DNA from: Chrysemys picta bellii
Lineage: Eukaryota
DNA length: 64,000 nucleotides
Direction: 5' to 3'
Assembly (NCBI RefSeq): GCF_011386835.1
Contig: NC_088791.1
Span: 194,060,001-194,124,000, forward strand
Part shown: positions 1 through 64,000 of the stretch, piece by piece
How positions within the stretch are numbered: the first letter of the stretch is position 1
How the letters are laid out: every line of letters starts with the position of its first letter
Position numbers and translations under genes: made by a program
The notes under the pieces: model-generated
Told to the model about the DNA's origin: nothing
What the model saw: the letters and a program-made list of their open reading frames with translations, nothing else
Databases searched by the model: none

Positions 1-230
1 ATGGTGGCCAGCATGGCGAGGAAATAGAACATGGGCTTGTGTAGGGAGGTGTCTGTCTTGATAACATACAAGAGGGTGCAGTTTCCTAGAAGGATCAGGG
101 TGAACACTGAGCAGAAGGGGATGGAGATCCAGAGGTGCAGTGCTTCCAGCCCCGGGATGCCTGTCAGGAAGAACACTGATGGATCAGAGCCTGTGCCGTT
201 GGAACCTGACAGGTTGTCTTGTTGTGGCAT
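1..230 (-). CDS. Class I olfactory receptor (OR52-like), N-terminal part; gene continues beyond the window start
   Basis: Reverse-strand translation from ATG at 230: [76 protein letters not shown]. It contains the GN and [11 protein letters not shown] motifs and is paralogous to the ORs starting at 8611 and 59676. Not in the ORF track. Confidence 0.9.
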
Positions 231-494
231 CTTTTGCAAGTCTGACATCAATGTCTTTCCTTTCAATAAAACATAACACATGGAATGAACAGACCCTGTA
301 AATGAAATACACGCTAGGGGCCAGTCTCAGCTCTGGAAGAAATGGACTGACCTTTTGTTGAGCTTATCAGTCATGTTGCAATAACACTAATCACACAAAC
401 CCTTATATTTGTCTGTGCAAAATCATTTAGAGTTTTTAGAAGGTCATTACAAGTCTCGAGTAATGAACATACCTGGTGTACCTTGTTACTAGGA

Positions 495-590
495 GATGCA
501 CATTATTTAGTTTCAGAGTAACAGCTGTGTTCTGTTTCTGCAAAAAGAACAGGAGTACTTGTGGCACCTTAGAGACTAACAAATACGTAC
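495..590. mobile_element. Penelope-like (Neptune) terminal fragment
   Basis: AAAAAGAACAGGAGTACTTGTGGCACCTTAGAGACTAACAAAT, the same terminus as at ~3263-3390, ~24770 and ~37600. Confidence 0.75.
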
Positions 591-763
591 CTAGTATATA
601 TGGCCACACAGCACACGCTTTCAGCAATACCTGGCATGTTAAGCTGCATGTAGCAAGATGTACCGGTACATTCAGCAGCACACGCTGGATATTCAGCCAG
701 GATGTACGTAGTACATCGTGGAACATGCATGAGTAGTGCTATTTTGATCTCAGTGATGACCAA

Positions 764-1013
764 GGGTACATCTACACAGGAATGTCTGCCCACGGCAGCA
801 AGTCTCAGAGCTCGGCTCGACAGACTCAGGGCACCTCGCTAAAACAAGCTGTGTAGATGCTGTAGCTCAAGTTGGGGCTCCAGCCCACCTGCTTCAGAGC
901 CCGAGCCTCAACATCTACACAGCTATTCTTAGCGTGGTACCCCGAGAAGCACGAGCCTGTGTCTGTCGACCCGAGCTGTGAGACTGACTGCCGCTCGCTG
1001 CGTAGACATAGCC
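764..1013. mobile_element. Non-autonomous DNA transposon (MITE) with GGGTACATCTACAC...GCGTAGACATAGCC terminal inverted repeats (PIF/Harbinger-like)
   Basis: The TIRs are visible directly. Related copies occur at ~12196-12495 and ~51775-51848. The superfamily assignment is inferred. Confidence 0.7.
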
Positions 1014-1096
1014 AAAGAGACTATGAGTCTGATCGCGCTCCCATTGAAGTCAGGGGAAGAACTCCCCACTGGCTTCCGGGATAACTGAGCTGTTCT

Positions 1097-1953
1097 TTTT
1101 AGGTGACAAATCTGAGGAACCGTCCCAGGTGTCAGAAGAAGAGATTTTGGAACAAACTGATAAATTAAACAGTAATAAGTCACCAGGACCAGATGGGATT
1201 CAGTGAGGAATTCTGAAGGAACTCAAATATCAAATTGCAGAACTACTAACTGTGGTATGTGACCTATCACTTAAATCAGCCTCTGTACCAGATGACTAGA
1301 GGATAGCTAATGTGATGCCAATTTTTAAAGAAGGTTCCAGAGGTGATCCTTGTAATTACAGCCCAGTGAGCCTAACTCCAGAATCAGGCAAATTGGTTAA
1401 AACGATTGCACCACAGCTCAGAGAGCCGAGAAGCGAACAGAATTACCAGACATGAACAAGATTTGTTGGGGAAGAGTCAACCTGGCTACTGTAAAAGGAA
1501 ATCATCCCTCACCAATCTAGTAGAATTCTTTGAGGAGGTCAACAAATGTGGACAAGGGTGATCCAGTGGCTATAGTGTACTTGGACTTTCAGAAAGGTTT
1601 TGACAAGTTTCCTCACCAAAGGCTCTTAAGCAAAGTAAGTTGTCATGGCCTAAGAGGGAAGGTTCTCTCATGGGTCAGTAACTGGTTAAAAGACAGGAAA
1701 TAAAAGATAGGAATGAATGGTCAGTTTTCAGAATGGAGAGAGGTAAATAGTGGTGTCCCCCCAGGGATCTGTACTGAGACCAGTACTGTTCAACGTAGTC
1801 ATAAATGATTTGGAAAAGGGGGTAAACAGTGAGGTGGTGACATTTGCAGATGATACAAAATTACTCAAGACATTACTCCAAAGAAGACTGTAAAGAGTTG
1901 CAAAGGGATCTCACAAAACTGTGTGACTGAGCAACAGAATAACAGACAAAATT
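1097..1953 (+). mobile_element. CR1 LINE ORF2 (reverse transcriptase) fragment, degenerate
   Basis: Translatable pieces of CR1 RT (PGPDGI, NYRPVSLT, LDFQKGFDK, FADDTKL) broken by stops and frameshifts. Confidence 0.9.
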
Positions 1954-2140
1954 CATAGAATCACAGTGCTGGAAGGGACCTCATCTAGTCCAACCCACTG
2001 CTCAAAGGAGGACAAATACCTACATGTTTTTTTTTTTTTTTTTTTTTTTAAACCCAGTTCCCTAAATTGCCCCCTCAAGGATTGAACTCACAACACTGGA
2101 TTTAGCAGGCCAAGGCTCAAACCACTGAGCTATTCCTACC
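1954..2140 (-). mobile_element. Tortoise Pol III/SINE (tRNA-derived head, CR1-like tail) with internal poly(A)
   Basis: Reverse complement reads TAGCTCAGTGGTTTGAGC (A-box)...GAGTTCAATCC (B-box)...GTCCCTTCC...GATTCTATG. Confidence 0.85.
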
Positions 2141-2329
2141 CACACATGTAGTCAAAACAGACTATGGAGAGAAGAAATCTTATGCTATAAAAATCCAAAT
2201 CAACAGAGATGGAGAGACCATTTTGACAAAGGGGAAAATATTACAAGCTGCTACAGCCCATATTTATCAAAGGTTGTAGAAAAATTATTAATCATTTCAT
2301 TAACTGAGAAAAAATTGTCATCAAATAAT

Positions 2330-3200
2330 TATGGAGTCATAGATTTTAAGGCAAGAAAGAACCATTCTGATCACCTGCTCTGACCTCCTGAATAACACAG
2401 GCCACAGAATTTCACCAGGTGAGTTCTGCCTCAAGCCCATAACATCTCTTGGAGCTAGAGCATATCACTGAGAAAGGCGTCAAGTCTTGATTTAAAGACT
2501 TCAGGTGATGGCGATCCAACCACATCCCTAGTTAAGTTGTTTCAAATGTTAGTTCGCCTTCCTCTTCGAATGTGCACCTTGTTTCTAGTCTCAATTTGTC
2601 TAGTCTCAGTTCCCAGCCACTGGATCTCATTCTGCCTTTGTCTGCTAGATTAAAGAACCTTCTGCAGTCAGAAATCTCTCCCCTTCTATGGACTTAGAGA
2701 CTGTGATCAAGTCACCTCTTAACCTTCTCTCGGATAAACTAAATAGCTCGAGCTTGTTCAGTCTCTGGCTATAAGCCATGTTCTCCAGCTCTGAAATCAT
2801 TCTTGTAGCTCTTTTCTGAACCCCTTTCAATCTGTCAACAACCTTTTTGAAGTGTGGACACCGGACGTAGAAACAGTGTCTCCAAGCCTCAGACCTCTCT
2901 ATATCCACTTGATATTTCCCTGCTTATACTTTCAAGGAGGGCATTTGTTCTCTCCATCACCACACTGCACTGGGACCTCATGTACAATTGGTTATACATC
3001 ATCACTCCAAGTTCTTATTTGAGTCAGTGCTTTCTAAAACATAGTCCCCCATCCTGTAAGTGTGATCTGCGGTCTTGATTCCTCAATGCAGGACCTCGCA
3101 TTTAGTTGTAATCAACTGCACGTTGTTCAAGTGAGCCCAGTTTAGCAAGTGATTGAGCTCGTTTTATAGGACTGCCCTGTCCTAATCACTACTTTTCTCT
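2330..3200 (-). mobile_element. CR1 LINE 3' part (ORF2 C-terminus plus 3' UTR)
   Basis: ORF 2645-2908: CPHFKKVVDRLKGVQKRATRMI...LFSLSERRLRGDLI. Confidence 0.85.
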
Positions 3201-3262
3201 TCCAAAACATATGTCCCCCAGACCGAAATCTCCCATGATAACACAGACACACAGTAAAGACA

Positions 3263-3390
3263 GGTTTCAGCATAGCAGCCGTGTTAGTCTGTATCCGCAA
3301 AAAGAACAGGAGTACTTGTGGCACCTTAGAGACTAACACATTTATTTCAGCATAAGCTCAAAATAAGCTCAAAATAAATTTGTTACACAG
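3263..3390. mobile_element. Penelope-like terminal fragment with a short inverted arm
   Basis: GTTTCAGCATAGCAGCCGTGTTAGTCTGTATCCGCAAAAAGAACAGGAGTACTTGTGGCACC, followed by ...CTAACACATTTATTTCAGC / GCTCAAAATAAATTTGTTA inverted arms. Confidence 0.75.
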
Positions 3391-3715
3391 CAAAGAGTCT
3401 CTCACAATCCAGTTGTGCATGGGGCGAGAACTATGGCTGTGTGTGTGTAAACCGAATACCCCTGATGTTTTGGAACATTCAATGGTTTCTTACTGTCGTT
3501 TTTTTGGCTCTTTGTTTTTTGATTAAATTCAATAGTTCCCTTCAAAATGACCAACTTCACTCTGCTCTCACTGATACAGGGGTAAATCCAGAATCATTCC
3601 AGTTTTACACCAGGATGACTGATAGCAGATTTTGCCCCAAGTTTTACATTTACTTTAAAAATCTCCTATTTAGAAATATCCTGGATTAGCTTTAATCTAA
3701 ACTGCCCCAGCTCAC

Positions 3716-3860
3716 CTGAACCCTGGCTGCGTCTCCTTCCCTTTCAGCACATGCTGAAGTCACACACAAACTGCACGACTCTCCACTCGGCCGGGATCAA
3801 CTGGGTGAGAGTATTTATACCTCCTAATGACCCCTGCTGACTTTACTCCCCAGGTGGGAG
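3716..3860 (-). promoter_or_regulatory. Putative OR promoter and non-coding first exon (TATAAA 3819-3814, TAATGA 3825-3830, donor CAG|GTGAGC at 3715)
   Basis: Inverted homolog (~75% by eye) of 13716-13860 and 54125-54270; points toward the OR at 230. Confidence 0.5.
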
Positions 3861-4769
3861 GTGAGAGACTTGGGTCATTATAGTGGCACATTTGTTTTGG
3901 AGCCTAGAGAGTCACAGCAAGTGGGGAATGTAGAATAACCCGGGTCTTTCCTCCTGGGTGGCTGTTCATATCGACATCTACATGAAAAAGTGCGGGCCAA
4001 ACCCTCAGCAGAGTGCATGGAAGTGTAGGCCATATTGTATTCGTCCAGAAAAATTGTGCAAATCCCCTCAACCGATGTGTGCACCAGGGGATTTACATAC
4101 CTAAATTGGGCAGGTGAATAAATGCGCACACAGTGTGCAGGACTTCACCCTGTGTGTTAGGTCTCTGCTTGGACTTGACTATGAAGACAAATGAAAACTG
4201 GTTTGGGAAAGAGATGGATAATGACATCTTACATGTACACGGCCTCTTTTATCCAGAACAACTCCCCAAATCTAATTCTAGACAGACCCACTCACCCATT
4301 GCAGACATGGGTCTGCGGTGTAACATAAGCAGCAACACTACACAATTGCAGCTGCTACCACTTCCTCTTTGGGTAGGAACAAGGGCCCCCTTCATAGGCA
4401 TAGTTTGACGTCAATATTTGGGGGGCAGCTCCAGCCAGGACAATGGGGCCACGCTTCAGGGACAAATTCCACGCCTACCCCAAGGTTGCAGTGCTGGGCC
4501 CACTGTGGGGACACTGCTCATCCCGTGAGGCCGGGCACCTGCCCTCGTGTTTGTTCAAGTCTTCCATAGGGATGCGGAGACAGGGGGGTGAAATTTAACC
4601 ATGGCCATAGTGTGGCTAAAGCGCAGGTGTCCACAAACAGGGTGGGGGCCTTGTAACCATGGCTGGAAACCACCCAGACTCCAGGAGCTCGGGGCAGGAC
4701 CGGGACTGCCCCACTCCTCTTCCTCTGAGGCCCTGCCCCCTAACCGAATACTGACAGTTTCCCTTTTCG

Positions 4770-5460
4770 ACCAGACATTCTGGTCAAAAACCAGACACGC
4801 GGCAACAATCCTGTCATCACCTGGCAGCCCTGCCACAGACACTCCCCAGTAACCTGGTGCATCTCACAGGCACCCCCCACCTGGGAATGAGGGAAGGACG
4901 CAGGGGCCACCAGTGCTGGGCAGAGGGACACACTCGTGCCGGGCCCGGCTGTTACCTATGTTGGTCCAGACCACGGCATTGTCCAGATGGAAAGAGAGTG
5001 TCACTGCCCAGCCCCAGTCCCTGGCAACCACCTCCTCTCGGGGCCGGCCCCTTCTCCTCGCCCACCCCTAGCAGCTCCGGTTTGCCCTCTGCCACCCGCC
5101 GGAGATGCTGGGCTCCACTGGCCTGGGCGGGGACCATCGCCGGATACCACCCTACGAGCAGGAGGTCTGGGGCCAACTGCTGGCACAGGACTCCTCATCG
5201 CTGTCCCCTTCCCAGGTGTACATGGCGGTGCCGGGTGCCTTGCGGCTGGGGGGGGGGGCGGCTGAACCTTTAAATTGTGCCCCCCCACTAGCAACGTGTG
5301 CAGTTTGGGGGCAGCGCCCCCCATAATCCTACAAACTCCACCCATGCCCCCTGGCACTATGGGGAAAGGGCCTCAGGCAGGAGCTATGTTGTTGAGGCCG
5401 AGGGACCATTTCTCGTTATGCTACCCCACAGGGTGCCAGAAATCAGAAGTTTTCTAGGGA
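4770..5460. mobile_element. GC-rich hAT-type MITE(s); paralog at ~55190-56010
   Basis: AAAAACCAGACAC..TGGCAAC terminal-like motif and GC-rich body; duplicated with the segmental duplication. Confidence 0.5.
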
Positions 5461-5918
5461 AAATGGGCCACAGGATCTCTGCAGCGATATCTATGGGTGG
5501 TGATTCAAACTGTCTGGAATTGTTGATAAATTGTATCGTTTGACCACACTTTGGTTCATTATTTTGTTATGAAATATACTCAAGAGCCCAAATAACCAAT
5601 GTCAGGCAGGTTTATTAATATGGCACAGGAACAAGGTTCAATATGATACCAGACTCCAAAAAGTCGGCCTGTGGGGCTATGTGGCATTCCCCTTACACTG
5701 ACGGTGCGTTCCCCCGTTACAAATTTCAGCTGCTATTATATATGATTTTACAAGTTACACATTTTGACAAGTTTCATGTCTGCTTGTGCCAAATGTTTAG
5801 TTAAGTAAATGCAAGGTATTATGGGATACTAAGCTTAAGTGAATGAACAGGATTATGGCATAGGCTGTTTCAGCGATATCACTGTTAAGAACATAAGAAT
5901 GGCCATAGTGGGTGAGAC

Positions 5919-6449
5919 ATTGGAGAGGCCTCATCTGGAGTACTGTGTCCAGTTTTGGGCCCCACACTACAAGAAGGATGTGGAAAAATTGGAAAGAGTC
6001 CAGCGGAGGGCAACAAAAATGATTAGGGGTCTGGAGCACATGACTTATGAGGAGAGGCTGAGGGAACTGGGATTGTTTAGTCTCCAGAAGAGAAGAATGA
6101 GGGGGGATATGATAGCAGCCTTCAACTACCTGAAGGGGGGTTCCAAAGAGGATGGAGCTCGGCTGTTCTCAGTGGTGGCAGATGACAGAACAAGAAGCAA
6201 TGGTCTCAAGTTGCAGTGGGGGAGGTCCAGGTTGGATATCAGGAAAAACTATTTCACTAGGAGGGTGGTGAAACACTGGAATGCGTTACCTAGGGAGGTG
6301 GTGGAGTCTCCTTCCTTGGAGGTTTTTAAGGCCCGGCTTGAGAAAGCCCTGGCTGGGATGATTTAGCTGGGAATTGGTCCTGCTTTGAGCAGGGGGTTGG
6401 ACTAGATGACCTCTTGAGGTCCCTTCCAACTCTGATATTCTATGATTCT
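5919..6449 (+). mobile_element. Young 5'-truncated CR1 LINE with 7-bp TSD GTGAGAC (5912-5918 / 6450-6456)
   Basis: Uninterrupted ORF2 C-terminus ([33 protein letters not shown]...) and GATTCTATGATTCT tail; absent from the paralogous site at ~57535. Confidence 0.95.
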
Positions 6450-6864
6450 GTGAGACCAAAGGTCCAGCTAGCCCAATATCCTGTTTTCCGACAGTGGCCA
6501 ATGCCAGGTGTCCCAGAGGGAATGAACAGAACAGGTCATCATCAAGTGATCCAGCCGCTGTCGCCCATTCCCAGCTTCTAGCAAACAGAGGCTAGGGGCA
6601 CCATCCCTGCCCATCCTGGCTAATAGCCACTGATGAAGCTATCCTCCATGAACTTATCTAGTTCTTTTTTAACTTATCTAGTTCTTTTGCTACAATATTT
6701 GTAGTTAATATTATTGGTAGTTAATGCATACTACTAGTATATATATTGTGCAGACAATACATATTATTAATGTGATACATATCTATATGCTATCCAGCAT
6801 ATATTAGGCAACAGGAACAAAGGTGATAGCAAAATAGAGCAAGACTTTTCCCCAAGTATTTCAT

Positions 6865-6866
<2 letters not shown>

Positions 6867-6926
<60 letters not shown>
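6867..6926 (+). repeat. (AC)30 microsatellite
   Basis: Perfect dinucleotide run; paralogous sites at ~56404 and ~57958 are much shorter. Confidence 0.98.
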
Positions 6927-6928
<2 letters not shown>

Positions 6929-7648
6929 CACTATTTCATTAATTTATTGTCAGTATCAGAAAGTGAACTTTAAATACTTTGTGCCTGAGATCACTCTGGT
7001 AAGGATTTGGGGATTTTTGAAGTGCTCTTTGAGGCAGATACACCTTTCCTCACGCCCCTCTCTCGACCTGGTGCATTGTGCTGCTGTGTGGTAGGGTTAA
7101 ACTACTGGGGACAGACTCTCAAACGTTCAGACACCACAACTAAGGCCAGATTTCCCATAGAAAAGGTTGGCACCAGCAGCTTCCATGGTGGCACGTTTGG
7201 GACAGAAGAGCCCAGCACTCAGCACTTATTCTGGTGCCTAAATGGCCCAGGATGTGTTGCTGCATCTCAGAGCTGATGGAACATCAGGGGCAGATACAGT
7301 ATTTGTTCCTGATGCATGCACCTCTGTGGCTGCGGCTGGGTGTGTCAGTAATAAAGGCCAGATGTTCCTGCAAAGCACGAGAAGGTACAAGGAGCTTTCA
7401 CACTCCTCTTCACACTCCTTCACACTTCACACACAGGGCTGAGTGAGAAAAAGGTCATGGCCAAGATCACCTTCTGGCCAGCAGCCCTAAGCTTGTGTAG
7501 GGGACGGTGTATAGCTTGCTGTGCGTTGGAGGTGGAGTTCCCATCCCAGCGTACACAAAGCCCCCACAAACATGCTGTCTAAGTTACTCAGAAAACCTCT
7601 CCTGCATCCTCTGCTTCCTGATCACTCAGCAGCCCCCTCCTGGTCAGC

Positions 7649-8611
7649 CTAGAAGCTCTTCCCTCGGAACAGGAGACGCACCTGGTCACGAATCTGTTTG
7701 GTTTTCAAACCGTACACGATGGGGTTCATCATGGGAGGAAAGAGGAGGTTAAAATTGGCCAGCAGGATGTGTACGTACGGGGTGACATGGCGCCCGAACC
7801 TGTGTATTGTTGAGGTGAGGACCACTGGTGTGTAGACTATTAAGATGGCACAAAGGTGGGCAACACAGGTGCCGAAAGCCTTGAGCTGCTCTTCCTTGGA
7901 TGCCAGACTTAAGACAGCCCTTAGGATCTTGACATACGATAGGGAGATGAACATCAGATCCAGCCCCACGATGAAGACAGTTACGATGATCCCATAGACG
8001 TTATTGAACCTGGTGTCAGCACAGGCCAGCTTCACCACGGCCATGTGCTCACAGTAGCAATGGCAGATGACGTGGGACCGGCAGTAGGGCAGCCTCCTGA
8101 GGACGAAGGGCAGAGGGAGCACTAGGAGAACAGCCCGGGCCAAAGCCGCCAGCCCGATCTTTGCTATCACTGAATTGGTCAGGATGGTGGCGTACCGCAG
8201 GGGGTTGCAGATGGCCACGTACCTGTCAAAGGCCATGGCCAGCAGCAGAGTAGACTCCAGAGTGGAGAATGAGTGAAGAAAAAACATCTGCACCAGGCAG
8301 CCGTTAAAGCTGATCTCCCTGGAATTAAACCAGAAGATGCTCAGTATTTTCGGCACGGTGGTTGTGGATAAAACCAGGTCGATGACGGCCAGCATGGCGA
8401 GGAAATAGAACATGGGCTTGTGTAGGGAGGGCTCTGTCTTGATAACATACAAGAGGGTGCAGTTTCCTAGAAGGGCCATGGTGAACATCGAGCAGAAGGG
8501 GATGGAGATCCAGGGGTGCAGAGCTTCCAGCCCTGGGATTCCCATCAGGAAGAACACGGATGGATCAGAGCCTGTGCCATTGGGAGCTGACAGGTTGCCC
8601 TGCAGGAGCAT
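7649..8611 (-). CDS. Class I olfactory receptor (OR52-like), 320 aa, intact single coding exon
   Basis: Motifs [60 protein letters not shown]. The start is placed at MLLQGN by comparison with the 59676 paralog and a splice acceptor TTTTATTGACAG at 8641-8642. Confidence 0.95.
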   Translation of the reverse strand: MLLQGNLSAPNGTGSDPSVFFLMGIPGLEALHPWISIPFCSMFTMALLGNCTLLYVIKTEPSLHKPMFYFLAMLAVIDLVLSTTTVPKILSIFWFNSREISFNGCLVQMFFLHSFSTLESTLLLAMAFDRYVAICNPLRYATILTNSVIAKIGLAALARAVLLVLPLPFVLRRLPYCRSHVICHCYCEHMAVVKLACADTRFNNVYGIIVTVFIVGLDLMFISLSYVKILRAVLSLASKEEQLKAFGTCVAHLCAILIVYTPVVLTSTIHRFGRHVTPYVHILLANFNLLFPPMMNPIVYGLKTKQIRDQVRLLFRGKSF

Positions 8612-8724
8612 CCTCTGAAAGTTTCCCAACAACGTTTGTCCTGTCAATAAAACATATGAGATGGTGAACAGACACGACACACGTGAGATGCCGCACTCCA
8701 CTCTGGCTCACGGGGTGCAACTCC

Positions 8725-9180
8725 TTTGGGAATGGATGACAAGGTCTGGAGCTGATAGAAACATTGGTTGGGTGGTAAATATCGAGGAGCTCAAATTAAG
8801 GAAAGCCTGGATGCAGGGGTGTAAGTACAAAGTGATAAGATATCAGCTACCGGAGGGTTCTTTAATCTGGCAGGCAAAGGCAGAACAAGTTCTAGTGACT
8901 GGAAGTTGAAGCCTTCATAGTGCAAACTGTGAATAAGATGCAACCATGCAACTGGAACTAAGCTGGAATTAACCAGTTCAAGAGAACCATCAGTAGCTGT
9001 AGTAAGTTCTCCATGGCTTAGGGTCTTTCAGTAGAGATTGGATGTTCCCAGAGAGATGTTCTAGCTCAACCACAAGTTACTGGGCTGCATGCAGGAATCA
9101 TCGGGTGGGTTCTTTGGCGTGTGATATGCAGGAGGTCAGGCTAGATGGCCATAATGGACCCTTCTTGCCTTTAAAATCTA
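8725..9180 (+). mobile_element. Old CR1 LINE 3' fragment
   Basis: Degenerate ORF2 C-terminus (...FNLAGKGRTSSSDWKLK) and CR1 3'UTR-like ending; partly deleted in the paralog at ~59805-60000. Confidence 0.6.
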
Positions 9181-9724
9181 CCACTCTATTATTTCAACAG
9201 GCACTGTGTCCACTTCTGTCACTTCTGGAGTTGGCTCTACACATCAGATCTGTGACACCAACCCTTTCCAATTTTCCCTACATGTCTTTGCATTACCTTT
9301 TATGTTATCATGAGCGTTTCTTTCAGTGCTGTCACCATGGTACCTGAGTGCTTGGGGGAGACACGATGAACTTCATACCCCATTTTCATCTGCAGCTTTC
9401 AGATTTCAATTTATTTATTTTGCTATTTTGGAGCGTTAGGCACTTGTGCAAGATCAACCTGGATTGGCCCCAGCCCAAAAACATATCAAGCAAATCAGCC
9501 GAAACCAGATAGTCTAGAAATTAGCAAAGCCCTTCCCTCCCTCAGACAGCGACCACCCCATGACTCCTACACTTGGCCAGGTGAGAAGTTAGGACGGTAG
9601 ATACGGGCTTTGCAGCATGGTTAGGGTATTTCTGAGCAAGGTTGAGTAGGGACTGAATTCCAAGGGAAGCCCCCTGACCCCAGCCTACCCTCTCTCACGC
9701 TGGGGAGTAGGGAGGGGAGGGGGG

Positions 9725-10250
9725 CAAACTCATTGACTTTGTTACCAAGCCCTCTCCTCTGCCCGATCTCTATCACTGCTGACAACACCTCCAGCCTCGC
9801 AGTCACTCAGGGCTACAACCTGGCAGACGTCTTTGACCCCTCCGACCTGCGTGTGCAGGGCTTGTCCAAGTCCTGTCACGTCACTCTCCATCATGTTCCT
9901 AAGATCCGACCTACTACCTACACTCTCCTGCATCTCCAGCCCCTCGTCATCTCCAGCCTTGGTTCCGGCAACCTCCTCCACTCTGATCCACATGCCCCTT
10001 CTCGCACACCCAAAGCATGAAATCCCTCCACAGGCTTCTTGTCCTCATCCTCAAGGCCCTTCACAGCTCTGTCTCCTTACTGATCCACTCAGTTCTCTTC
10101 TCGTGTTTTCCCCTCTCCCCTCCACTCTGCCAGGGATGGAGCACCCACCTGTCTGCATCTCCCGCACTGCCTCCAAAGTACAGAACAGCCCCCCTGAACC
10201 AGCCCGCTCCCCATTCCTGCGTCACACCCATCCTCAACACCCACTCGGCC
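9725..10250 (+). mobile_element. L2 LINE ORF2 C-terminal fragment (paralog ~60545-61070)
   Basis: SITADNTSSLAVTQGYNLADVFD...SKSCHVTLHHVPKIRP resembles the L2 RT tail (SITVDNTTILPVTQARNLGVIFD...SKSCRFFLHNISKIRP). Confidence 0.7.
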
Positions 10251-12195
10251 AAGGAAGAATGGACCATTGGGTAGAGCTAATGTACATGTATTTAACATAA
10301 CGGATGCATATAATGATAGGAAAAAATTGTGCATATTTTGGTTTGTATTCCTTTATCTCCCCTTCCGTATGTTACAGAGGGCTTATTGTTGATGAAGAAA
10401 AGTATCTGTGTGTGTGTGTGCATGTGTGCGTGTGTGTGAGAGAGAGTGTGTGTCTGTGTGGGTACAGTGCCTTGCACATTGTGAGTGCTATCTGAAGGTC
10501 AATAATTCTCAATATCTAGAGAATGTACAAAATCCCCCTATACTTCCCAATCATTTTGTGGAGGAATTTCAAGAAGTGGCTCCTGGCTCCATCCCATCAT
10601 TATCTTTTAGGGCTTTCCGCCTTTGTTTGCACCCACAAGGATCTGCCAACAGGAATGTGGGCACGGAGGCCGCTACACACCTGATTTGTGGGGGGAGCTA
10701 TTTCCAGGTTCAAATTATGCCTTCAGAAAGGAAGGCCAGGATTTTTAAAAAAGCAAACCTCAAATGTAATCCGCATAGTCTCTTTCACATAAACTGCATT
10801 CCACAATCCCTTTCAGAATCCAGGCACCTTAACAGAAAGGAACTAAGACCAGCGTTGAAGTCAAGAGAGGTCATCTGCCTGTGAAACGTCTAAAGAGCCA
10901 CTCAGCACCACATCCTCAGTCTTGGCTGTTGAAAGTATTTGCCTTCATCCACGCTTGGGCACAGAGCTTGATTTTTTGGAGGTGCTGAACACCCATCAGC
11001 TCCCATTGAAAACCAGATCACTCGTTTAGGTGAAAACCAGATCATTCATTCTAAATATAGACCATAGCTGCCCAGCGCTAGGCACCCAAGTGTGATCAGG
11101 TGGGGCACAATACGAATCCGCAGATGAAACAGGAAATTAAAATATACAGCAGCAGAATTTGGATCAGGTGTTGAACTTGCCCAGAATGTGGGTGTGTTTG
11201 GATCTGAGGTTCTGCTTCAGACCCGTCTTTGGCTACAGAACTGCACAATTCCTTTGCCCACACGAATCGGATTCTGTGGGCAAACTCACCAGAATCCTGC
11301 AGTGCTCCCTTCCTTTCCTCGGGCCTCGCTCTCCCACACGCTCACCCGCAGCTGCCTGCCCTTTGGTGGATTTATAGCCAGGGTTAGAGAACTTGTCTCC
11401 TCCCCTCAGGGGTGTCTCCCAGTTCAGCTGGGAATCTCTGTTTCCACTTTCTCCTCCCCACCCATTGCTGGCAGACAGAGTTAACTCTTTCTCTTCAGAC
11501 TTGGGAGAAAAGAAACTGTTCCTGCATCATGGGAATGAAAGATAGAAAAGCCATTTTCGGTCCCTCCTAGACCATGATCCCTCAGCCACTGCAGAACTGA
11601 TCACTACGGTACATTCCCCACTGCTTGGCCCAGCCTCGTTTTAAACAACCCAAGCAATGAACCCTCCACTACTTCCCCTAGGAGGCTGTATCCACCCCGG
11701 GGAGTCCATTAGTGCCCGGAGTACCTTCACCGGCTACGCAAGAGGGTCACCTTGGCCAGACAAGTCAACTTCACCTGCTTTCTGGCTGAATATTGAACAG
11801 TCCGCAGTCACTACGAATACCAGCTAGCTACTGAACGCCACTCACAGGGAGAGGCCTTAGGAGTGTGAAAAGGCAATACAGCCTCACAGATATTTACTTA
11901 ACAGCCGGCCGCCTTAGGTTATTATTTTTAGTTTGCATTGGGATAGTGCTGAGAGGCCTCAGCCTGGAAACTGAGCCCCATTGTGCCAGGTGCTGTACAC
12001 ACGTGTAAGGAAAAGATGCCCTACGGAGCTTTACATCCGTGTCGGTGTTTCAGTTCCTGAGTGCAGTAAACTTCCCAAGAAGAAGAAATCTCACCTCATT
12101 TCAGCCCCACACTCCTCTGAGGCATTCAGTAACCCTGTGAACAACGCAGACCAATGGGGAGACATTTGATGTAATGAGTGGATCCTCTTAACTAT

Positions 12196-12495
12196 AAATA
12201 TGTCTACACTGAAAAAACCCCCCAAAACATGGCAGCATCTCAGAGCCCAGGTCAATTGACTCCGGCTCGCGGGGTTCAGGCTGTGGTGCTCAAAAGAGCA
12301 GTGAAGATTTTTCTACTCAGGGTGAAGTCCGGGCTCCGGGCCTTCCCCCTTCACCGGTTTTCAGAGCCTCAGTTCCAGCCCAAGCAGAAATGGCTACACT
12401 GCTATCTCTAGCCCTGTACCGTGAGCCCGAGTAAGTTCACCCAGACTCTAAGACTTGCTCCCCAGGGGAGGGGGGTTTGCGGTGTAGACGTACCC
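12196..12495. mobile_element. MITE, ATGTCTACAC...GTGTAGACGTACCC family, followed by TAA
   Basis: TIRs visible; same family as 764-1013. Confidence 0.7.
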
Positions 12496-12979
12496 TAAGA
12501 AGAGGCGGTTTAATGACAGTGCTGGCACTTCCTGATCACAGTCCACCTGCCAATATGGCGAGGCAGCCATTCTTGTGAGATTTCAGCTCTTCCATTTCCA
12601 TTTCTAGCTAGACCCCAGAAGCGATGAGGTGCAGTGAAAACAAAAAACAATTCAGTGGGGTGGAGTTCCCTCAGCTTTTCAAAACCTTCAAAAATACTTG
12701 GTTGATTTTAAACTTGGGACCAAGATTTGGGGGATATCTTCTCCCTAGCGGAAATTCCAGTAGACTTCATAGGAATCCTTGAACTGGTCTTTCTCCTCCT
12801 CTCTCTTGATGTCTTCTGGTCTGTGTAGATTTCCACTAGAGATTCCTGCACTCCTGGACTGTGTATACGTAGCCAGCACTGAAATGCAGCCCCGTCTCGG
12901 TTTGACTGTGACAGTCATTGGGCACTAGCTACACAGCACGCCTGATTAGCACAGCTACGATAATGCAGTAGGGCAGGGC

Positions 12980-13085
12980 TATTCTTCCCATTTTACAGCT
13001 TGGGAATGGAGAGACTGAGAGATTTGCCCAAGGTCACCTGTGGCCGAGTGAAGACTAGAACGCAGGCCTCCTAAATTACTACCCT
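12980..13085. mobile_element. MIR/CORE-SINE remnant
   Basis: CCCATTTTACAG...GACTGAGAGATTTGCCCAAGGTCAC core-like sequence. Confidence 0.55.
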
Positions 13086-13715
13086 AACCACTGGGCCATT
13101 CTCTCTCTACGGCTACTGTGCTTGTCCTCAGCTGGGAATGTCACCAAGGTGCCCGCTGAGATAGTGGGGTCTGTGTTCCAGAGGGTAGAGTGGAAGGTGG
13201 CTAATGGAATCCTAGAGCTCTGCCTTGCATCCACCATCCACCATTCCACAGAGGGGACAGCAACGGAGTTGCAGAATTGTCTGCTTTTCCCTGGTCTAGA
13301 GGTGGGCCCGAGTAGAAATGCCCTTTTCCTGTCACTAGAGCACAGTGGTTTACATGCCAGGCAGGAACCAGACCAGATCCATCTAGTCCAGTATGTTGCC
13401 CTCATCACTGGCCAGTACCCGATGCTGCAGAGGAACGTTCACGATACCTTGCAGAGGACAGTGTTGGAATGATTTGCCCACAGAAGACGTCTCTCATTCT
13501 CCCCTTCAGATAGTGGCACACATGCGAGAACTCAACAGAAGTTCCCATGTCTCTTTGTTTTTCTGTAGGACCTGTGAGGCCTTTGTGTCCTGCATGCTGG
13601 GGCAGATGGAAAGGGCAGTGCTTCACTGCACGCAGGTCCCTGCCCCGTTCCTGCATGACACTTCATCTGAATATCTGACCCACGTTTGATTCCTGTGATG
13701 AAGAAAGGCTCTGAA

Positions 13716-13860
13716 TTCCCAGCTGGGGGAGTAAAGAGGATTCTTTAAGAGGTATAAATACCCCCAGGTGGGTTGTCCCGGCAGACTGGATAATCATGCA
13801 GATTGTGTGTGTCTGTAGCATTCACTGAAGGTGAAGAAGATACAGCCGGATCCAGGTGAG
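13716..13860 (+). promoter_or_regulatory. Putative OR promoter and non-coding first exon (TATAAA 13753-13758, donor CAG|GTGAGT at 13856)
   Basis: Perfect 5' splice consensus about 100 bp after a TATA box. The module is conserved in 3 copies. A candidate acceptor GTTTCAATTCCAG at 20477-20478 lies just upstream of OR 20513. Confidence 0.55.
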
Positions 13861-14464
13861 TTGGGGCAGTACGGATTTAATCAGGGGCTCTGTTAATGCA
13901 TCATTTTTAAATGCACTAGAAAACTTTGGGCCAAATCCTGTTCTCAGTCACGCTGGTGTAAATATAAAATGGTCCCACTGATTAACGCAGAGCTACTCTG
14001 GATTTACAGCAGTGTAACTGAGCAGAATTTGGCTCTTTATGAATGAACTATTTAATAACATGGAAAAAAGACATTGTGAGAATGGGAAGGACTCAGAATT
14101 CAAGAAATGCCAACGATAACGCAACCTGAATTCTGCCCCCTTTGTATGAATTTCTTAGTCTTTAATGATGTGATTGCAAATTATTCTTCAATTAACACAA
14201 CCTCAACCGTTCTTTTATACAACCTTAGACACACACCCGTGTGGTAACACCGTGTAATCCTCTGTTCTCCCGTGTTTACTTGCACTACTTTTGGCATCAC
14301 AACCGTCCAGGCTGCAGCTCTTTGGTGACTCAGACTTTTTTGTATAAATTCACTTCTCTGCAAGGTCTGGTTTTACATAAATTTCAGCTGCAGCAGCCAT
14401 GGTCTCTGATTTCTTTTCAACCAGCAGCACGGCCTTCCCGCTCTAATATTGATCGGCAGTGAGG

Positions 14465-14656
14465 TACACCTCTACCTCGATAGAACACCACCCGATAGAA
14501 CACGAATTCGGCTATAACGCGGTAAAACAGTGCTCCGGGGGGGCAGGGCTGCGCACTCCGGCGGATCAAAGCAAGTTCGATATAACACGGTTTCACCTAT
14601 ACCGTGGTAAGATTTTTTGGCTCCCGAGGACAGCGTTATATCGGGGTAGAGGTGTA
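14465..14656. mobile_element. Tc1/mariner (Tigger-like) MITE
   Basis: TA|CACCTCTACCTCGATA ... TATATCGGGGTAGAGGTG|TA TIRs with TA target duplication. Confidence 0.85.
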
Positions 14657-15740
14657 ATTATTGGCCTCTCACTGGGGTGAAATGTAGGAAGATCCCCATA
14701 ACATGAGGGGCATGGGGTGTGTTCTGTGACAACTCCGGCTTTTCCCAAACCAGAAATACCATCAATCATCCCACCTTTTCTCACAGCAAAGCTGGCTTCC
14801 AGGGCAGTGCATGGAGCGTAGCACTGGGAGGTAGGAATTTTAACCAGGACTCTCGCTAGCTTTGAGGTTTCTTGCTAGTAAGTAACAGCCCAATACTGCA
14901 TCTTGGAAGTCAGTGGGAGTTTTGCCACTGCCTTCAGTGGAAGCAGGATCAGACCCACAGCCTCTTTGTCTCACTGTCCCCAGCTCTGGAAGCAGATTAG
15001 CAGTACTCACGCATGTGGCCAGAGGGACTATGTACGTCCAGGCAGAATGCCAAAGCTGTGCCGCTGAATGTGCCGGGTACATGCTGCTTCACATGCCCAG
15101 AGCTTCATGGGGAAACGCAGGCTAATCGTGGGTGCAGAGCGGCTGAGAAAGTGGGTCCAAGCTCTCTTCAAACTCCGGCCCTCCGGTGCAGTACTGCTGA
15201 CAGCAGCAGGGACAGCCAGACAGAACGCCGCTACTAAAGGCACCAGGGAGCTCCCGAGAGAACACACTTGCTGTGCTGCGGAATGTATCTGCCATGGCTA
15301 AACTCATGCGTCTGCGTGTACTAAGCACATCCAGGGAGGAGACACATTCCAGCCCATCACTAATGGACAACATCGGCGGCACAGACGGTGCAGACAAGAA
15401 GTAGAGAGGAAAGGGTTAAAAATTCACAGTTAACGCCCCCCCTCCCCCCCCCGTTCCTGTTCTGTTTTTTACCAATACAGGGAAGCTTTCCCCAGGCAAA
15501 TGACTGGGAATCGATTGCTGCAGCCTCATCTGCACCGGTCTCTACCCCAATTCATGTATTGCCAAGTGGGTTTCCATTTCCGGGGACTTTTTAAAATCTC
15601 CAACCGGTTTTGCATTTTAAACAAAATGGCAATTATTTTGCACAGAAAGTGAATGAGGTGCAGTTAGCTACGTGCGGGTCCAAAGAATTGTCTGTGGGGA
15701 GCTAGTGGAACCCACAGTCAAACCTGTCTAAACTGTGCGC

Positions 15741-15892
15741 AGAGAGACAAGGTGGGGGCAGGAATCTCTTTTATTGGACCAACTTCTGTGGGTGAGAGAG
15801 GCCAGGTTCTGGGCCACACTGAGCTCTGTGTCTCTCTCTCACGAACAGAAGTTGGGCCAGTAAAGAGATTCCCTCCCCACCTGGCCTCTCTA
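15741..15892. mobile_element. Penelope-like terminal remnant arranged as an inverted repeat
   Basis: GAGAGACAAGGTGGG..ATCTCTTTTATTGGACCAACTTCTGT..TGAGAGAG and its reverse complement CTCTCTCAC..ACAGAAGTTGGGCCAGTAAAGAGAT..CCCACCTGGCCTCTC. Confidence 0.55.
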
Positions 15893-17419
15893 ATAGCCTG
15901 GGACCAATCCGGCTATGACAACACCGCATAAACTGTGTACGTTTATCAACAGGCCTCGTTCCCAAGCTGTGTCCATGCGGCACTGACTGGTGACTCGCTG
16001 CTACTGGCTCTTCTCCTTGGTTCCGGCTCTCAGTAGCTAATGATACATAAATATTTTCTTATTACATTTTCACGTAAGCAATGGCAGGCAACTAGTTGCC
16101 ACAGGGCTATTATGTGTTTGCCAGGGACGGGGACGTGGTCCATGCGATCCTGGATGGGAGTGGAGGCGCCCATCCAACAATGACTCTGTCTCAGATGCCG
16201 TGTAAATGTTTGGGAACCTATAGCAAAGCGCTGGGCCTTGGGCAGACGTGCGTTCATGCCCCAGGGCAGGCCAGAAAGGCCGTGGCCCTTTATAGCTGGG
16301 AGGTGTAGTTGCAGGGCACATGACAAGGGCAAACGTGACTGACTGGACACCAGAGATAAAACTCCCTGCCTTTGAGGCACAAGGGGCAGGTGGGAGAGAG
16401 GCAGAGTTAGGGAAGGAATTTTCTGCCCAGGCCAAGGGGACAGTCTGTGTGGTGAGTGAGCACAAACAGGCCAAAGGGATGGGCTAGTTCTGAACTTCCT
16501 GCTGTCCAAGGGCAGGAACTGCTTCTCCCGATTGTGAGGGTCTAATACAGTGGGTGCAGGAAAGGGCTGTGACTGGAGTCCCATGGGGGAGGGGGATGTG
16601 CATTCGTAAGGAGAGAGTGAAGCAGTGGACACAAGGAGAAACTGGCTCTAGGACAGCACCCTGGGTACACAGCATCTTGCGTGGAACATGCAGCTAAAGG
16701 TGCTTTATTATACACGGCAAGATGTGGTACAATGCCAGGAACCAGTGGGTGTATCAGCACTGCCCAAGGGATAACATAATGCCAGGAACAGAGAGGCAGA
16801 GAAATGAAGTGGTTTTGCAGACACAGGGATACAGGATGAAGGACGTTCATGGCCGTCGCAGCCAACTAGCTCTGGCATCTGCACACGCACTGTCCCGTTG
16901 GCGTCAGAGGGAGCTGTGCTTGCGTACACCAGCTACGAATCCGGCTCAAGGAACTCAAAGCTCACCTAGTTTATTACCCTGCGGGCTCCATTCTTTCTAC
17001 AATCAACTCTCAGAGAGAAAAATACCTGGACAACATTTCCCCAGTAGTGACGTTGAAATAGGTTGCCTTAAACTGCAAACCACACAAAGTGAACCCTGGT
17101 AACCATGCTTTGAAATGTTTCTTGGCCCGTGAGACTGGAATTCTCAGAGCATTTTAGGGATAGAGGATTTATCCTTGGGCCTAGAACACAAAGTCTATTT
17201 GATGCTTAAGCACTGGAGGACTTTGCTTCCCTCGTTGTTTAATGACTTTAAGTCCGTAGACTGGAAATTCGGAGACCTGTGTTCTATTTCCCATTCTGTA
17301 GCTGACCGAGTCCCTGCTCTGTGCCTCAGTTTTCTCACCTGTACAGTTAAGGAGAACAATACTTCCCCTCCTTTGTGAAAGATTTTGAGATCTATGCCTA
17401 AAAAGGACTGTACAGGAGC

Positions 17420-19735
17420 AGTTATTAAAGTATTACGATCATTGCAACTTTATTAGCAGACAGATAAATATTGACAGATTTTATAAGTGCCGGTATACAA
17501 ATGCTAGAAGTCTAAATACTAGGTGTGAACTTGAGTGCCTGGTATTAAATGAGGACATTGCTATAATAGGCATTGTAGAAATTTGGTGGAATAATACTAA
17601 TCAATGGCACACGGTAATACTAGGGTACAAAATATATTGGAATGACAGAGCAGGTTGTGCTGGTGGAGTGTGAAAGAAAGCAGAGAGTCAAATATAGTAA
17701 AAATTTTAAATGAATCAAACTGTACCATAGAATCTCTATGGATAGAAATTCCACGTTTTGTTGTACTTAAAGTACTGCACAGGATCTTTTCAGGGGGAAT
17801 AAGGCAAAACGCCACATTTATTAGTAATACATGTATTCATTAACACTGTATTATATGCATATAATATATTACACTTACACTCACACACACACACAAACAC
17901 ACTCCGTCTTGTTGTTACCAATTAGTTGCTCCCCTTAACTTCACTGGCCAGGTGAGTTAGATGGGGGAGGGGGTGGAGCCGGGCTTCTGCCGATCCGGAT
18001 CGATGCTCCCATGTTGACAAGACGAGACCCGGGGTCCTGTGCAAGACACCTTACTTTTTTAGCAGCTTTTCTCTTATGCAAATCTATACCAGATTCAAAC
18101 TCTGTGTCTGTGTCCATTGGTCCTTTGTGCTGCTTTCTTTTGAGTATTGTTCCAATGCTGCAAAGAGGGTGTTTCCAAAAGAAGGTGCTTGCTTCTAACC
18201 CCCGAGGCCGTCAGTATGTCTGCTTGTCTTTAATGAGCCCACTTGACACGATTTATTGTTCTTGGGTCTGGCTCCCAGCCCCTCTCCAACAGTTGAGGCT
18301 GTCTGGAGGAGCTGCCTTCCATGCCTTGCTCATCCACACCTCATTCATTCAACAGGGCAATTGATTAAGGGGGGGGGGGGGAAGAGCTCTTGTTCTACTG
18401 CTAGCAAACAGAAATTTTTCTTCTATCTTATTCTATCCTTAGGGGCTATAATATTATACCAAGGGCAATGCAAAGTTTTTAAATGAGGCTTTGATACAAA
18501 GTTCCATGAAAACAGAGGTCACACGTGGGTAGACCTACCACAAGGTTATAGGAAGAGGCACAATGTAAAGTCATATGAAAATTATCAGAAATTTATCTAC
18601 AGTTTGAATAATAAGAATATAGCAGTAGGAATATACTACCGACCCCTTGAGCAGGTTGGTGAAAGGGATTGTGAAATGCTCCAGGAGAATAGCGAGGTTA
18701 CACATACAGAAATCTCAATAATAATGGGGGATTTCTACTACTCCCCCCTCCATTGACTGGGTACATGTCATTTCAGGATGGGATGCAGGGATAAAATTTC
18801 TAGGCGCCATTAAGGACTGTTCCTTGGAGCAGCTAGTCTGGGAACCCACAAAGGAAGAGGCAATTCTCGATTTAATCCTAAGTGGCGCATAGGATCAGGT
18901 CCAAGATGTGAATACAGCCAAACTGCTCGGTAATAGCGACCATAATGTAATTACATTTTACATCCTTGTGGGAGGGAAATACCAAAGAAGCCCACCACGG
19001 TAGCATTTAACGTCAAAAAAAGGAGCTACATAAAAATGAGGAAGCTGTTAAACTTCAATTAAAAGGAACAGTCACAAAGATGAAATGCCTGCAAGCTGCA
19101 TGGAAGTTATTTAAAAACACCATAATAGAGGCTCAAACTAAAAATAGTAATAAATTCTTAAAAAAAACTAATAAAAAACATATGAGGAGAGATTAAAAAG
19201 ACTGGGACCGTTCAGCTCAGAAAAGAGATGGCAAAGGGGGGGATATGGTAGAGGTCTATAAACTCATGAGTGGTGTGGAGAAAGTCAATCAGGAATTGTT
19301 ATTTACTCCTTCACATAACACAAGAACCAGGGGTCACTCAATGAAATGAATAGGCAGCAGGTTTAAAACAAACAAAAGGCAGTATTTCTTCACACAACGC
19401 ACAGTCAACCTGTGGAACATGTTGGCAGGGGATGTTGTGAAGGCTAAAAGTCTAACTGGGTCAAAAAAAAGAATTAGATAAGTCCATGAAGGATAGGTCC
19501 GTCAGTGGCTATTAGCTAAGATGCTCAGGGATGCAACCCCATGCTCTGGGTCTCCCTGTAGCTCTGACTGCCAGAACCTGGGACTGGACAACACTCAAGG
19601 GATGGGTCACTCGAAATTGCCCTGTTTTGTTCATTCCCTCTATAGCACCTGGCACCGGCCGCTGTCGGAAGACAGGATACTGGGCTAGATGGACCATTGG
19701 TCTGACCCAGTAAGGCCGTTCTTATGTTCTTATTA
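17420..19735 (+). mobile_element. CR1 LINE (endonuclease region joined to the 3' end, internally deleted), split by a solo LTR
   Basis: EN-like pieces (YTNARSL, IESLWIEIP, IMGDF, LDLIL), the ORF2 C-terminus and a TTCTTATGTTCTTA tail. Confidence 0.85.
17759..18601 (-). mobile_element. Solo LTR (ERV-like, 843 bp), 4-bp TSD GTTT
   Basis: TG...CA ends with GTTT at 17755-17758 and 18602-18605. Removing the element restores the CR1 sequence CCACGTTTGAATAATAAG. AATAAA on the minus strand near 17820. Confidence 0.75.
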
Positions 19736-20512
19736 CAGTTGTCATCTACACATAGTGACCTCAGTTAACTCCCAGGTGACGCAGGTTTCCATGGCATAAT
19801 GCAGGACCAAAGGCCTTTACAAATAGGAAGTCCATATGGCTGCTACAGCCCAAGGTGCGTGCAATCCTACCTCCTCCATGGGGCAGCCCCACAACTGACT
19901 AACGCTGCCCCGAAAGTGAGGGATGAAGCCCGGGGAGAGTGCTGATTCAGTGCTCCCACAAGGCTCTGCCATCTCCTGCCCCTCCCCAGAAGGAGATGCT
20001 TTTTACACCCTTTTAAGGCATAGGGGTGACCCCATTTGTGACCCCATCTCAGGGTTCTACTGAACCTTCCATTTCTCTTGCGTTTAAACCCTTCTGGGCT
20101 GTCGACTAAAGCCATTCAGACATTGGGCTAGTTGTTGTTTCAGGTCCCCCAAACTGGAACTGGGGGTACAGCTGTGGTCCAGCTCTGAGGGGAAGCAGCA
20201 GTGAGAAGAGCATAGAGAAAAGATCCATGGGCACAGCTTGAGCAAATCCCGGGAGAGATGTAGAAAAGACGGCCATTTTGAACTGGATGCTGTGGTGAAT
20301 GTAGCTGGGGAGGCCCAGGAGCTGGTGGAGGGGGGGGGGTGTGACGGGGCTGCAGTTCTCCATAGGGGAGAAGGCAGACAGGGGCATTCTGCCTACGCTG
20401 GGGTCCAGAGGGGACCACCCCGCAGCAACAACGCATTTTTATTGCTGACACTAAGCCGCCGTGTGGTTTCAATTCCAGCCTCCAAAATGGTCCTGGAAAC
20501 CATCCGTGCGCC

Positions 20513-21472
20513 ATGTCCCGCTACAATCACTCCAACCCCTCCACCTTCCTCCTAATGGGCATTCCGGGGCTGGAGGCCACCCACTTCTGGATCGCCTTCC
20601 CGTTCTGTGCCATGTACGTTGTGGCCCTGCTGGGGAACATCACCCTCCTCTTTGTGATCATGACGGAGCCGACCCTGCACCTGCCCATGTACTACTTCTT
20701 CTGCATGCTGGCAGGCATCGACCTGGTGCTCACCACCTCCACCGGGCCCAAGATCCTGAGCATCTTCTGGTTCCATTCCCATGAAATCGGCTTGGAGTGT
20801 TGCGTGGTCCAGATGTTCTTCATCCACAGCTTCTCTGCCATGGAGTCGGGGGTGCTGCTGGCCATGGCCTTCGACCGCTACGTCGCCATCTGCAAGCCAT
20901 TGCGCTACACCGCCATCCTCACCAACGCCATCCTCACCAAGATCGGGTTGGCCGTCTTTGTGCGGGGCATCGGGCTGATGACCCCCCTAACGTGCATGGT
21001 CAGTCGCCTGCCCTACTGCGGGCCCAGGGTCATCTCCCACTCCTACTGCGAGCACTTGGCTGTGGTGAAGCTGGCCTGCGGGGACACCACGCCCAACTAT
21101 GTCTACGGGATAACGGCCGCGACCTTTGTGGTGGGCTCAGACTCCATCTTCATCGCCATCTCCTACATCCTGATCCTCTGGGCCGTCCTGAGCCTGTCCT
21201 CCAGGGACGTGCACCTGAAATCCTTCAGCACCTGTGGCTCCCACGTGTGCGTCATCCTGGTCTTCTACACCGCGGCGCTGTTCTCCTTCTACACGCAGCG
21301 CTGGGGCCAGAACAGCCCTGCGCACATGCACATCCTGCTGGCAGACCTCTACCTCTTGGTGCCGCCCATGCTGAACCCCATCATATACGGCATGAAGACC
21401 AAGCCGATCAGGGGCCGGGTGCTGAGGCTGTTCTCTCCAGAGAGATCCAGGCTGGGCTTTGGCCCCCACTAG
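20513..21472 (+). CDS. Class I olfactory receptor (OR52-like), 319 aa, intact
   Basis: Motifs GN, LHLPMYYF, MAFDRYVAICKPLRY, SHSYCEHLAVVKLAC, KSFSTCGSH, PPMLNPIIYG; N-glycosylation site NHS. Confidence 0.95.
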   Translation: MSRYNHSNPSTFLLMGIPGLEATHFWIAFPFCAMYVVALLGNITLLFVIMTEPTLHLPMYYFFCMLAGIDLVLTTSTGPKILSIFWFHSHEIGLECCVVQMFFIHSFSAMESGVLLAMAFDRYVAICKPLRYTAILTNAILTKIGLAVFVRGIGLMTPLTCMVSRLPYCGPRVISHSYCEHLAVVKLACGDTTPNYVYGITAATFVVGSDSIFIAISYILILWAVLSLSSRDVHLKSFSTCGSHVCVILVFYTAALFSFYTQRWGQNSPAHMHILLADLYLLVPPMLNPIIYGMKTKPIRGRVLRLFSPERSRLGFGPH

Positions 21473-22121
21473 TGTTGGATGCTGAACCGCTATTTGTGAG
21501 ACGCAGAAAGTTCAGAGAGGCACCCAGAGCTTTCGATTCTGATCTAAAAGGAACCTTGGAGACTCTCGGGCTGGAAATCCCATGGAAGACGTTCTCTCAT
21601 GAAAGTTCTGGTGCTTCCTTCCTTCCAGCTAGGTTGACAATCCTGGCCAAGACCTGGAAGAACAGAATCGCCATGAACACAAGTAATTATTTTTAGCAGA
21701 AGTTAATTCTGACCTCAGCTGGGGGATGAACGTTTAGATCATTGCTTATTTTAACCATACCATTGCCTCATCTTTCACACTGAATATCACCAATGCTCCT
21801 TTTCCCAACAGCACCTGGTACAAGACTGTTCCCACCTCAGAGGCCAAGTTCTACACATGAATCTATCCCTCCATCCTTCCTTCCAACCATCTAGCATCAA
21901 TCTGCATATCTACCTATCTGTTAGCCTTGAACGGCTGCCCAAGTGTGGCTGCTGCTGACTCCAACTAGCACCTCTAGCGCAGAATTTCCCCCTGGATGTA
22001 TATTGTATCTTTCCACCATAGCTTGGGACTTTACTCGAGCAGTTACAGAAACTTAACTTGGCTGTGTTGTGAGAAGAATGCTAGAAAACATCACTGAAAT
22101 GCTCCCTTCTGTGGCGCCACT

Positions 22122-22547
22122 GTGCTCACCCACTCGTTCTGCCTGCATTCAGATGTGCGGAGGTTGGCCCGTGGGGACAAACAGGTCAACAGCTTGTATG
22201 GTCTGACTGCCACGGTACTGACCAAGGAATTGGATTCCTTGTCCATTCACCCGTTGTATGTCATGATCCTGAAGGCGGTCCTGAGCACTGCCTCCTCGGA
22301 AGAGCACGTCAAGGCATTCAGCACCTGCATCTCTCACACCTGCTGCGCCATCTACATCCCACTCATTGGTTGTCCCATCTACATCCCCCTTCATGCACAC
22401 GCGCCTGGCCGATGCCTACCTGCTGGTGCCCCTATTCCCCACCGCGTCCTGAACCCCATCATCGACAGCTTGAAAACCAATCAGATCCGTCGGAGGATTC
22501 TGGGAAGTATTCATTGGAGAAGAATCCAATCAGCAAACCCCTTCTAG
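22122..22547 (+). pseudogene. OR51-like pseudogene, 3' half only, with deletions and frameshifts
   Basis: LTHSFCLHSDVRRLA..NSLYGL..YVMILKAVL..KAFSTCISH..VLNPII.S.KT.QIRRRI; no TM1-TM4 region upstream. Confidence 0.85.
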
Positions 22548-22949
22548 TGGGGCGTGGCTCCCTGGATCAGCTGCCTCGTGCCCCATAGAGATCCAGGGAA
22601 TTCTGCAGGGCTGTCCCAGCGGATTGGATGTTACTGAGGGGAGTTTGTTAGGACACAGCCAGGTTCCTGGCATCTTCCCTTCTCCAATCCAGAGCATAAA
22701 CCTAAGGCCCAAATGTGGTTTTGTTGGATATCACCCCAGCCTACCCCACCCCAGCTTCCAAGCTTGTATCACAAATAAGCTGCCAAGTTGGGGACAGAAC
22801 CTAGATCCCCCAGTTCCCAGCCTAGCCCCCTAACCATCAGACCGTCTATATACATCACAGCACACACAGGGTTACAGGGAAGCAGAGTCCACCACAACGT
22901 TGTCCTCAGAAGGGAGGGGCTACTGCAGTGCATGTGATCAAAGAGTGTA

Positions 22950-23345
22950 AAGAGATCCTGGAGTCATTCTGGATAGTTCTCTGAAAACATCCACTCAATG
23001 TGCAGCGGCAGTCAAAAAAGCAAACAGAGCGCTGGGCATCATTAAGAAAGGGATAGATAATAGGACAGAAAATATCATGTTGCCTCTCTAGAAATCCATG
23101 GGACACCCACACCTTGAATACTGCGTACAGATGTGATCGCCCCATCTCAAAAAAGATATCTTGGACTTGGAAAAGGTTCAGAAAAGGGCAACCAAAATGA
23201 TTAGGGGTATGGAATGGCTTCCATATGAAGAGAGATTAATAAGACTGGGACTTTTCAGCTTGGAAAAGAGACGGCTCAGGGGAGATATGATTGAGGTCTA
23301 TAAAATCATGACTGGTGTAAAGAAAGTAGATAAGGAAGTGTTGTT
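22950..23345 (+). mobile_element. CR1 LINE ORF2 C-terminal fragment
   Basis: [49 protein letters not shown]. Confidence 0.9.
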
Positions 23346-24519
23346 TGGGAGGGAGATTGAAAAAAAATCACACCCCAACAAACATTTTTTAACTGGTCCA
23401 TTTGTGTTTTCTCCCAAAAAATTGTTATAAAAACACAATCAAAATGATTGTTCATGAAAGAAAAGATGTCAACACATTTTTGGATACAATTTTTGAAAAT
23501 AAAATCAAATACGACCATATTTTTAGGGGGGGAAATGAAGAATTTTGACAATATCAATAATTTGTTGTACAAATGTATTTGTTTTGAAAAAAGAAAATCA
23601 GCAAAAATATTTCTTTTGAAAATTTGGACCAGCTGTAATAATAATACAGAAATGGCTGCTGCTTTAATTCCCAGATTTATCAAAAATAAAACTCCACAAC
23701 TCAGTTTACTTTTATTTATTTAAACTCTACATGAAAAATAAGAGGGTTATCAAGAGGTCACAAATGTGTTGCAAACAGAACAGTTTTAATTTCAGTATTA
23801 TGAACCTCCAGAATGCAAAAATCTTGAGTCAGGACCCCGAAAAATTGAGAGATTGGTTCCAAAACCATGATTTGTAAAAATAATAATAATAAATTTGGAT
23901 TCTGTTTATTCACCTTCTGGGTTTTCAGTCTTTAGGATGCACTTGGGTCATATTTTTTTCTTTTCTGAACAACCATGAATGCCAGAAACTTACTTATTGT
24001 TGTCATGGAAACTGAGAGTCTCATATAATCACGTGACTCCAGCAGTTGAGGCTTTGCATTAAATATAGCGAATCTCCTGATGAAATGCAAGCATGAGCAA
24101 TGCTGTGTGAATGTGTACAGTAAATGGAGGTCTCCTTAGTCATACTGAGCAGAGAACTGCTTAATCAGATTTTCTTCTGAACATTCTCCTCTCCCTGTCT
24201 CTGAATTGAACAGTGCCAGGGTGGAAGATGGTAACACATAAGAACGGCCATACTGGGTCAGACCAAAGGTCCATCTAGCCCAGTATCATATCTTCCGACC
24301 GTGGCCAGGGGATGTTGACAGACAGACACCCGATCTGGGGACCAGTCCCATCCGGAGCCTCACAGCACCTGCCTGATTCACTGTGGTGTTACTCCAATTT
24401 AATGCCATTCTCCAAGGGGTTATGCTGGTGAACGCCATTCCAGAAGGATGTTATCAATGAAAGAGAAGTCAGAAAAAAGCCTCAAGAATGATTCAAAGGT
24501 TAGAAACCCTGACGCCTAG

Positions 24520-25745
24520 ACCATAAGAACATAAGAACGGCCGTACTGGGTCAGACCAAAGGTCAAAGCAGCCCAGTATCCTGTCTACCGACAGTGGCCA
24601 ATGCCAGGTGCCCCAGAGGGAGTGAACCTGACAGGTAATGATCAAGTGATCTCTGACAAACAGAGGCTAGGGACACCATTCCTTACCCATCCTGGCTAAT
24701 AGCCATTAATGGACTTAACCTCCATGAATTTATCCAGTTCTTTTTTAAATGCTGTTATAGTCCTAGAAAAACAACAAGGAGTCTGGTGGCACCTTAAAGA
24801 CTAACAGATTTATTTGGGCCCCACCGAAAACAAGAAAATAAACAAGAAAATCCCCCATTTCATCACACCTACGTTAGACTTACTGGTCTGTAATTGCCGG
24901 GATCACCTGTAGAGCCCTTTTTTAATATTGGCTTTACATTAGCTATCTTCCAGTCGTTGGGTACAGAAGCCGATCTAAAGGACAGGTTACAAACCCTAGT
25001 TAATAGTTCCACAACTTCACATTTGAGTTCTTTCAGAACTCTTGGGTGAATGCCATTAGGTCCTGGTGACGTGTTAATGTTACGTTTATCAATTAATTCC
25101 AAAACCTCCTCTCGTGACACTTCAATCTGTGACAGTTCCTCAGATTTGTCACCTACAAAAGCCAGCTCAGGTTTGGGAATCTCCCTAACATCCTCAGCCG
25201 TGAAGACTGAAGCAAAGCATCCATTTAGTTTCTCCGCAATGACTTTATCGTCTTTAAGCGCTCCTTTTGCATCTCGATCGTCCAGGGGCCCCACTGGTTG
25301 TTTAGCAGGCTTCCTGCTTCTGATGTACTTAAAAAACATTTTGTTATTACCCTTTGAATTTTTGGCTAGCCGTTCTTCAAACTCCTTTTTGGCTTTTCTT
25401 ATTACATTTTCAAACTTAATTTGGCAGTGTTTATGTTCCTTTCTATTTACCTCACTAGGATTTGACTTCCACTTTTTAAAGGAAGTCCTTTTATCTCTCA
25501 CTGCTTCTTTAACATGGTTGTTAAGCCACGGTGGCTCTTTTTTAGTTCTTTTACTGTGTTTCTTAATTTGGGGGATACACTGAAGTTGGGCCTCTATTAT
25601 GGTGTCTTTAAAAAGCGATCTGCAGCTTGCAGGGATTTCACTTTAGTCACTGTCCCTTTTAATTTCTGTTTAACTAACCCCCTCATTTTTGCATAGTTCC
25701 CCCTTTTGAAATTAAATGCCACAGTGTTGGGCTGTTGAGATATTC
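24520..25745 (-). mobile_element. CR1 fragments (3' end ~24520-24765; ORF2 middle ~24865-25745) with a short Penelope terminus at ~24770-24820
   Basis: ORF 24869-25501 ...SPGPNGIHPRVLKELKCE...NYRPVSLT; AGAACATAAGAACGG is the reverse complement of the tail. Confidence 0.9.
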
Positions 25746-26052
25746 TTCCCACCACACAGACTAGTGAGAGACTCCCGGAGCTCAATCTCTTTCGCTTAAC
25801 CAAGAGAAGGTTACGGGGTGACTCAGTCACAGTCTCTAAGTATCTACATGGGGGGCTGGGGAGGGGCTGCAGGGAGCTGAGCATCTTGCCCACCTCTGAT
25901 GCCTGCAGTCCCTTTGTGATGTCAGGACCCACCTGGTCCTGGCCCTTTATGATGCTCATTGGAACAAAGCCCCTCAGGAGAGATCCAGTGGCAGCAGCAG
26001 CCAGGAGTGCAGCATCTCCACCCCAGTGCGCGTCCAGACCGTCCTCCCCAGC

Positions 26053-26199
26053 ATGTTTGGCACGGGGATGGGGATCACGCAGAGCTGGTTCTGTGCCTGC
26101 TGGGACAGCCCCTGGGTGTTGTACACCAGCGTCCTTCTGGTCCTGGTCATCTGGGTGGCCATGGCGACCCAGCACAGCTTCTCCTGGAGAAGCAGGATG
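26053..26199 (+). CDS. SPATA31/FAM205-like gene, predicted exon 1 (N-terminal transmembrane helix)
   Basis: MFGTGMGITQSWFCACWDSPWVLYTSVLLVLVIWVAMATQHSFSWRSRM|GTAGGA phase-0 donor; SPATA31-family proteins begin with a TM exon. Confidence 0.65.
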
Positions 26200-27056
26200 G
26201 TAGGAGGCCCCCGCCCCCCCGCAACCCCCCTGCAGCCGTCCTGCGCTCTCAGCAGAGCTTGCCCGGACACAGCCCCATGGAAGGGTGGGTGGGTGGGAGC
26301 GCCCGAGGCCCCCTGTTCTGACCAGGCCCCGTTGGGCTGGCATGGCACATCCACAGAGAGAGACAGGGCCACAGACCGAGCTCGTGGCTCCATTCATGGG
26401 TTGTTCCTTACTGCCTCGACCACCAGCTAGTGCTAGAAATGCCAGGGCTCTCCCTCGTGGTTCCCTGGCACCCCGGCACTGAGCCGCCTCTGGCCAGTTA
26501 TTTCCCTACGATCGGGGAAGCTGACCAACAAACCCTCCCAGCTCCCTCCCAAAGCCACAAGCTTTCCTGGGTCCCTGGGGGAAAGGGGGAAGTCGGGACA
26601 GATCTTTGGACAGCCGTTGGGTGTGGTCAGTTGGGGATCCTGCCTTGGGCAGGCAGAGTCCTGCCTCTATCCCAGATCAGCTGGGGAACTGGGCTCGCAG
26701 GTGGGAACCAGGGGAGACGGGGAGAGAAGAGGAAGCCAGAGCACATTGGGAAGCCCAAGGGCCTGGTCCCCATTCGACTCGGGGGCAGAAATCACCCCCC
26801 CGCAAGGGTCAGACCCAGGGCCCACGGTGTGGAGATGCCCCAATGTCGCGGGGGGGAGGAGGGAATCTAGGATTGTTCCAATTACACTCGGGTGGGGAGC
26901 CCGGGGCGTGGCCGAAGGAGCCTGGAGTTCTCCAGCTGCAGGAGGTGGAGGAAAGCGTGGGCACCCTTGGCACCAAGCTGGGCTGGGCGGGAGGCTGGCA
27001 CTGCACGGCCTCAGTCTGGGTACCACATAACTCTGCCACTTCCTTGGCTCCCGCAG

Positions 27057-27108
27057 GCTCTCCTGGTCAGCAGGCTCTGGCGGAGGGGGACGGAGGACAA
27101 GGGAGAAG
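27057..27108 (+). CDS. SPATA31/FAM205-like gene, predicted exon 2 (52 nt)
   Basis: Acceptor CTTCCTTGGCTCCCGCAG and donor AAG|GTAAGG. Phase 0 in and phase 1 out, matching both neighbouring exons exactly. Encodes ALLVSRLWRRGTEDKGE(G). Confidence 0.7.
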
Positions 27109-27654
27109 GTAAGGCTCTGCCTCGCGCTCCCTGCCGGTTCCCGGGCTCAGAATCCCAGGGTCTCTCCCAAGCGCTCCACGCTAGCTCAGGGGTCCCACAC
27201 GAGGCCCCCCAGGCTTGGCCTGCCCCAGGGGATGAGAGTGGGAGCCAAGGTGCTGAGTGGTGCTGGGATAAGCTGACATGGTGCTAATGACCCGTCGTCT
27301 GGAGGCAAACCCTGATTGTCTGTTCCCCCTGGCTGGTTGTCCCCATGTCCTTCAGGGCTCCCTGCCCTTCCCAGGAGCCTCCGGAACAGGGCAGCTTTGC
27401 CAGCAGGAGGCACTGCCCCCTGCCCAGCAGATCTTGTCTCTTTATTTCACCCCGTCTGCTCTGTCTTGGATAGGGGTGTGCATCGTACCAGGGCTTGCAA
27501 GACCAAGGCTGCTAGGTGCTGCCAGCCCCGGCATTTGCCAGAGAGTTTACCTGGGACCCCGCCCACTGGCGAGATCCATTTCTGCAGGATGGGGCACCGG
27601 CTGGGTTATTTGCAATAGGACGATCCGCTGTCTGGGTTTCTGATACTGGGACAG

Positions 27655-27744
27655 TGCCCTGGCCAGGTTCACAGCCCTGGCACGATGCCCTGGCCGGGTT
27701 CACAGCCCTGGCACGATGCCCTGGCTGGGTTCACAGCACTGGCA
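27655..27744 (+). repeat. 31-bp minisatellite x~3 (TGCCCTGGCCAGGTTCACAGCCCTGGCACGA) in predicted intron 2
   Basis: Head-to-tail copies with no spacers. Confidence 0.9.
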
Positions 27745-28257
27745 GTGTTTGAGAGGGGCCTGGCGTGGTGCCGGCGGAGTGTTTCATCGGCCCCGTGCGC
27801 TCACAAGCTCAGCATACCAGGCCTGGGGCCAGGGCACTGGAACGAGGGGGCCGGGGGGCCAAGCCCTCTGATTTTTGACTGGCTGTAAGGGCGAGGAACA
27901 GAAGGCAGAGGGTGCCGAGAAGAAAGGGCAAGCACGGGGCAGGGTCTTGGAGGGAAGCAGTGGCGGAGGAGTGGGGCTTGGGGTGAAGTGGCGGTGTGGG
28001 GCAGGGCCTTGTGGGGAATGGGTCACAGGAGGGCAGGGGCGCCTGGAGAAGGAGTGGCACAGGGGTAGGGCCTCAGGGTTAGGAGCAAGGTGGGAGCGGG
28101 GATTCGGGGTTGGGGCAGTATGAGTGGGCGGGGTCACGGTTCGGGAGCCCTTGGCCCCCGCTACGTTCAGGGAGCTTCCGTGGCTCCTGGCCTGGGGCAC
28201 GCAGCAGCTCCACGTTCCCGTCTCTCCTCAGAAGCCCTCTCTGCTGTTCTGTTTTAG

Positions 28258-31200
28258 GTGCAAAGAAGCAGCGGGTGACGCAGCTGCGTGACCAGCTGTG
28301 CCGGGAACCCCCCAGCTGTGCTCGCCGAGCCGCCAGGCGCCGCTCCATCCGCCAGCTGCTGTGTGACGACGCAGACTGCGCCGTGTGCAACAAGGCAGCC
28401 CGGAAAGCTGAGCGGCTGGCGTACACCAACAGGGCCGGCGCGTGGGTCCCTGCCGTGACAGGGTCACCTCCCGCTCCCACCTCCTTGTCCGGCCACTACA
28501 CACCATCCCGCATCAGCTGGGAGCCGGAGCAGAACATTGCACGGAGCCAGCAGGAGCAGTTCCTGCACAGCTGGGGGCTAGCTCAGACCACAGGCCACAA
28601 AGCCCCCCTGGCCCGTCACCGGCTCTGCCCTCTGCTCAGCTGCAAGGCGGGCAGCGTGGAGCTCGACGTGAGGCACAAACACATCCAGTACTTCAGGGCT
28701 CTCCCCACCCTGTACGCGGAGTCCCTGGCCAAGATGGAGCCCGGCCCGCCCGTGCCACACGCCCCCCTGCTGCCCCACGGCACGGCCATCGAGTTCTGCC
28801 CCCTGGAGACTCCCTTCGTAGCCCCTGAGGGCCGGGAGCTGCTGGAGAGGCATGTCCTGAGGAAGCGGCTGCAGCACGAATGGGGCCTGCCGGGCCTGGT
28901 GCGGCGATCGCTGAGGTGTTTCATGCCACCCCCGCCCACACGCCCCAGGCCCAAGGGGAGAGTCCGGCTGGCAGCCATGGAGCTCCGTGTCAGCAGCGGG
29001 GCCCCTCCCATCCCTCTGGCCACCAAGAGGGATCTGGAAGCCCACATCTGGCGGAGGGTGGCTGAGAGGAGGTGGGGGCTCCCCAGGAGGGTGCGGGAGT
29101 CCCTGCGGGGCTTCATGCCCCCCACGACCGCAGCTCCGGGGACACATCCAGACACGCGAGGCAGAAGGGCCAGCCGACCTCTCAGGGGGCTGTCAGCGAG
29201 AAGGGCTCCAAGGGAATCACCCTCCAGGGGGGCACCCGTGGGCCCCGCAGCGGTGGCTGTCTCCTTAGCCGGGCCCCTGGGAACCGCGTGGAGCCAGCAG
29301 CTCAGCCGGGACACGTGCCACCAGCTGCTGGAGAGACATGTGACCAGGAAAAACATAGAGATCCGCCTGGGCCTGATCCCCCGCAGGGCCCAACACTCGC
29401 AGGAAGCCGCCCGCCAGGCGGGAAAGCTCCCCTTGCCCCGGCTGATTCGGCCGGACCAGAGATCCCTGGAGCAACGGCCCCGGGAGCTGTTCTTCCTGGA
29501 GCAGGCGACGTCGGATCACCTGGAGCTCAACCTTCTCCACAAGCACCTGAGCTTCAGGTGGGGGCTGCCCACGCTCTACCGACAGTCCCTGGCCAAGCTG
29601 TTCCACGCAGGCCCCTCGTCCGCCCCGCCGCCCTCCAGCTCCCGTGCAGCTGGGACCGAGTTCACGGCGCAGGAGCTGCCCTTCCTCCCACCGGGAGCCC
29701 GGGAGGAGCTGGAGCTGCACGTCAGGACGAAGAGGCTGCAGCATGAGTGGGGGCTGCCTCTCATCGTCCAGAAATCCATGCGGGGCCTGATGGCGGCTCC
29801 CCCCCGCCCCGGCCAGCCCAAGGCCCCTCCGCCGGCCGACGGGGACGTGGCCGTTCTCCAGGCCGAGCTGTCCTTCCTCAGCGAGGGCAGCAGACGAGAG
29901 CTGGAGCTCAGCCTCCGCAAGAGACTCATGCAGCGGCGCTGGGGGCTGCCCAGGAGGATCCAGGAGTCGGTGCGGCTGCTCCGACCTACCTCAGCCCCCG
30001 CGGAGTTCGGGCCTTGCAGCCGTACAGAAAAGGATGCAGAGGGGCATTTCCTGCTGCCCTGGCACAAGAGCACCGTGCACCTAGAGCGGGGCGTGGGGAA
30101 AGCCAGGAGAGTGGTCGCTGCTCCCCGCCCGCGGCTCAGCCTGGGACGTGACGCTCAGGAGCGGCTGCAGCTCCACGTGGCAAAGAAATGTGTGGAGACC
30201 CGGCTGGGGGCCATCCCCGCTGCAGTGAGACGCTCCTGGCAAAGGCTGCATCTTGTGTCCCGGCTGCCCCTCCCCAAGCTGATCCCTGCTGGGGACAGGG
30301 CCCCGAAAGCCAGGAACCCCCTGCTGCCCTTCGTGCACCCGGAGGACGTCTGCCACCTAGAGCTGAATGTGCAGCACAAACATCTCACGGCCCTGTGGGG
30401 CCTGGGCACTCTCTACACCCAGTCCCTCAGCAGGATGGTTCCCAGGGCGCCCCGTGTGCTGATTCCACCCCGTGAGGCTGAAGTCGAGTTCCGGGCGCGG
30501 GAGGCTCTGTTCCTGGGCCCGGAGGTCAGAGAGGTCCTAGAGCTGCACGTCAGGAAGAAGAGGCTGCAGCACGAGTGGGGGCTGCCTCTCATCCTCCAGA
30601 AATCCATGCGGGGCCTGATGGCGGCTCCCCCCCGCCCCGGCCAGCCCAAGGCCCCTCCGCCGGCCGACGGGGACGTGGCCGTTACCCAGGCCGAGCTGTC
30701 CTTCCTCAGCGAGGGCAGCAGACGAGAGCTGGAGTTCAGCCTCCGCAAGAGACTCATGCAGCGGCGCTGGGGGCTGCCCAGGAGGATCCAGGAGTCGGTG
30801 CGGCTGCTCCGACCTACCTCAGTGCACACGGAGCTTGAGCCCCACGGCCCCGCGGAAAAGGATGCAGAGGGGCCTTTCCTCTTGCCCTGGCACAAGAGCA
30901 CCGTGCACCTGGAGCGGGGCGTGGGGAAAGCCAGGAGAGTGGTCGCTGCTCCCCGCCCGCGGCTCAGCCTGGGACGTGATGCTCAGGAGCGGCTGCAGCT
31001 CCACGTGGCAAAGAAATGTGTGGAGACCCGGCTGGGGGCCATCCCCGCTGCAGTGAGACGCTCCTGGCAAAGGCTGCATCTTGTGTCCCGGCTGCCCCTC
31101 CCCGAGCTGATCCCTGCTGGGGACAGGGCCCTGAAAGCCAGGAACCCCCTGCTTCCCTTCGTGCACCCGGAGGACATCTGCCACCTAGAGCTGAATGTGC

Positions 31201-34200
31201 AGCACAAACATCTCACGGCCCTGTGGGGCCTGGGCACTCTCTACACCCAGTCCCTCAGCAGGATGGTTCCCAGGGCGCCCCGTGTGCCGGTTCCACCCCG
31301 TGAGGCTGAAGTCGAGTTCCGGGCGCGGGAGGCTCTGTTCCTGGGCCCGGAGGTCAGAGGGGTCCTAGAGCTGCACGTCAGGAAGAAGAGGCTGCAGCAC
31401 GAGTGGGGGCTGCCTCTCATCGTCCAGAAATCCATGCGGGGCCTGATGGCGGCTCCCCCCCACCCCGGCCAGCCCAAGGCCCCTCCGCCGGCCGACGGGG
31501 ACGTGGCCGTTACCCAGGCCGAGCTGTCCTTCCTCAGCGAGGGCAGCAGACGAGAGCTGGAGCTCAGCCTCCGCAAGAGACTCATGCAGCGGCGCTGGGG
31601 GCTGCCCAGGAGGATCCAGGAGTCGGTGCGGCTGCTCCGACCTACCTCAGTGCACACGGAGCTTGAGCCCCACGGCCCCGCGGAAAAGGATGCAGAGGGG
31701 CCTTTCCTCTTGCCCTGGCACAAGAGCACCGTGCACCTGGAGCGGGGCGTGGGGAAAGCCAGGAGAGTGGTCGCTGCTCCCCGCCCGCGGCTCAGCCTGG
31801 GACGTGATGCTCAGGAGCGGCTGCAGCTCCACGTGGCAAAGAAATGTGTGGAGACCCGGCTGGGGGCCATCCCCGCTGCAGTGAGACGCTCCTGGCAAAG
31901 GCTGCATCTTGTGTCCCGGCTGCCCCTCCCCAAGCTGATCCCTGCTCGGGACAGGGCCCTGAAAGCCAGGAACCCCCTGCTTCCCTTCGTGCACCCGGAG
32001 GACATCTGCCACCTAGAGCTGAATGTGCAGCACAAACATCTCACGGCCCTGTGGGGCCTGGGCACTATCTACACCCAGTCCCTCAGCAGGATGGTTCCCA
32101 GGGCGCCCCGTGCGCCGGTTCCACCCCGTGAGGCTGAAGTCGAGTACCGGGCGCGGGAGGCTCTGTTCCTGGGCCCGGAGGCCAGAGAGGTCCTGGAGCT
32201 GCACGTCAGGAAGAAAAGGCTGCAGCACGAATGGGGCTTCCCCGCACTCATCCAACGGTCGCTCAGAGCCTTTATGCCGGAGCCCCCACTGCCGGGGCCG
32301 ACCGCAGCCCGCCAGCGCGCCGAGCTGCACATCCTCGTCCTGGGGCAGCAGCCTTCGCTCATGGACGGGGACACCAGAGACCGCCTGGAGCGCCACCTCC
32401 GGAAGATGACGCTGCAGCGGAGGTGGGGGCTTCCCCGGAGGATCCAGGAGTCCTTGCGGCTGTTTTCTGCTTTTGCCCCGCTGGCTGGCGCGCAGCTTCC
32501 TGGGGCCGGTGGGGAACGGGGCATCGGGCAGAGCCGGCTCAGGCCCAGCCAGTCAGACGTCCCCACAGGGAGCCGCTTGGCAGGAGACAGCAGAACCCAT
32601 GGCCTTGCTGCTGAGCGGAGGGACGAGCTCCAGCGGCACCTCGCAAGGAAGTGCCTAGAGATCAGGCTGGGGGTGAGGCCGGCCCTGGTGGAGAAATCCC
32701 AGAGAGTGGCCACGGAGGCAGTGCCCCAACATGTCATGGGGAGCAGCAGCAGGAGAAGCCAGGAGACCTCCCAGACGAGTGATGGGGAAGGGTCCCCTGG
32801 CTCCCCACACCACTTCCCAGAGGACAAGGCAGAACTGAAATCCACCCTGGACTTTCCCGGGAAGAAGGTGCTGGGAATTTCCGACCGGGCCCAGGGGTTC
32901 CAGAGACTGGCCTTTCGCCCGGCAGCCCACGAGCCTCACCCACAGCAGAGAGAGCAGAGCTCTGAGGAAAGTCCCGGGCAGTGGAGCACCCACGATGGTG
33001 AAGGAGCTCCACGGCTGGTGGGGACTGGCAGGCGCTCCCGGAGCTCGTCTGTGGAGACAGCCGTTTGGAGTGAGAAGAGGATCTCACGGGAGCTGGAATC
33101 CAGCTTCAGGAGAATGGTCCGGAGCCGCAGCCGCCATGGCCCAGGGGGGAAGCAGCCTCTGTCTCTGGAAATCGTGGGCCACCTGGAAATGGACCATTGC
33201 ACATGCTTGCACTGCCCGTGCAGCAAGCTAGAGGGGTGGGACGGCGCCCGCTCTCTGGGAACCAGCTCTCCGGTGTGGCAGACACAGCGTATCCATGTAA
33301 GGGGGTCAGCAACTCTCCTAGGAGACGCGGCAGATTCAAACCCTCTGCATGCTGAGCCTGGATGGCAGGGGCAGGGCGCTCCCAGCGTGGCCAAAGATGA
33401 ACCACCTGTCTCCTCTCCGTCGTCTCTGGAGGGCAGCGAGTTCAGGGCCTCCGACTGGTCTGCTGGAGAAAGCGCTCGCGCAGCCTCTCGCCCAGCGCCC
33501 AAGGGGCCCTCGCTGGCACGGGAGCATCTTGCTTCTCCGTGGGCCGCGGCACACCGGCTGGACATCCACCTGGCGCAGAAGGCCCTGGGCTCCTTCATCC
33601 TGCCGCCCTGCGTCATACACTCCCAGGCCGTCTATGCCGACATGGCAGCTGAGCGGCTGAGAGCCGCTGCCCAGGAACGCCGGCGGAAAATGAACATCCG
33701 GCTGCAGCGCAGGAGGAGCCGGAAAAGCCAGCTGGGAGGGCCCCGTCAGGAAGCCCTGGGAGAAAGAGCCCGCCCCGCGGGCACAGGAGAGCCGGGATTC
33801 CTGACAGCTGGAACAAATGTGAGGCAGACAGAGGCCCTGGTGCTGACTGAGGCACCGCCCAGGGCTGAACAGCCACCCCGTGCTCCTCCAGGGAGAGGGG
33901 CCAAGTCATCATCCGTCCCCTGCAAGGGGAAGGGCCCCACCTTCAGGGGAATCATACTGGGCTTCCTTGAACGTGTCACTTCCAGGGCATCAGTGGGAGA
34001 GAGAGGACAGGTCGACAGGTCGGTGGCTGCACCGCGCGGCGCCCCGCCACCCCCTCGGAAACTCACCCCGTCCCCCAAGAGCGTGAAGCTGTCCCCGTCA
34101 CTCAACAGAGGAAATGCCACCGAGGACACATCCGGGACAGTTGGAGCGTCTAACCTGGAGCGCCGTGGACACCGGGCCGGGGTGGAAACTGAGCTTCCGC

Positions 34201-34436
34201 AGCCAGGGTCACGTCCTGGCAAGAGCGCAGGCCACGTGTGCTGGTTCCATCAGCGTCATGCTCATGCCCACCTTCGCCAGGTACATGGCAGAACGCCAGC
34301 GCTGCACGGAGAGAACCTGTGTGCCCTGCGGGAGAGGATGCAGGTCCGGCGGAGGAAGCTGTCCCCGTCCCTCAACAGCCTCCGAAGAGGAGAGCCACCT
34401 CCGGGCCTTGGACGAGAGTTAGGATTGGTTCGCTAA
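28258..34436 (+). CDS. SPATA31/FAM205 (FAM75)-like protein, large terminal exon; total predicted protein ~2125 aa
   Basis: Open frame of ~6.2 kb. Acceptor CTGCTGTTCTGTTTTAG in phase 1. N-terminal LLCDDADCAVCNKAA motif and repeated LE.H..K..Q.RWGLP...S motifs typical of SPATA31/FAM205. AATAAA overlaps the stop codon. Confidence 0.85.
29712..32195 (+). repeat. Three coding tandem units of 828 bp (276 aa)
   Basis: GAGCTGCACGTCAGG at 29712, 30540, 31368 and 32196 (period 828); shadow ORFs in the track recur at the same offset. Confidence 0.98.
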
Positions 34437-34519
34437 TAAACCTCTATTTGTGTGCAATCCACAGGAGTGATCTGGGGCCCGACACAGCAGTAGGGGGGAA
34501 GGCAGGGTCTAGTGGCTGG

Positions 34520-35310
34520 CACTACTGTTGCCAGGTGTCCAGTTTTCGACAGGGACACTGGTGGCTCCGGTCCGCACCATTGACCAGGCCGTTAAAAGTC
34601 CACTTGGCGGCGCAGCGGGGCTAAGGCAGGTTCCCTGCCTGCCGTGGCTTCGTACGGCGCCCAGAAGTAGTGGTATGTCTCCCTTCCAGTTCCTACGCAT
34701 AGGGGCAGCCAGGAGGCTCCGCACGATGCCCCCACCCCCAGCGCCAGCTTCACAGCTCCCATTGGCCGCGGTTCCTGGCCAATAGGAGCTGCGGGGCAGT
34801 GTCTGCGGACAGGGCAGCGTGCAGAGCCCTCTGTCCGTGCCTCTGCGTAGGAGGCGGAGAGGGAACATGCCACTGCTTTCGGGAGCTGTCTGAGGTAAGT
34901 ACCGCCTAGATCCTGCACCCCGACCCCCTCCTGCGCCCCAACCCCTGCCCCAGCCCTGACCCCCTCCCACCCCCCAAGCCCCTCAGCCCCAACCTGGAGT
35001 CCCGTCCTGCACCACAATCCCCTCAAGCCCAGCCTCACCCCAGAGCCTGCACCCCCAGCTGAAGTACTCACCCCCTGCACGCCAACCCACTGCCTCACCC
35101 TGAACTCCTCATTTCTGGACCCACCCCAGAGCTGGCACTCCCTACCAGAGCCCTCACCCCCTCCTGCACACCAACCTCCAGAGCCAGCCCAGTGAAAATG
35201 AGTGAGTGAGTGAGGGTGGGGAGAGTGAACGACGACGGAGGGAGGGGGGATGGAGTGAGAGGGAGTGGGGCCTCCAAGAAGGGGCGGGGCGGGGCGGGGC
35301 AGGGCGGGGC
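34520..35310. mobile_element. GC-rich hAT-type MITE
   Basis: GTTGCCAGGTGTCCAGTTTT terminal motif and GC-rich internal repeats typical of turtle non-autonomous hATs. Confidence 0.55.
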
Positions 35311-35316
35311 AGGGCA

Positions 35317-35480
35317 AGGGCTCAGTGGCCTGAGCATTGGTTTGCTAAACTCAGCGTTATGAGTTCAATCCTTGTGGGGGCCTTTTGGGGATTTAGTTGG
35401 GAATTGGTCCTGCTTTGAGCAGGGGGTTGGACTAAATGACCTCCTGAGGTCCCTTCCAACCCTGATATTCTATGATTCTA
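35317..35480 (+). mobile_element. Tortoise Pol III/SINE
   Basis: GCTCAGTGG..GAGTTCAATCC..GGTCCTGCTTTGAGCAGGGGGTTGGAC..GATATTCTATGATTCTA. Confidence 0.85.
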
Positions 35481-35692
35481 AGACTTGTTTGCTTACATCA
35501 CAAGCCCTGAGCAAACATCTCCCCTTCTACCTCTAACAATGCAGACTTGCATTTCAAAGCTCTATTCATTTACATATTTTCCTGACCAGTCTCTAAAGTT
35601 CAGCCATGGGTCAGGTCAGTCTGTGAGTTAATTAACTCTTTCTGGCCCTGTCATCTTTCAATGAGATATTATATTATACTCATAACGTCACA
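35481..35692 (-). mobile_element. Fragment of a Gypsy-type LTR related to the ...ATAACGTCACA-ending family
   Basis: Ends in CATAACGTCACA, like the LTR termini at 40976, 46371, 51627 and 62684. Confidence 0.5.
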
Positions 35693-36592
35693 GAGGGCCA
35701 TCCCTTCCCCCTCCCACGTCCCCGGTTCTTGTCACGCACACAGCAAGCAGTATAGGACCAGAAGTCCGAAGCGCAGACAGTCCGATGTTTATTGGGGTTA
35801 GTTTCCAAACAAGGATATTTCGAAGCCCTTCACACCAGTGGGGCTTATCTCTGTACGCCAATAGAGTCTGTTCCCCAGTGTTCCCTTCCCAGCTCCGACC
35901 CCCTTAGCAAACCTGATTACAATTTCCCTTCCCCCCACTTCCTATTTGACTCTAGTTTATATAGTAATGTTCTCAGCTATACCTTAACCAATCATTTTAC
36001 TGAAATTTAACTAGCCAATCCTAACATACTGTAACATAATTCTCTAACCAATTATATCCCACTACCCTAATTAACTTACACCTAGCAAACTTAATGATAC
36101 AGCAGACAGAAACAATTAGAGCACCAGGCAGATTAACAATAGAAAAGTGGGGGCCATAAAGATAAAACAATACAGGAATGAGGGCTTCACAACCACACTC
36201 ATTGAGAAGTGCTTTCTTGCCAGCCAGGATGCTATTGAACTAAGTTTTCTGGAACCATCTTAAGAGCGGTTTCTTTCTCTGGGGGTGATGGGCACTATCA
36301 GGACCGGATCATCTTCCTAAGAGCCCCAGAGCAGCTTATCTCAGTGTGATGGGTTTGGGAGGTGAGGATGTGACCGTTCGCTTCCCAGGTTATGGCCGCC
36401 CCACTGCTTAGCCGAAGGCCTTAGCCTAAGAACGAGGCCTAAGAGTGTCCTAGTGAGCGAAGGCCCAGACATAGGCGGACTGTGATTTTGATTCTTTGTT
36501 TTATACCCCTGTAACTAGCTAAGTGATAAAAATACACCTCAGTTCTTAAAGTCTAGGCCTTTGCAGGCAGCCTGAATATCTATATTCTAACC
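35693..36592 (-). mobile_element. ERV-like solo LTR
   Basis: Left part resembles the 56492 LTR (AGAGGGC..CCC..GGTTCTTGTCAC..GACCAGAAGTCC); the reverse complement begins ...GTTAGAATATAGATATTCAGG; TTTATT (AATAAA on the minus strand) at ~35788. Confidence 0.65.
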
Positions 36593-37596
36593 ACCCCCCC
36601 TGCCTGAGGGGGCAGGGATTGGAGTAGGGGTCTCCCACGCGCATGCCTACCAGCCACCAAGCTGTGGGATGTTGTGATGTGCGTGTGACTCCCTCAGGCT
36701 CTCCTATGGAAGCTGACCCACTGGGGATAAACAACGAGAGCCGAGGGCTGGTCCTGGGGTCTCCCCTGTCCCGGTCTGTAGAGCCATTCTCATGCTCTCT
36801 CTGGCCCAGGGGCGAGGTCAGTGTCTAACCAGAGGGGAACAGCTTCAGCAGGAGAATTGGCCAAGTTCCCCCTCTCAGCTCAGCTGGAGCAGCTCCCCTG
36901 GGATTGGGGTGGGGAACCTGCCCCACATGAGTCCATCGGGGCTCAGGAGGTGTCGGATGAGAGGGCGGAGGTGGGGTATCGGCAGTCCAAGTGCCAGCGG
37001 CAGCATGGCTCCGAACTTCGCTCAGGAGCAGCTCTGGGCTCTCCCTGGTCCCCAGACAGACGCTTCCTGGTTGGGGACAGACTCACACCTGCCTTTCGTG
37101 CGGCCATCGAATTTCTCTTCTGCACAAAACGCTTTGGAGAACCCCCCTCGCCTGGGCCTCTGGCAAAGCTGCTGCCCAAGAACTGTGCGTCCACTCACCG
37201 TGGGAGATGCCCTTCCAAAGTCACCCAAGTCAGGGGCCAGCTTGCTCCAGCTCTCAGGCATGTCCAGCCTCCTGCCCCCTCCCCGCTGGTTTTGGCCTCT
37301 GGACCCTTCCGTGCCATTTCACTGGAGCTGGGCTGCGCTAGCCACATGCACAAAGGACAAACCTTGGTAGAAAGCACATCTCACAGCAGGACCAGGAGGA
37401 GTAGCCCCATCCTGGCTTAGGAGATGGGGGGCGAGGGGGGTTGCATATCACACACCCGGTGCCCCAGGTTTTGCAGCTCTCTCCCACCGCAAATACCTGA
37501 TCAAGGAGAGAAGTGGTAGCACCTGCTCCTGGAATCCACTGCAGTTCAGCAGAAGCGCCAGTAGGTGGTGCTGTGTGACACAACCTTACCTGCGCT

Positions 37597-38036
37597 AAGA
37601 AGCAACAGAGGGTCCTGTGGCACCTTTGAGACTAACAGAAGTACTGGGAGCATAAGCTTTCGTGGGTAAGAACCTCACTTCTTCAGATGCAAGTAATGGA
37701 AATCTCCAGAGGCAGGTATATATCAGTGTGGAGATAACGAGCTTAGTTCAATCAGGGAGGGTGAGGTGCTCTGCTAGCAGTTGAGGTGTGAACACCAAGA
37801 GAGGAGAAACTGTTTCTGTAGTTGGATAGCCATTCACAGTCTTTGTTTAATCCTGATCTGATGGTGTCAAATTTGCAAATGAACTGGAGCTCAGCAGTTT
37901 CTCTTTGGAGTCTGGTCCTGAAGTTTTTTTGCTGTAAGATGGCTACCTTTACATCTGCTATTGTGTGGCCAGGGAGGTTGAAGTGTTCTCCTACAGGTTT
38001 TTGTATATTGCCATTCCTGATATCTGACTTGTGTCC
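37597..38036 (-). mobile_element. Penelope-like element (Neptune clade), 5'-truncated: GIY-YIG endonuclease C-terminus plus 3' UTR
   Basis: GHKSDIRNGNIQKPVGEHFNLPGHTIADVKVAILQQKNFRTRLQRETAELQFICKFDTIRSGLN (stop at 37752); terminal TTAGTCTCAAAGGTGCCACAGGACCC. Confidence 0.9.
37650..37690 (-). ncRNA. Minimal type I hammerhead ribozyme (Penelope-associated)
   Basis: RNA: GCAU-CUGAAGA-A-GUG(A)GGU-UCUU-ACCCAC-GAA-AGCU-U^AUGC. Stem I is GCAU/AUGC, the CUGANGA and GAAA core is intact, and stem III is the palindrome AAGCUU. Confidence 0.8.
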
Positions 38037-39702
38037 GCATATCACACACCCCGGTGCCCCAGGTTTTGCAGCTCTCCCCCACTGCAAATACCTGATCAAG
38101 GAGAGAAGTGGTAGCACCTGCTCCTGGAATCCACTGCAGTTCAGCAGAAGCGCCAGTAGGTGGTGCTGTGTGACAGAACCTCACCTGCGCTGTAACCTGC
38201 CCCGTCTGTCTCAGTCGCAGCTGGGAGCAGGGTGTGAAAGGTGAGCCAGGGGGTCTGTGCGCCACGGTGCGTCTATCCCCCAGCAGCCCTGGCCCCACCC
38301 CTTTCCCCCACGCTGGGCACACTGCGGGCTGAGGCTTGGGAGGGCCCAGGCTGCTTCTGCTGCGTGTTCTGCCCTGCACCCCCAGGAGTGCTCAGCACCG
38401 TGCACCTTGATCCTGTCCACCATGCGACCAGAGCTGGGGATGCCGCAGTCTGGCCAGGGGGGTCCATGCAGAACAGTCTCCAGCAGTGGGTCTCAGCCTT
38501 TGTGGACCCATCTGTAAAGGTTTATGGCCTGTCAGAACCCAGTACCTAGTCTGCGGGTGGAGGCCCTGAGGAGGTTTTGGTTGGATTCTGCCCCTGGCAG
38601 CATTGGGTCCTGCCTGGCACTCACCCCACAGTGCTGGCCTCTGCAGCTCCTGTGCTGAGGGGCTGGCTGGGCTTGGGTGCAACCTCCAGGGTGCAGCATG
38701 GCTCAGGTTTGGCCCCGCCCCCCTCACTGGACCAAATCTGTGTGAGTGCAGCTGTGACCTGGCCCTTGGGGCTGCAGAGCCACTCGCTGAGACTTGGCCT
38801 GCCCGGACTCATGACGGCCGGGCCAAGCCTGAGTGGCGCTGGGACCCAGGGGTTGCAGTGCCTGGAGCAGGGAGGCGAGCCCAGCCAGCCCCGTGGGACA
38901 GGAGCCGCTGGAGCTGCCGAGTGACCCCTTGAACCATTGTGGGGACCCAATTTTGGGTCCCGCCCCCTGGGTTGAGAAACCCTGGTCTATGGGACCTGCC
39001 CCTAAGCTGCAATCACTGCAAGGGCTGGATTAAAACGAATGCGGCATCACACCGCAGATCAAATGCATCCGGGAGGCATTTAGCTCTGACGGTGACGGGG
39101 CTGTAGAAATCCTTAGGCAGATGGATAAGCAGGGACATGCAGCCATGGGGTAGATGCATTTATAATGCAACGTCACTGGATGGGCCGGGGGTGACGGGAG
39201 TGGTACCTGTGTCCGGATCTAAGAGCGCCAGAGATGAAGAAATGACGTATTGTGCTTTTCAAATCTGGGGACTTGTAAGAGATCTTGTGATTCAGGGCCC
39301 TGGCTCGCGGTGTGTGAATGCTTGGGGTCAGCAGCACTGAATAGTGCAGTGCGAAGGAAGCAGTTCCCCGGACCGGGGAAATCGCCCTCCCCTCGCAGGC
39401 TGAGGGTCGCCAGCGTTTGTCCTGGGGAGGCATCTGTCATGTTCTCACAGCATGCCACAGTGGTGGGGATGGAGAACCATGGCCACTGGGAGCTGCAGGG
39501 GGCAGGGGGTGTGTGCCTGCAGACAATCAACGTCAGCAAAATGTCTTGCAGCCTGCATTCAGATTACCCAGATGGGTAAAGAACAGAATTATCAGACACA
39601 TGGATGAGCATGATTTGTTGGGGAAGACTCAACATGGTTTTTGTAAAGGGAAATCATGCCTAGAATTCTTTGAAGGGGTCAACAAGTATGTGGACAAGGA
39701 GG

Positions 39703-40976
39703 TGTAACAATGCGGTTCTGGCGGGACCCAACTGAGAGTGCCCATTCAGGACAAATCGCTTAAAACATGGCAGTTACAGCCCCAGGCTGGGGTTTTTCCA
39801 CCTCTAAGGCAAACCAAACCAGCCAGACTAAGAGGACTTTGGTCTCACCCCACTGGCTAACCACAAGTCACACAAGCAATTCCCTAAGACACTCCAGTTT
39901 CCCAGTATCACCACCAGTGCCACTCGTTATGGGGACAAATGGTTATGAAAACCAATACCCTAATAAAAGGAAAAAGGTTCTCCTGATCCCAAAAGACCAA
40001 GCCCCAGACCCAGGTCAATATACAAATCAGATCTTACCCACAAATCATGCTGTTGCCAATCCTTTAGAATCTAAAATCTAAAGGTTTATTCATAAAAGGA
40101 AAAAGATATAGATAATAAATAAATGGAGATATCCTATGTCTAGAACGGACCTTGAATCCAGCCCCCTGCCTTCACTAGCAGGACCAAATACTGATTTTGC
40201 CCCAGATCCATACGTGGTCCTCTCAAGGATTAAACTCACAACGCTGGGTTTAGCAGGCCAATGCTCAAACCACTGAGCTATCCCTCCCCCCTCATATAGA
40301 TGAGAGTTAGAATTGGTTAAATGGAATCAATGACATACAGTAATGGCAAAGTTCTTGGTTCAAGCTTGCAGCAGCAATACAATAAACTGCAGGTTCAAAT
40401 CAAGTCTCTGGAACATCCCCAGCTGGGATGGGTCATTCAGTCCTTTGTTCAGAGCTTTAGTTTGTAGCAAAGTCCCTCCAGAGGTAAGAAGCAGGATTGA
40501 AGACAAAATGGAGATGAGGCATCAGCCTTATATGGTCTTTTCCAGGTGTAAGAACACCTCTTTGTTCTTACTGTGGAAAATTACAGCAAAATGGAGTCTG
40601 GAGTCACATGGGCCAGTCCCTGCATACTTTTCTGAATCTCAAGGCATATTTGCCTTCTCTCAATGGGTTCATTGTATAGCTCATGGTCCTTAATGGGCCA
40701 TCAAGCAGGCTAGGCAGAGCTAACACCAACTTGTCTGGGTGTCACCCAGAAGCATAGCATAAGTTTGAAATACAGACAGTATAGAGCCAATATTCATAAC
40801 TTCAACTACAAAACTGATACACACATATAGACAGCATAATCATAACCAGCAAACTATAACCTTGTCTTAGACACCCCATTTGACCCCCGCCCCTTTACAA
40901 GATTTGGTGCCACTACAGTACCTTGTTCTATGCAACCATGTTCTATATAGTCCCAGATTATGTCAATAACGTCACA
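39703..40976 (-). mobile_element. Gypsy (Gmr1-family) solo LTR, 5-bp TSD GGAGG, containing a SINE
   Basis: TGTAACAATG...GTCACA; homologous to the 45298 and 50554 LTRs; GGAGG at 39698-39702 and 40977-40981. Confidence 0.92.
40113..40292 (-). mobile_element. tRNA-derived SINE inserted in the solo LTR (TSD about ATATAGAT)
   Basis: Reverse complement GGGGAGGGATAGCTCAGTGGTTTGAGC..GAGTTTAATCC..GATATCTCCATTTATTTATT; absent from the other LTR copies. Confidence 0.85.
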
Positions 40977-41467
40977 GGAGGATCCAGTGGATATAGTTGG
41001 ATGTAGTTGGACTTTCAGAAAACCTTTGACAAGGTCTCTCACCAAAGCCTCTTAAGCAAAGTAAGCAGTCATGGGATAAGAGGGAAGGTCCTCTCATAGG
41101 TCAGTGACTGGTTAAAAGATAGGAAACAAAGGATAGGAATAAAGTGTCAATTTTCAGAATGGAAAGAGGTAAATAGCAGGGACCAGTGCTGTTCAACATA
41201 GTCATAAATGATCTGGAAAAAGGGGTAAACAGTGAGGTAGCAAAATTTGGAGATGATACAAAACTACTCAAGATAGTTAAGTCCAAAGTAGACCGCAAAG
41301 AGTTACAAAGAGACCTTACAAAACTGTGTGACTGGGCAACAAACTGGCAGATGAAATTCAATGTTGATAAATGCAAAGTAAAGCACATTGGAAAACATAA
41401 TCCCAACTATACATATAAAATGATGGGGTCTAAGTTAGCTGTTATCACTCAAGAAAGATCTTGGAGT

Positions 41468-42052
41468 TGCTAGGCCCAAGAAAATGGAGTATAGAACAGG
41501 TTGTTTGGCCAGCTTAGCCAGAGGTAGGCTAACAGTAGTTGCTGGGCCATTCCTGTCTCTCGGTGAAACATGAAGACATGCTTGCTTGGGCTTCAAAGAA
41601 TAAGATAAGAGGGGGGCTGCATTCTTGTACCAGATGTACTAGGAACAGTTCGCTTGGGCAAATGAAGACTTGCTGTCTCCACTCCCTGTTCTGGTTTTCG
41701 TCTGTTCTTAACTCCCTCCTGTCTTTTGGTTACTGATGCATGAAAACAAAGCTGATAAAAAGTTGCTGGGGCATCACGAATTGTTTGTAGTGTCAAGAAG
41801 ATAGACATGCATGAATATTAGAAGCTTTTAACTAATAAAGGTGGATTGGGTTGGTTTAACTATGACGCGACGGAACGGTCTATATAATCTCACTGGATTA
41901 TTGTAATCGGGGCTGGTTCTCTCTGGAGACGGGCCGCTCTCTATTGTTGTGTGCACTCCTCAATAAAGAGCTTGTGTTTGGACCTTGCTGGTGTTGCCTG
42001 TCTCTTTGCGGTCAGCCAACGAACCGTGCTGTCTGGGTTCAAGTCCCCGACA
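41468..42052 (+). mobile_element. ERV-like solo LTR (585 bp), 4-bp TSD GAGT
   Basis: TG...CA ends with GAGT at 41464-41467 and 42053-42056; TATATAA at ~41882 and AATAAA at ~41962. Confidence 0.88.
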
Positions 42053-42859
42053 GAGTCATTGTGGATAGTTCTCTGAAAACACCCTCTCCGTGTGCAGCGG
42101 CAGTCAAAAAAGCAAACAGAATGTTGGGAATCATTAAGAAAGGGTTAGATAATAGGACAGAAAATACCATATTGCCTCTATATAAATCCATGGTACGCCC
42201 ATATCTTGAATACTGCGTGAAGATGTGGTCGCCCCATCTGAAAAAAGATATATTGGAATTGGAAAAGGTTCAGAAAAGGGCAAGAAAAAATGATTAGGGG
42301 TATGGAACGGCTTCCATATGAGACGAGATTAATTAATAAGCCTGGGACCTTTCAGCTTGGAAAAGAGACGACTAAGGGGCGATAGGATAGAGGTCTATAA
42401 AATCATAATTGCTGTGAAGAAAGTAAATCAAGAAGTGTTATTTACTTCTCATAACACAAGAACTAGGGGCCATCAAATGAAATTAATCGGCAGCAGGTTT
42501 AAAACAAACAAAAGGAAGTATTTTTCAATTTTTCAATTTTTTTCAATTTTCAAGTCAACCTGTGGAACTCCTTGCGAGGGGCTGTTGTGAAGGCCAAGAC
42601 TATGATAGGACAAACAGCAGCGTTAACCCATTCTCTTCTGATCACCAGTCTGCAAACACACTGTCAGAGAGCCCTTACGCTTATAGAAACTTTTTAATTT
42701 TAAAAATAACTGAAATGTACAAACATGAAGAAATGGAACTGTGCACCAACGTTGGGTGGACCAGCATTCAACAGTGTTACAGCAGGTGACAGCTGTACAA
42801 TGTTAACCCTCGCCCTTTAGTTCAAAACGTGGCTTTTCTTGCCTTTGCCCTCGGAAACT

Positions 42860-43990
42860 GTAGCAAAGCGAGAGAGGCAACAACTAGCCAATTCATTTTC
42901 AAGTGGTAAAATAGCAAGCCATGTCAGTCGCTCGCCAGGCGCAAATCAATCAAAGATATGTTTTAATGAGCCCGAGCTTCAAAAAGGTGTGCTCACCACT
43001 CACGACCAGAGATGTCCCTTGGGTTGGGAGAATTGGGGCAACCGCTCCAGGCCCCACACTTTGTGGGGGCCCCACAGGCCGGTGTGATTGGATGGTGTGG
43101 TCGGTCCCGGAAGACGAATCCGTCACTTCCACCCAGGGCCCCGCAGCCCGCTAGGGATGGCCCTGCTCACGACTGTGACTGGCAGCGTGAGCAGAATCCT
43201 CAAAGCTCTCCACACATTAGGAGAAGTGTCCTTCAGCTCTGCATCATGAATGAACTGGAGAACTTGGAGTGGAGAGTGCTTCCCATGTGCCAAAATGTGA
43301 TGGATGTTGTCCAATTTGACATAGAAGTCTTTATCACTGATGTCCGAGCATTTTCCATGTGTCAGCGTCCATTGAAGTTCCGTATAATTGTTCAATCAAT
43401 CACTGATGTCCGAGCGTTTTCCCATCTGCTGTCAGTTTACTGAGGTCATATAAATGCCTCCAGGTCTTTTTGTGGTGCTTCATTTGTCCAAATCTTTCTT
43501 TGATGGACACTCCAGCCTTGTCAATGAGTGAGCAAAAAAACTCCCTCTTGAATTTTTCTTCTGAGCTTCCCATTACCTCATCTCTGCCCTCGTAACCAAT
43601 CTGTCTCTTCTTCCGATGAATACGAGATTCCTTGAAGATCGGCTCAACTCCTAAGTTTTCTACCATTTCTTTGGCAGCAGTGATGGCATCTTCAAATCCG
43701 TTGTCTCTGTAGGCCATAACGAGATCAAGGCAGCGTCTCATCAAAGTAGTAGCAGTTGCAATGTCCATTAACTGAGTTTGTAATGCCTTGTAATGTTTAC
43801 TTGGAACAGAATTTCATGCCAAACCACAATTGAGACCAGAAATTTGAAGTCAGTGATCTGATTTGCCAAGCTTTGCACCTCGTGTCCGATTGTGGCCTCA
43901 GGTTTACTCAACTGCACCAGTTCCATCTAGGCATTGTAAACCTCAGTCACTTGGTATCTCACTAGCCTTATGCTCACTCTTCAAGTCTTC
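42860..43990 (-). mobile_element. hAT transposase remnant (ZMYM1/Tip100-like), C-terminal half, disrupted
   Basis: DFKFLVSIVVWHEIL...RKKRQIGYEG...F..LID...ERF.QM...PNVWRALRILLTLPVTV|..SGEHTFLKL.LIKTYL (hAT dimerisation motif). Confidence 0.85.
43007..43165. mobile_element. Small hAT MITE with 8-bp TSD CTCACGAC, nested in the transposase remnant
   Basis: CTCACGAC at 42999-43006 and 43166-43173; imperfect TIR CAG.GA.GTCCCT / AGGGATGGCCCTG. Confidence 0.85.
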
Positions 43991-46266
43991 AACACACGTA
44001 CACTTTCACAATTACACAATAAAACAAGGTTCACAGTATTGCATCTGGTCTCTCACTTCATTTCGTTTATATATCTCAGTGGTCTCCAAAGTGGGGTGCG
44101 CAAGAGGATCCTTCACTTCCTCCCCTCTCACAACGCTGCAGAAGCGGAGCCACAGAGCAGCTGGGGATCCAGCGTGGGGGCTGAGAACCCACGGGACCCT
44201 GGGAGCTGTAGTTCCTTGGCCAGCTCCCTGCCTAGAGAGCCAGCCCTGGAGCAGGGAAAGAACTACCTTTCCCAGCAATCCCTTGGCAGCTATCAACAGG
44301 AAAGGGAGGGGGAGGGAGTGAGGTAGCTGAGCCATGCTGCAGCTTGCTGTGAGTCGAAAGGGGTGGCACTGTGAATGGGGAACAAGTGTGCCCAAGGAGT
44401 AGAAGGCTTTGCCCCAGATATCCCCTTCAGAAGACTTCCCCAGACTGGATTAGGGATACTGGTATGACCTCACCTTGCAGCCCCCAAAGAAGGAATTGGG
44501 GGGGACTAAACGGACGGTGCACCTCTCTATCTGAAGCCTAGCAAGGGAGATACGTGGATCCCACTAGAATTTAAAATGAAAAGTAAGGGAGGGGAGGCTC
44601 TGGACCTGGGCAGCTTTAAATACAGTACCAGGCACTTAGGAGGATTTCCACTTCTGAGCCATGGAAGCAGAAATTGACTTTTCCTTTCCCGATATAGCTA
44701 ATATTCAGAAAGGGAATCTAGCACCTTCCTTCCAGATTTGAACACCCTCAAAATTCAGGAGTGCTCAAGCTCAATTCGGGCAGCTGTTACTTCATTTCTC
44801 CCAAATCAAATATACTGAGCCACTGTAACTTGCTGTAGGAAAAGTAGATTAAAATTGAGCAAGAAGTGTTTTTAGGACTGGAATTGCTATTTTCAACAGC
44901 CATTGCCTTTTTTTTCTTTTCTTTAGTTTTATTTGTTTAAAAGGAAGACAGTGATATTGCATTGGCAAATTCCCCAGAGAAAGAAAGAGTGGAACAAAAG
45001 AATAATAAAGGCACCTCGACTTATAATATGCATCCAGATATCCTCCAATCACACAAGCTGAAAACTGTTCCACTTTACTGCAGTTCTGTAACCATATGGG
45101 AACCAATCCTGTCTGTGTTCTGTGCACATCCAAAATTCTTGCTGAATGACCTGCCCTGGGAGCGAGTTACCAGTGACCCAGGGCTAGGACATCAGGAGGG
45201 TGCAGGTTGGGGGGAGAGCCCAGGGCTGGGGCAGCAGGGGGGTGGGGGGCACTGGTGGAGGGGAAAATGGGGAGCCCAGCGCTGGGGTGGCAGGGGGTGT
45301 GACAATGCGGTTCTGGGGGAACCCAACTGAGAGTGCCAACTCAGGACAAATTGCTCAAATAGGGCAGTTACAGCCCAAGGCTGGGGTTTTTTCCACCTCT
45401 AAGGCAAACCAAACCAGCCAGACTAAGAGGACTTCAGTCTCACCCCACTGGCTAACTGCAAGTCTCACAAGCAATCTCCTTAGATACTCCAGTTTCCCAG
45501 TATTACCACCAGTACCACTCGTTATGGGGACAAATGGTTATGAAAACCAATACCCCAGTAAAAGAAAAAGGTTCTCCTGATCCCAAAGGACCAAGCCCCA
45601 GACCCAGGTCAATATACAAATCAGATCTTACCCACAAATCACGCTGTTGTCAATCCTTTAGAATCTAAAATCTAAAGGTTTATTCATAAAAGGAGAAAGA
45701 TAGAGATGAGAGTTAGAATTGGTTAAAGGGAATCAATTACATACAGTAATGGCAAAGTTCTTGGTTCAGGCTTGCAGCAGCGATGGAATAAACTGCAGGT
45801 TCAAATCATGTCTCTGGAATACATCCCCCGCTGGGATGGGTCCTCAGTCCTTTGTTCCAAGCTTCAGCTTGTAGCAAAGTTCCTCCAGAGGTAAGAAGCA
45901 GGATTGAAGACAAGATGGAGATCAGGCATCAGCCTTATATAGTCTTTTCCAGGTGTAAGAACACCTCTTTGTTCTTAAATTACAGCAACATGGAGTCTGG
46001 AGTCACATGGGCCAGTCCCTGCATACTTTGCTGAGGTACAAGGCGTACCTGCCTTCTCTCAATGGGTCCATTGTATAGCTGATGGTCCTTAATGGGCCAT
46101 TAAGCAGGCTAGGCAGAGCTAATCTCAGCTTGTCTGGGATGTCACCCAGAAGCATAGCATAAGTTTGCCATACAGACAGTATAGAGCCAATATTCATAAC
46201 TTGGACTACAAAACTGATACACACATATAGACAGCATAATCATAACCAGTAAACCATAACCTTGTC

Positions 46267-49200
46267 CTAGACACCCCATTTGACCCCCTTTATACAAGAT
46301 TTGGGTGCCACTACAGGACCTTGGTTGCAACAATGATCTATATGGTCCCAGTTTATGTCAATAACGTCACACCCCCAACGCAAAATTGATGCAGGAAGGG
46401 ATGACACAAACATCACTGACTGCATCCCAAGAGCTCCCCATCCTGGGTTCTGTCTCACTACAGCTAGTATTGGGTTAGAAGCCATACCAGTGTATAACAG
46501 AAATGGTTTATCAAAATCATGTTCAACCACATGATTGAACCTCTTTACAAACTCAAGGTAACACTTAGTTAGAACAATAGTGGATTGGATCTGCTCTGGC
46601 AGCATGGTTCCTGTATGTGCCATGTGATCTTGCCAAGAGCTAAAGAAAACTGCTACTTTATTCATACAAGCTCGGGCCAATGTTTGGAACCCAATTAACA
46701 TCGAATAAATGCAGATATTAATGTTCTTCATAGTCCAGGAATCTTGGCATTTAGCCATGAAAGCAATATGGTAGTGTGCCTCAGTCTTCCTTTTCATACA
46801 GCACATTAGGTCTGGAATGTCCTTTCCCCTGTGAAAAGTTCCCATATTGTTTATATGCATTGCCTGTGAAACCCCAGTGTAACAAGGCCTTTTAACATAA
46901 CGTGTGTTTTCATGTATTCCTTTTAACATGTTCAAGGAATTCTCCAAAAGATTAGGCACATTGTATATTTTTACAGTTTGTGGCAATAGCAACACATTAA
47001 TTACAAAATTTAGCAATAACAACAAGTTCATTGCAAGTGTCCATCTACAGTCATGTTTGTCATGCCACCCCTTTGGCTCAATACCATTGGAGTTTGGGCA
47101 TTTTAGGGTTAACCTGCGGCTTCCCTTTGCAAAATTCAGTTTTCTCTTTCCTCCTTGTCCTGCAGGATCAAACCCTGATTTCTTTTGCTTAACAGAATTC
47201 ACTGGCTGATGGGGTGGGCCCTCTTTGCTAACAGCTATTAGCAAGTCCTTCCTTTCCCAGCCAGGCAAGTAATTTGCACTACCCCAGACCAGAGCCAGTC
47301 CACCAGTTTTCATATTCGTAACTGCTATCATCTCCAAGGCTGGACTCTGTCTTAAAGAGATACCACACAAATCCAAAGAGTCTGCGGGTGAGAGTTTGCT
47401 TCCTCTCCCCCGCATCCTCAAGCATTTAGCCATAAAACTGCTCTGCTCTGACACATCAGTAACCAAATCTGTCCTCAAACCCTGAAGCACAAACTGCTCA
47501 TTTAAAGAATCAGAAAGGAGACATTCCTGTTCCAACACCATTGTCTCCCCAACAAGTCGGCCCCACACAGCCACTGGGTTATAGGGATGCCTCAATTCCT
47601 TAACAACTTTTACTTCCTCTGAGACCTTCTTAAAGCTACCCACACTGGATCTTTTACAAGGAAAGTTAGTGGATCCCTTCCTAGGAACTGAAACTTTCTT
47701 GATTAAATCACTTTCACACCCTTCAATTGCAGGGAACTGCTTGCACCGAGTACCATGAGGATTCCTTTCTTCAGGAGCTTTTTTAAGCAGCAATTCACCC
47801 CTCACAGAAATTCTGCCCATACCCTCTTCACCTAGGGCTTGCTCTAAAGGCACACTTTCCTGAGCAACAACAGACTCTGTCTGGGTCTTACTTACATTCA
47901 GGATCACCTTTGGCCCATCAGGCAGATCTCTACACAATCCCCTTTCAGGCGAACCCATAGACTTCCTAGATAAAAGGTTAGAAATACTTCCCTTCTCTTT
48001 GCCACACACAAGCTTAGGAATTTTTTCCTTTTTGCTACAAGTTGTTAAACTGTCGGTAGGTAACACAACCAAATTACCTTTCTGCTCTCCTTGTGCCCTG
48101 GCTAGGGTATCACCCTGATCAGACAGAGTTGTTACACCCTTCTCCAACCACACATGAGCAACAGGCAAAATACAAGCACCAGAATTGTTTGGTCTCTGGG
48201 ATTTTGCTAAGCCACTAACTGGATGCAACCTAGTTACGGGGCCATTCTCCCCAGCAGATGCAAACTTAGGACCATTCCCTTCCTGGGCTTTAGTTGAATC
48301 CAGAACCAACTCTGAGACAACTAAATTACTCTCAACCATCACAGGCCGAAAGGCACCTTCCGTCTGCTCCACAGACAAAAAAGAGTTGGAGACGCATTTT
48401 CCTTTACTAGACATACTGTTTGGGATTTCATTTCCCTTGTCCCAGCACACCGGGCTGTTCACAGACAACTGCTTGGAGACTGGGGTAGCTTCCTCCATAG
48501 GCAAGTTAATACCCCTGACAGACACAGGCACATTTCCTTCACTGTCACTATTCTTCGCACAGGAAACAGATAAGGTATAGGGACACTCATCTTCCACTCT
48601 CCTTGCCTTCCCAAACTGCTGACTAGATAAAGCCATCAGCTCACAAGACTGCCTAGGCTCATCCAAAATCTCCTTGTTCTCCTCTCCCTTCGCTTGATCT
48701 AATTCCAGATTTACTTCTGAGACCTTAGATAGACATTCAGAAACTTCGTTCACAGCCAAACAGCTACTTTCCAAAGACAAACTTTTGGAGAAACCCTCCA
48801 TAGGCACAACCTTAGGATCAATCCTCTCTTGTGCCTGGTTTGTATTAACTTGACTGACCATAGCTTTAATATCATTTCCAATCATAATATCCTTAGGGAT
48901 TATGTCTTTTACTCCCACAACCATGGTGCCCTCCAATCCCTTCCATTTCAGGTGGATTTTAGCCAAAGGCACCCTGACAAAATACTTAGATAAGGCTACA
49001 ACAGTTACATCTTCACCTGGCAAATAATCTTCCTTCCTGACAAGACTTGCTTTAACCAGAGTAATATCTGCTGCGGTGTCCCTCCATGCCATACACCTCA
49101 CTCCATTCACTTCTGCACTGCTAATAAACTCTGCATTATTTCCCCCATATTTAGCTTTAATGTGAGTTTTAAGGTCAAATCCTTCAGAGACAACAGAAAC

Positions 49201-50070
49201 AGCATTTGCACACAGGGCACCAATGCTGGGCTCTGTGTGGCTTGCCTGTGAGTTTACAACAACAGGGTTAGCATTGGCCGTGGCATTTGGGGTTGCTGGT
49301 TTTGGGCTGCCCTTCAGTGTCGGGCAGTCTGGTCTCATGTGGCCCAGCATACCACAGCGATAGCATGTAACCTGCTGGGGATGTGAGTTCCTACCCTCCG
49401 GGCCCCCTTGAACTCCTTTAGAAGAGTCAGGTTTATTTTTAAATCCTTCCCTCCTCTTGAACTGGGGAGAATGGTGATCAGTTTTCCCCGGGGTTTTACA
49501 CCCTTCTCGAGCCCTGTTTTGGGTATGGGCATCCGCAATCTCCGCCGCCCGTAGGACTGACTCAGGGTCCCTGTCACACACAGCTGCTCTCACATTGTCA
49601 GGCACAATGTCTAAGAACTGTTCCAAAGTTATTAAATCCAGCAGTTTTTCAAAACTCCCATGAACCTTGGCTCCCATAACCCACTTTTTAACAAAACCCA
49701 TCAGCTTATGAGCACATTCTACAAAAGTACAATCCTTAGGCATTTTAAACTCTCTAAACTTAACTCTGTAAGATTCAGGAGTAACCTTGAACCGCCTTAA
49801 CACAGAATCCTTAAACCGCTCATAATCTAAGGCTTCTTGTTCCCCCAAGTCATTAAACACCTCCCTGGCTTTTCCAGTCAGTCTGGTTAGCAGGACAGGC
49901 ATTCGCTGACCCTCAGGGATCTGGTACAGATTGCAGAGGCGTTCAAAGGTAGACAAGAACTCCTCTATATCCTCAGTATCATTGTAAATGGGACACATCC
50001 TTTCCCAGTTTTTCTCATGGCGGGGGGGAAGTGGAGTACCAGGTGAGGATGACTTTCTCCGCTCTTCCAT
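46267..50070 (-). CDS. Gag (SCAN-like capsid, CX2CX4HX4C) - protease (DTA) - degenerate IN/RT/RNaseH fusion, 1267 aa; ends inside the 3' LTR
   Basis: WERMCPIYNDTEDIEEFLSTFERLC...LITLEQFL...AAEIADAH; CYRCGMLGHMRPDC; WRDTAADITLV; RT-like ARACMNKVAVFFSSWQDHM; RNaseH-entry-like DFDKPFLLYT. Confidence 0.85.
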   Translation of the reverse strand: MEERRKSSSPGTPLPPRHEKNWERMCPIYNDTEDIEEFLSTFERLCNLYQIPEGQRMPVLLTRLTGKAREVFNDLGEQEALDYERFKDSVLRRFKVTPESYRVKFREFKMPKDCTFVECAHKLMGFVKKWVMGAKVHGSFEKLLDLITLEQFLDIVPDNVRAAVCDRDPESVLRAAEIADAHTQNRAREGCKTPGKTDHHSPQFKRREGFKNKPDSSKGVQGGPEGRNSHPQQVTCYRCGMLGHMRPDCPTLKGSPKPATPNATANANPVVVNSQASHTEPSIGALCANAVSVVSEGFDLKTHIKAKYGGNNAEFISSAEVNGVRCMAWRDTAADITLVKASLVRKEDYLPGEDVTVVALSKYFVRVPLAKIHLKWKGLEGTMVVGVKDIIPKDIMIGNDIKAMVSQVNTNQAQERIDPKVVPMEGFSKSLSLESSCLAVNEVSECLSKVSEVNLELDQAKGEENKEILDEPRQSCELMALSSQQFGKARRVEDECPYTLSVSCAKNSDSEGNVPVSVRGINLPMEEATPVSKQLSVNSPVCWDKGNEIPNSMSSKGKCVSNSFLSVEQTEGAFRPVMVESNLVVSELVLDSTKAQEGNGPKFASAGENGPVTRLHPVSGLAKSQRPNNSGACILPVAHVWLEKGVTTLSDQGDTLARAQGEQKGNLVVLPTDSLTTCSKKEKIPKLVCGKEKGSISNLLSRKSMGSPERGLCRDLPDGPKVILNVSKTQTESVVAQESVPLEQALGEEGMGRISVRGELLLKKAPEERNPHGTRCKQFPAIEGCESDLIKKVSVPRKGSTNFPCKRSSVGSFKKVSEEVKVVKELRHPYNPVAVWGRLVGETMVLEQECLLSDSLNEQFVLQGLRTDLVTDVSEQSSFMAKCLRMRGRGSKLSPADSLDLCGISLRQSPALEMIAVTNMKTGGLALVWGSANYLPGWERKDLLIAVSKEGPPHQPVNSVKQKKSGFDPAGQGGKRKLNFAKGSRRLTLKCPNSNGIEPKGWHDKHDCRWTLAMNLLLLLNFVINVLLLPQTVKIYNVPNLLENSLNMLKGIHENTRYVKRPCYTGVSQAMHINNMGTFHRGKDIPDLMCCMKRKTEAHYHIAFMAKCQDSWTMKNINICIYSMLIGFQTLARACMNKVAVFFSSWQDHMAHTGTMLPEQIQSTIVLTKCYLEFVKRFNHVVEHDFDKPFLLYTGMASNPILAVVRQNPGWGALGMQSVMFVSSLPASILRWGCDVIDINWDHIDHCCNQGPVVAPKSCIKGVKWGV

Positions 50071-50435
50071 TACTTGGAGCTGAAGTCTGGCCGTCTCGCA
50101 GCGAGCAGCTCTAGACGCCCCTTACGAGCTCTCTCTTCTCTCTCATCAGCCTCCTTCTCTAATTCTGCTATTTTTTGCTTCTCCAGCAATCGAAGATCTG
50201 CTAGCTTCTGTTCATGCTCAAATTGCAGTTTACTTGTCACCCTTTGCATCCTAATTTTTTCTGCATCTTCTGCAGCCTCAGGTAAGGGCTGTGCTCTTGC
50301 CCCCTGATCACTGGCTATCAGCAGATTTCTCAATTCTTCCTTTGTAGCTTTCTTTCTAAAGCTTATCCTCTTTTCTGAACACAAATTTTCCAGGGCTTTT
50401 TTCCCAAGTTCCTCATATGCTCTTTGCTCAGCCAT
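50070..50435 (-). CDS. Gag N-terminal ORF (small helical domain plus coiled coil), 121 aa
   Basis: YEELGKKALENLCSEKRISFRKKATKEELRNLL followed by an E/K/R-rich heptad region; its stop TAA overlaps the ATG of the next ORF (TAATG). Confidence 0.75.
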   Translation of the reverse strand: MAEQRAYEELGKKALENLCSEKRISFRKKATKEELRNLLIASDQGARAQPLPEAAEDAEKIRMQRVTSKLQFEHEQKLADLRLLEKQKIAELEKEADEREERARKGRLELLAARRPDFSSK

Positions 50436-50541
50436 TGCAGCAGCTCTTTAACCAACAAAACTCTCAATCCCAAAATTCAAATTTGGATAGCGTGGGGTTC
50501 TGACCCAAAGCTTAATTGACCTGGTTCTGTGGATCCAAGCA

Positions 50542-50552
50542 CGACTACGCCA
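50542..50552 (-). promoter_or_regulatory. Primer-binding site for tRNA-Ser
   Basis: TGGCGTAGTCG one base inside the 5' LTR; complementary to the 3' end of vertebrate tRNA-Ser (...CGACUACG-CCA). Confidence 0.85.
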
Positions 50553-52169
50553 CTGTGACAATGCGGTTCTGGGGGAACCCAACTGAGAGTGCCAACTCAG
50601 GACAAATTGCTCAAATAGGGCAGTTACAGCCCAAGGCTGGGGTTTTTTCCACCTCTAAGGCAAACCAAACCAGCCAGACTAAGAGGACTTCAGTCTCACC
50701 CCACTGGCTAACTGCAAGTCTCACAAGCAATCTCCTTAGATACTCCAGTTTCCCAGTATTACCACCAGTACCACTCGTTATGGGGACAAATGGTTATGAA
50801 AACCAATACCCCAGTAAAAGAAAAAGGTTCTCCTGATCCCAAAGGACCAAGCCCCAGACCCAGGTCAATATACAAATCAGATCTTACCCACAAATCACGC
50901 TGTTGTCAATCCTTTAGAATCTAAAATCTAAAGGTTTATTCATAAAAGGAGAAAGATAGAGATGAGAGTTAGAATTGGTTAAAGGGAATCAATTACATAC
51001 AGTAATGGCAAAGTTCTTGGTTCAGGCTTGCAGCAGCGATGGAATAAACTGCAGGTTCAAATCATGTCTCTGGAATACATCCCCCGCTGGGATGGGTCCT
51101 CAGTACTTTGTTCCAAGCTTCAGCTTGTAGCAAAGTTCCTCCAGAGGTAAGAAGCAGGATTGAAGACAAGATGGAGATCAGGCATCAGCCTTATATAGTC
51201 TTTTCCAGGTGTAAGAACACCTCTTTGTTCTTAAATTACAGCAACATGGAGTCTGGAGTCACATGGGCCAGTCCCTGCATACTTTGCTGAGGTACAAGGC
51301 GTACCTGCCTTCTCTCAATGGGTCCATTGTATAGCTGATGGTCCTTAATGGGCCATTAAGCAGGCTAGGCAGAGCTAATCTCAGCTTGTCTGGGATGTCA
51401 CCCAGAAGCATAGCATAAGTTTGCCATACAGACAGTATAGAGCCAATATTCATAACTTGGACTACAAAACTGATACACACATATAGACAGCATAATCATA
51501 ACCAGTAAACCATAACCTTGTCCTAGACACCCCATTTGACCCCCTTTATACAAGATTTGGGTGCCACTACAGGACCTTGGTTGCAACAATGATCTATATG
51601 GTCCCAGTTTATGTCAATAACGTCACAGGGGGTGGGGAGAGAACCCAGGGCTGGGGCAGCAGGGGAGTGCAGGGGAGGGGGGAGGAGCCCAGGGCTGGGG
51701 TGGGGGGCAGCCAAATGTTTTTTTTTGCTTGGGGCAGCAAAAAACCTAGAGCCGGCCCTGTAGATGCTCCAGCCCAGGGTTCTCTAACACGGGTCAACTG
51801 ACTCAAGTCCCACTAACCCTGGGCTTACAGGGCAGTGTAGACATACCCTAAAGTCCAAACTGCCACTCCCATGGTCTCTGAGTCCCAAAACAAGGTGCCT
51901 CCTGCCTCTTGCAGTGTGAACTCAGAGTGGCAAGCCCCAGTTTTAGCTGTGTTGCTCTGGCCGCCGGGCTGGTCCGGGCTCCTCCACTACATCTGGGCTG
52001 GTCTCCCAGCCCAGCTGTGAATGTGCCCTGGCCAGCTCTCGGGGCTAATCCCTTAGCGCCTGCACCCCCAACTTCAGGCTGTGTCAGGGCCTCTTTATTA
52101 CAACAACAGCAACAGCAACATGTGTTCTCCATAAGCCACATGGTCCTTCTCTCTCCACGCCCCAGAGGT

Positions 52170-52920
52170 GAGCAACAAAGATGACCAAAGGGATGGAATA
52201 CAAGCCACATGAGCAAAAGCTGAAGGAACTGTGTACGTTTAGTTTGGAAAGAGGAGACTAAGGGGGGACAGGACCAGCGTTCCCTCTAATTTTATACGTC
52301 CATGTGCAGAATAAATTTTATTATGTGTGACGCATCACCTCCATATTGGTGAACATAACAAAATACATGTGGTGGGGCTGGGGATGAGGGGTTTGGGGTA
52401 TGGGAGGGGGCTCAGAGCTGGGGCAGAGGGTTGCGGTGCGGGCTCTGGGGTGGGGATGGAGATGATGGATGTGGGGTGCAGGCTATAGGGTGGGGCTGGG
52501 GATGAGGGGTTTGGCCTTTCCCTGGCACAACCCTGAGCCCTGAGTGGGGCTGTGGCCACGCCTCTTAGAGGGAACTTAGGACATGATAGGGGTCTTCAGA
52601 TACTTGACAGGCTGCCATAAAAAGATGGGGAAAAGTTGTTCTCTCTTGGCACAGAGGGCAGGACAGGAAACAGTGGGTTCAAACTACAGCAGAGCAGATT
52701 TGGATTAAATCTCAGGAAAAACTTCCTCCCTGTAAGAACAGGAGGACAATGGAGCAGATGCCTTGGGAGGTCGTGGAAGCTCCTTCACTGGAGGTTTTCC
52801 AAAGGAGGCTGGAACCATCTGTCCTGGACGGTTTAGACACAATGAACCCTGCATCTTGGCAGGGGGCTAGACCAGCTGACCCTTGCGGTCCCTTCTCACC
52901 CGGAGGGCCTATGATTCTAC
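52170..52920 (+). mobile_element. CR1 3' fragment interrupted by a hAT-like MITE (~52275-52575, CAGCGTTCCCTCTAA...TTAGAGGGAAC)
   Basis: CR1 ORF2 C-terminus (GLNLRKNFL...VVEAPSLEVFQRRL) and ATGATTCTA tail; MITE TIRs visible. Confidence 0.75.
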
Positions 52921-54124
52921 GATTGTCAGACAATTCCAGCATTGTATCGTGGAGGGGAGGGACGCGGTAGTTTTCCGTGGGTCCCTTCACGGGGAGCTCA
53001 GGACATTATCAACTGTTCTGGAAACCTTTCTGCAGAGACAAATGGAGCCGAAGTGGCCCAGAGCCTTAGCTCAAAGTGCTTAGCTGCCCCAGCCTGGAGG
53101 GGTTCCTCTTTCATCCGTATTACCGACATGCCTGACAATAGAAACGATGGTAGGCAGCTCTCCTGAGCCCCCATTCTCAAGGCACATCAATTGTCCCAAC
53201 CTGGATTGACAGGAGCGTCCCATCATGTTACCATCCATCAAAAATGAAACATGCGGTTGGATGGACAGTAGAAAACCAGTGGGGACAATAATGATATCAG
53301 GGAAGACAGGCTCTGAGTGCCTTGGGTTACTCACATTCAAAAAACAGAAAGGCCAAGTCCCGCTGTGCTGGCTGACACAGGAGAAAGGGCTCTTGGTGGG
53401 GAGGGGAGTTTGCGGTGTAGACTTTCCCTAAGAAGAGGCAGTTTAATGACAGTGCTGGCACTTCCTGACCACAGTCCACCTGCCAATATGGCGAGGCAGC
53501 CATTCTTGTGAGATTTCAGCTCTTCCATTTCCATTTCTAGCTGGACCTCAAAACGGATGAGGAGCAGTGAAAACAAAAAACAATTCAGTGGGGTGGAGTT
53601 CCCTTGGCTTTTCAAAACCTTCATAAAAGCACGCTTACTTGTATCAATCTTTCATCAGCCGGAAGCGCTGTGTTCCCACTGATTTATTCCGGACACCGCC
53701 TGGAGTGAAGCAGTTAAGTCACCACTGTTTTGGGTTCTGAAATCCCTGGGTAACACCCTCTTAACCAGACAGGGCACTGATGACTTCAGATTCGAACCTA
53801 AACAGAGCCCTGAACATGCAGGGACAAGTCTTCAAATGTCATAGACACTTCTGCACATGCACCCCCTCAGTTGTTCAGGTCCCCTCATGCAGACATGCCT
53901 TTTGGGGTATTTGCACATTTAAACTAGGCGTGCACATGCACACACACACACACACACACCCTGCACGTCCTCTCTTGAAGATCAATCCCATACTATTGAA
54001 TAGAGATGTAGCTATCAAGCCAAGGGCCTATAATATAGGAATGGATTAATTTACTGTTACTATTTGTGGCTATTCCCTACGTCTGATAGCAGATTTTCCT
54101 CTGTGATGAAGAAAGGCTCTGAAT

Positions 54125-54270
54125 TCCCAGCTGGGGGAGTAAAGAGGATTTCTTTAAGAGGTATAAATAGTCCCACGTGGGTTGTCCTGGCAGACTGGAG
54201 AATTACGCGGACTGGGTGTGACTATAGCATTCACTGAGGGTGAAGAAGATACAGATGGATCCAGGTGCAT
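54125..54270 (+). promoter_or_regulatory. Third copy of the TATA/first-exon module (TATAAA 54162-54167; donor weakened to CAG|GTGCAT)
   Basis: Roughly 90% identical to 13716-13860; no plus-strand OR lies downstream within the window. Confidence 0.45.
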
Positions 54271-56491
54271 TGGGGCAGTACGGATTTAATCAGGGGCCCT
54301 GTTAATGCATCATTTTAAAATGCACTTGGAAACTTTGGGCCAAATCCTGTTCTCAGTCACGCTGGTGTAAATATAAAATGGTCCCACTGATTAATGCAGA
54401 TTTACTCTGGATTTACAGCAATGTAACTGGGCAGAATTTGGCTCTTTATGAATGCACTATTTAATAACATGGAAAAAAGACCTTATGAGAATGTGAAGTA
54501 CTCCAAGTTCAAGAAATGCCAATGAAAACAGAACCTGAATTCTGCTCCCTTTGAATGAATTTGTTAGTCTTTAATGATTTGATTGCAAATTATTCCTCAA
54601 TTGACACAACCACAAAGGTTCTTTTCTACAGCAGACCCATTTCAAGTGATTTCAGCTCTTAGTGATGGAGCACCTAAAATAACAAAAGAGGCTCCCCATA
54701 AAACCTGTTTAGCTCTTTTGTTCAACAGTGGGGAGGAACAGATCAAACCACTCTCAGGCATTCTAGGGAGAGTCCCAGAATAGGATAGCTGTTCTTCCTC
54801 ACCCATACTGTCATAGGGCTCTGGCAATCGATCCCCTGGCTTAATGAAGTTCTTTCGTGTGAGGGTGACCCCCCACTCCTTTGGGAGAGGTTAAGCACCG
54901 TCCTGCGTCCATGTATTCCTATACTAATTACAACATTTTGGTAACAGCATTTCACTACCGCTGCATTCAGCACTAAAGTGATTTGTACCCAACACCAGCC
55001 AAAATGTACGACTTTGACACCGCTCTATCTGCTCAATATCTAAGCAGAGCAGGAGCAAACTGTATTTACATAAACACACCCAAAGTCTCTCCCCCTCCCA
55101 GCTAGCTGTCAGGGGAGCACTCATTCAGACCCTGCTTACACAGGTAACTGGAGTTCTAGCGTCTGGTCAGCTGACAGTTTTCCTCTTCAACCGGACGTTC
55201 TGTTAAAAAAAACGGACACCTGGCAAAAACCCTGTCATCACCTGGCAGCCCTGCCGCAGGCACCACCTAGTAAACTGGTGCACCTCACAGGCAACCCCCC
55301 GCCTGGGAACAAAGGAAGGGCTCGGGGGCCACCAGTGCTGGGCAGAGAGACACACTCATGCATGGCCCAGCTATTATCAATGTTGGTACGGATCACAATA
55401 TTGTCCAGATGGGAACAGAGTGGCACCGCCCAGCCGCAGTCCCTGGGGGGCAGCAGGGCCGATACTCCAGGGGGCCCAACAGCCACGAATCATGGGGTGC
55501 GGCGGCTCGGAGCAGGAACAGCCATGAACCCTCCAGCCACCTGGCAGCCACCTCCTCTCGGGGCCAGCCCCTTCTCCTCGCCCATCCCCGGCAGCTCCAC
55601 TTTGCCCTCTGCCACCTGCCGGAGACGCTGGGCTACTCCGGACACCACCCCACCAGCAGCGGGGCTGGTGACCAGCTCCTGATACATGACTTTTCATCAC
55701 TGTCCCCTTCCCAGGTGTACATGGCAGTGTCGGGTGCCTTGCGGCTGGAAGGGGCCTGCACAGGGTGGGGGCTGTGACACACGCTGTTCGGGGGGGGCTG
55801 AACCTTTAAATTGTGCCTCCCACTAGCAACATATCCAGTTTGGGGGGCAGCGCCCCCCATAGTCCTCCAAACTCCGCCCATGCCCCCCTGCACTATGGGG
55901 AAAGGGCCTCACGCAGGGGGTGGGGAGCCATGGCAGAGCTATGTCGTGGAGGCCGAGGGACCATTTCTCTTTAAGCTACTCCACAGGGTGCCAGAAATCA
56001 GAAGTTTTCCGGGGAAAATGGGCCATAGGATCTCTGCAGCGATATCTACGGGTGGTGATTCAAACTGTCTGGAATTGTTGATAAATTGCATCGTTTGACC
56101 ACACTTTGGTTCATTATTGTGTTATGAAATATACTCAAGAGCCCAAATAACAAATGTCAAGTAGGTTTATTAATATGGTGCAGGAAAAAGGTTCGGTATG
56201 ATACCAGTCTCCAAAGAGCCGTCCCGTCACCTTATACTGATGGTGTCCTCCCCCAGTTACTATATGCATACTAGTATCTATATGGTGCCTATAATCCATA
56301 TTATGAATGTGATACATATCTATATGCTATCCAGTATATATTAGGCAACAGGAACAAAGGTGATAGCAAAGTAGAGCAAGACTTTTTCCTGAGTATTTTA
56401 TTAACACACACACACACACACAGAGACAATACTCTGTTTCATTTATTTGTTGCCAGTATCAGACAGTGAACTTTGAACACTTTGTGCCTAA

Positions 56492-57198
56492 TGTTAGAGG
56501 GCTTTCCCTTCACCCCCTCCCCTGGTTCTTGTCACACAGACAGAAAGCAGAAGACCAGAAGTCCAAAGTGCAGGTAATTTGGTGTTTATGGGGGTTAGTT
56601 CCAAGCAAACATATCCATAAGTCTACATGCCGGCAGAGTCTGTTTTCCAGTGTTCTGTTCTTCCCCATTCCCTGCTTCCATTCCCCATTCCCTATTCCCC
56701 ATTCCCCCCTGCTCCTCCTTAGCAGGCCCAAATATATCTGCAGTGCATGCCCCTAGTCACACCCCCTACAACTTATGGTCATGTTCCGTTTTGGAGGGTT
56801 GTGAGTCTGCGGTCTTCACCTGAACTCTTTTCTACCCCATGGGAGGGGTAAGGAGTGAGGTTGTGATTCTTTGGCTTTTAGTGTTCTTATGCCTCGCCCC
56901 TCCCCCCCCGCCACCTCTCTTTCCCCTCCTAACTGCTTCCGTGACCTTGCCTTGAGATAAAGAGTTGAGGCAGTCTTCAAGTGTGCGCTCATGTATGACA
57001 TTCCCACCATGCCCAGTAACCCTTTAGTTGTATCCCTTATCTTTTCCCATTGTACTAAAAGCCCCATCTGGTTGTGGGAAATGCAACACACAGTGTCTTT
57101 TTTCATTGTTCTTCATACATACTAGTATAAGATATGAGTATCAAAAAGTCAACCCCAAAATTCTATCTCAGGCTGACAAACAAGCCTATAGACTAACA
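56492..57198 (-). mobile_element. ERV-like solo LTR (707 bp)
   Basis: TGTTAG...CTAACA inverted termini; the empty site GTGCCTGAGATC is present in the paralogs at ~6985 and ~58035. Confidence 0.85.
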
Positions 57199-58713
57199 CC
57201 AGAGATCACTCTGGTAAGGATTTGGGGAGTATCAAAGTGCACTTTGAAGCAGATGCACCTTCCTCACTCCCCTCCCTCGACCTGGTGCATTGTGCTGCTG
57301 TGTGGTAGGGTTAAACCACTGGGGACAGACTCTCAAATGGTCAAGTTTTCCAGGGAAAATGGGCCATAGGATCTCTGCAGTGATATCTATGGGTGGTGAT
57401 TCAAACTGTCTGGAATTGTTGATAAATTGTATCGTTTGACCACACTTTGGTTCATTATTTTGTTATGAAATATACTCACGAGCCCAAATAACCAATGTCA
57501 GGCAGGATCACTGTTAAGAACATAAGAACAGACATTCTGAGTCAGACCAATGCTCCATCTATCCCAGTATCCTGTCTTCTGACAGCAACCAATGTCAGGT
57601 GTCCCAGAGGGAATGAACAGAACAAGGAATCATCAAGTGATCCATTCCCTGTCGCCCATTCCCAGCTTCTAGCAAACAGAAGCTAGGGACACCATCCCCG
57701 CCCAGCCTGGCTAATAGCCATTGATGGACCTATCCTCCATGAACGTATCTAGTTCTTTTTTTAACTTCTCTAGTTCTTTTATTACAATATTTGTGGCTAA
57801 TGTTATTGGTACTTAATGCATACAGCTAGTATATAGATATGGTGCAGAAAGAACATATTATCAATGTGATATATATATATGCTGTCCAGCTTATATTAGG
57901 CAACGGGAACAAAGGTGATAGAAGAGCAGAGCAAGACTTTCTCCCGAGTATTTTATTAACACACACACACGGAGACAATACTCTGTTTCATTTATTTATG
58001 GTCAGTATCAGAAAGTGAACTTTGAACACTTTGTGCCTGAGATCACTCTGGTGAGGATTTGAGAAGTTTCAAAGTGCTCTTTGAGGCAGACACACCTTTC
58101 CTCGCCCCCCTCTCTTGACCTGGTGCATTGTGCTGCTGTGTGGTAGGGTTAAACCACTGGGGACAGACTCTCAAATGTTCAGAAACCACAACTAAGGCCA
58201 GATTAACAACAACAACAACAACAACAAAAAGGTTGTCACCCAGCAGCTTCCATCGTGGCACGTTTGGCACAGAAGAGCCCAGCACTCAGCTTATTCTGGT
58301 GCTTAAATGGCCCCAGGTGTGTTGCTACATTTCAGAGGTGACTGAATTTGAGGGGCAGATACAGCATTTGTTCCTGCAGTATGCACCTCCGTGGCTGTGG
58401 CTGGGTGCGTCAGTAATAAAGGCCAGATGTTCCAGCAAAGAAAGAGAAGTTGCAAGGAGCCTTCACACTCCTCTTCACACTCTTTCACACTCCACACACG
58501 GGGCCAAGGGAGGACAAGGTCATGGCCAAGATCACCTTCCGGCCAGCAGCGCTACGCTCGTGTAGGGGTCGGTGTATTGCTCCCTGTGAGTTGGAGGTGG
58601 AGTTCCCATCCCAGTATACACAAAGCCCCCACAAGCATGCTGTCTAATTAACTCAAAAAACCTCTCCTGCATCCTCTGCTTCCTGATGTCTCCACAGCCC
58701 CCTCCTGCTCAGC

Positions 58714-59676
58714 CTAGATGCTCTTCCCTCGGAACAGAAGAAGCACTCGGATGCGAATCTGTTTGGTTTTCACACCGTACACAATGGGGTTCATCATGGG
58801 AGGAAAGAGGAGGTAGAAATTGGCCAGCAGGATGTGTACGTGTGGGGCGACATGGCGCCCGAACCTGTGTACTGTTGAGGAGAGGACCACGGGGATGTAG
58901 AATACTAAGATGGCGCAAAGATGGGAGCCACAGGTGCTGAAAGCCTTGAGCTGTTCTTCCTTGGATGCCAGGCTTAAGACAGCCCTTAGAACCTTGATGT
59001 ATGACAGGACGATGAACATCAGATCCAGCCCCACGATGAAGACAGTTACGATGATCCCATAGATGTTATTGAACCTGGTGTCAGCACAGGCCAGCTTCAC
59101 CACGGCCATGTGCTCACAGTAGCAATGGGAGATGACGTGGGACTGGCAGAAGGGCAGCCTCCTCATGAGGAAAGGCAAAGGGACTGCTGGCAGAACAGCC
59201 CGAGCCAAAGCTGCCAGCCCGATCTTTGCTATCACTGAATTGGTCAGGATGGTGGCGTACCGCAGGGGGTTGCAGATGGCCACGTACCTGTCAAAGGCCA
59301 TGGCCAGCAGCAGAGCAGACTCCAGGGTGCAGAACAAGAGAATGAAAAACATCTTTACCAGGCAGCCGTTAAAGCTGATCTCCCTGGAATTAAACCAGAA
59401 GATGGTCAGTATTTTCGGCACGGTGGTGGTGGATAAAACCAGGTCGATGACGGCCAGCATGGCGAGGAAATAGAACATGGGCTTGTGTAAGGAGGGCTCT
59501 GTCTTGATAACGTACAAGAGGGTGCAGTTTCCTAGAAGGGCCACGGTGAACATCGAGCAGAAGGGGATGGAGATCCAGGGGTGCAGAGCTTCCAGCCCTG
59601 GGATGCCCGTCAGGAAGAACATGGACGGATCAGAGCCTGTGCCATTGGGAGCTGACAGGTTGCCCTGCAGGAGCAT
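58714..59676 (-). CDS. Class I olfactory receptor (OR52-like), 320 aa, intact; paralog of 7649-8611
   Basis: All OR motifs are present; about 88% amino-acid identity to the 8611 copy by manual comparison. Confidence 0.95.
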   Translation of the reverse strand: MLLQGNLSAPNGTGSDPSMFFLTGIPGLEALHPWISIPFCSMFTVALLGNCTLLYVIKTEPSLHKPMFYFLAMLAVIDLVLSTTTVPKILTIFWFNSREISFNGCLVKMFFILLFCTLESALLLAMAFDRYVAICNPLRYATILTNSVIAKIGLAALARAVLPAVPLPFLMRRLPFCQSHVISHCYCEHMAVVKLACADTRFNNIYGIIVTVFIVGLDLMFIVLSYIKVLRAVLSLASKEEQLKAFSTCGSHLCAILVFYIPVVLSSTVHRFGRHVAPHVHILLANFYLLFPPMMNPIVYGVKTKQIRIRVLLLFRGKSI

Positions 59677-61606
59677 CCTCCAAAAGTTTCACATCAACGT
59701 CTGTCCTGTCAATAAAACATATGAGATGGTGAACAGACACGACACACGTGAGATGCCGCACTCCACTCTGGCTCACGGGGTGCAACCCCTTTGGGAATGG
59801 ATGACAAGGTCTGGAGCTGATAGAAACATTGGTTGGGTGGTAAATATCGAGCAGCTCAAATTAAGGAAAGCCTGGATCCAGGGGTGTAAGTACAAATGAT
59901 AAGATATTAGCTACCGGAGGGCTCTTTAATCTGGCAGGCAAAGGCAGAACAAGTTCTAGTGGCTGGAAGTTGAAGCCTTCAGAGTGCAAACTGTGAATAA
60001 GATGCAACTGCATCCAGTTCTCTCACGTCTGGAGTTGGCTCTACACATCAGATCTGTGACGCCAACCCTTTTCTTCAGAAGACTTTCCGATTTTCCCTGC
60101 ATACCTTTGCATTACCTTTTGTGTTATCATGAGCGTTTCTTTCAGTGCCATCACCATGGTACCTGAGTGCTTGGGGGAGACACGATGAACTTCATACTCC
60201 ATTTTCATCTGCAGCTTTCAGATTTCAAATGATTTATTTTGCTATTTTGGAGCGTTAGGCACTTGTGCAAGATCAACCTGGATTGGCCCCAGCCCAAAAA
60301 CATATCAAGCAAATCAGCCAAAACCAGATAGTCTAGAAATTAGCAAAGCCCTTCCCTCCCTCAGACAGCGACCGCCCCATGACTCCTACACTTGCCCAGG
60401 TGAGAAGATAGGACAGTAGATATGGGCTTTGCAGCATGGTTAGGGTATTTCTGACCAAGGTTGAGTAGGGACTGAATTCCAAGGGAAGCCCCCTGACCCC
60501 AGCCTACCCTCTCTTACGCTGGGGAGTAGGGAGGGGAGGGGGGTGAACTCATTGACTTTGTTACCAAGCCCTCTCCTCTGCCCGATCTCTATCACTGCTG
60601 ACAACACCTCCAGCCTCGCAGTCACTCAGGGCTACAACCTGGTAGACGTCTTTGACCCCTCTGACCTGCGTGTGCAGGCCATGTCCAAGTCCTGTCATGT
60701 CACTCTCCATCATGTTCCTAAGATCCGACCCTACTACCTACACTCTCCTGCATCTCCAGCCCCTCGTCATCTCCAGCTTTGGTTCCGGCAACCTCCTCCA
60801 CTCTTGTCCACATGCCCCTTCTCACACCTCCAAAGCATGAAATCGCTCCACAGGCTCCTTGTCCTCATCCTCAGGGCCCTTCACAGCTCTGTCTCCTTAC
60901 TGATCCACTCAGTTCTCCTCTTGTGTTGTCCCCTCTCCACTCCACTCTGCCAGGGATGGAGCACCCATCTGTCTGCGTCTCCCACGCTGCCTCTCTAGTA
61001 TAGAACAGCCCCCCTGAACCGGCCCACTCCCCATTCCTGCTTTGTACCCATCCTCAACACCCACTTGGCCAAGGAACAATGGAGCATTGGGTAGAGCTGA
61101 TGTGCATCTATTTAATATAACAGATGCATATAATGGTAGGAAAAAATGGTGCATATTTTGGTTTGTATTCCTTAATCTCCCCCTCCGTATGTTACAGAGG
61201 GCTTATTGTTGATGAAGAAAAGTATCTGTGTGTGTGTGTGTGTATGTGTGCATGTGTGTGTGTGTGTGAGAGAGAGAGTGTGTGTCTGTGTGGTTACAGT
61301 GCCTTGCACATTGTGAGTGCTATCTGAAGGTCAATAATTCTCAATATCTAGAGAATGTACAAAATCCCCCTATACTTCCCAATCATTTTGTGGAGGAATT
61401 TCAACAAGTGGCTTCTGGCTCTATCCCATCATTAGCTTTTAGGGCTTTCCGCCTTTGTTTGCACCCACAAGGATCTGCCAACAGGAATGTGGGCATGGAA
61501 GCCGCTACACACCTGATTTGTGGGGGCAGCTATTTCCAGGTGCAAATTATGCCTTCAGAAAGGAAGGCCAGGATTTTTAAAAAAGCAAACCTCAAATGTA
61601 ATCCAC

Positions 61607-62684
61607 TGTGACAATGCGGTTCTGGCGGAACCCAACTGAGAGTGCCAACTCAGGACAAATTGCTAAAATAGGGCAGTTACAGCCCAAGGCCGGGGTTTTT
61701 CCACCTCTAAGGCAAACCAAACCAGCCAGACTAATACTTCGGTCTCACCCCACTGGCTAACCGCAAGTCTCACAAGCAATCTCATTAGACACTCCAGTTT
61801 CCCAGTATCACCACCAGTGCCACACGTTATGGGGACAAATGGTTATAAAAACCAATACCCCAGTAAAAGAAAAAGGTTCTCCTGATCCCAAAGGACCAAG
61901 CCCCAGACCCAGGTCAATATACAAGTCAGACCTTACCCACAAATCACGCTACTGCCAATCCTTTAGAATCTAAAATCTAAAGGTTTATTCATAAAAGGAA
62001 AAAGATAGAGATGAGAGTTAGAATTGGTTAAATGGAATCAATTACATACAGTAATGGCAAAGTTCTTGGTTCAGGCTTGCAGCAGCGATGGAATAAACTG
62101 CAGGTTCAAATCAAGTCTCTGGAATACATCCCCAGCTGGGATGGGTCATTCAGTCCTTTGTTCAGAGCTTCAGTTTGTAGCAAAGTCCCTCCAGAGGTAA
62201 GAAGCAGGATTGAAGACCAGATGTAGATCAGGCATCAGCCTTATATAGTCTTTTCCAGGTGTAAGAACACTCTTTGTTCCTACTGTGGAAAATTACAACA
62301 AAATGGAGTCTGGAGTCACATGGGCCAGTCCCTGCATACTTTGCTGAGGTACAAGGCATATCTGCCTTCTCTCAATGGGTCCATTGTATAGCTGATGGTC
62401 CTTAATGGGCCATCAAGCAGGCTAGGCAGAGCTAATCTCAGCTTGTCTGGGATGTCACCCAGAAGCATAGCATAAGTTTGCCATACAGACAGTATAGAGC
62501 CAATATTCATAACTTCGACTACAAAACTGATACATACATATAGACAGCATAATCATAACCAGTAAACCATAACCTTGTCCTAGACACCCCATTTGACCCC
62601 CTTTATACAAGATTTGGGTGCCACTACAGGACCTTGGTTGCAACAATGATCTATATGGTCCCAGTTTATGTCAATAACGTCACA
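61607..62684 (-). mobile_element. Gypsy (Gmr1-family) solo LTR, 5-bp TSD TCCAC
   Basis: TGTGACAATG...GTCACA; TCCAC at 61602-61606 and 62685-62689; empty site TCCGC at 10770-10774 in copy 1. Confidence 0.95.
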
Positions 62685-64000
62685 TCCACATAGTCTCTTT
62701 CAAATAAACTGCATTCCACTACCCCTTTCAGAATCCAGGCCCCTTAACAGAAAGGAACTAAGACCAACATTGAAGTCAAGAGAGGTCATCTGCCTGTGAA
62801 ACATCTAAAGAGCCACTCAGCACCACATCCTCATTCTTGGGTGTTGAAAGTATTGGCCTTCATCCACGCTTGGGCACAGAGCTTGATTCTTTGGAGGTGC
62901 TGAACACCCATCAGCTCCCATTGAAAACCAGATCACTCGTTTAGGTGAAAATCAGATCATTCATTCTAAATATAGACCATAGCTGCCTAGCGCTAGGCAC
63001 CCAAGTGTGATCAGGTGGGGCACAATATGAATCCGCAGATGAAACAGGAAATTCAAATATACAGCAGCAGAATTTGGATCAGGTTTTGAACTTGCCCAGA
63101 ATGTGGGTGTGTTTGGATCTGCGGTTCTGCTTCAGACCCGTCTCTGGCTACAGAACTGCACAATTCCTTTGCTCACACGAATCGGACTCCGTGGGCGAAC
63201 TCACCAGAATCCTGCAGTGCTCCCTTCCTTTCCTCGGGCCTCGCTCTCCCACACGCTCACCCGCAGCTGCCTGCCCTTTGGTGGATTTATAGCCACGGTG
63301 AGAGAACTCGCCTCCCCCCTGCAGGGGGGTCTCACAGTTCAGCTGGGAATCTCTGCTTCCACTTTGTCCTCCCCGCCCATCACTGGCAGACAGAGTTAAC
63401 TCTTTCTCTTCAGACTTGGGAGATAAGAAACTGTTCCTGCATCATGGGAATGAGAGATAGAAAAGCCATTTTCGGTCCCTCCTAGACCAAGATCCCTCAG
63501 CCACCGCAGAACTGATCACTACGGTACATTCCCCACTGCTCGGCCCAGTCTCGTTTTAAACAACCCAAGCAATTAACCCTCCACTACTTCCCTTAGGAGG
63601 CTGTATCCACCCCGGGGAGTCCATTAGTGCCCAGAGTACCTTCACCGGCTACGCAAGAGGGTCACCCTGGCCAGACAAGTCAACTTCACCTGCTTTCTGG
63701 TTGAATATGGAACAGTCCACAGTCACTACGAATACAAGCTAGCTACTGAACGCCACTCACAGGGAGAGGCCTTAGGAGTGCAAAAAGGCAATACAGCCTC
63801 ACAGATATTTACTCTGCAGCCGGCCGCCTTAGGTTATTATTTTTAGTTTGCATTGGGATAGTGCTGAGAGGCCTCAGCCTGGAAACCGAGCCCCATTGTG
63901 CCAGGTGCTGTACACACGTGTAAGGAAATGGTGCCCTACAGAGCTTTACATCTGTGTCGGTGTTTCAGTTCCCAGGTACAGTAAACTTCCCAAGGAGAAG

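What the first reader, a model, noticed from the sequence alone, without database searches (positions are those of the whole stretch)
46267..48900. Young non-autonomous Gmr1 element keeps a dead, shrunken pol in an unbroken ~850-codon frame
Seen in the sequence: after gag and the protease, the 1267-aa ORF continues about 850 codons with no stop, through AT-rich sequence, and terminates only 35 codons inside the 3' LTR. By eye it contains remnants in Gmr1 order (PR-IN-RT-RH). These are: GRISVRGELLLKK (like the IN N-terminal GRF...GLLYR); WGSANYL...HQPVNSVK (like the IN C-terminal GAVNYL...YHVNSLK); ARACMNKVAVFFSSWQDHM (aligns with AYIDDIxVFSxTWEDHM, with catalytic YIDD changed to CMNK at 46657-46668); and DFDKPFLLYT (RNaseH entry). 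Established: IN upstream of RT and a SCAN-related capsid define Gmr1-like elements. Inference: these domains are heavily diverged and deleted, yet the LTRs differ at only one base seen (45849 C vs 51105 A). A long-lived, still-mobile lineage therefore appears to be selected to keep the frame open rather than the enzymes. Possible reasons are cis-preferential packaging, avoiding nonsense-mediated decay of a long 3' UTR, or a repurposed Gag-fusion (capsid) protein.
Basis: partly seen in the sequence, partly recalled or inferred. Interest (0 to 1): 0.82.

Follow-up and report, generated by a model that had tools for sequence, protein, structure and literature searches.

The report
Turtle retrotransposon keeps dead pol readable
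A recently inserted, helper-dependent turtle Gmr1-like retrotransposon carries about 820 codons of wrecked polymerase sequence whose amino acids drift freely yet almost never acquire a stop or frameshift, so what is being preserved seems to be readability by the ribosome and not a working protein.

Summary

**The element**
- It spans window 45298-51627 on the minus strand. It has 1074-bp LTRs differing at one base and a 5-bp target duplication.
- It is a non-autonomous Gmr1-like element of emydid turtles.
- An autonomous partner in Chrysemys (P0010/L002) has the order gag-PR-IN-RT-RH. It shares the LTRs and gag at about 93% DNA identity, but no DNA similarity across the 2.8-kb interior.

**Pol remnants**
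- Four collinear pol remnants are significant by shuffling: the pre-IN linker, the IN C-terminus, RT motif C (YIDD changed to CMNK) and the RNase H entry.
- About 500 residues match nothing.

**Selection**
- Codon models give omega 0.11-0.32 for gag and 0.13 for the protease-like domain.
- The tail gives omega 0.94-1.08.
- The tail has 0 stops in 822 codons, against 53 and 76 in the other sense frames.
- Relatives in Pelodiscus, Emydura, Chelonia and Chelonoidis share the cassette, and the young copies there keep frames of 800 to 940 codons.

**Corrections**
- The window copy is itself broken upstream by a 49-nt gap in the gag coiled coil.
- The element is a chimera, not a recent deletion derivative.

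**Mechanism (inferred)**
- Most likely, uninterrupted translation almost to the 3' LTR protects the genomic RNA from nonsense-mediated decay.

The parts
50554..51627 (-). 5' LTR (1074 bp, TG...CA ends). A TATA-like box lies at LTR position 431 and AATAAA at 688.
45298..46371 (-). 3' LTR, differing from the 5' LTR at one base (45849 against 51105).
45293..45297 (.). 5-bp target-site duplication GGGGG. The other copy is at 51628-51632.
50535..50552 (-). Primer-binding-site-like sequence beginning TGG, one base after the 5' LTR. The tRNA was not identified with tools.
50070..50435 (-). Upstream 121-aa ORF holding the gag N-terminus (SAP-like helix pair plus coiled coil). It is cut off from the main frame in this copy.
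50097..50098 (-). Break point: a 49-nt gap relative to sister copies L006 and L007, inside 21-bp coiled-coil repeats. It is not a multiple of three.
46267..50070 (-). Main 1267-codon ORF, including the stop.
49510..49779 (-). SCAN-like capsid C-terminal domain (Pfam SCAN, E 2e-13).
49321..49368 (-). CCHC zinc knuckle (nucleocapsid).
49279..49281 (-). Approximate recombination boundary at codon 264. DNA similarity to the autonomous partner (92.8%) ends here.
48841..49171 (-). Retropepsin-like domain, 53% identical to the partner's protease. The catalytic DTG reads DTA (49066-49080). It is still under purifying selection (omega 0.13).
47971..48840 (-). Tail segment X (codons 411-700). It has no detectable pol similarity and no predicted fold, and evolves neutrally at the amino-acid level.
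48085..48361 (-). Island conserved at the nucleotide level (73-74% identical to Pelodiscus copies), with differences spread evenly over codon positions. It is a possible cis-acting RNA element; the evidence is inconclusive.
47698..47970 (-). Remnant of the PR-IN linker and integrase lead-in (GRISVRGELLLKK against GRFFMQDGLLYRE).
46999..47697 (-). Codons 792-1024, occupying the position of the integrase zinc-binding and catalytic core. No significant similarity is left.
46714..46998 (-). Remnant of the integrase C-terminal region (codons 1025-1119). The leucine-rich predicted helix (codons 1012-1029, 46984-47037) overlaps only its first few codons and lies mostly in the preceding segment.
46555..46710 (-). 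Remnant of RT motif C and the start of the thumb. YIDD is changed to CMNK (46657-46668). The preceding ~180 residues of RT are absent.
46435..46518 (-). Remnant of the RNase H entry (DFDKPFLLYT...ASNPILAVVRQ).
46372..46434 (-). Segment 93% identical to the partner's pol end, 3' UTR and pre-LTR sequence. Here it is read through in a different frame from the partner's stop.
46267..46371 (-). The last 34 sense codons plus the stop, which are simply U3 of the 3' LTR.

Best explanation
**What it is (shown)**
- It is a young, non-autonomous member of a turtle Gmr1-like LTR retrotransposon family.
- It is a recombinant. The LTRs, leader and gag are close to those of an autonomous gag-PR-IN-RT-RH element in the same kind of genome.
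- Everything from the protease onward is an old cassette derived from pol. It has lost RT, integrase and RNase H function and is largely unrecognisable.

**How it evolves (shown)**
- Gag and the protease-like domain evolve under purifying selection.
- The roughly 820-codon tail accumulates amino-acid changes at the neutral rate.
- Even so, stops and frame-breaking indels are purged from the tail in lineages that keep transposing.
- The reading frame itself therefore behaves like a cis-acting requirement.

**Why (inferred)**
- The autonomous element is expressed as one long ORF that ends just before the 3' LTR, so its genomic RNA has a short 3' UTR.
- A premature stop in the parasite's RNA would leave more than 3 kb untranslated. 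That would expose the unspliced RNA to Upf1-dependent nonsense-mediated decay, leaving fewer genomes to be packaged by the helper's particles.
- Keeping ribosomes running to within about 0.05-0.5 kb of the LTR, or into it, avoids this.
- The tail's sequence, its length within limits, and its exact end are free to vary.

**My confidence**
- Identity and selection pattern: about 0.85.
- The decay-avoidance mechanism specifically: about 0.4.
For: **Structure and youth**
- LTRs differ at 1 of 1074 bases and a target duplication is present.
- Pfam finds only SCAN and zf-CCHC in the ORF.

**Partner and chimerism**
- Partner P0010 has SCAN, CCHC, Integrase_H2C2, rve, RVT_1 and RT_RNaseH in that order.
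- It shares el 1-2349 and el 5182-6330 at about 93% DNA identity, and nothing between.
- Gag dS is 0.12, while the PR-like region has pS 0.81.

**Remnants**
- Four collinear segments are significant, with P from 2e-4 to 1e-12.

**Selection**
- ML omega for gag is 0.11 (P 4e-5). The tail gives 0.94 (P 0.82) in 4 Chrysemys-type copies, and Pelodiscus copies give 0.85 (P 0.29).
- With 8 copies from 4 genera, the tail gives 1.08 (P 0.44) and the PR-like domain 0.13 (P 1e-4).
- Variable sites are 12 synonymous to 4 nonsynonymous in gag, and 18 to 44 in the tail, which is the neutral ratio.
- Differences by codon position are 23/25/21 in the tail and 27/17/49 in gag.

**Frame**
- The tail has 0 stops in 822 codons, against 53 and 76 in the other sense frames.
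- In the window's register, the Chelonia and Chelonoidis copies have 0 stops. They carry about 400 and 250 base differences. At about 3.5% stop-creating changes, roughly 7 and 4 stops would be expected on those lineages.
- The only indel in the tail among Chrysemys-type copies is 21 nt. The 1.2-kb LTR and leader carry several 1-, 2- and 8-nt indels.

**Depth**
- Collinear cassettes occur in LTR elements with 98.8-99.7% identical LTRs in Pelodiscus (891- and 802-codon frames) and Emydura (931 codons).
- A profile search of 1.84 billion proteins returned 34 hits. All 10 whose source I looked up, plus three named, are turtle proteins.

**Tail is not a designed protein**
- AlphaFold2 gives mean pLDDT 29.
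- The C-terminal ~60 codons translate the partner's 3' UTR homologue and U3.
- Pelodiscus and one Chrysemys subfamily (P0060) lack capsid and nucleocapsid but keep the open tail.

**Precedent**
- Premature stops in the unspliced Rous sarcoma virus RNA cause Upf1- and translation-dependent decay in chicken cells (PMC2925335).
Against: - No RNA, ribosome or decay data exist for this element, so the mechanism is inference only.
- If only an open frame mattered, in-frame deletions should have shrunk the tail away. Yet 535-857 codons persist in every lineage, so something else may also be constrained (length, a cis-acting RNA, or a sequence-independent protein property).
- The Emydura copy tolerates 478 nt between its stop and the LTR. 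One young Chrysemys copy (L011) carries a nonsense codon.
- Most sister copies were found through annotated gene models, which favours intact frames.
- Omega near 1 cannot exclude a disordered region selected for composition or length.
Confidence: 0.5

Rival explanations
1. The tail is a functional, intrinsically disordered extension of Gag. Selection would act on its presence, length or composition, not on its exact sequence. For example, it could work in cis on the RNA that encoded it, as the mouse IAP 1-delta-1 gag-pol fusion protein does. Or it could mimic the bulky Pol part of the helper's polyprotein during co-assembly.
For: - Gag and the PR-like domain encoded in the same frame are constrained, so a protein is made and matters.
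- The tail persists at 535-857 codons instead of being deleted.
- No fold is predicted, which is compatible with disorder.
- There is a precedent: the IAP 1-delta-1 fusion protein acts in cis (PMC6466679).
Against: - Omega is indistinguishable from 1 in every tail segment.
- Even the best-conserved island shows no excess of third-position differences.
- The ORF end is incidental readthrough of UTR and U3.
- The Pelodiscus form lacks capsid and nucleocapsid altogether. That weakens a Gag-assembly role, though not a coiled-coil-mediated one.
Confidence: 0.25
2. The cassette is kept for a cis-acting RNA element such as a packaging, export or stability signal. The open frame is needed only so that ribosomes or decay factors do not interfere with it, or it is a secondary effect.
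For: - An island at 48085-48361 is 73-74% identical to Pelodiscus at the nucleotide level, while the rest cannot be aligned by blastn. Its differences are even across codon positions.
- RNAalifold finds 69 pairs, 5 of them with compensatory changes.
- Column-shuffle z is -4.9.
Against: - Dinucleotide-shuffle z is only -1.3 and -2.1.
- Many other windows of the element fold as well or better.
- Only two effectively independent lineages are compared.
- Rfam finds nothing.
- An RNA element alone does not explain 822 stop-free codons.
Confidence: 0.12
3. There is no selection on the frame. On this view the element is a recent deletion derivative whose ORF has not yet had time to break, or the intact copies are an artefact of looking only at annotated ORFs.
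For: - The copies are very young.
- Three of the four Chrysemys sister copies and all of the foreign copies came from gene models.
- Within Chrysemys alone only about 2-3 stops would be expected.
Against: - The interior has no DNA similarity to the autonomous pol, and its PR-like part is saturated at synonymous sites.
- The cassette is shared with Pelodiscus and Emydura at dS above 1, and the frames there are still open.
- The Chelonia copy has 0 stops in register even beyond its own frameshift, where no gene model selected for an intact frame.
- ML tree length is about 0.9 substitutions per codon over 767 codons, with a single stop observed.
Confidence: 0.03
4. It is a domesticated host gene derived from a Gmr1-like gag, like the SCAN-domain genes, and not a mobile element.
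For: NCBI annotates sister copies as 'uncharacterized protein LOC...' with a SCAN domain.
Against: - It is multi-copy, and each copy is flanked by near-identical LTRs. A target duplication was confirmed for the window copy.
- The copies lie on different chromosomes.
- Solo LTRs of the family lie nearby.
- The tail evolves neutrally.
Confidence: 0.01

Closest known systems
Gmr1-like LTR retrotransposons (Ty3/mdg4-related; SCAN-like capsid; domain order PR-IN-RT-RH). [quoted passage not shown]
   Same: - The element has LTRs with TG...CA ends and a 5-bp duplication.
- Its gag has a SCAN-like capsid and a CCHC knuckle.
- Its pol remnants are collinear in the order IN, then RT, then RH.
- A partner in the same genome has exactly this architecture as one 1530-aa ORF.
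   Different: - No RT, integrase or RNase H domain is detectable by Pfam.
- The catalytic motifs are changed (YIDD to CMNK, DTG to DTA).
- The RT fingers and palm are deleted, and about 500 residues are of unrecognisable origin.
- The element must rely on a helper.
Mouse IAP 1-delta-1 elements: non-autonomous, with a 1.9-kb deletion that creates an in-frame gag-pol fusion protein acting in cis (PMC6466679).
   Same: - Both are non-autonomous LTR elements that keep one long in-frame gag-pol-derived ORF.
- Both outnumber or rival their helper among recent insertions.
   Different: - IAP 1-delta-1 is a recent single deletion with recognisable gag and pol on either side.
- Here the pol-derived part is ancient, shared across turtle suborders, unrecognisable over most of its length and neutral at the amino-acid level.
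- A cis function has not been tested here.
Non-autonomous LTR elements without coding capacity, or with gag only (LARD, TRIM, mouse ETn, VL30; barley BARE-2, cited from my own knowledge).
   Same: - They depend on an autonomous partner with matching LTR, PBS and PPT.
- They are chimeric or recombinant with that partner.
   Different: Those elements have lost long ORFs, or they stop after gag. This one maintains an extra 820 or so codons of open frame without amino-acid constraint.
Rous sarcoma virus premature-stop decay and the RNA stability element (PMC2925335).
   Same: Both involve an unspliced retroelement RNA in a sauropsid host that is vulnerable to Upf1-dependent decay when translation ends far from the 3' end.
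   Different: - RSV solves the problem with a structured RNA element placed after the gag stop.
- Here the proposed solution is simply never to stop, and it is untested.

Membership tests
Gmr1-like LTR retrotransposon | Long terminal repeats with TG...CA ends and a short target-site duplication | tested here: met
   The LTRs are 1074 bp with one mismatch, and the duplication is GGGGG.
Gmr1-like LTR retrotransposon | Gag with a SCAN-like capsid C-terminal domain and a CCHC zinc knuckle | tested here: met
   Pfam SCAN has E 2e-13 and zf-CCHC has E 1e-4.
Gmr1-like LTR retrotransposon | Integrase encoded upstream of reverse transcriptase (PR-IN-RT-RH) | tested here: met
   The remnants are collinear with partner P0010 in that order. 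P0010's Pfam domains follow the same order.
Gmr1-like LTR retrotransposon (autonomous member) | Intact RT, RNase H, integrase and protease catalytic domains | tested here: not met
   There are no RVT_1, rve, RNase H or RVP hits at E up to 1. YIDD is changed to CMNK and DTG to DTA, and the RT N-terminal ~180 residues are absent.
Non-autonomous LTR retrotransposon parasitising an autonomous partner | Shares LTRs, leader and pre-LTR sequence with an autonomous element of the same genome | tested here: met
   It is about 93% identical to L002 over el 1-2349 and el 5182-6330. The pre-LTR sequence is conserved as far as Pelodiscus.
Non-autonomous LTR retrotransposon parasitising an autonomous partner | Evidence of recent mobility despite lacking its own enzymes | tested here: met
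   Five full-length copies on different chromosomes have LTR pairs 99.8-99.9% identical. Mobilisation by this particular partner is inferred, not shown.
LARD/TRIM-type non-coding non-autonomous elements | Internal region without a long ORF | tested here: not met
   The ORF is 1267-1441 codons.
IAP 1-delta-1-like gag-pol fusion elements | The fusion protein promotes retrotransposition of its own RNA in cis | not testable with these tools
   This needs a mobility assay. Only the in-frame architecture is shared.
Domesticated SCAN-domain host gene | Single-copy syntenic locus without LTRs, under purifying selection throughout | tested here: not met
   The copies are multi-copy and flanked by LTRs, and tail omega is about 1.

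The most novel reading that the evidence does not exclude
About 2.5 kb of sequence has been maintained purely as an open reading frame, not as a protein. This has lasted since before the living turtle lineages split, in a helper-dependent retrotransposon. That would make ribosome transit to the 3' end a cis-acting fitness requirement of single-ORF retroelement RNAs, through evasion of nonsense-mediated decay or a related translation-coupled effect. The reading frame would then act as a regulatory element, seen here in nearly pure form.
Probability: 0.35. Interest if true: 0.8.

Novelty: new variant of a known kind. Interest (0 to 1): 0.66.

Why it matters
**A sharp and unusual contrast.** Non-autonomous LTR elements are usually thought to shed coding capacity. 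Conversely, an open frame is usually taken as evidence of a useful protein. Here gag (omega about 0.1-0.3) and a ~820-codon tail (omega about 1) sit in one frame, yet the tail is almost never interrupted.

**A natural test case.** If confirmed, it shows how host RNA surveillance shapes retroelement genomes. It also shows how parasites of parasites stay competitive with their helpers.

**A caution for annotation.** Sister copies are annotated as 1430-aa 'uncharacterized proteins'.

**Recombination.** Because the element is chimeric, an old cassette appears to be repeatedly re-fitted with up-to-date LTRs and gag by recombination.

Tried and rejected
**Searches that added little**
- Pfam on the ORF and on eight relatives found no pol domains in the tail.
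- A profile-profile comparison of the tail alignment with autonomous Gmr1 polyproteins gave only a weak hit to the pre-integrase linker (E 0.014, probability 3%). The pol remnants are therefore supported by the pairwise comparison with the same-genome partner plus shuffling, not by profiles.
- AlphaFold2 on the tail with a shallow 8-row alignment gave no usable model (pLDDT 29), so no fold search was run.
- Rfam found nothing in the element, and no tRNA gene was found in the window.

**Ideas dropped**
- I considered that segment X arose by tandem duplication of the PR-IN linker. Self-BLASTP of the window ORF finds no internal repeat, and only the Emydura copy shows a DNA-level duplication.
- A skew of differences towards codon position 1 in one Emydura segment suggested a hidden alternative frame. 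That region of the Emydura copy is full of stops in all frames, so I dropped the idea.
- Nei-Gojobori omega values of 0.55-0.7 first suggested weak constraint on the tail. Off-frame controls (0.77-1.06 in Pelodiscus, 0.44-0.79 in the cross-species comparisons) and ML with kappa of about 3-6 show this is mostly a transition-bias artefact.

**Limits of the sample**
- An unbiased genome-wide census of copies was not possible. The DNA collections on hand hold no turtle genomes, and look-ups are by exact annotated protein only.

**Consensus lines**
- The alignment tools print a majority line by default. I did not use it.
Full report
**1. What is there**

On the minus strand of the window lies a complete LTR element, 45298-51627 (6330 bp).
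- They begin with TG and end with CA, and are flanked by a 5-bp duplication, GGGGG.
- The main ORF is 46267..50070, 1267 aa.
- Pfam finds only a SCAN domain (residues 98-187) and a CCHC knuckle (235-250). There is no protease, RT, integrase or RNase H hit at E up to 1.
- The ORF's last 34 sense codons and its stop lie in the 3' LTR.

**2. The open frame is not chance**

- Across codons 411-1232 the frame has no stop.
- The two other sense frames have 53 and 76 stops, and the antisense frames 19-43.
- The base composition (T 27.5%) predicts about 53 stops in a random frame of this length.

**3. Host and relatives**

- The tail (residues 420-1267) finds a 1430-aa 'uncharacterized protein' of Chrysemys picta bellii at 96% identity.
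- It also finds weaker collinear relatives in Chelonia, Chelonoidis, Pelodiscus (33% identity over 68% of the query) and Emydura.
- A profile of these against 1.84 billion representative proteins returns only 34 hits. All 10 whose source I looked up, plus three already named, are turtle proteins.
- The gag part finds an autonomous relative in Chrysemys, P0010. It is a single 1530-aa ORF with SCAN, CCHC, Integrase_H2C2, rve, integrase C-terminus, RVT_1 and RT_RNaseH in that order.
- That is the Gmr1 order described in the literature, which also reports Gmr1-like elements as abundant in turtles (bioRxiv 10.1101/2025.03.03.638093).

**4. Is the tail a dead pol?**

BLASTP of the window ORF against P0010 gives a strong match over gag and the protease, plus weak collinear matches further on. 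I tested each segment by local alignment against 300 shuffles.

| Window ORF residues | P0010 residues | What it is | P |
|---|---|---|---|
| 701-791 | 582-682 | PR-IN linker and integrase lead-in | 2e-8 |
| 1025-1119 | 972-1066 | Integrase C-terminus | 1.5e-5 |
| 1121-1170 | 1247-1298 | RT motif C and start of thumb (YIDD to CMNK) | 1e-12 |
| 1185-1212 | 1402-1428 | RNase H entry | 2e-4 |

- Residues 411-700 and 801-1000 show nothing significant.
- The adjacency of 1119/1121 to P0010 1066/1247 means that about 180 residues of RT (fingers and palm) are simply gone.
- The protease-like domain is 53% identical to the partner's, with DTG changed to DTA.
- A profile-profile comparison was only marginal.
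- AlphaFold2 sees no fold in the tail (mean pLDDT 29). The exceptions are helices at the RT-thumb remnant and at a leucine-rich stretch.

**5. The element is a chimera, not a recent deletion**

- At the DNA level the window element matches the autonomous locus L002 at 92.8% over the LTR, leader and gag, up to ORF codon ~264.
- It matches again at 93% from 75 nt before the 3' LTR onward.
- The 2.8 kb in between has no blastn similarity.
- Gag differs from the partner by dS 0.12 (omega 0.19). The protease-like part is saturated at synonymous sites (pS 0.81).
- The cassette therefore split from this autonomous lineage long before the gag and LTR did. This implies recombination that re-fitted an old cassette with a current LTR and gag.
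- Other 5' contexts point the same way. Pelodiscus copies and a second Chrysemys subfamily (P0060) join the SAP-like/coiled-coil N-terminus directly to the cassette without capsid or nucleocapsid. The Emydura copy has capsid and knuckle but no protease-like part.

**6. This copy is itself broken**

- Sister copies L006 and L007 have uninterrupted 1441- and 1430-codon ORFs that begin 163 to 174 codons upstream of the window ORF's first codon.
- In the window, a 49-nt gap relative to them lies at 50097/50098, inside 21-bp coiled-coil repeats. It puts the first 121 codons (50070..50435) out of frame with the rest.
- I describe the break only and propose no change.

**7. Selection**

Among four Chrysemys-type copies, all with LTR pairs 99.8-99.9% identical:
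- Variable sites in gag are 12 synonymous to 4 nonsynonymous.
- Variable sites in the tail are 18 to 44, which is the neutral ratio at kappa 4.

ML codon models (GY+F3X4):

| Region and sample | omega | P against omega = 1 |
|---|---|---|
| Gag, 4 Chrysemys-type copies | 0.11 | 4e-5 |
| Tail, 4 Chrysemys-type copies | 0.94 | 0.82 |
| Three Pelodiscus copies | 0.85 | 0.29 |
| Gag, 6 emydid copies | 0.32 | 3e-4 |
| Protease-like domain, 6 emydid copies | 0.13 | 1e-4 |
| Tail codons 466-1232, 8 copies from 4 genera | 1.08 | 0.44 |

- The eight-copy tail tree has a length of 0.914 substitutions per codon.
- Differences between the window and Pelodiscus in the best-conserved tail island fall 23/25/21 on codon positions 1/2/3. 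In gag (window against Emydura) they fall 27/17/49.
- Lower Nei-Gojobori values (0.55-0.7) are matched by off-frame controls and reflect transition bias.

**8. The frame is nevertheless protected**

- Read in the window's register, the Chelonia copy has 0 stops over 744 aligned codons and the Chelonoidis copy 0 over 351. The off-frames have 53/79 and 23/35.
- Those copies carry about 400 and 250 base differences from the window.
- About 3.5% of random changes create a stop. Roughly 7 and 4 stops would therefore be expected on those two lineages alone.
- For Chelonia this includes sequence beyond its own 1-nt frameshift, where no gene model selected for an intact frame.
- The eight-copy tree implies some 700 substitutions, hence roughly 25 expected stops. 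One is seen, in L011 at codon 863. The tree length includes some alignment noise.
- Among the Chrysemys-type copies the 2.5-kb tail has one indel, of 21 nt. The 1.2-kb LTR and leader have several indels of 1, 2, 3 and 8 nt.
- Indels among the Pelodiscus ORFs are 3, 12, 42 and 66 nt.
- Dead copies do decay. Chelonia has a frameshift. Chelonoidis has a 344-nt deletion. Trachemys has 19-nt and 1-nt deletions and no 3' LTR.

**9. Depth**

- Pelodiscus elements have LTRs 98.8% identical in L003 and 97.0% in L009. They keep 891- and 802-codon frames ending about 54 nt before the 3' LTR.
- The Emydura element (LTRs 99.7% identical) keeps 931 codons ending 478 nt before the LTR, with decayed cassette sequence after the stop.
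- Synonymous divergence between these and the window is saturated, with dS above 1.
- Cryptodira and Pleurodira are the deepest split of living turtles (my own knowledge). The cassette is therefore either about that old or has moved horizontally among turtles.
- Either way, the frame survived more divergence than a neutral frame could.

**10. Mechanism**

Shown:
- A protein-coding gag and protease-like part is under constraint.
- It is followed in frame by sequence with no amino-acid constraint but with strong selection against interruption.
- The frame ends at an incidental stop: it reads the homologue of the partner's 3' UTR in a different frame from the partner's stop, and then reads U3.

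Inferred:
- With TATA at LTR position 431 and AATAAA at 688, the present 3' UTR is about 0.6 kb.
- A stop at the end of the protease-like part would make it more than 3 kb.
- In Rous sarcoma virus, premature stops in the unspliced RNA cause Upf1- and translation-dependent decay (PMC2925335).
- I therefore favour avoidance of such decay as the reason the frame is kept (about 0.4).

Alternatives:
- The tail could be a sequence-independent role of a disordered Gag extension. This includes a cis effect like that of the IAP 1-delta-1 fusion protein (PMC6466679). I put this at about 0.25.
- The cassette could hold a cis-acting RNA element. The island at 48085-48361 has a consensus fold with 5 compensatory pairs and a column-shuffle z of -4.9. 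However, dinucleotide-shuffle z-scores are unremarkable, and other windows of the element fold as well.
- Persistence of 535-857 codons, where decay avoidance alone would allow shrinkage, is not explained by that hypothesis and may point to one of these alternatives.

**11. Verdict**

- It is a new variant of a known kind: a non-autonomous LTR element with a gag-pol-derived fusion frame.
- It carries an unusual evolutionary signature that I did not find described in the searchable literature.

Noticed in passing
window 39703-40976 and 61607-62684: Two solo LTRs of the same family lie in the window. They are 90-92% and about 95% identical to the element's LTRs. Each has its own 5-bp target duplication (GGAGG and TCCAC). 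The first carries an insertion of about 180 bp. That makes three insertions of this family within 64 kb.
   Followed up: partly
window 48085-48361 (-): The best-conserved stretch of the tail is 73-74% identical to Pelodiscus at the DNA level, with no codon-position pattern in the differences. It has an RNAalifold consensus structure with 5 compensatory pairs. The shuffle controls disagree with each other, so a cis-acting RNA element is possible but unproven.
   Followed up: partly
window 48841-49171 (-): The protease-like domain has DTA in place of DTG, yet evolves under clear purifying selection in emydid copies (omega 0.13). In the Chelonia, Pelodiscus and Emydura forms it is degenerate or absent. 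Its role is unknown; it could be active, act as a dimerisation partner, or poison the helper's protease.
   Followed up: partly
window 50100-50330 (-); L001, L006, L007, L002: The gag coiled coil contains tandem 21-bp and roughly 33-bp repeat units whose copy number differs between every copy examined. All the differences are in-frame except the 49-nt gap in the window copy. This is a hot spot for slippage.
   Followed up: partly
L001 8249-8469: A sister copy in Chrysemys has an insertion of about 221-233 bp, with inverted-repeat character, 60 bp into its 3' LTR. The NCBI gene model treats it as an intron.
   Followed up: no
L003 2723-4862: A 2.1-kb satellite array of 34-bp units abuts the 5' LTR of the Pelodiscus copy. 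A short piece of it recurs right after the 3' LTR, so the element inserted into the satellite.
   Followed up: no
P0002, P0004, P0005 (Chelonia mydas draft annotation): Fragments of this cassette are fused in old gene models to an olfactory receptor, a DDE transposase and a zinc-finger protein. These chimeric annotations should not be read as real proteins.
   Followed up: partly
window 50535-50552 (-): The first 11 bases of the primer-binding-site-like sequence look complementary to the 3' end of a vertebrate serine tRNA. This is from memory only and was not checked with any tool.
   Followed up: no
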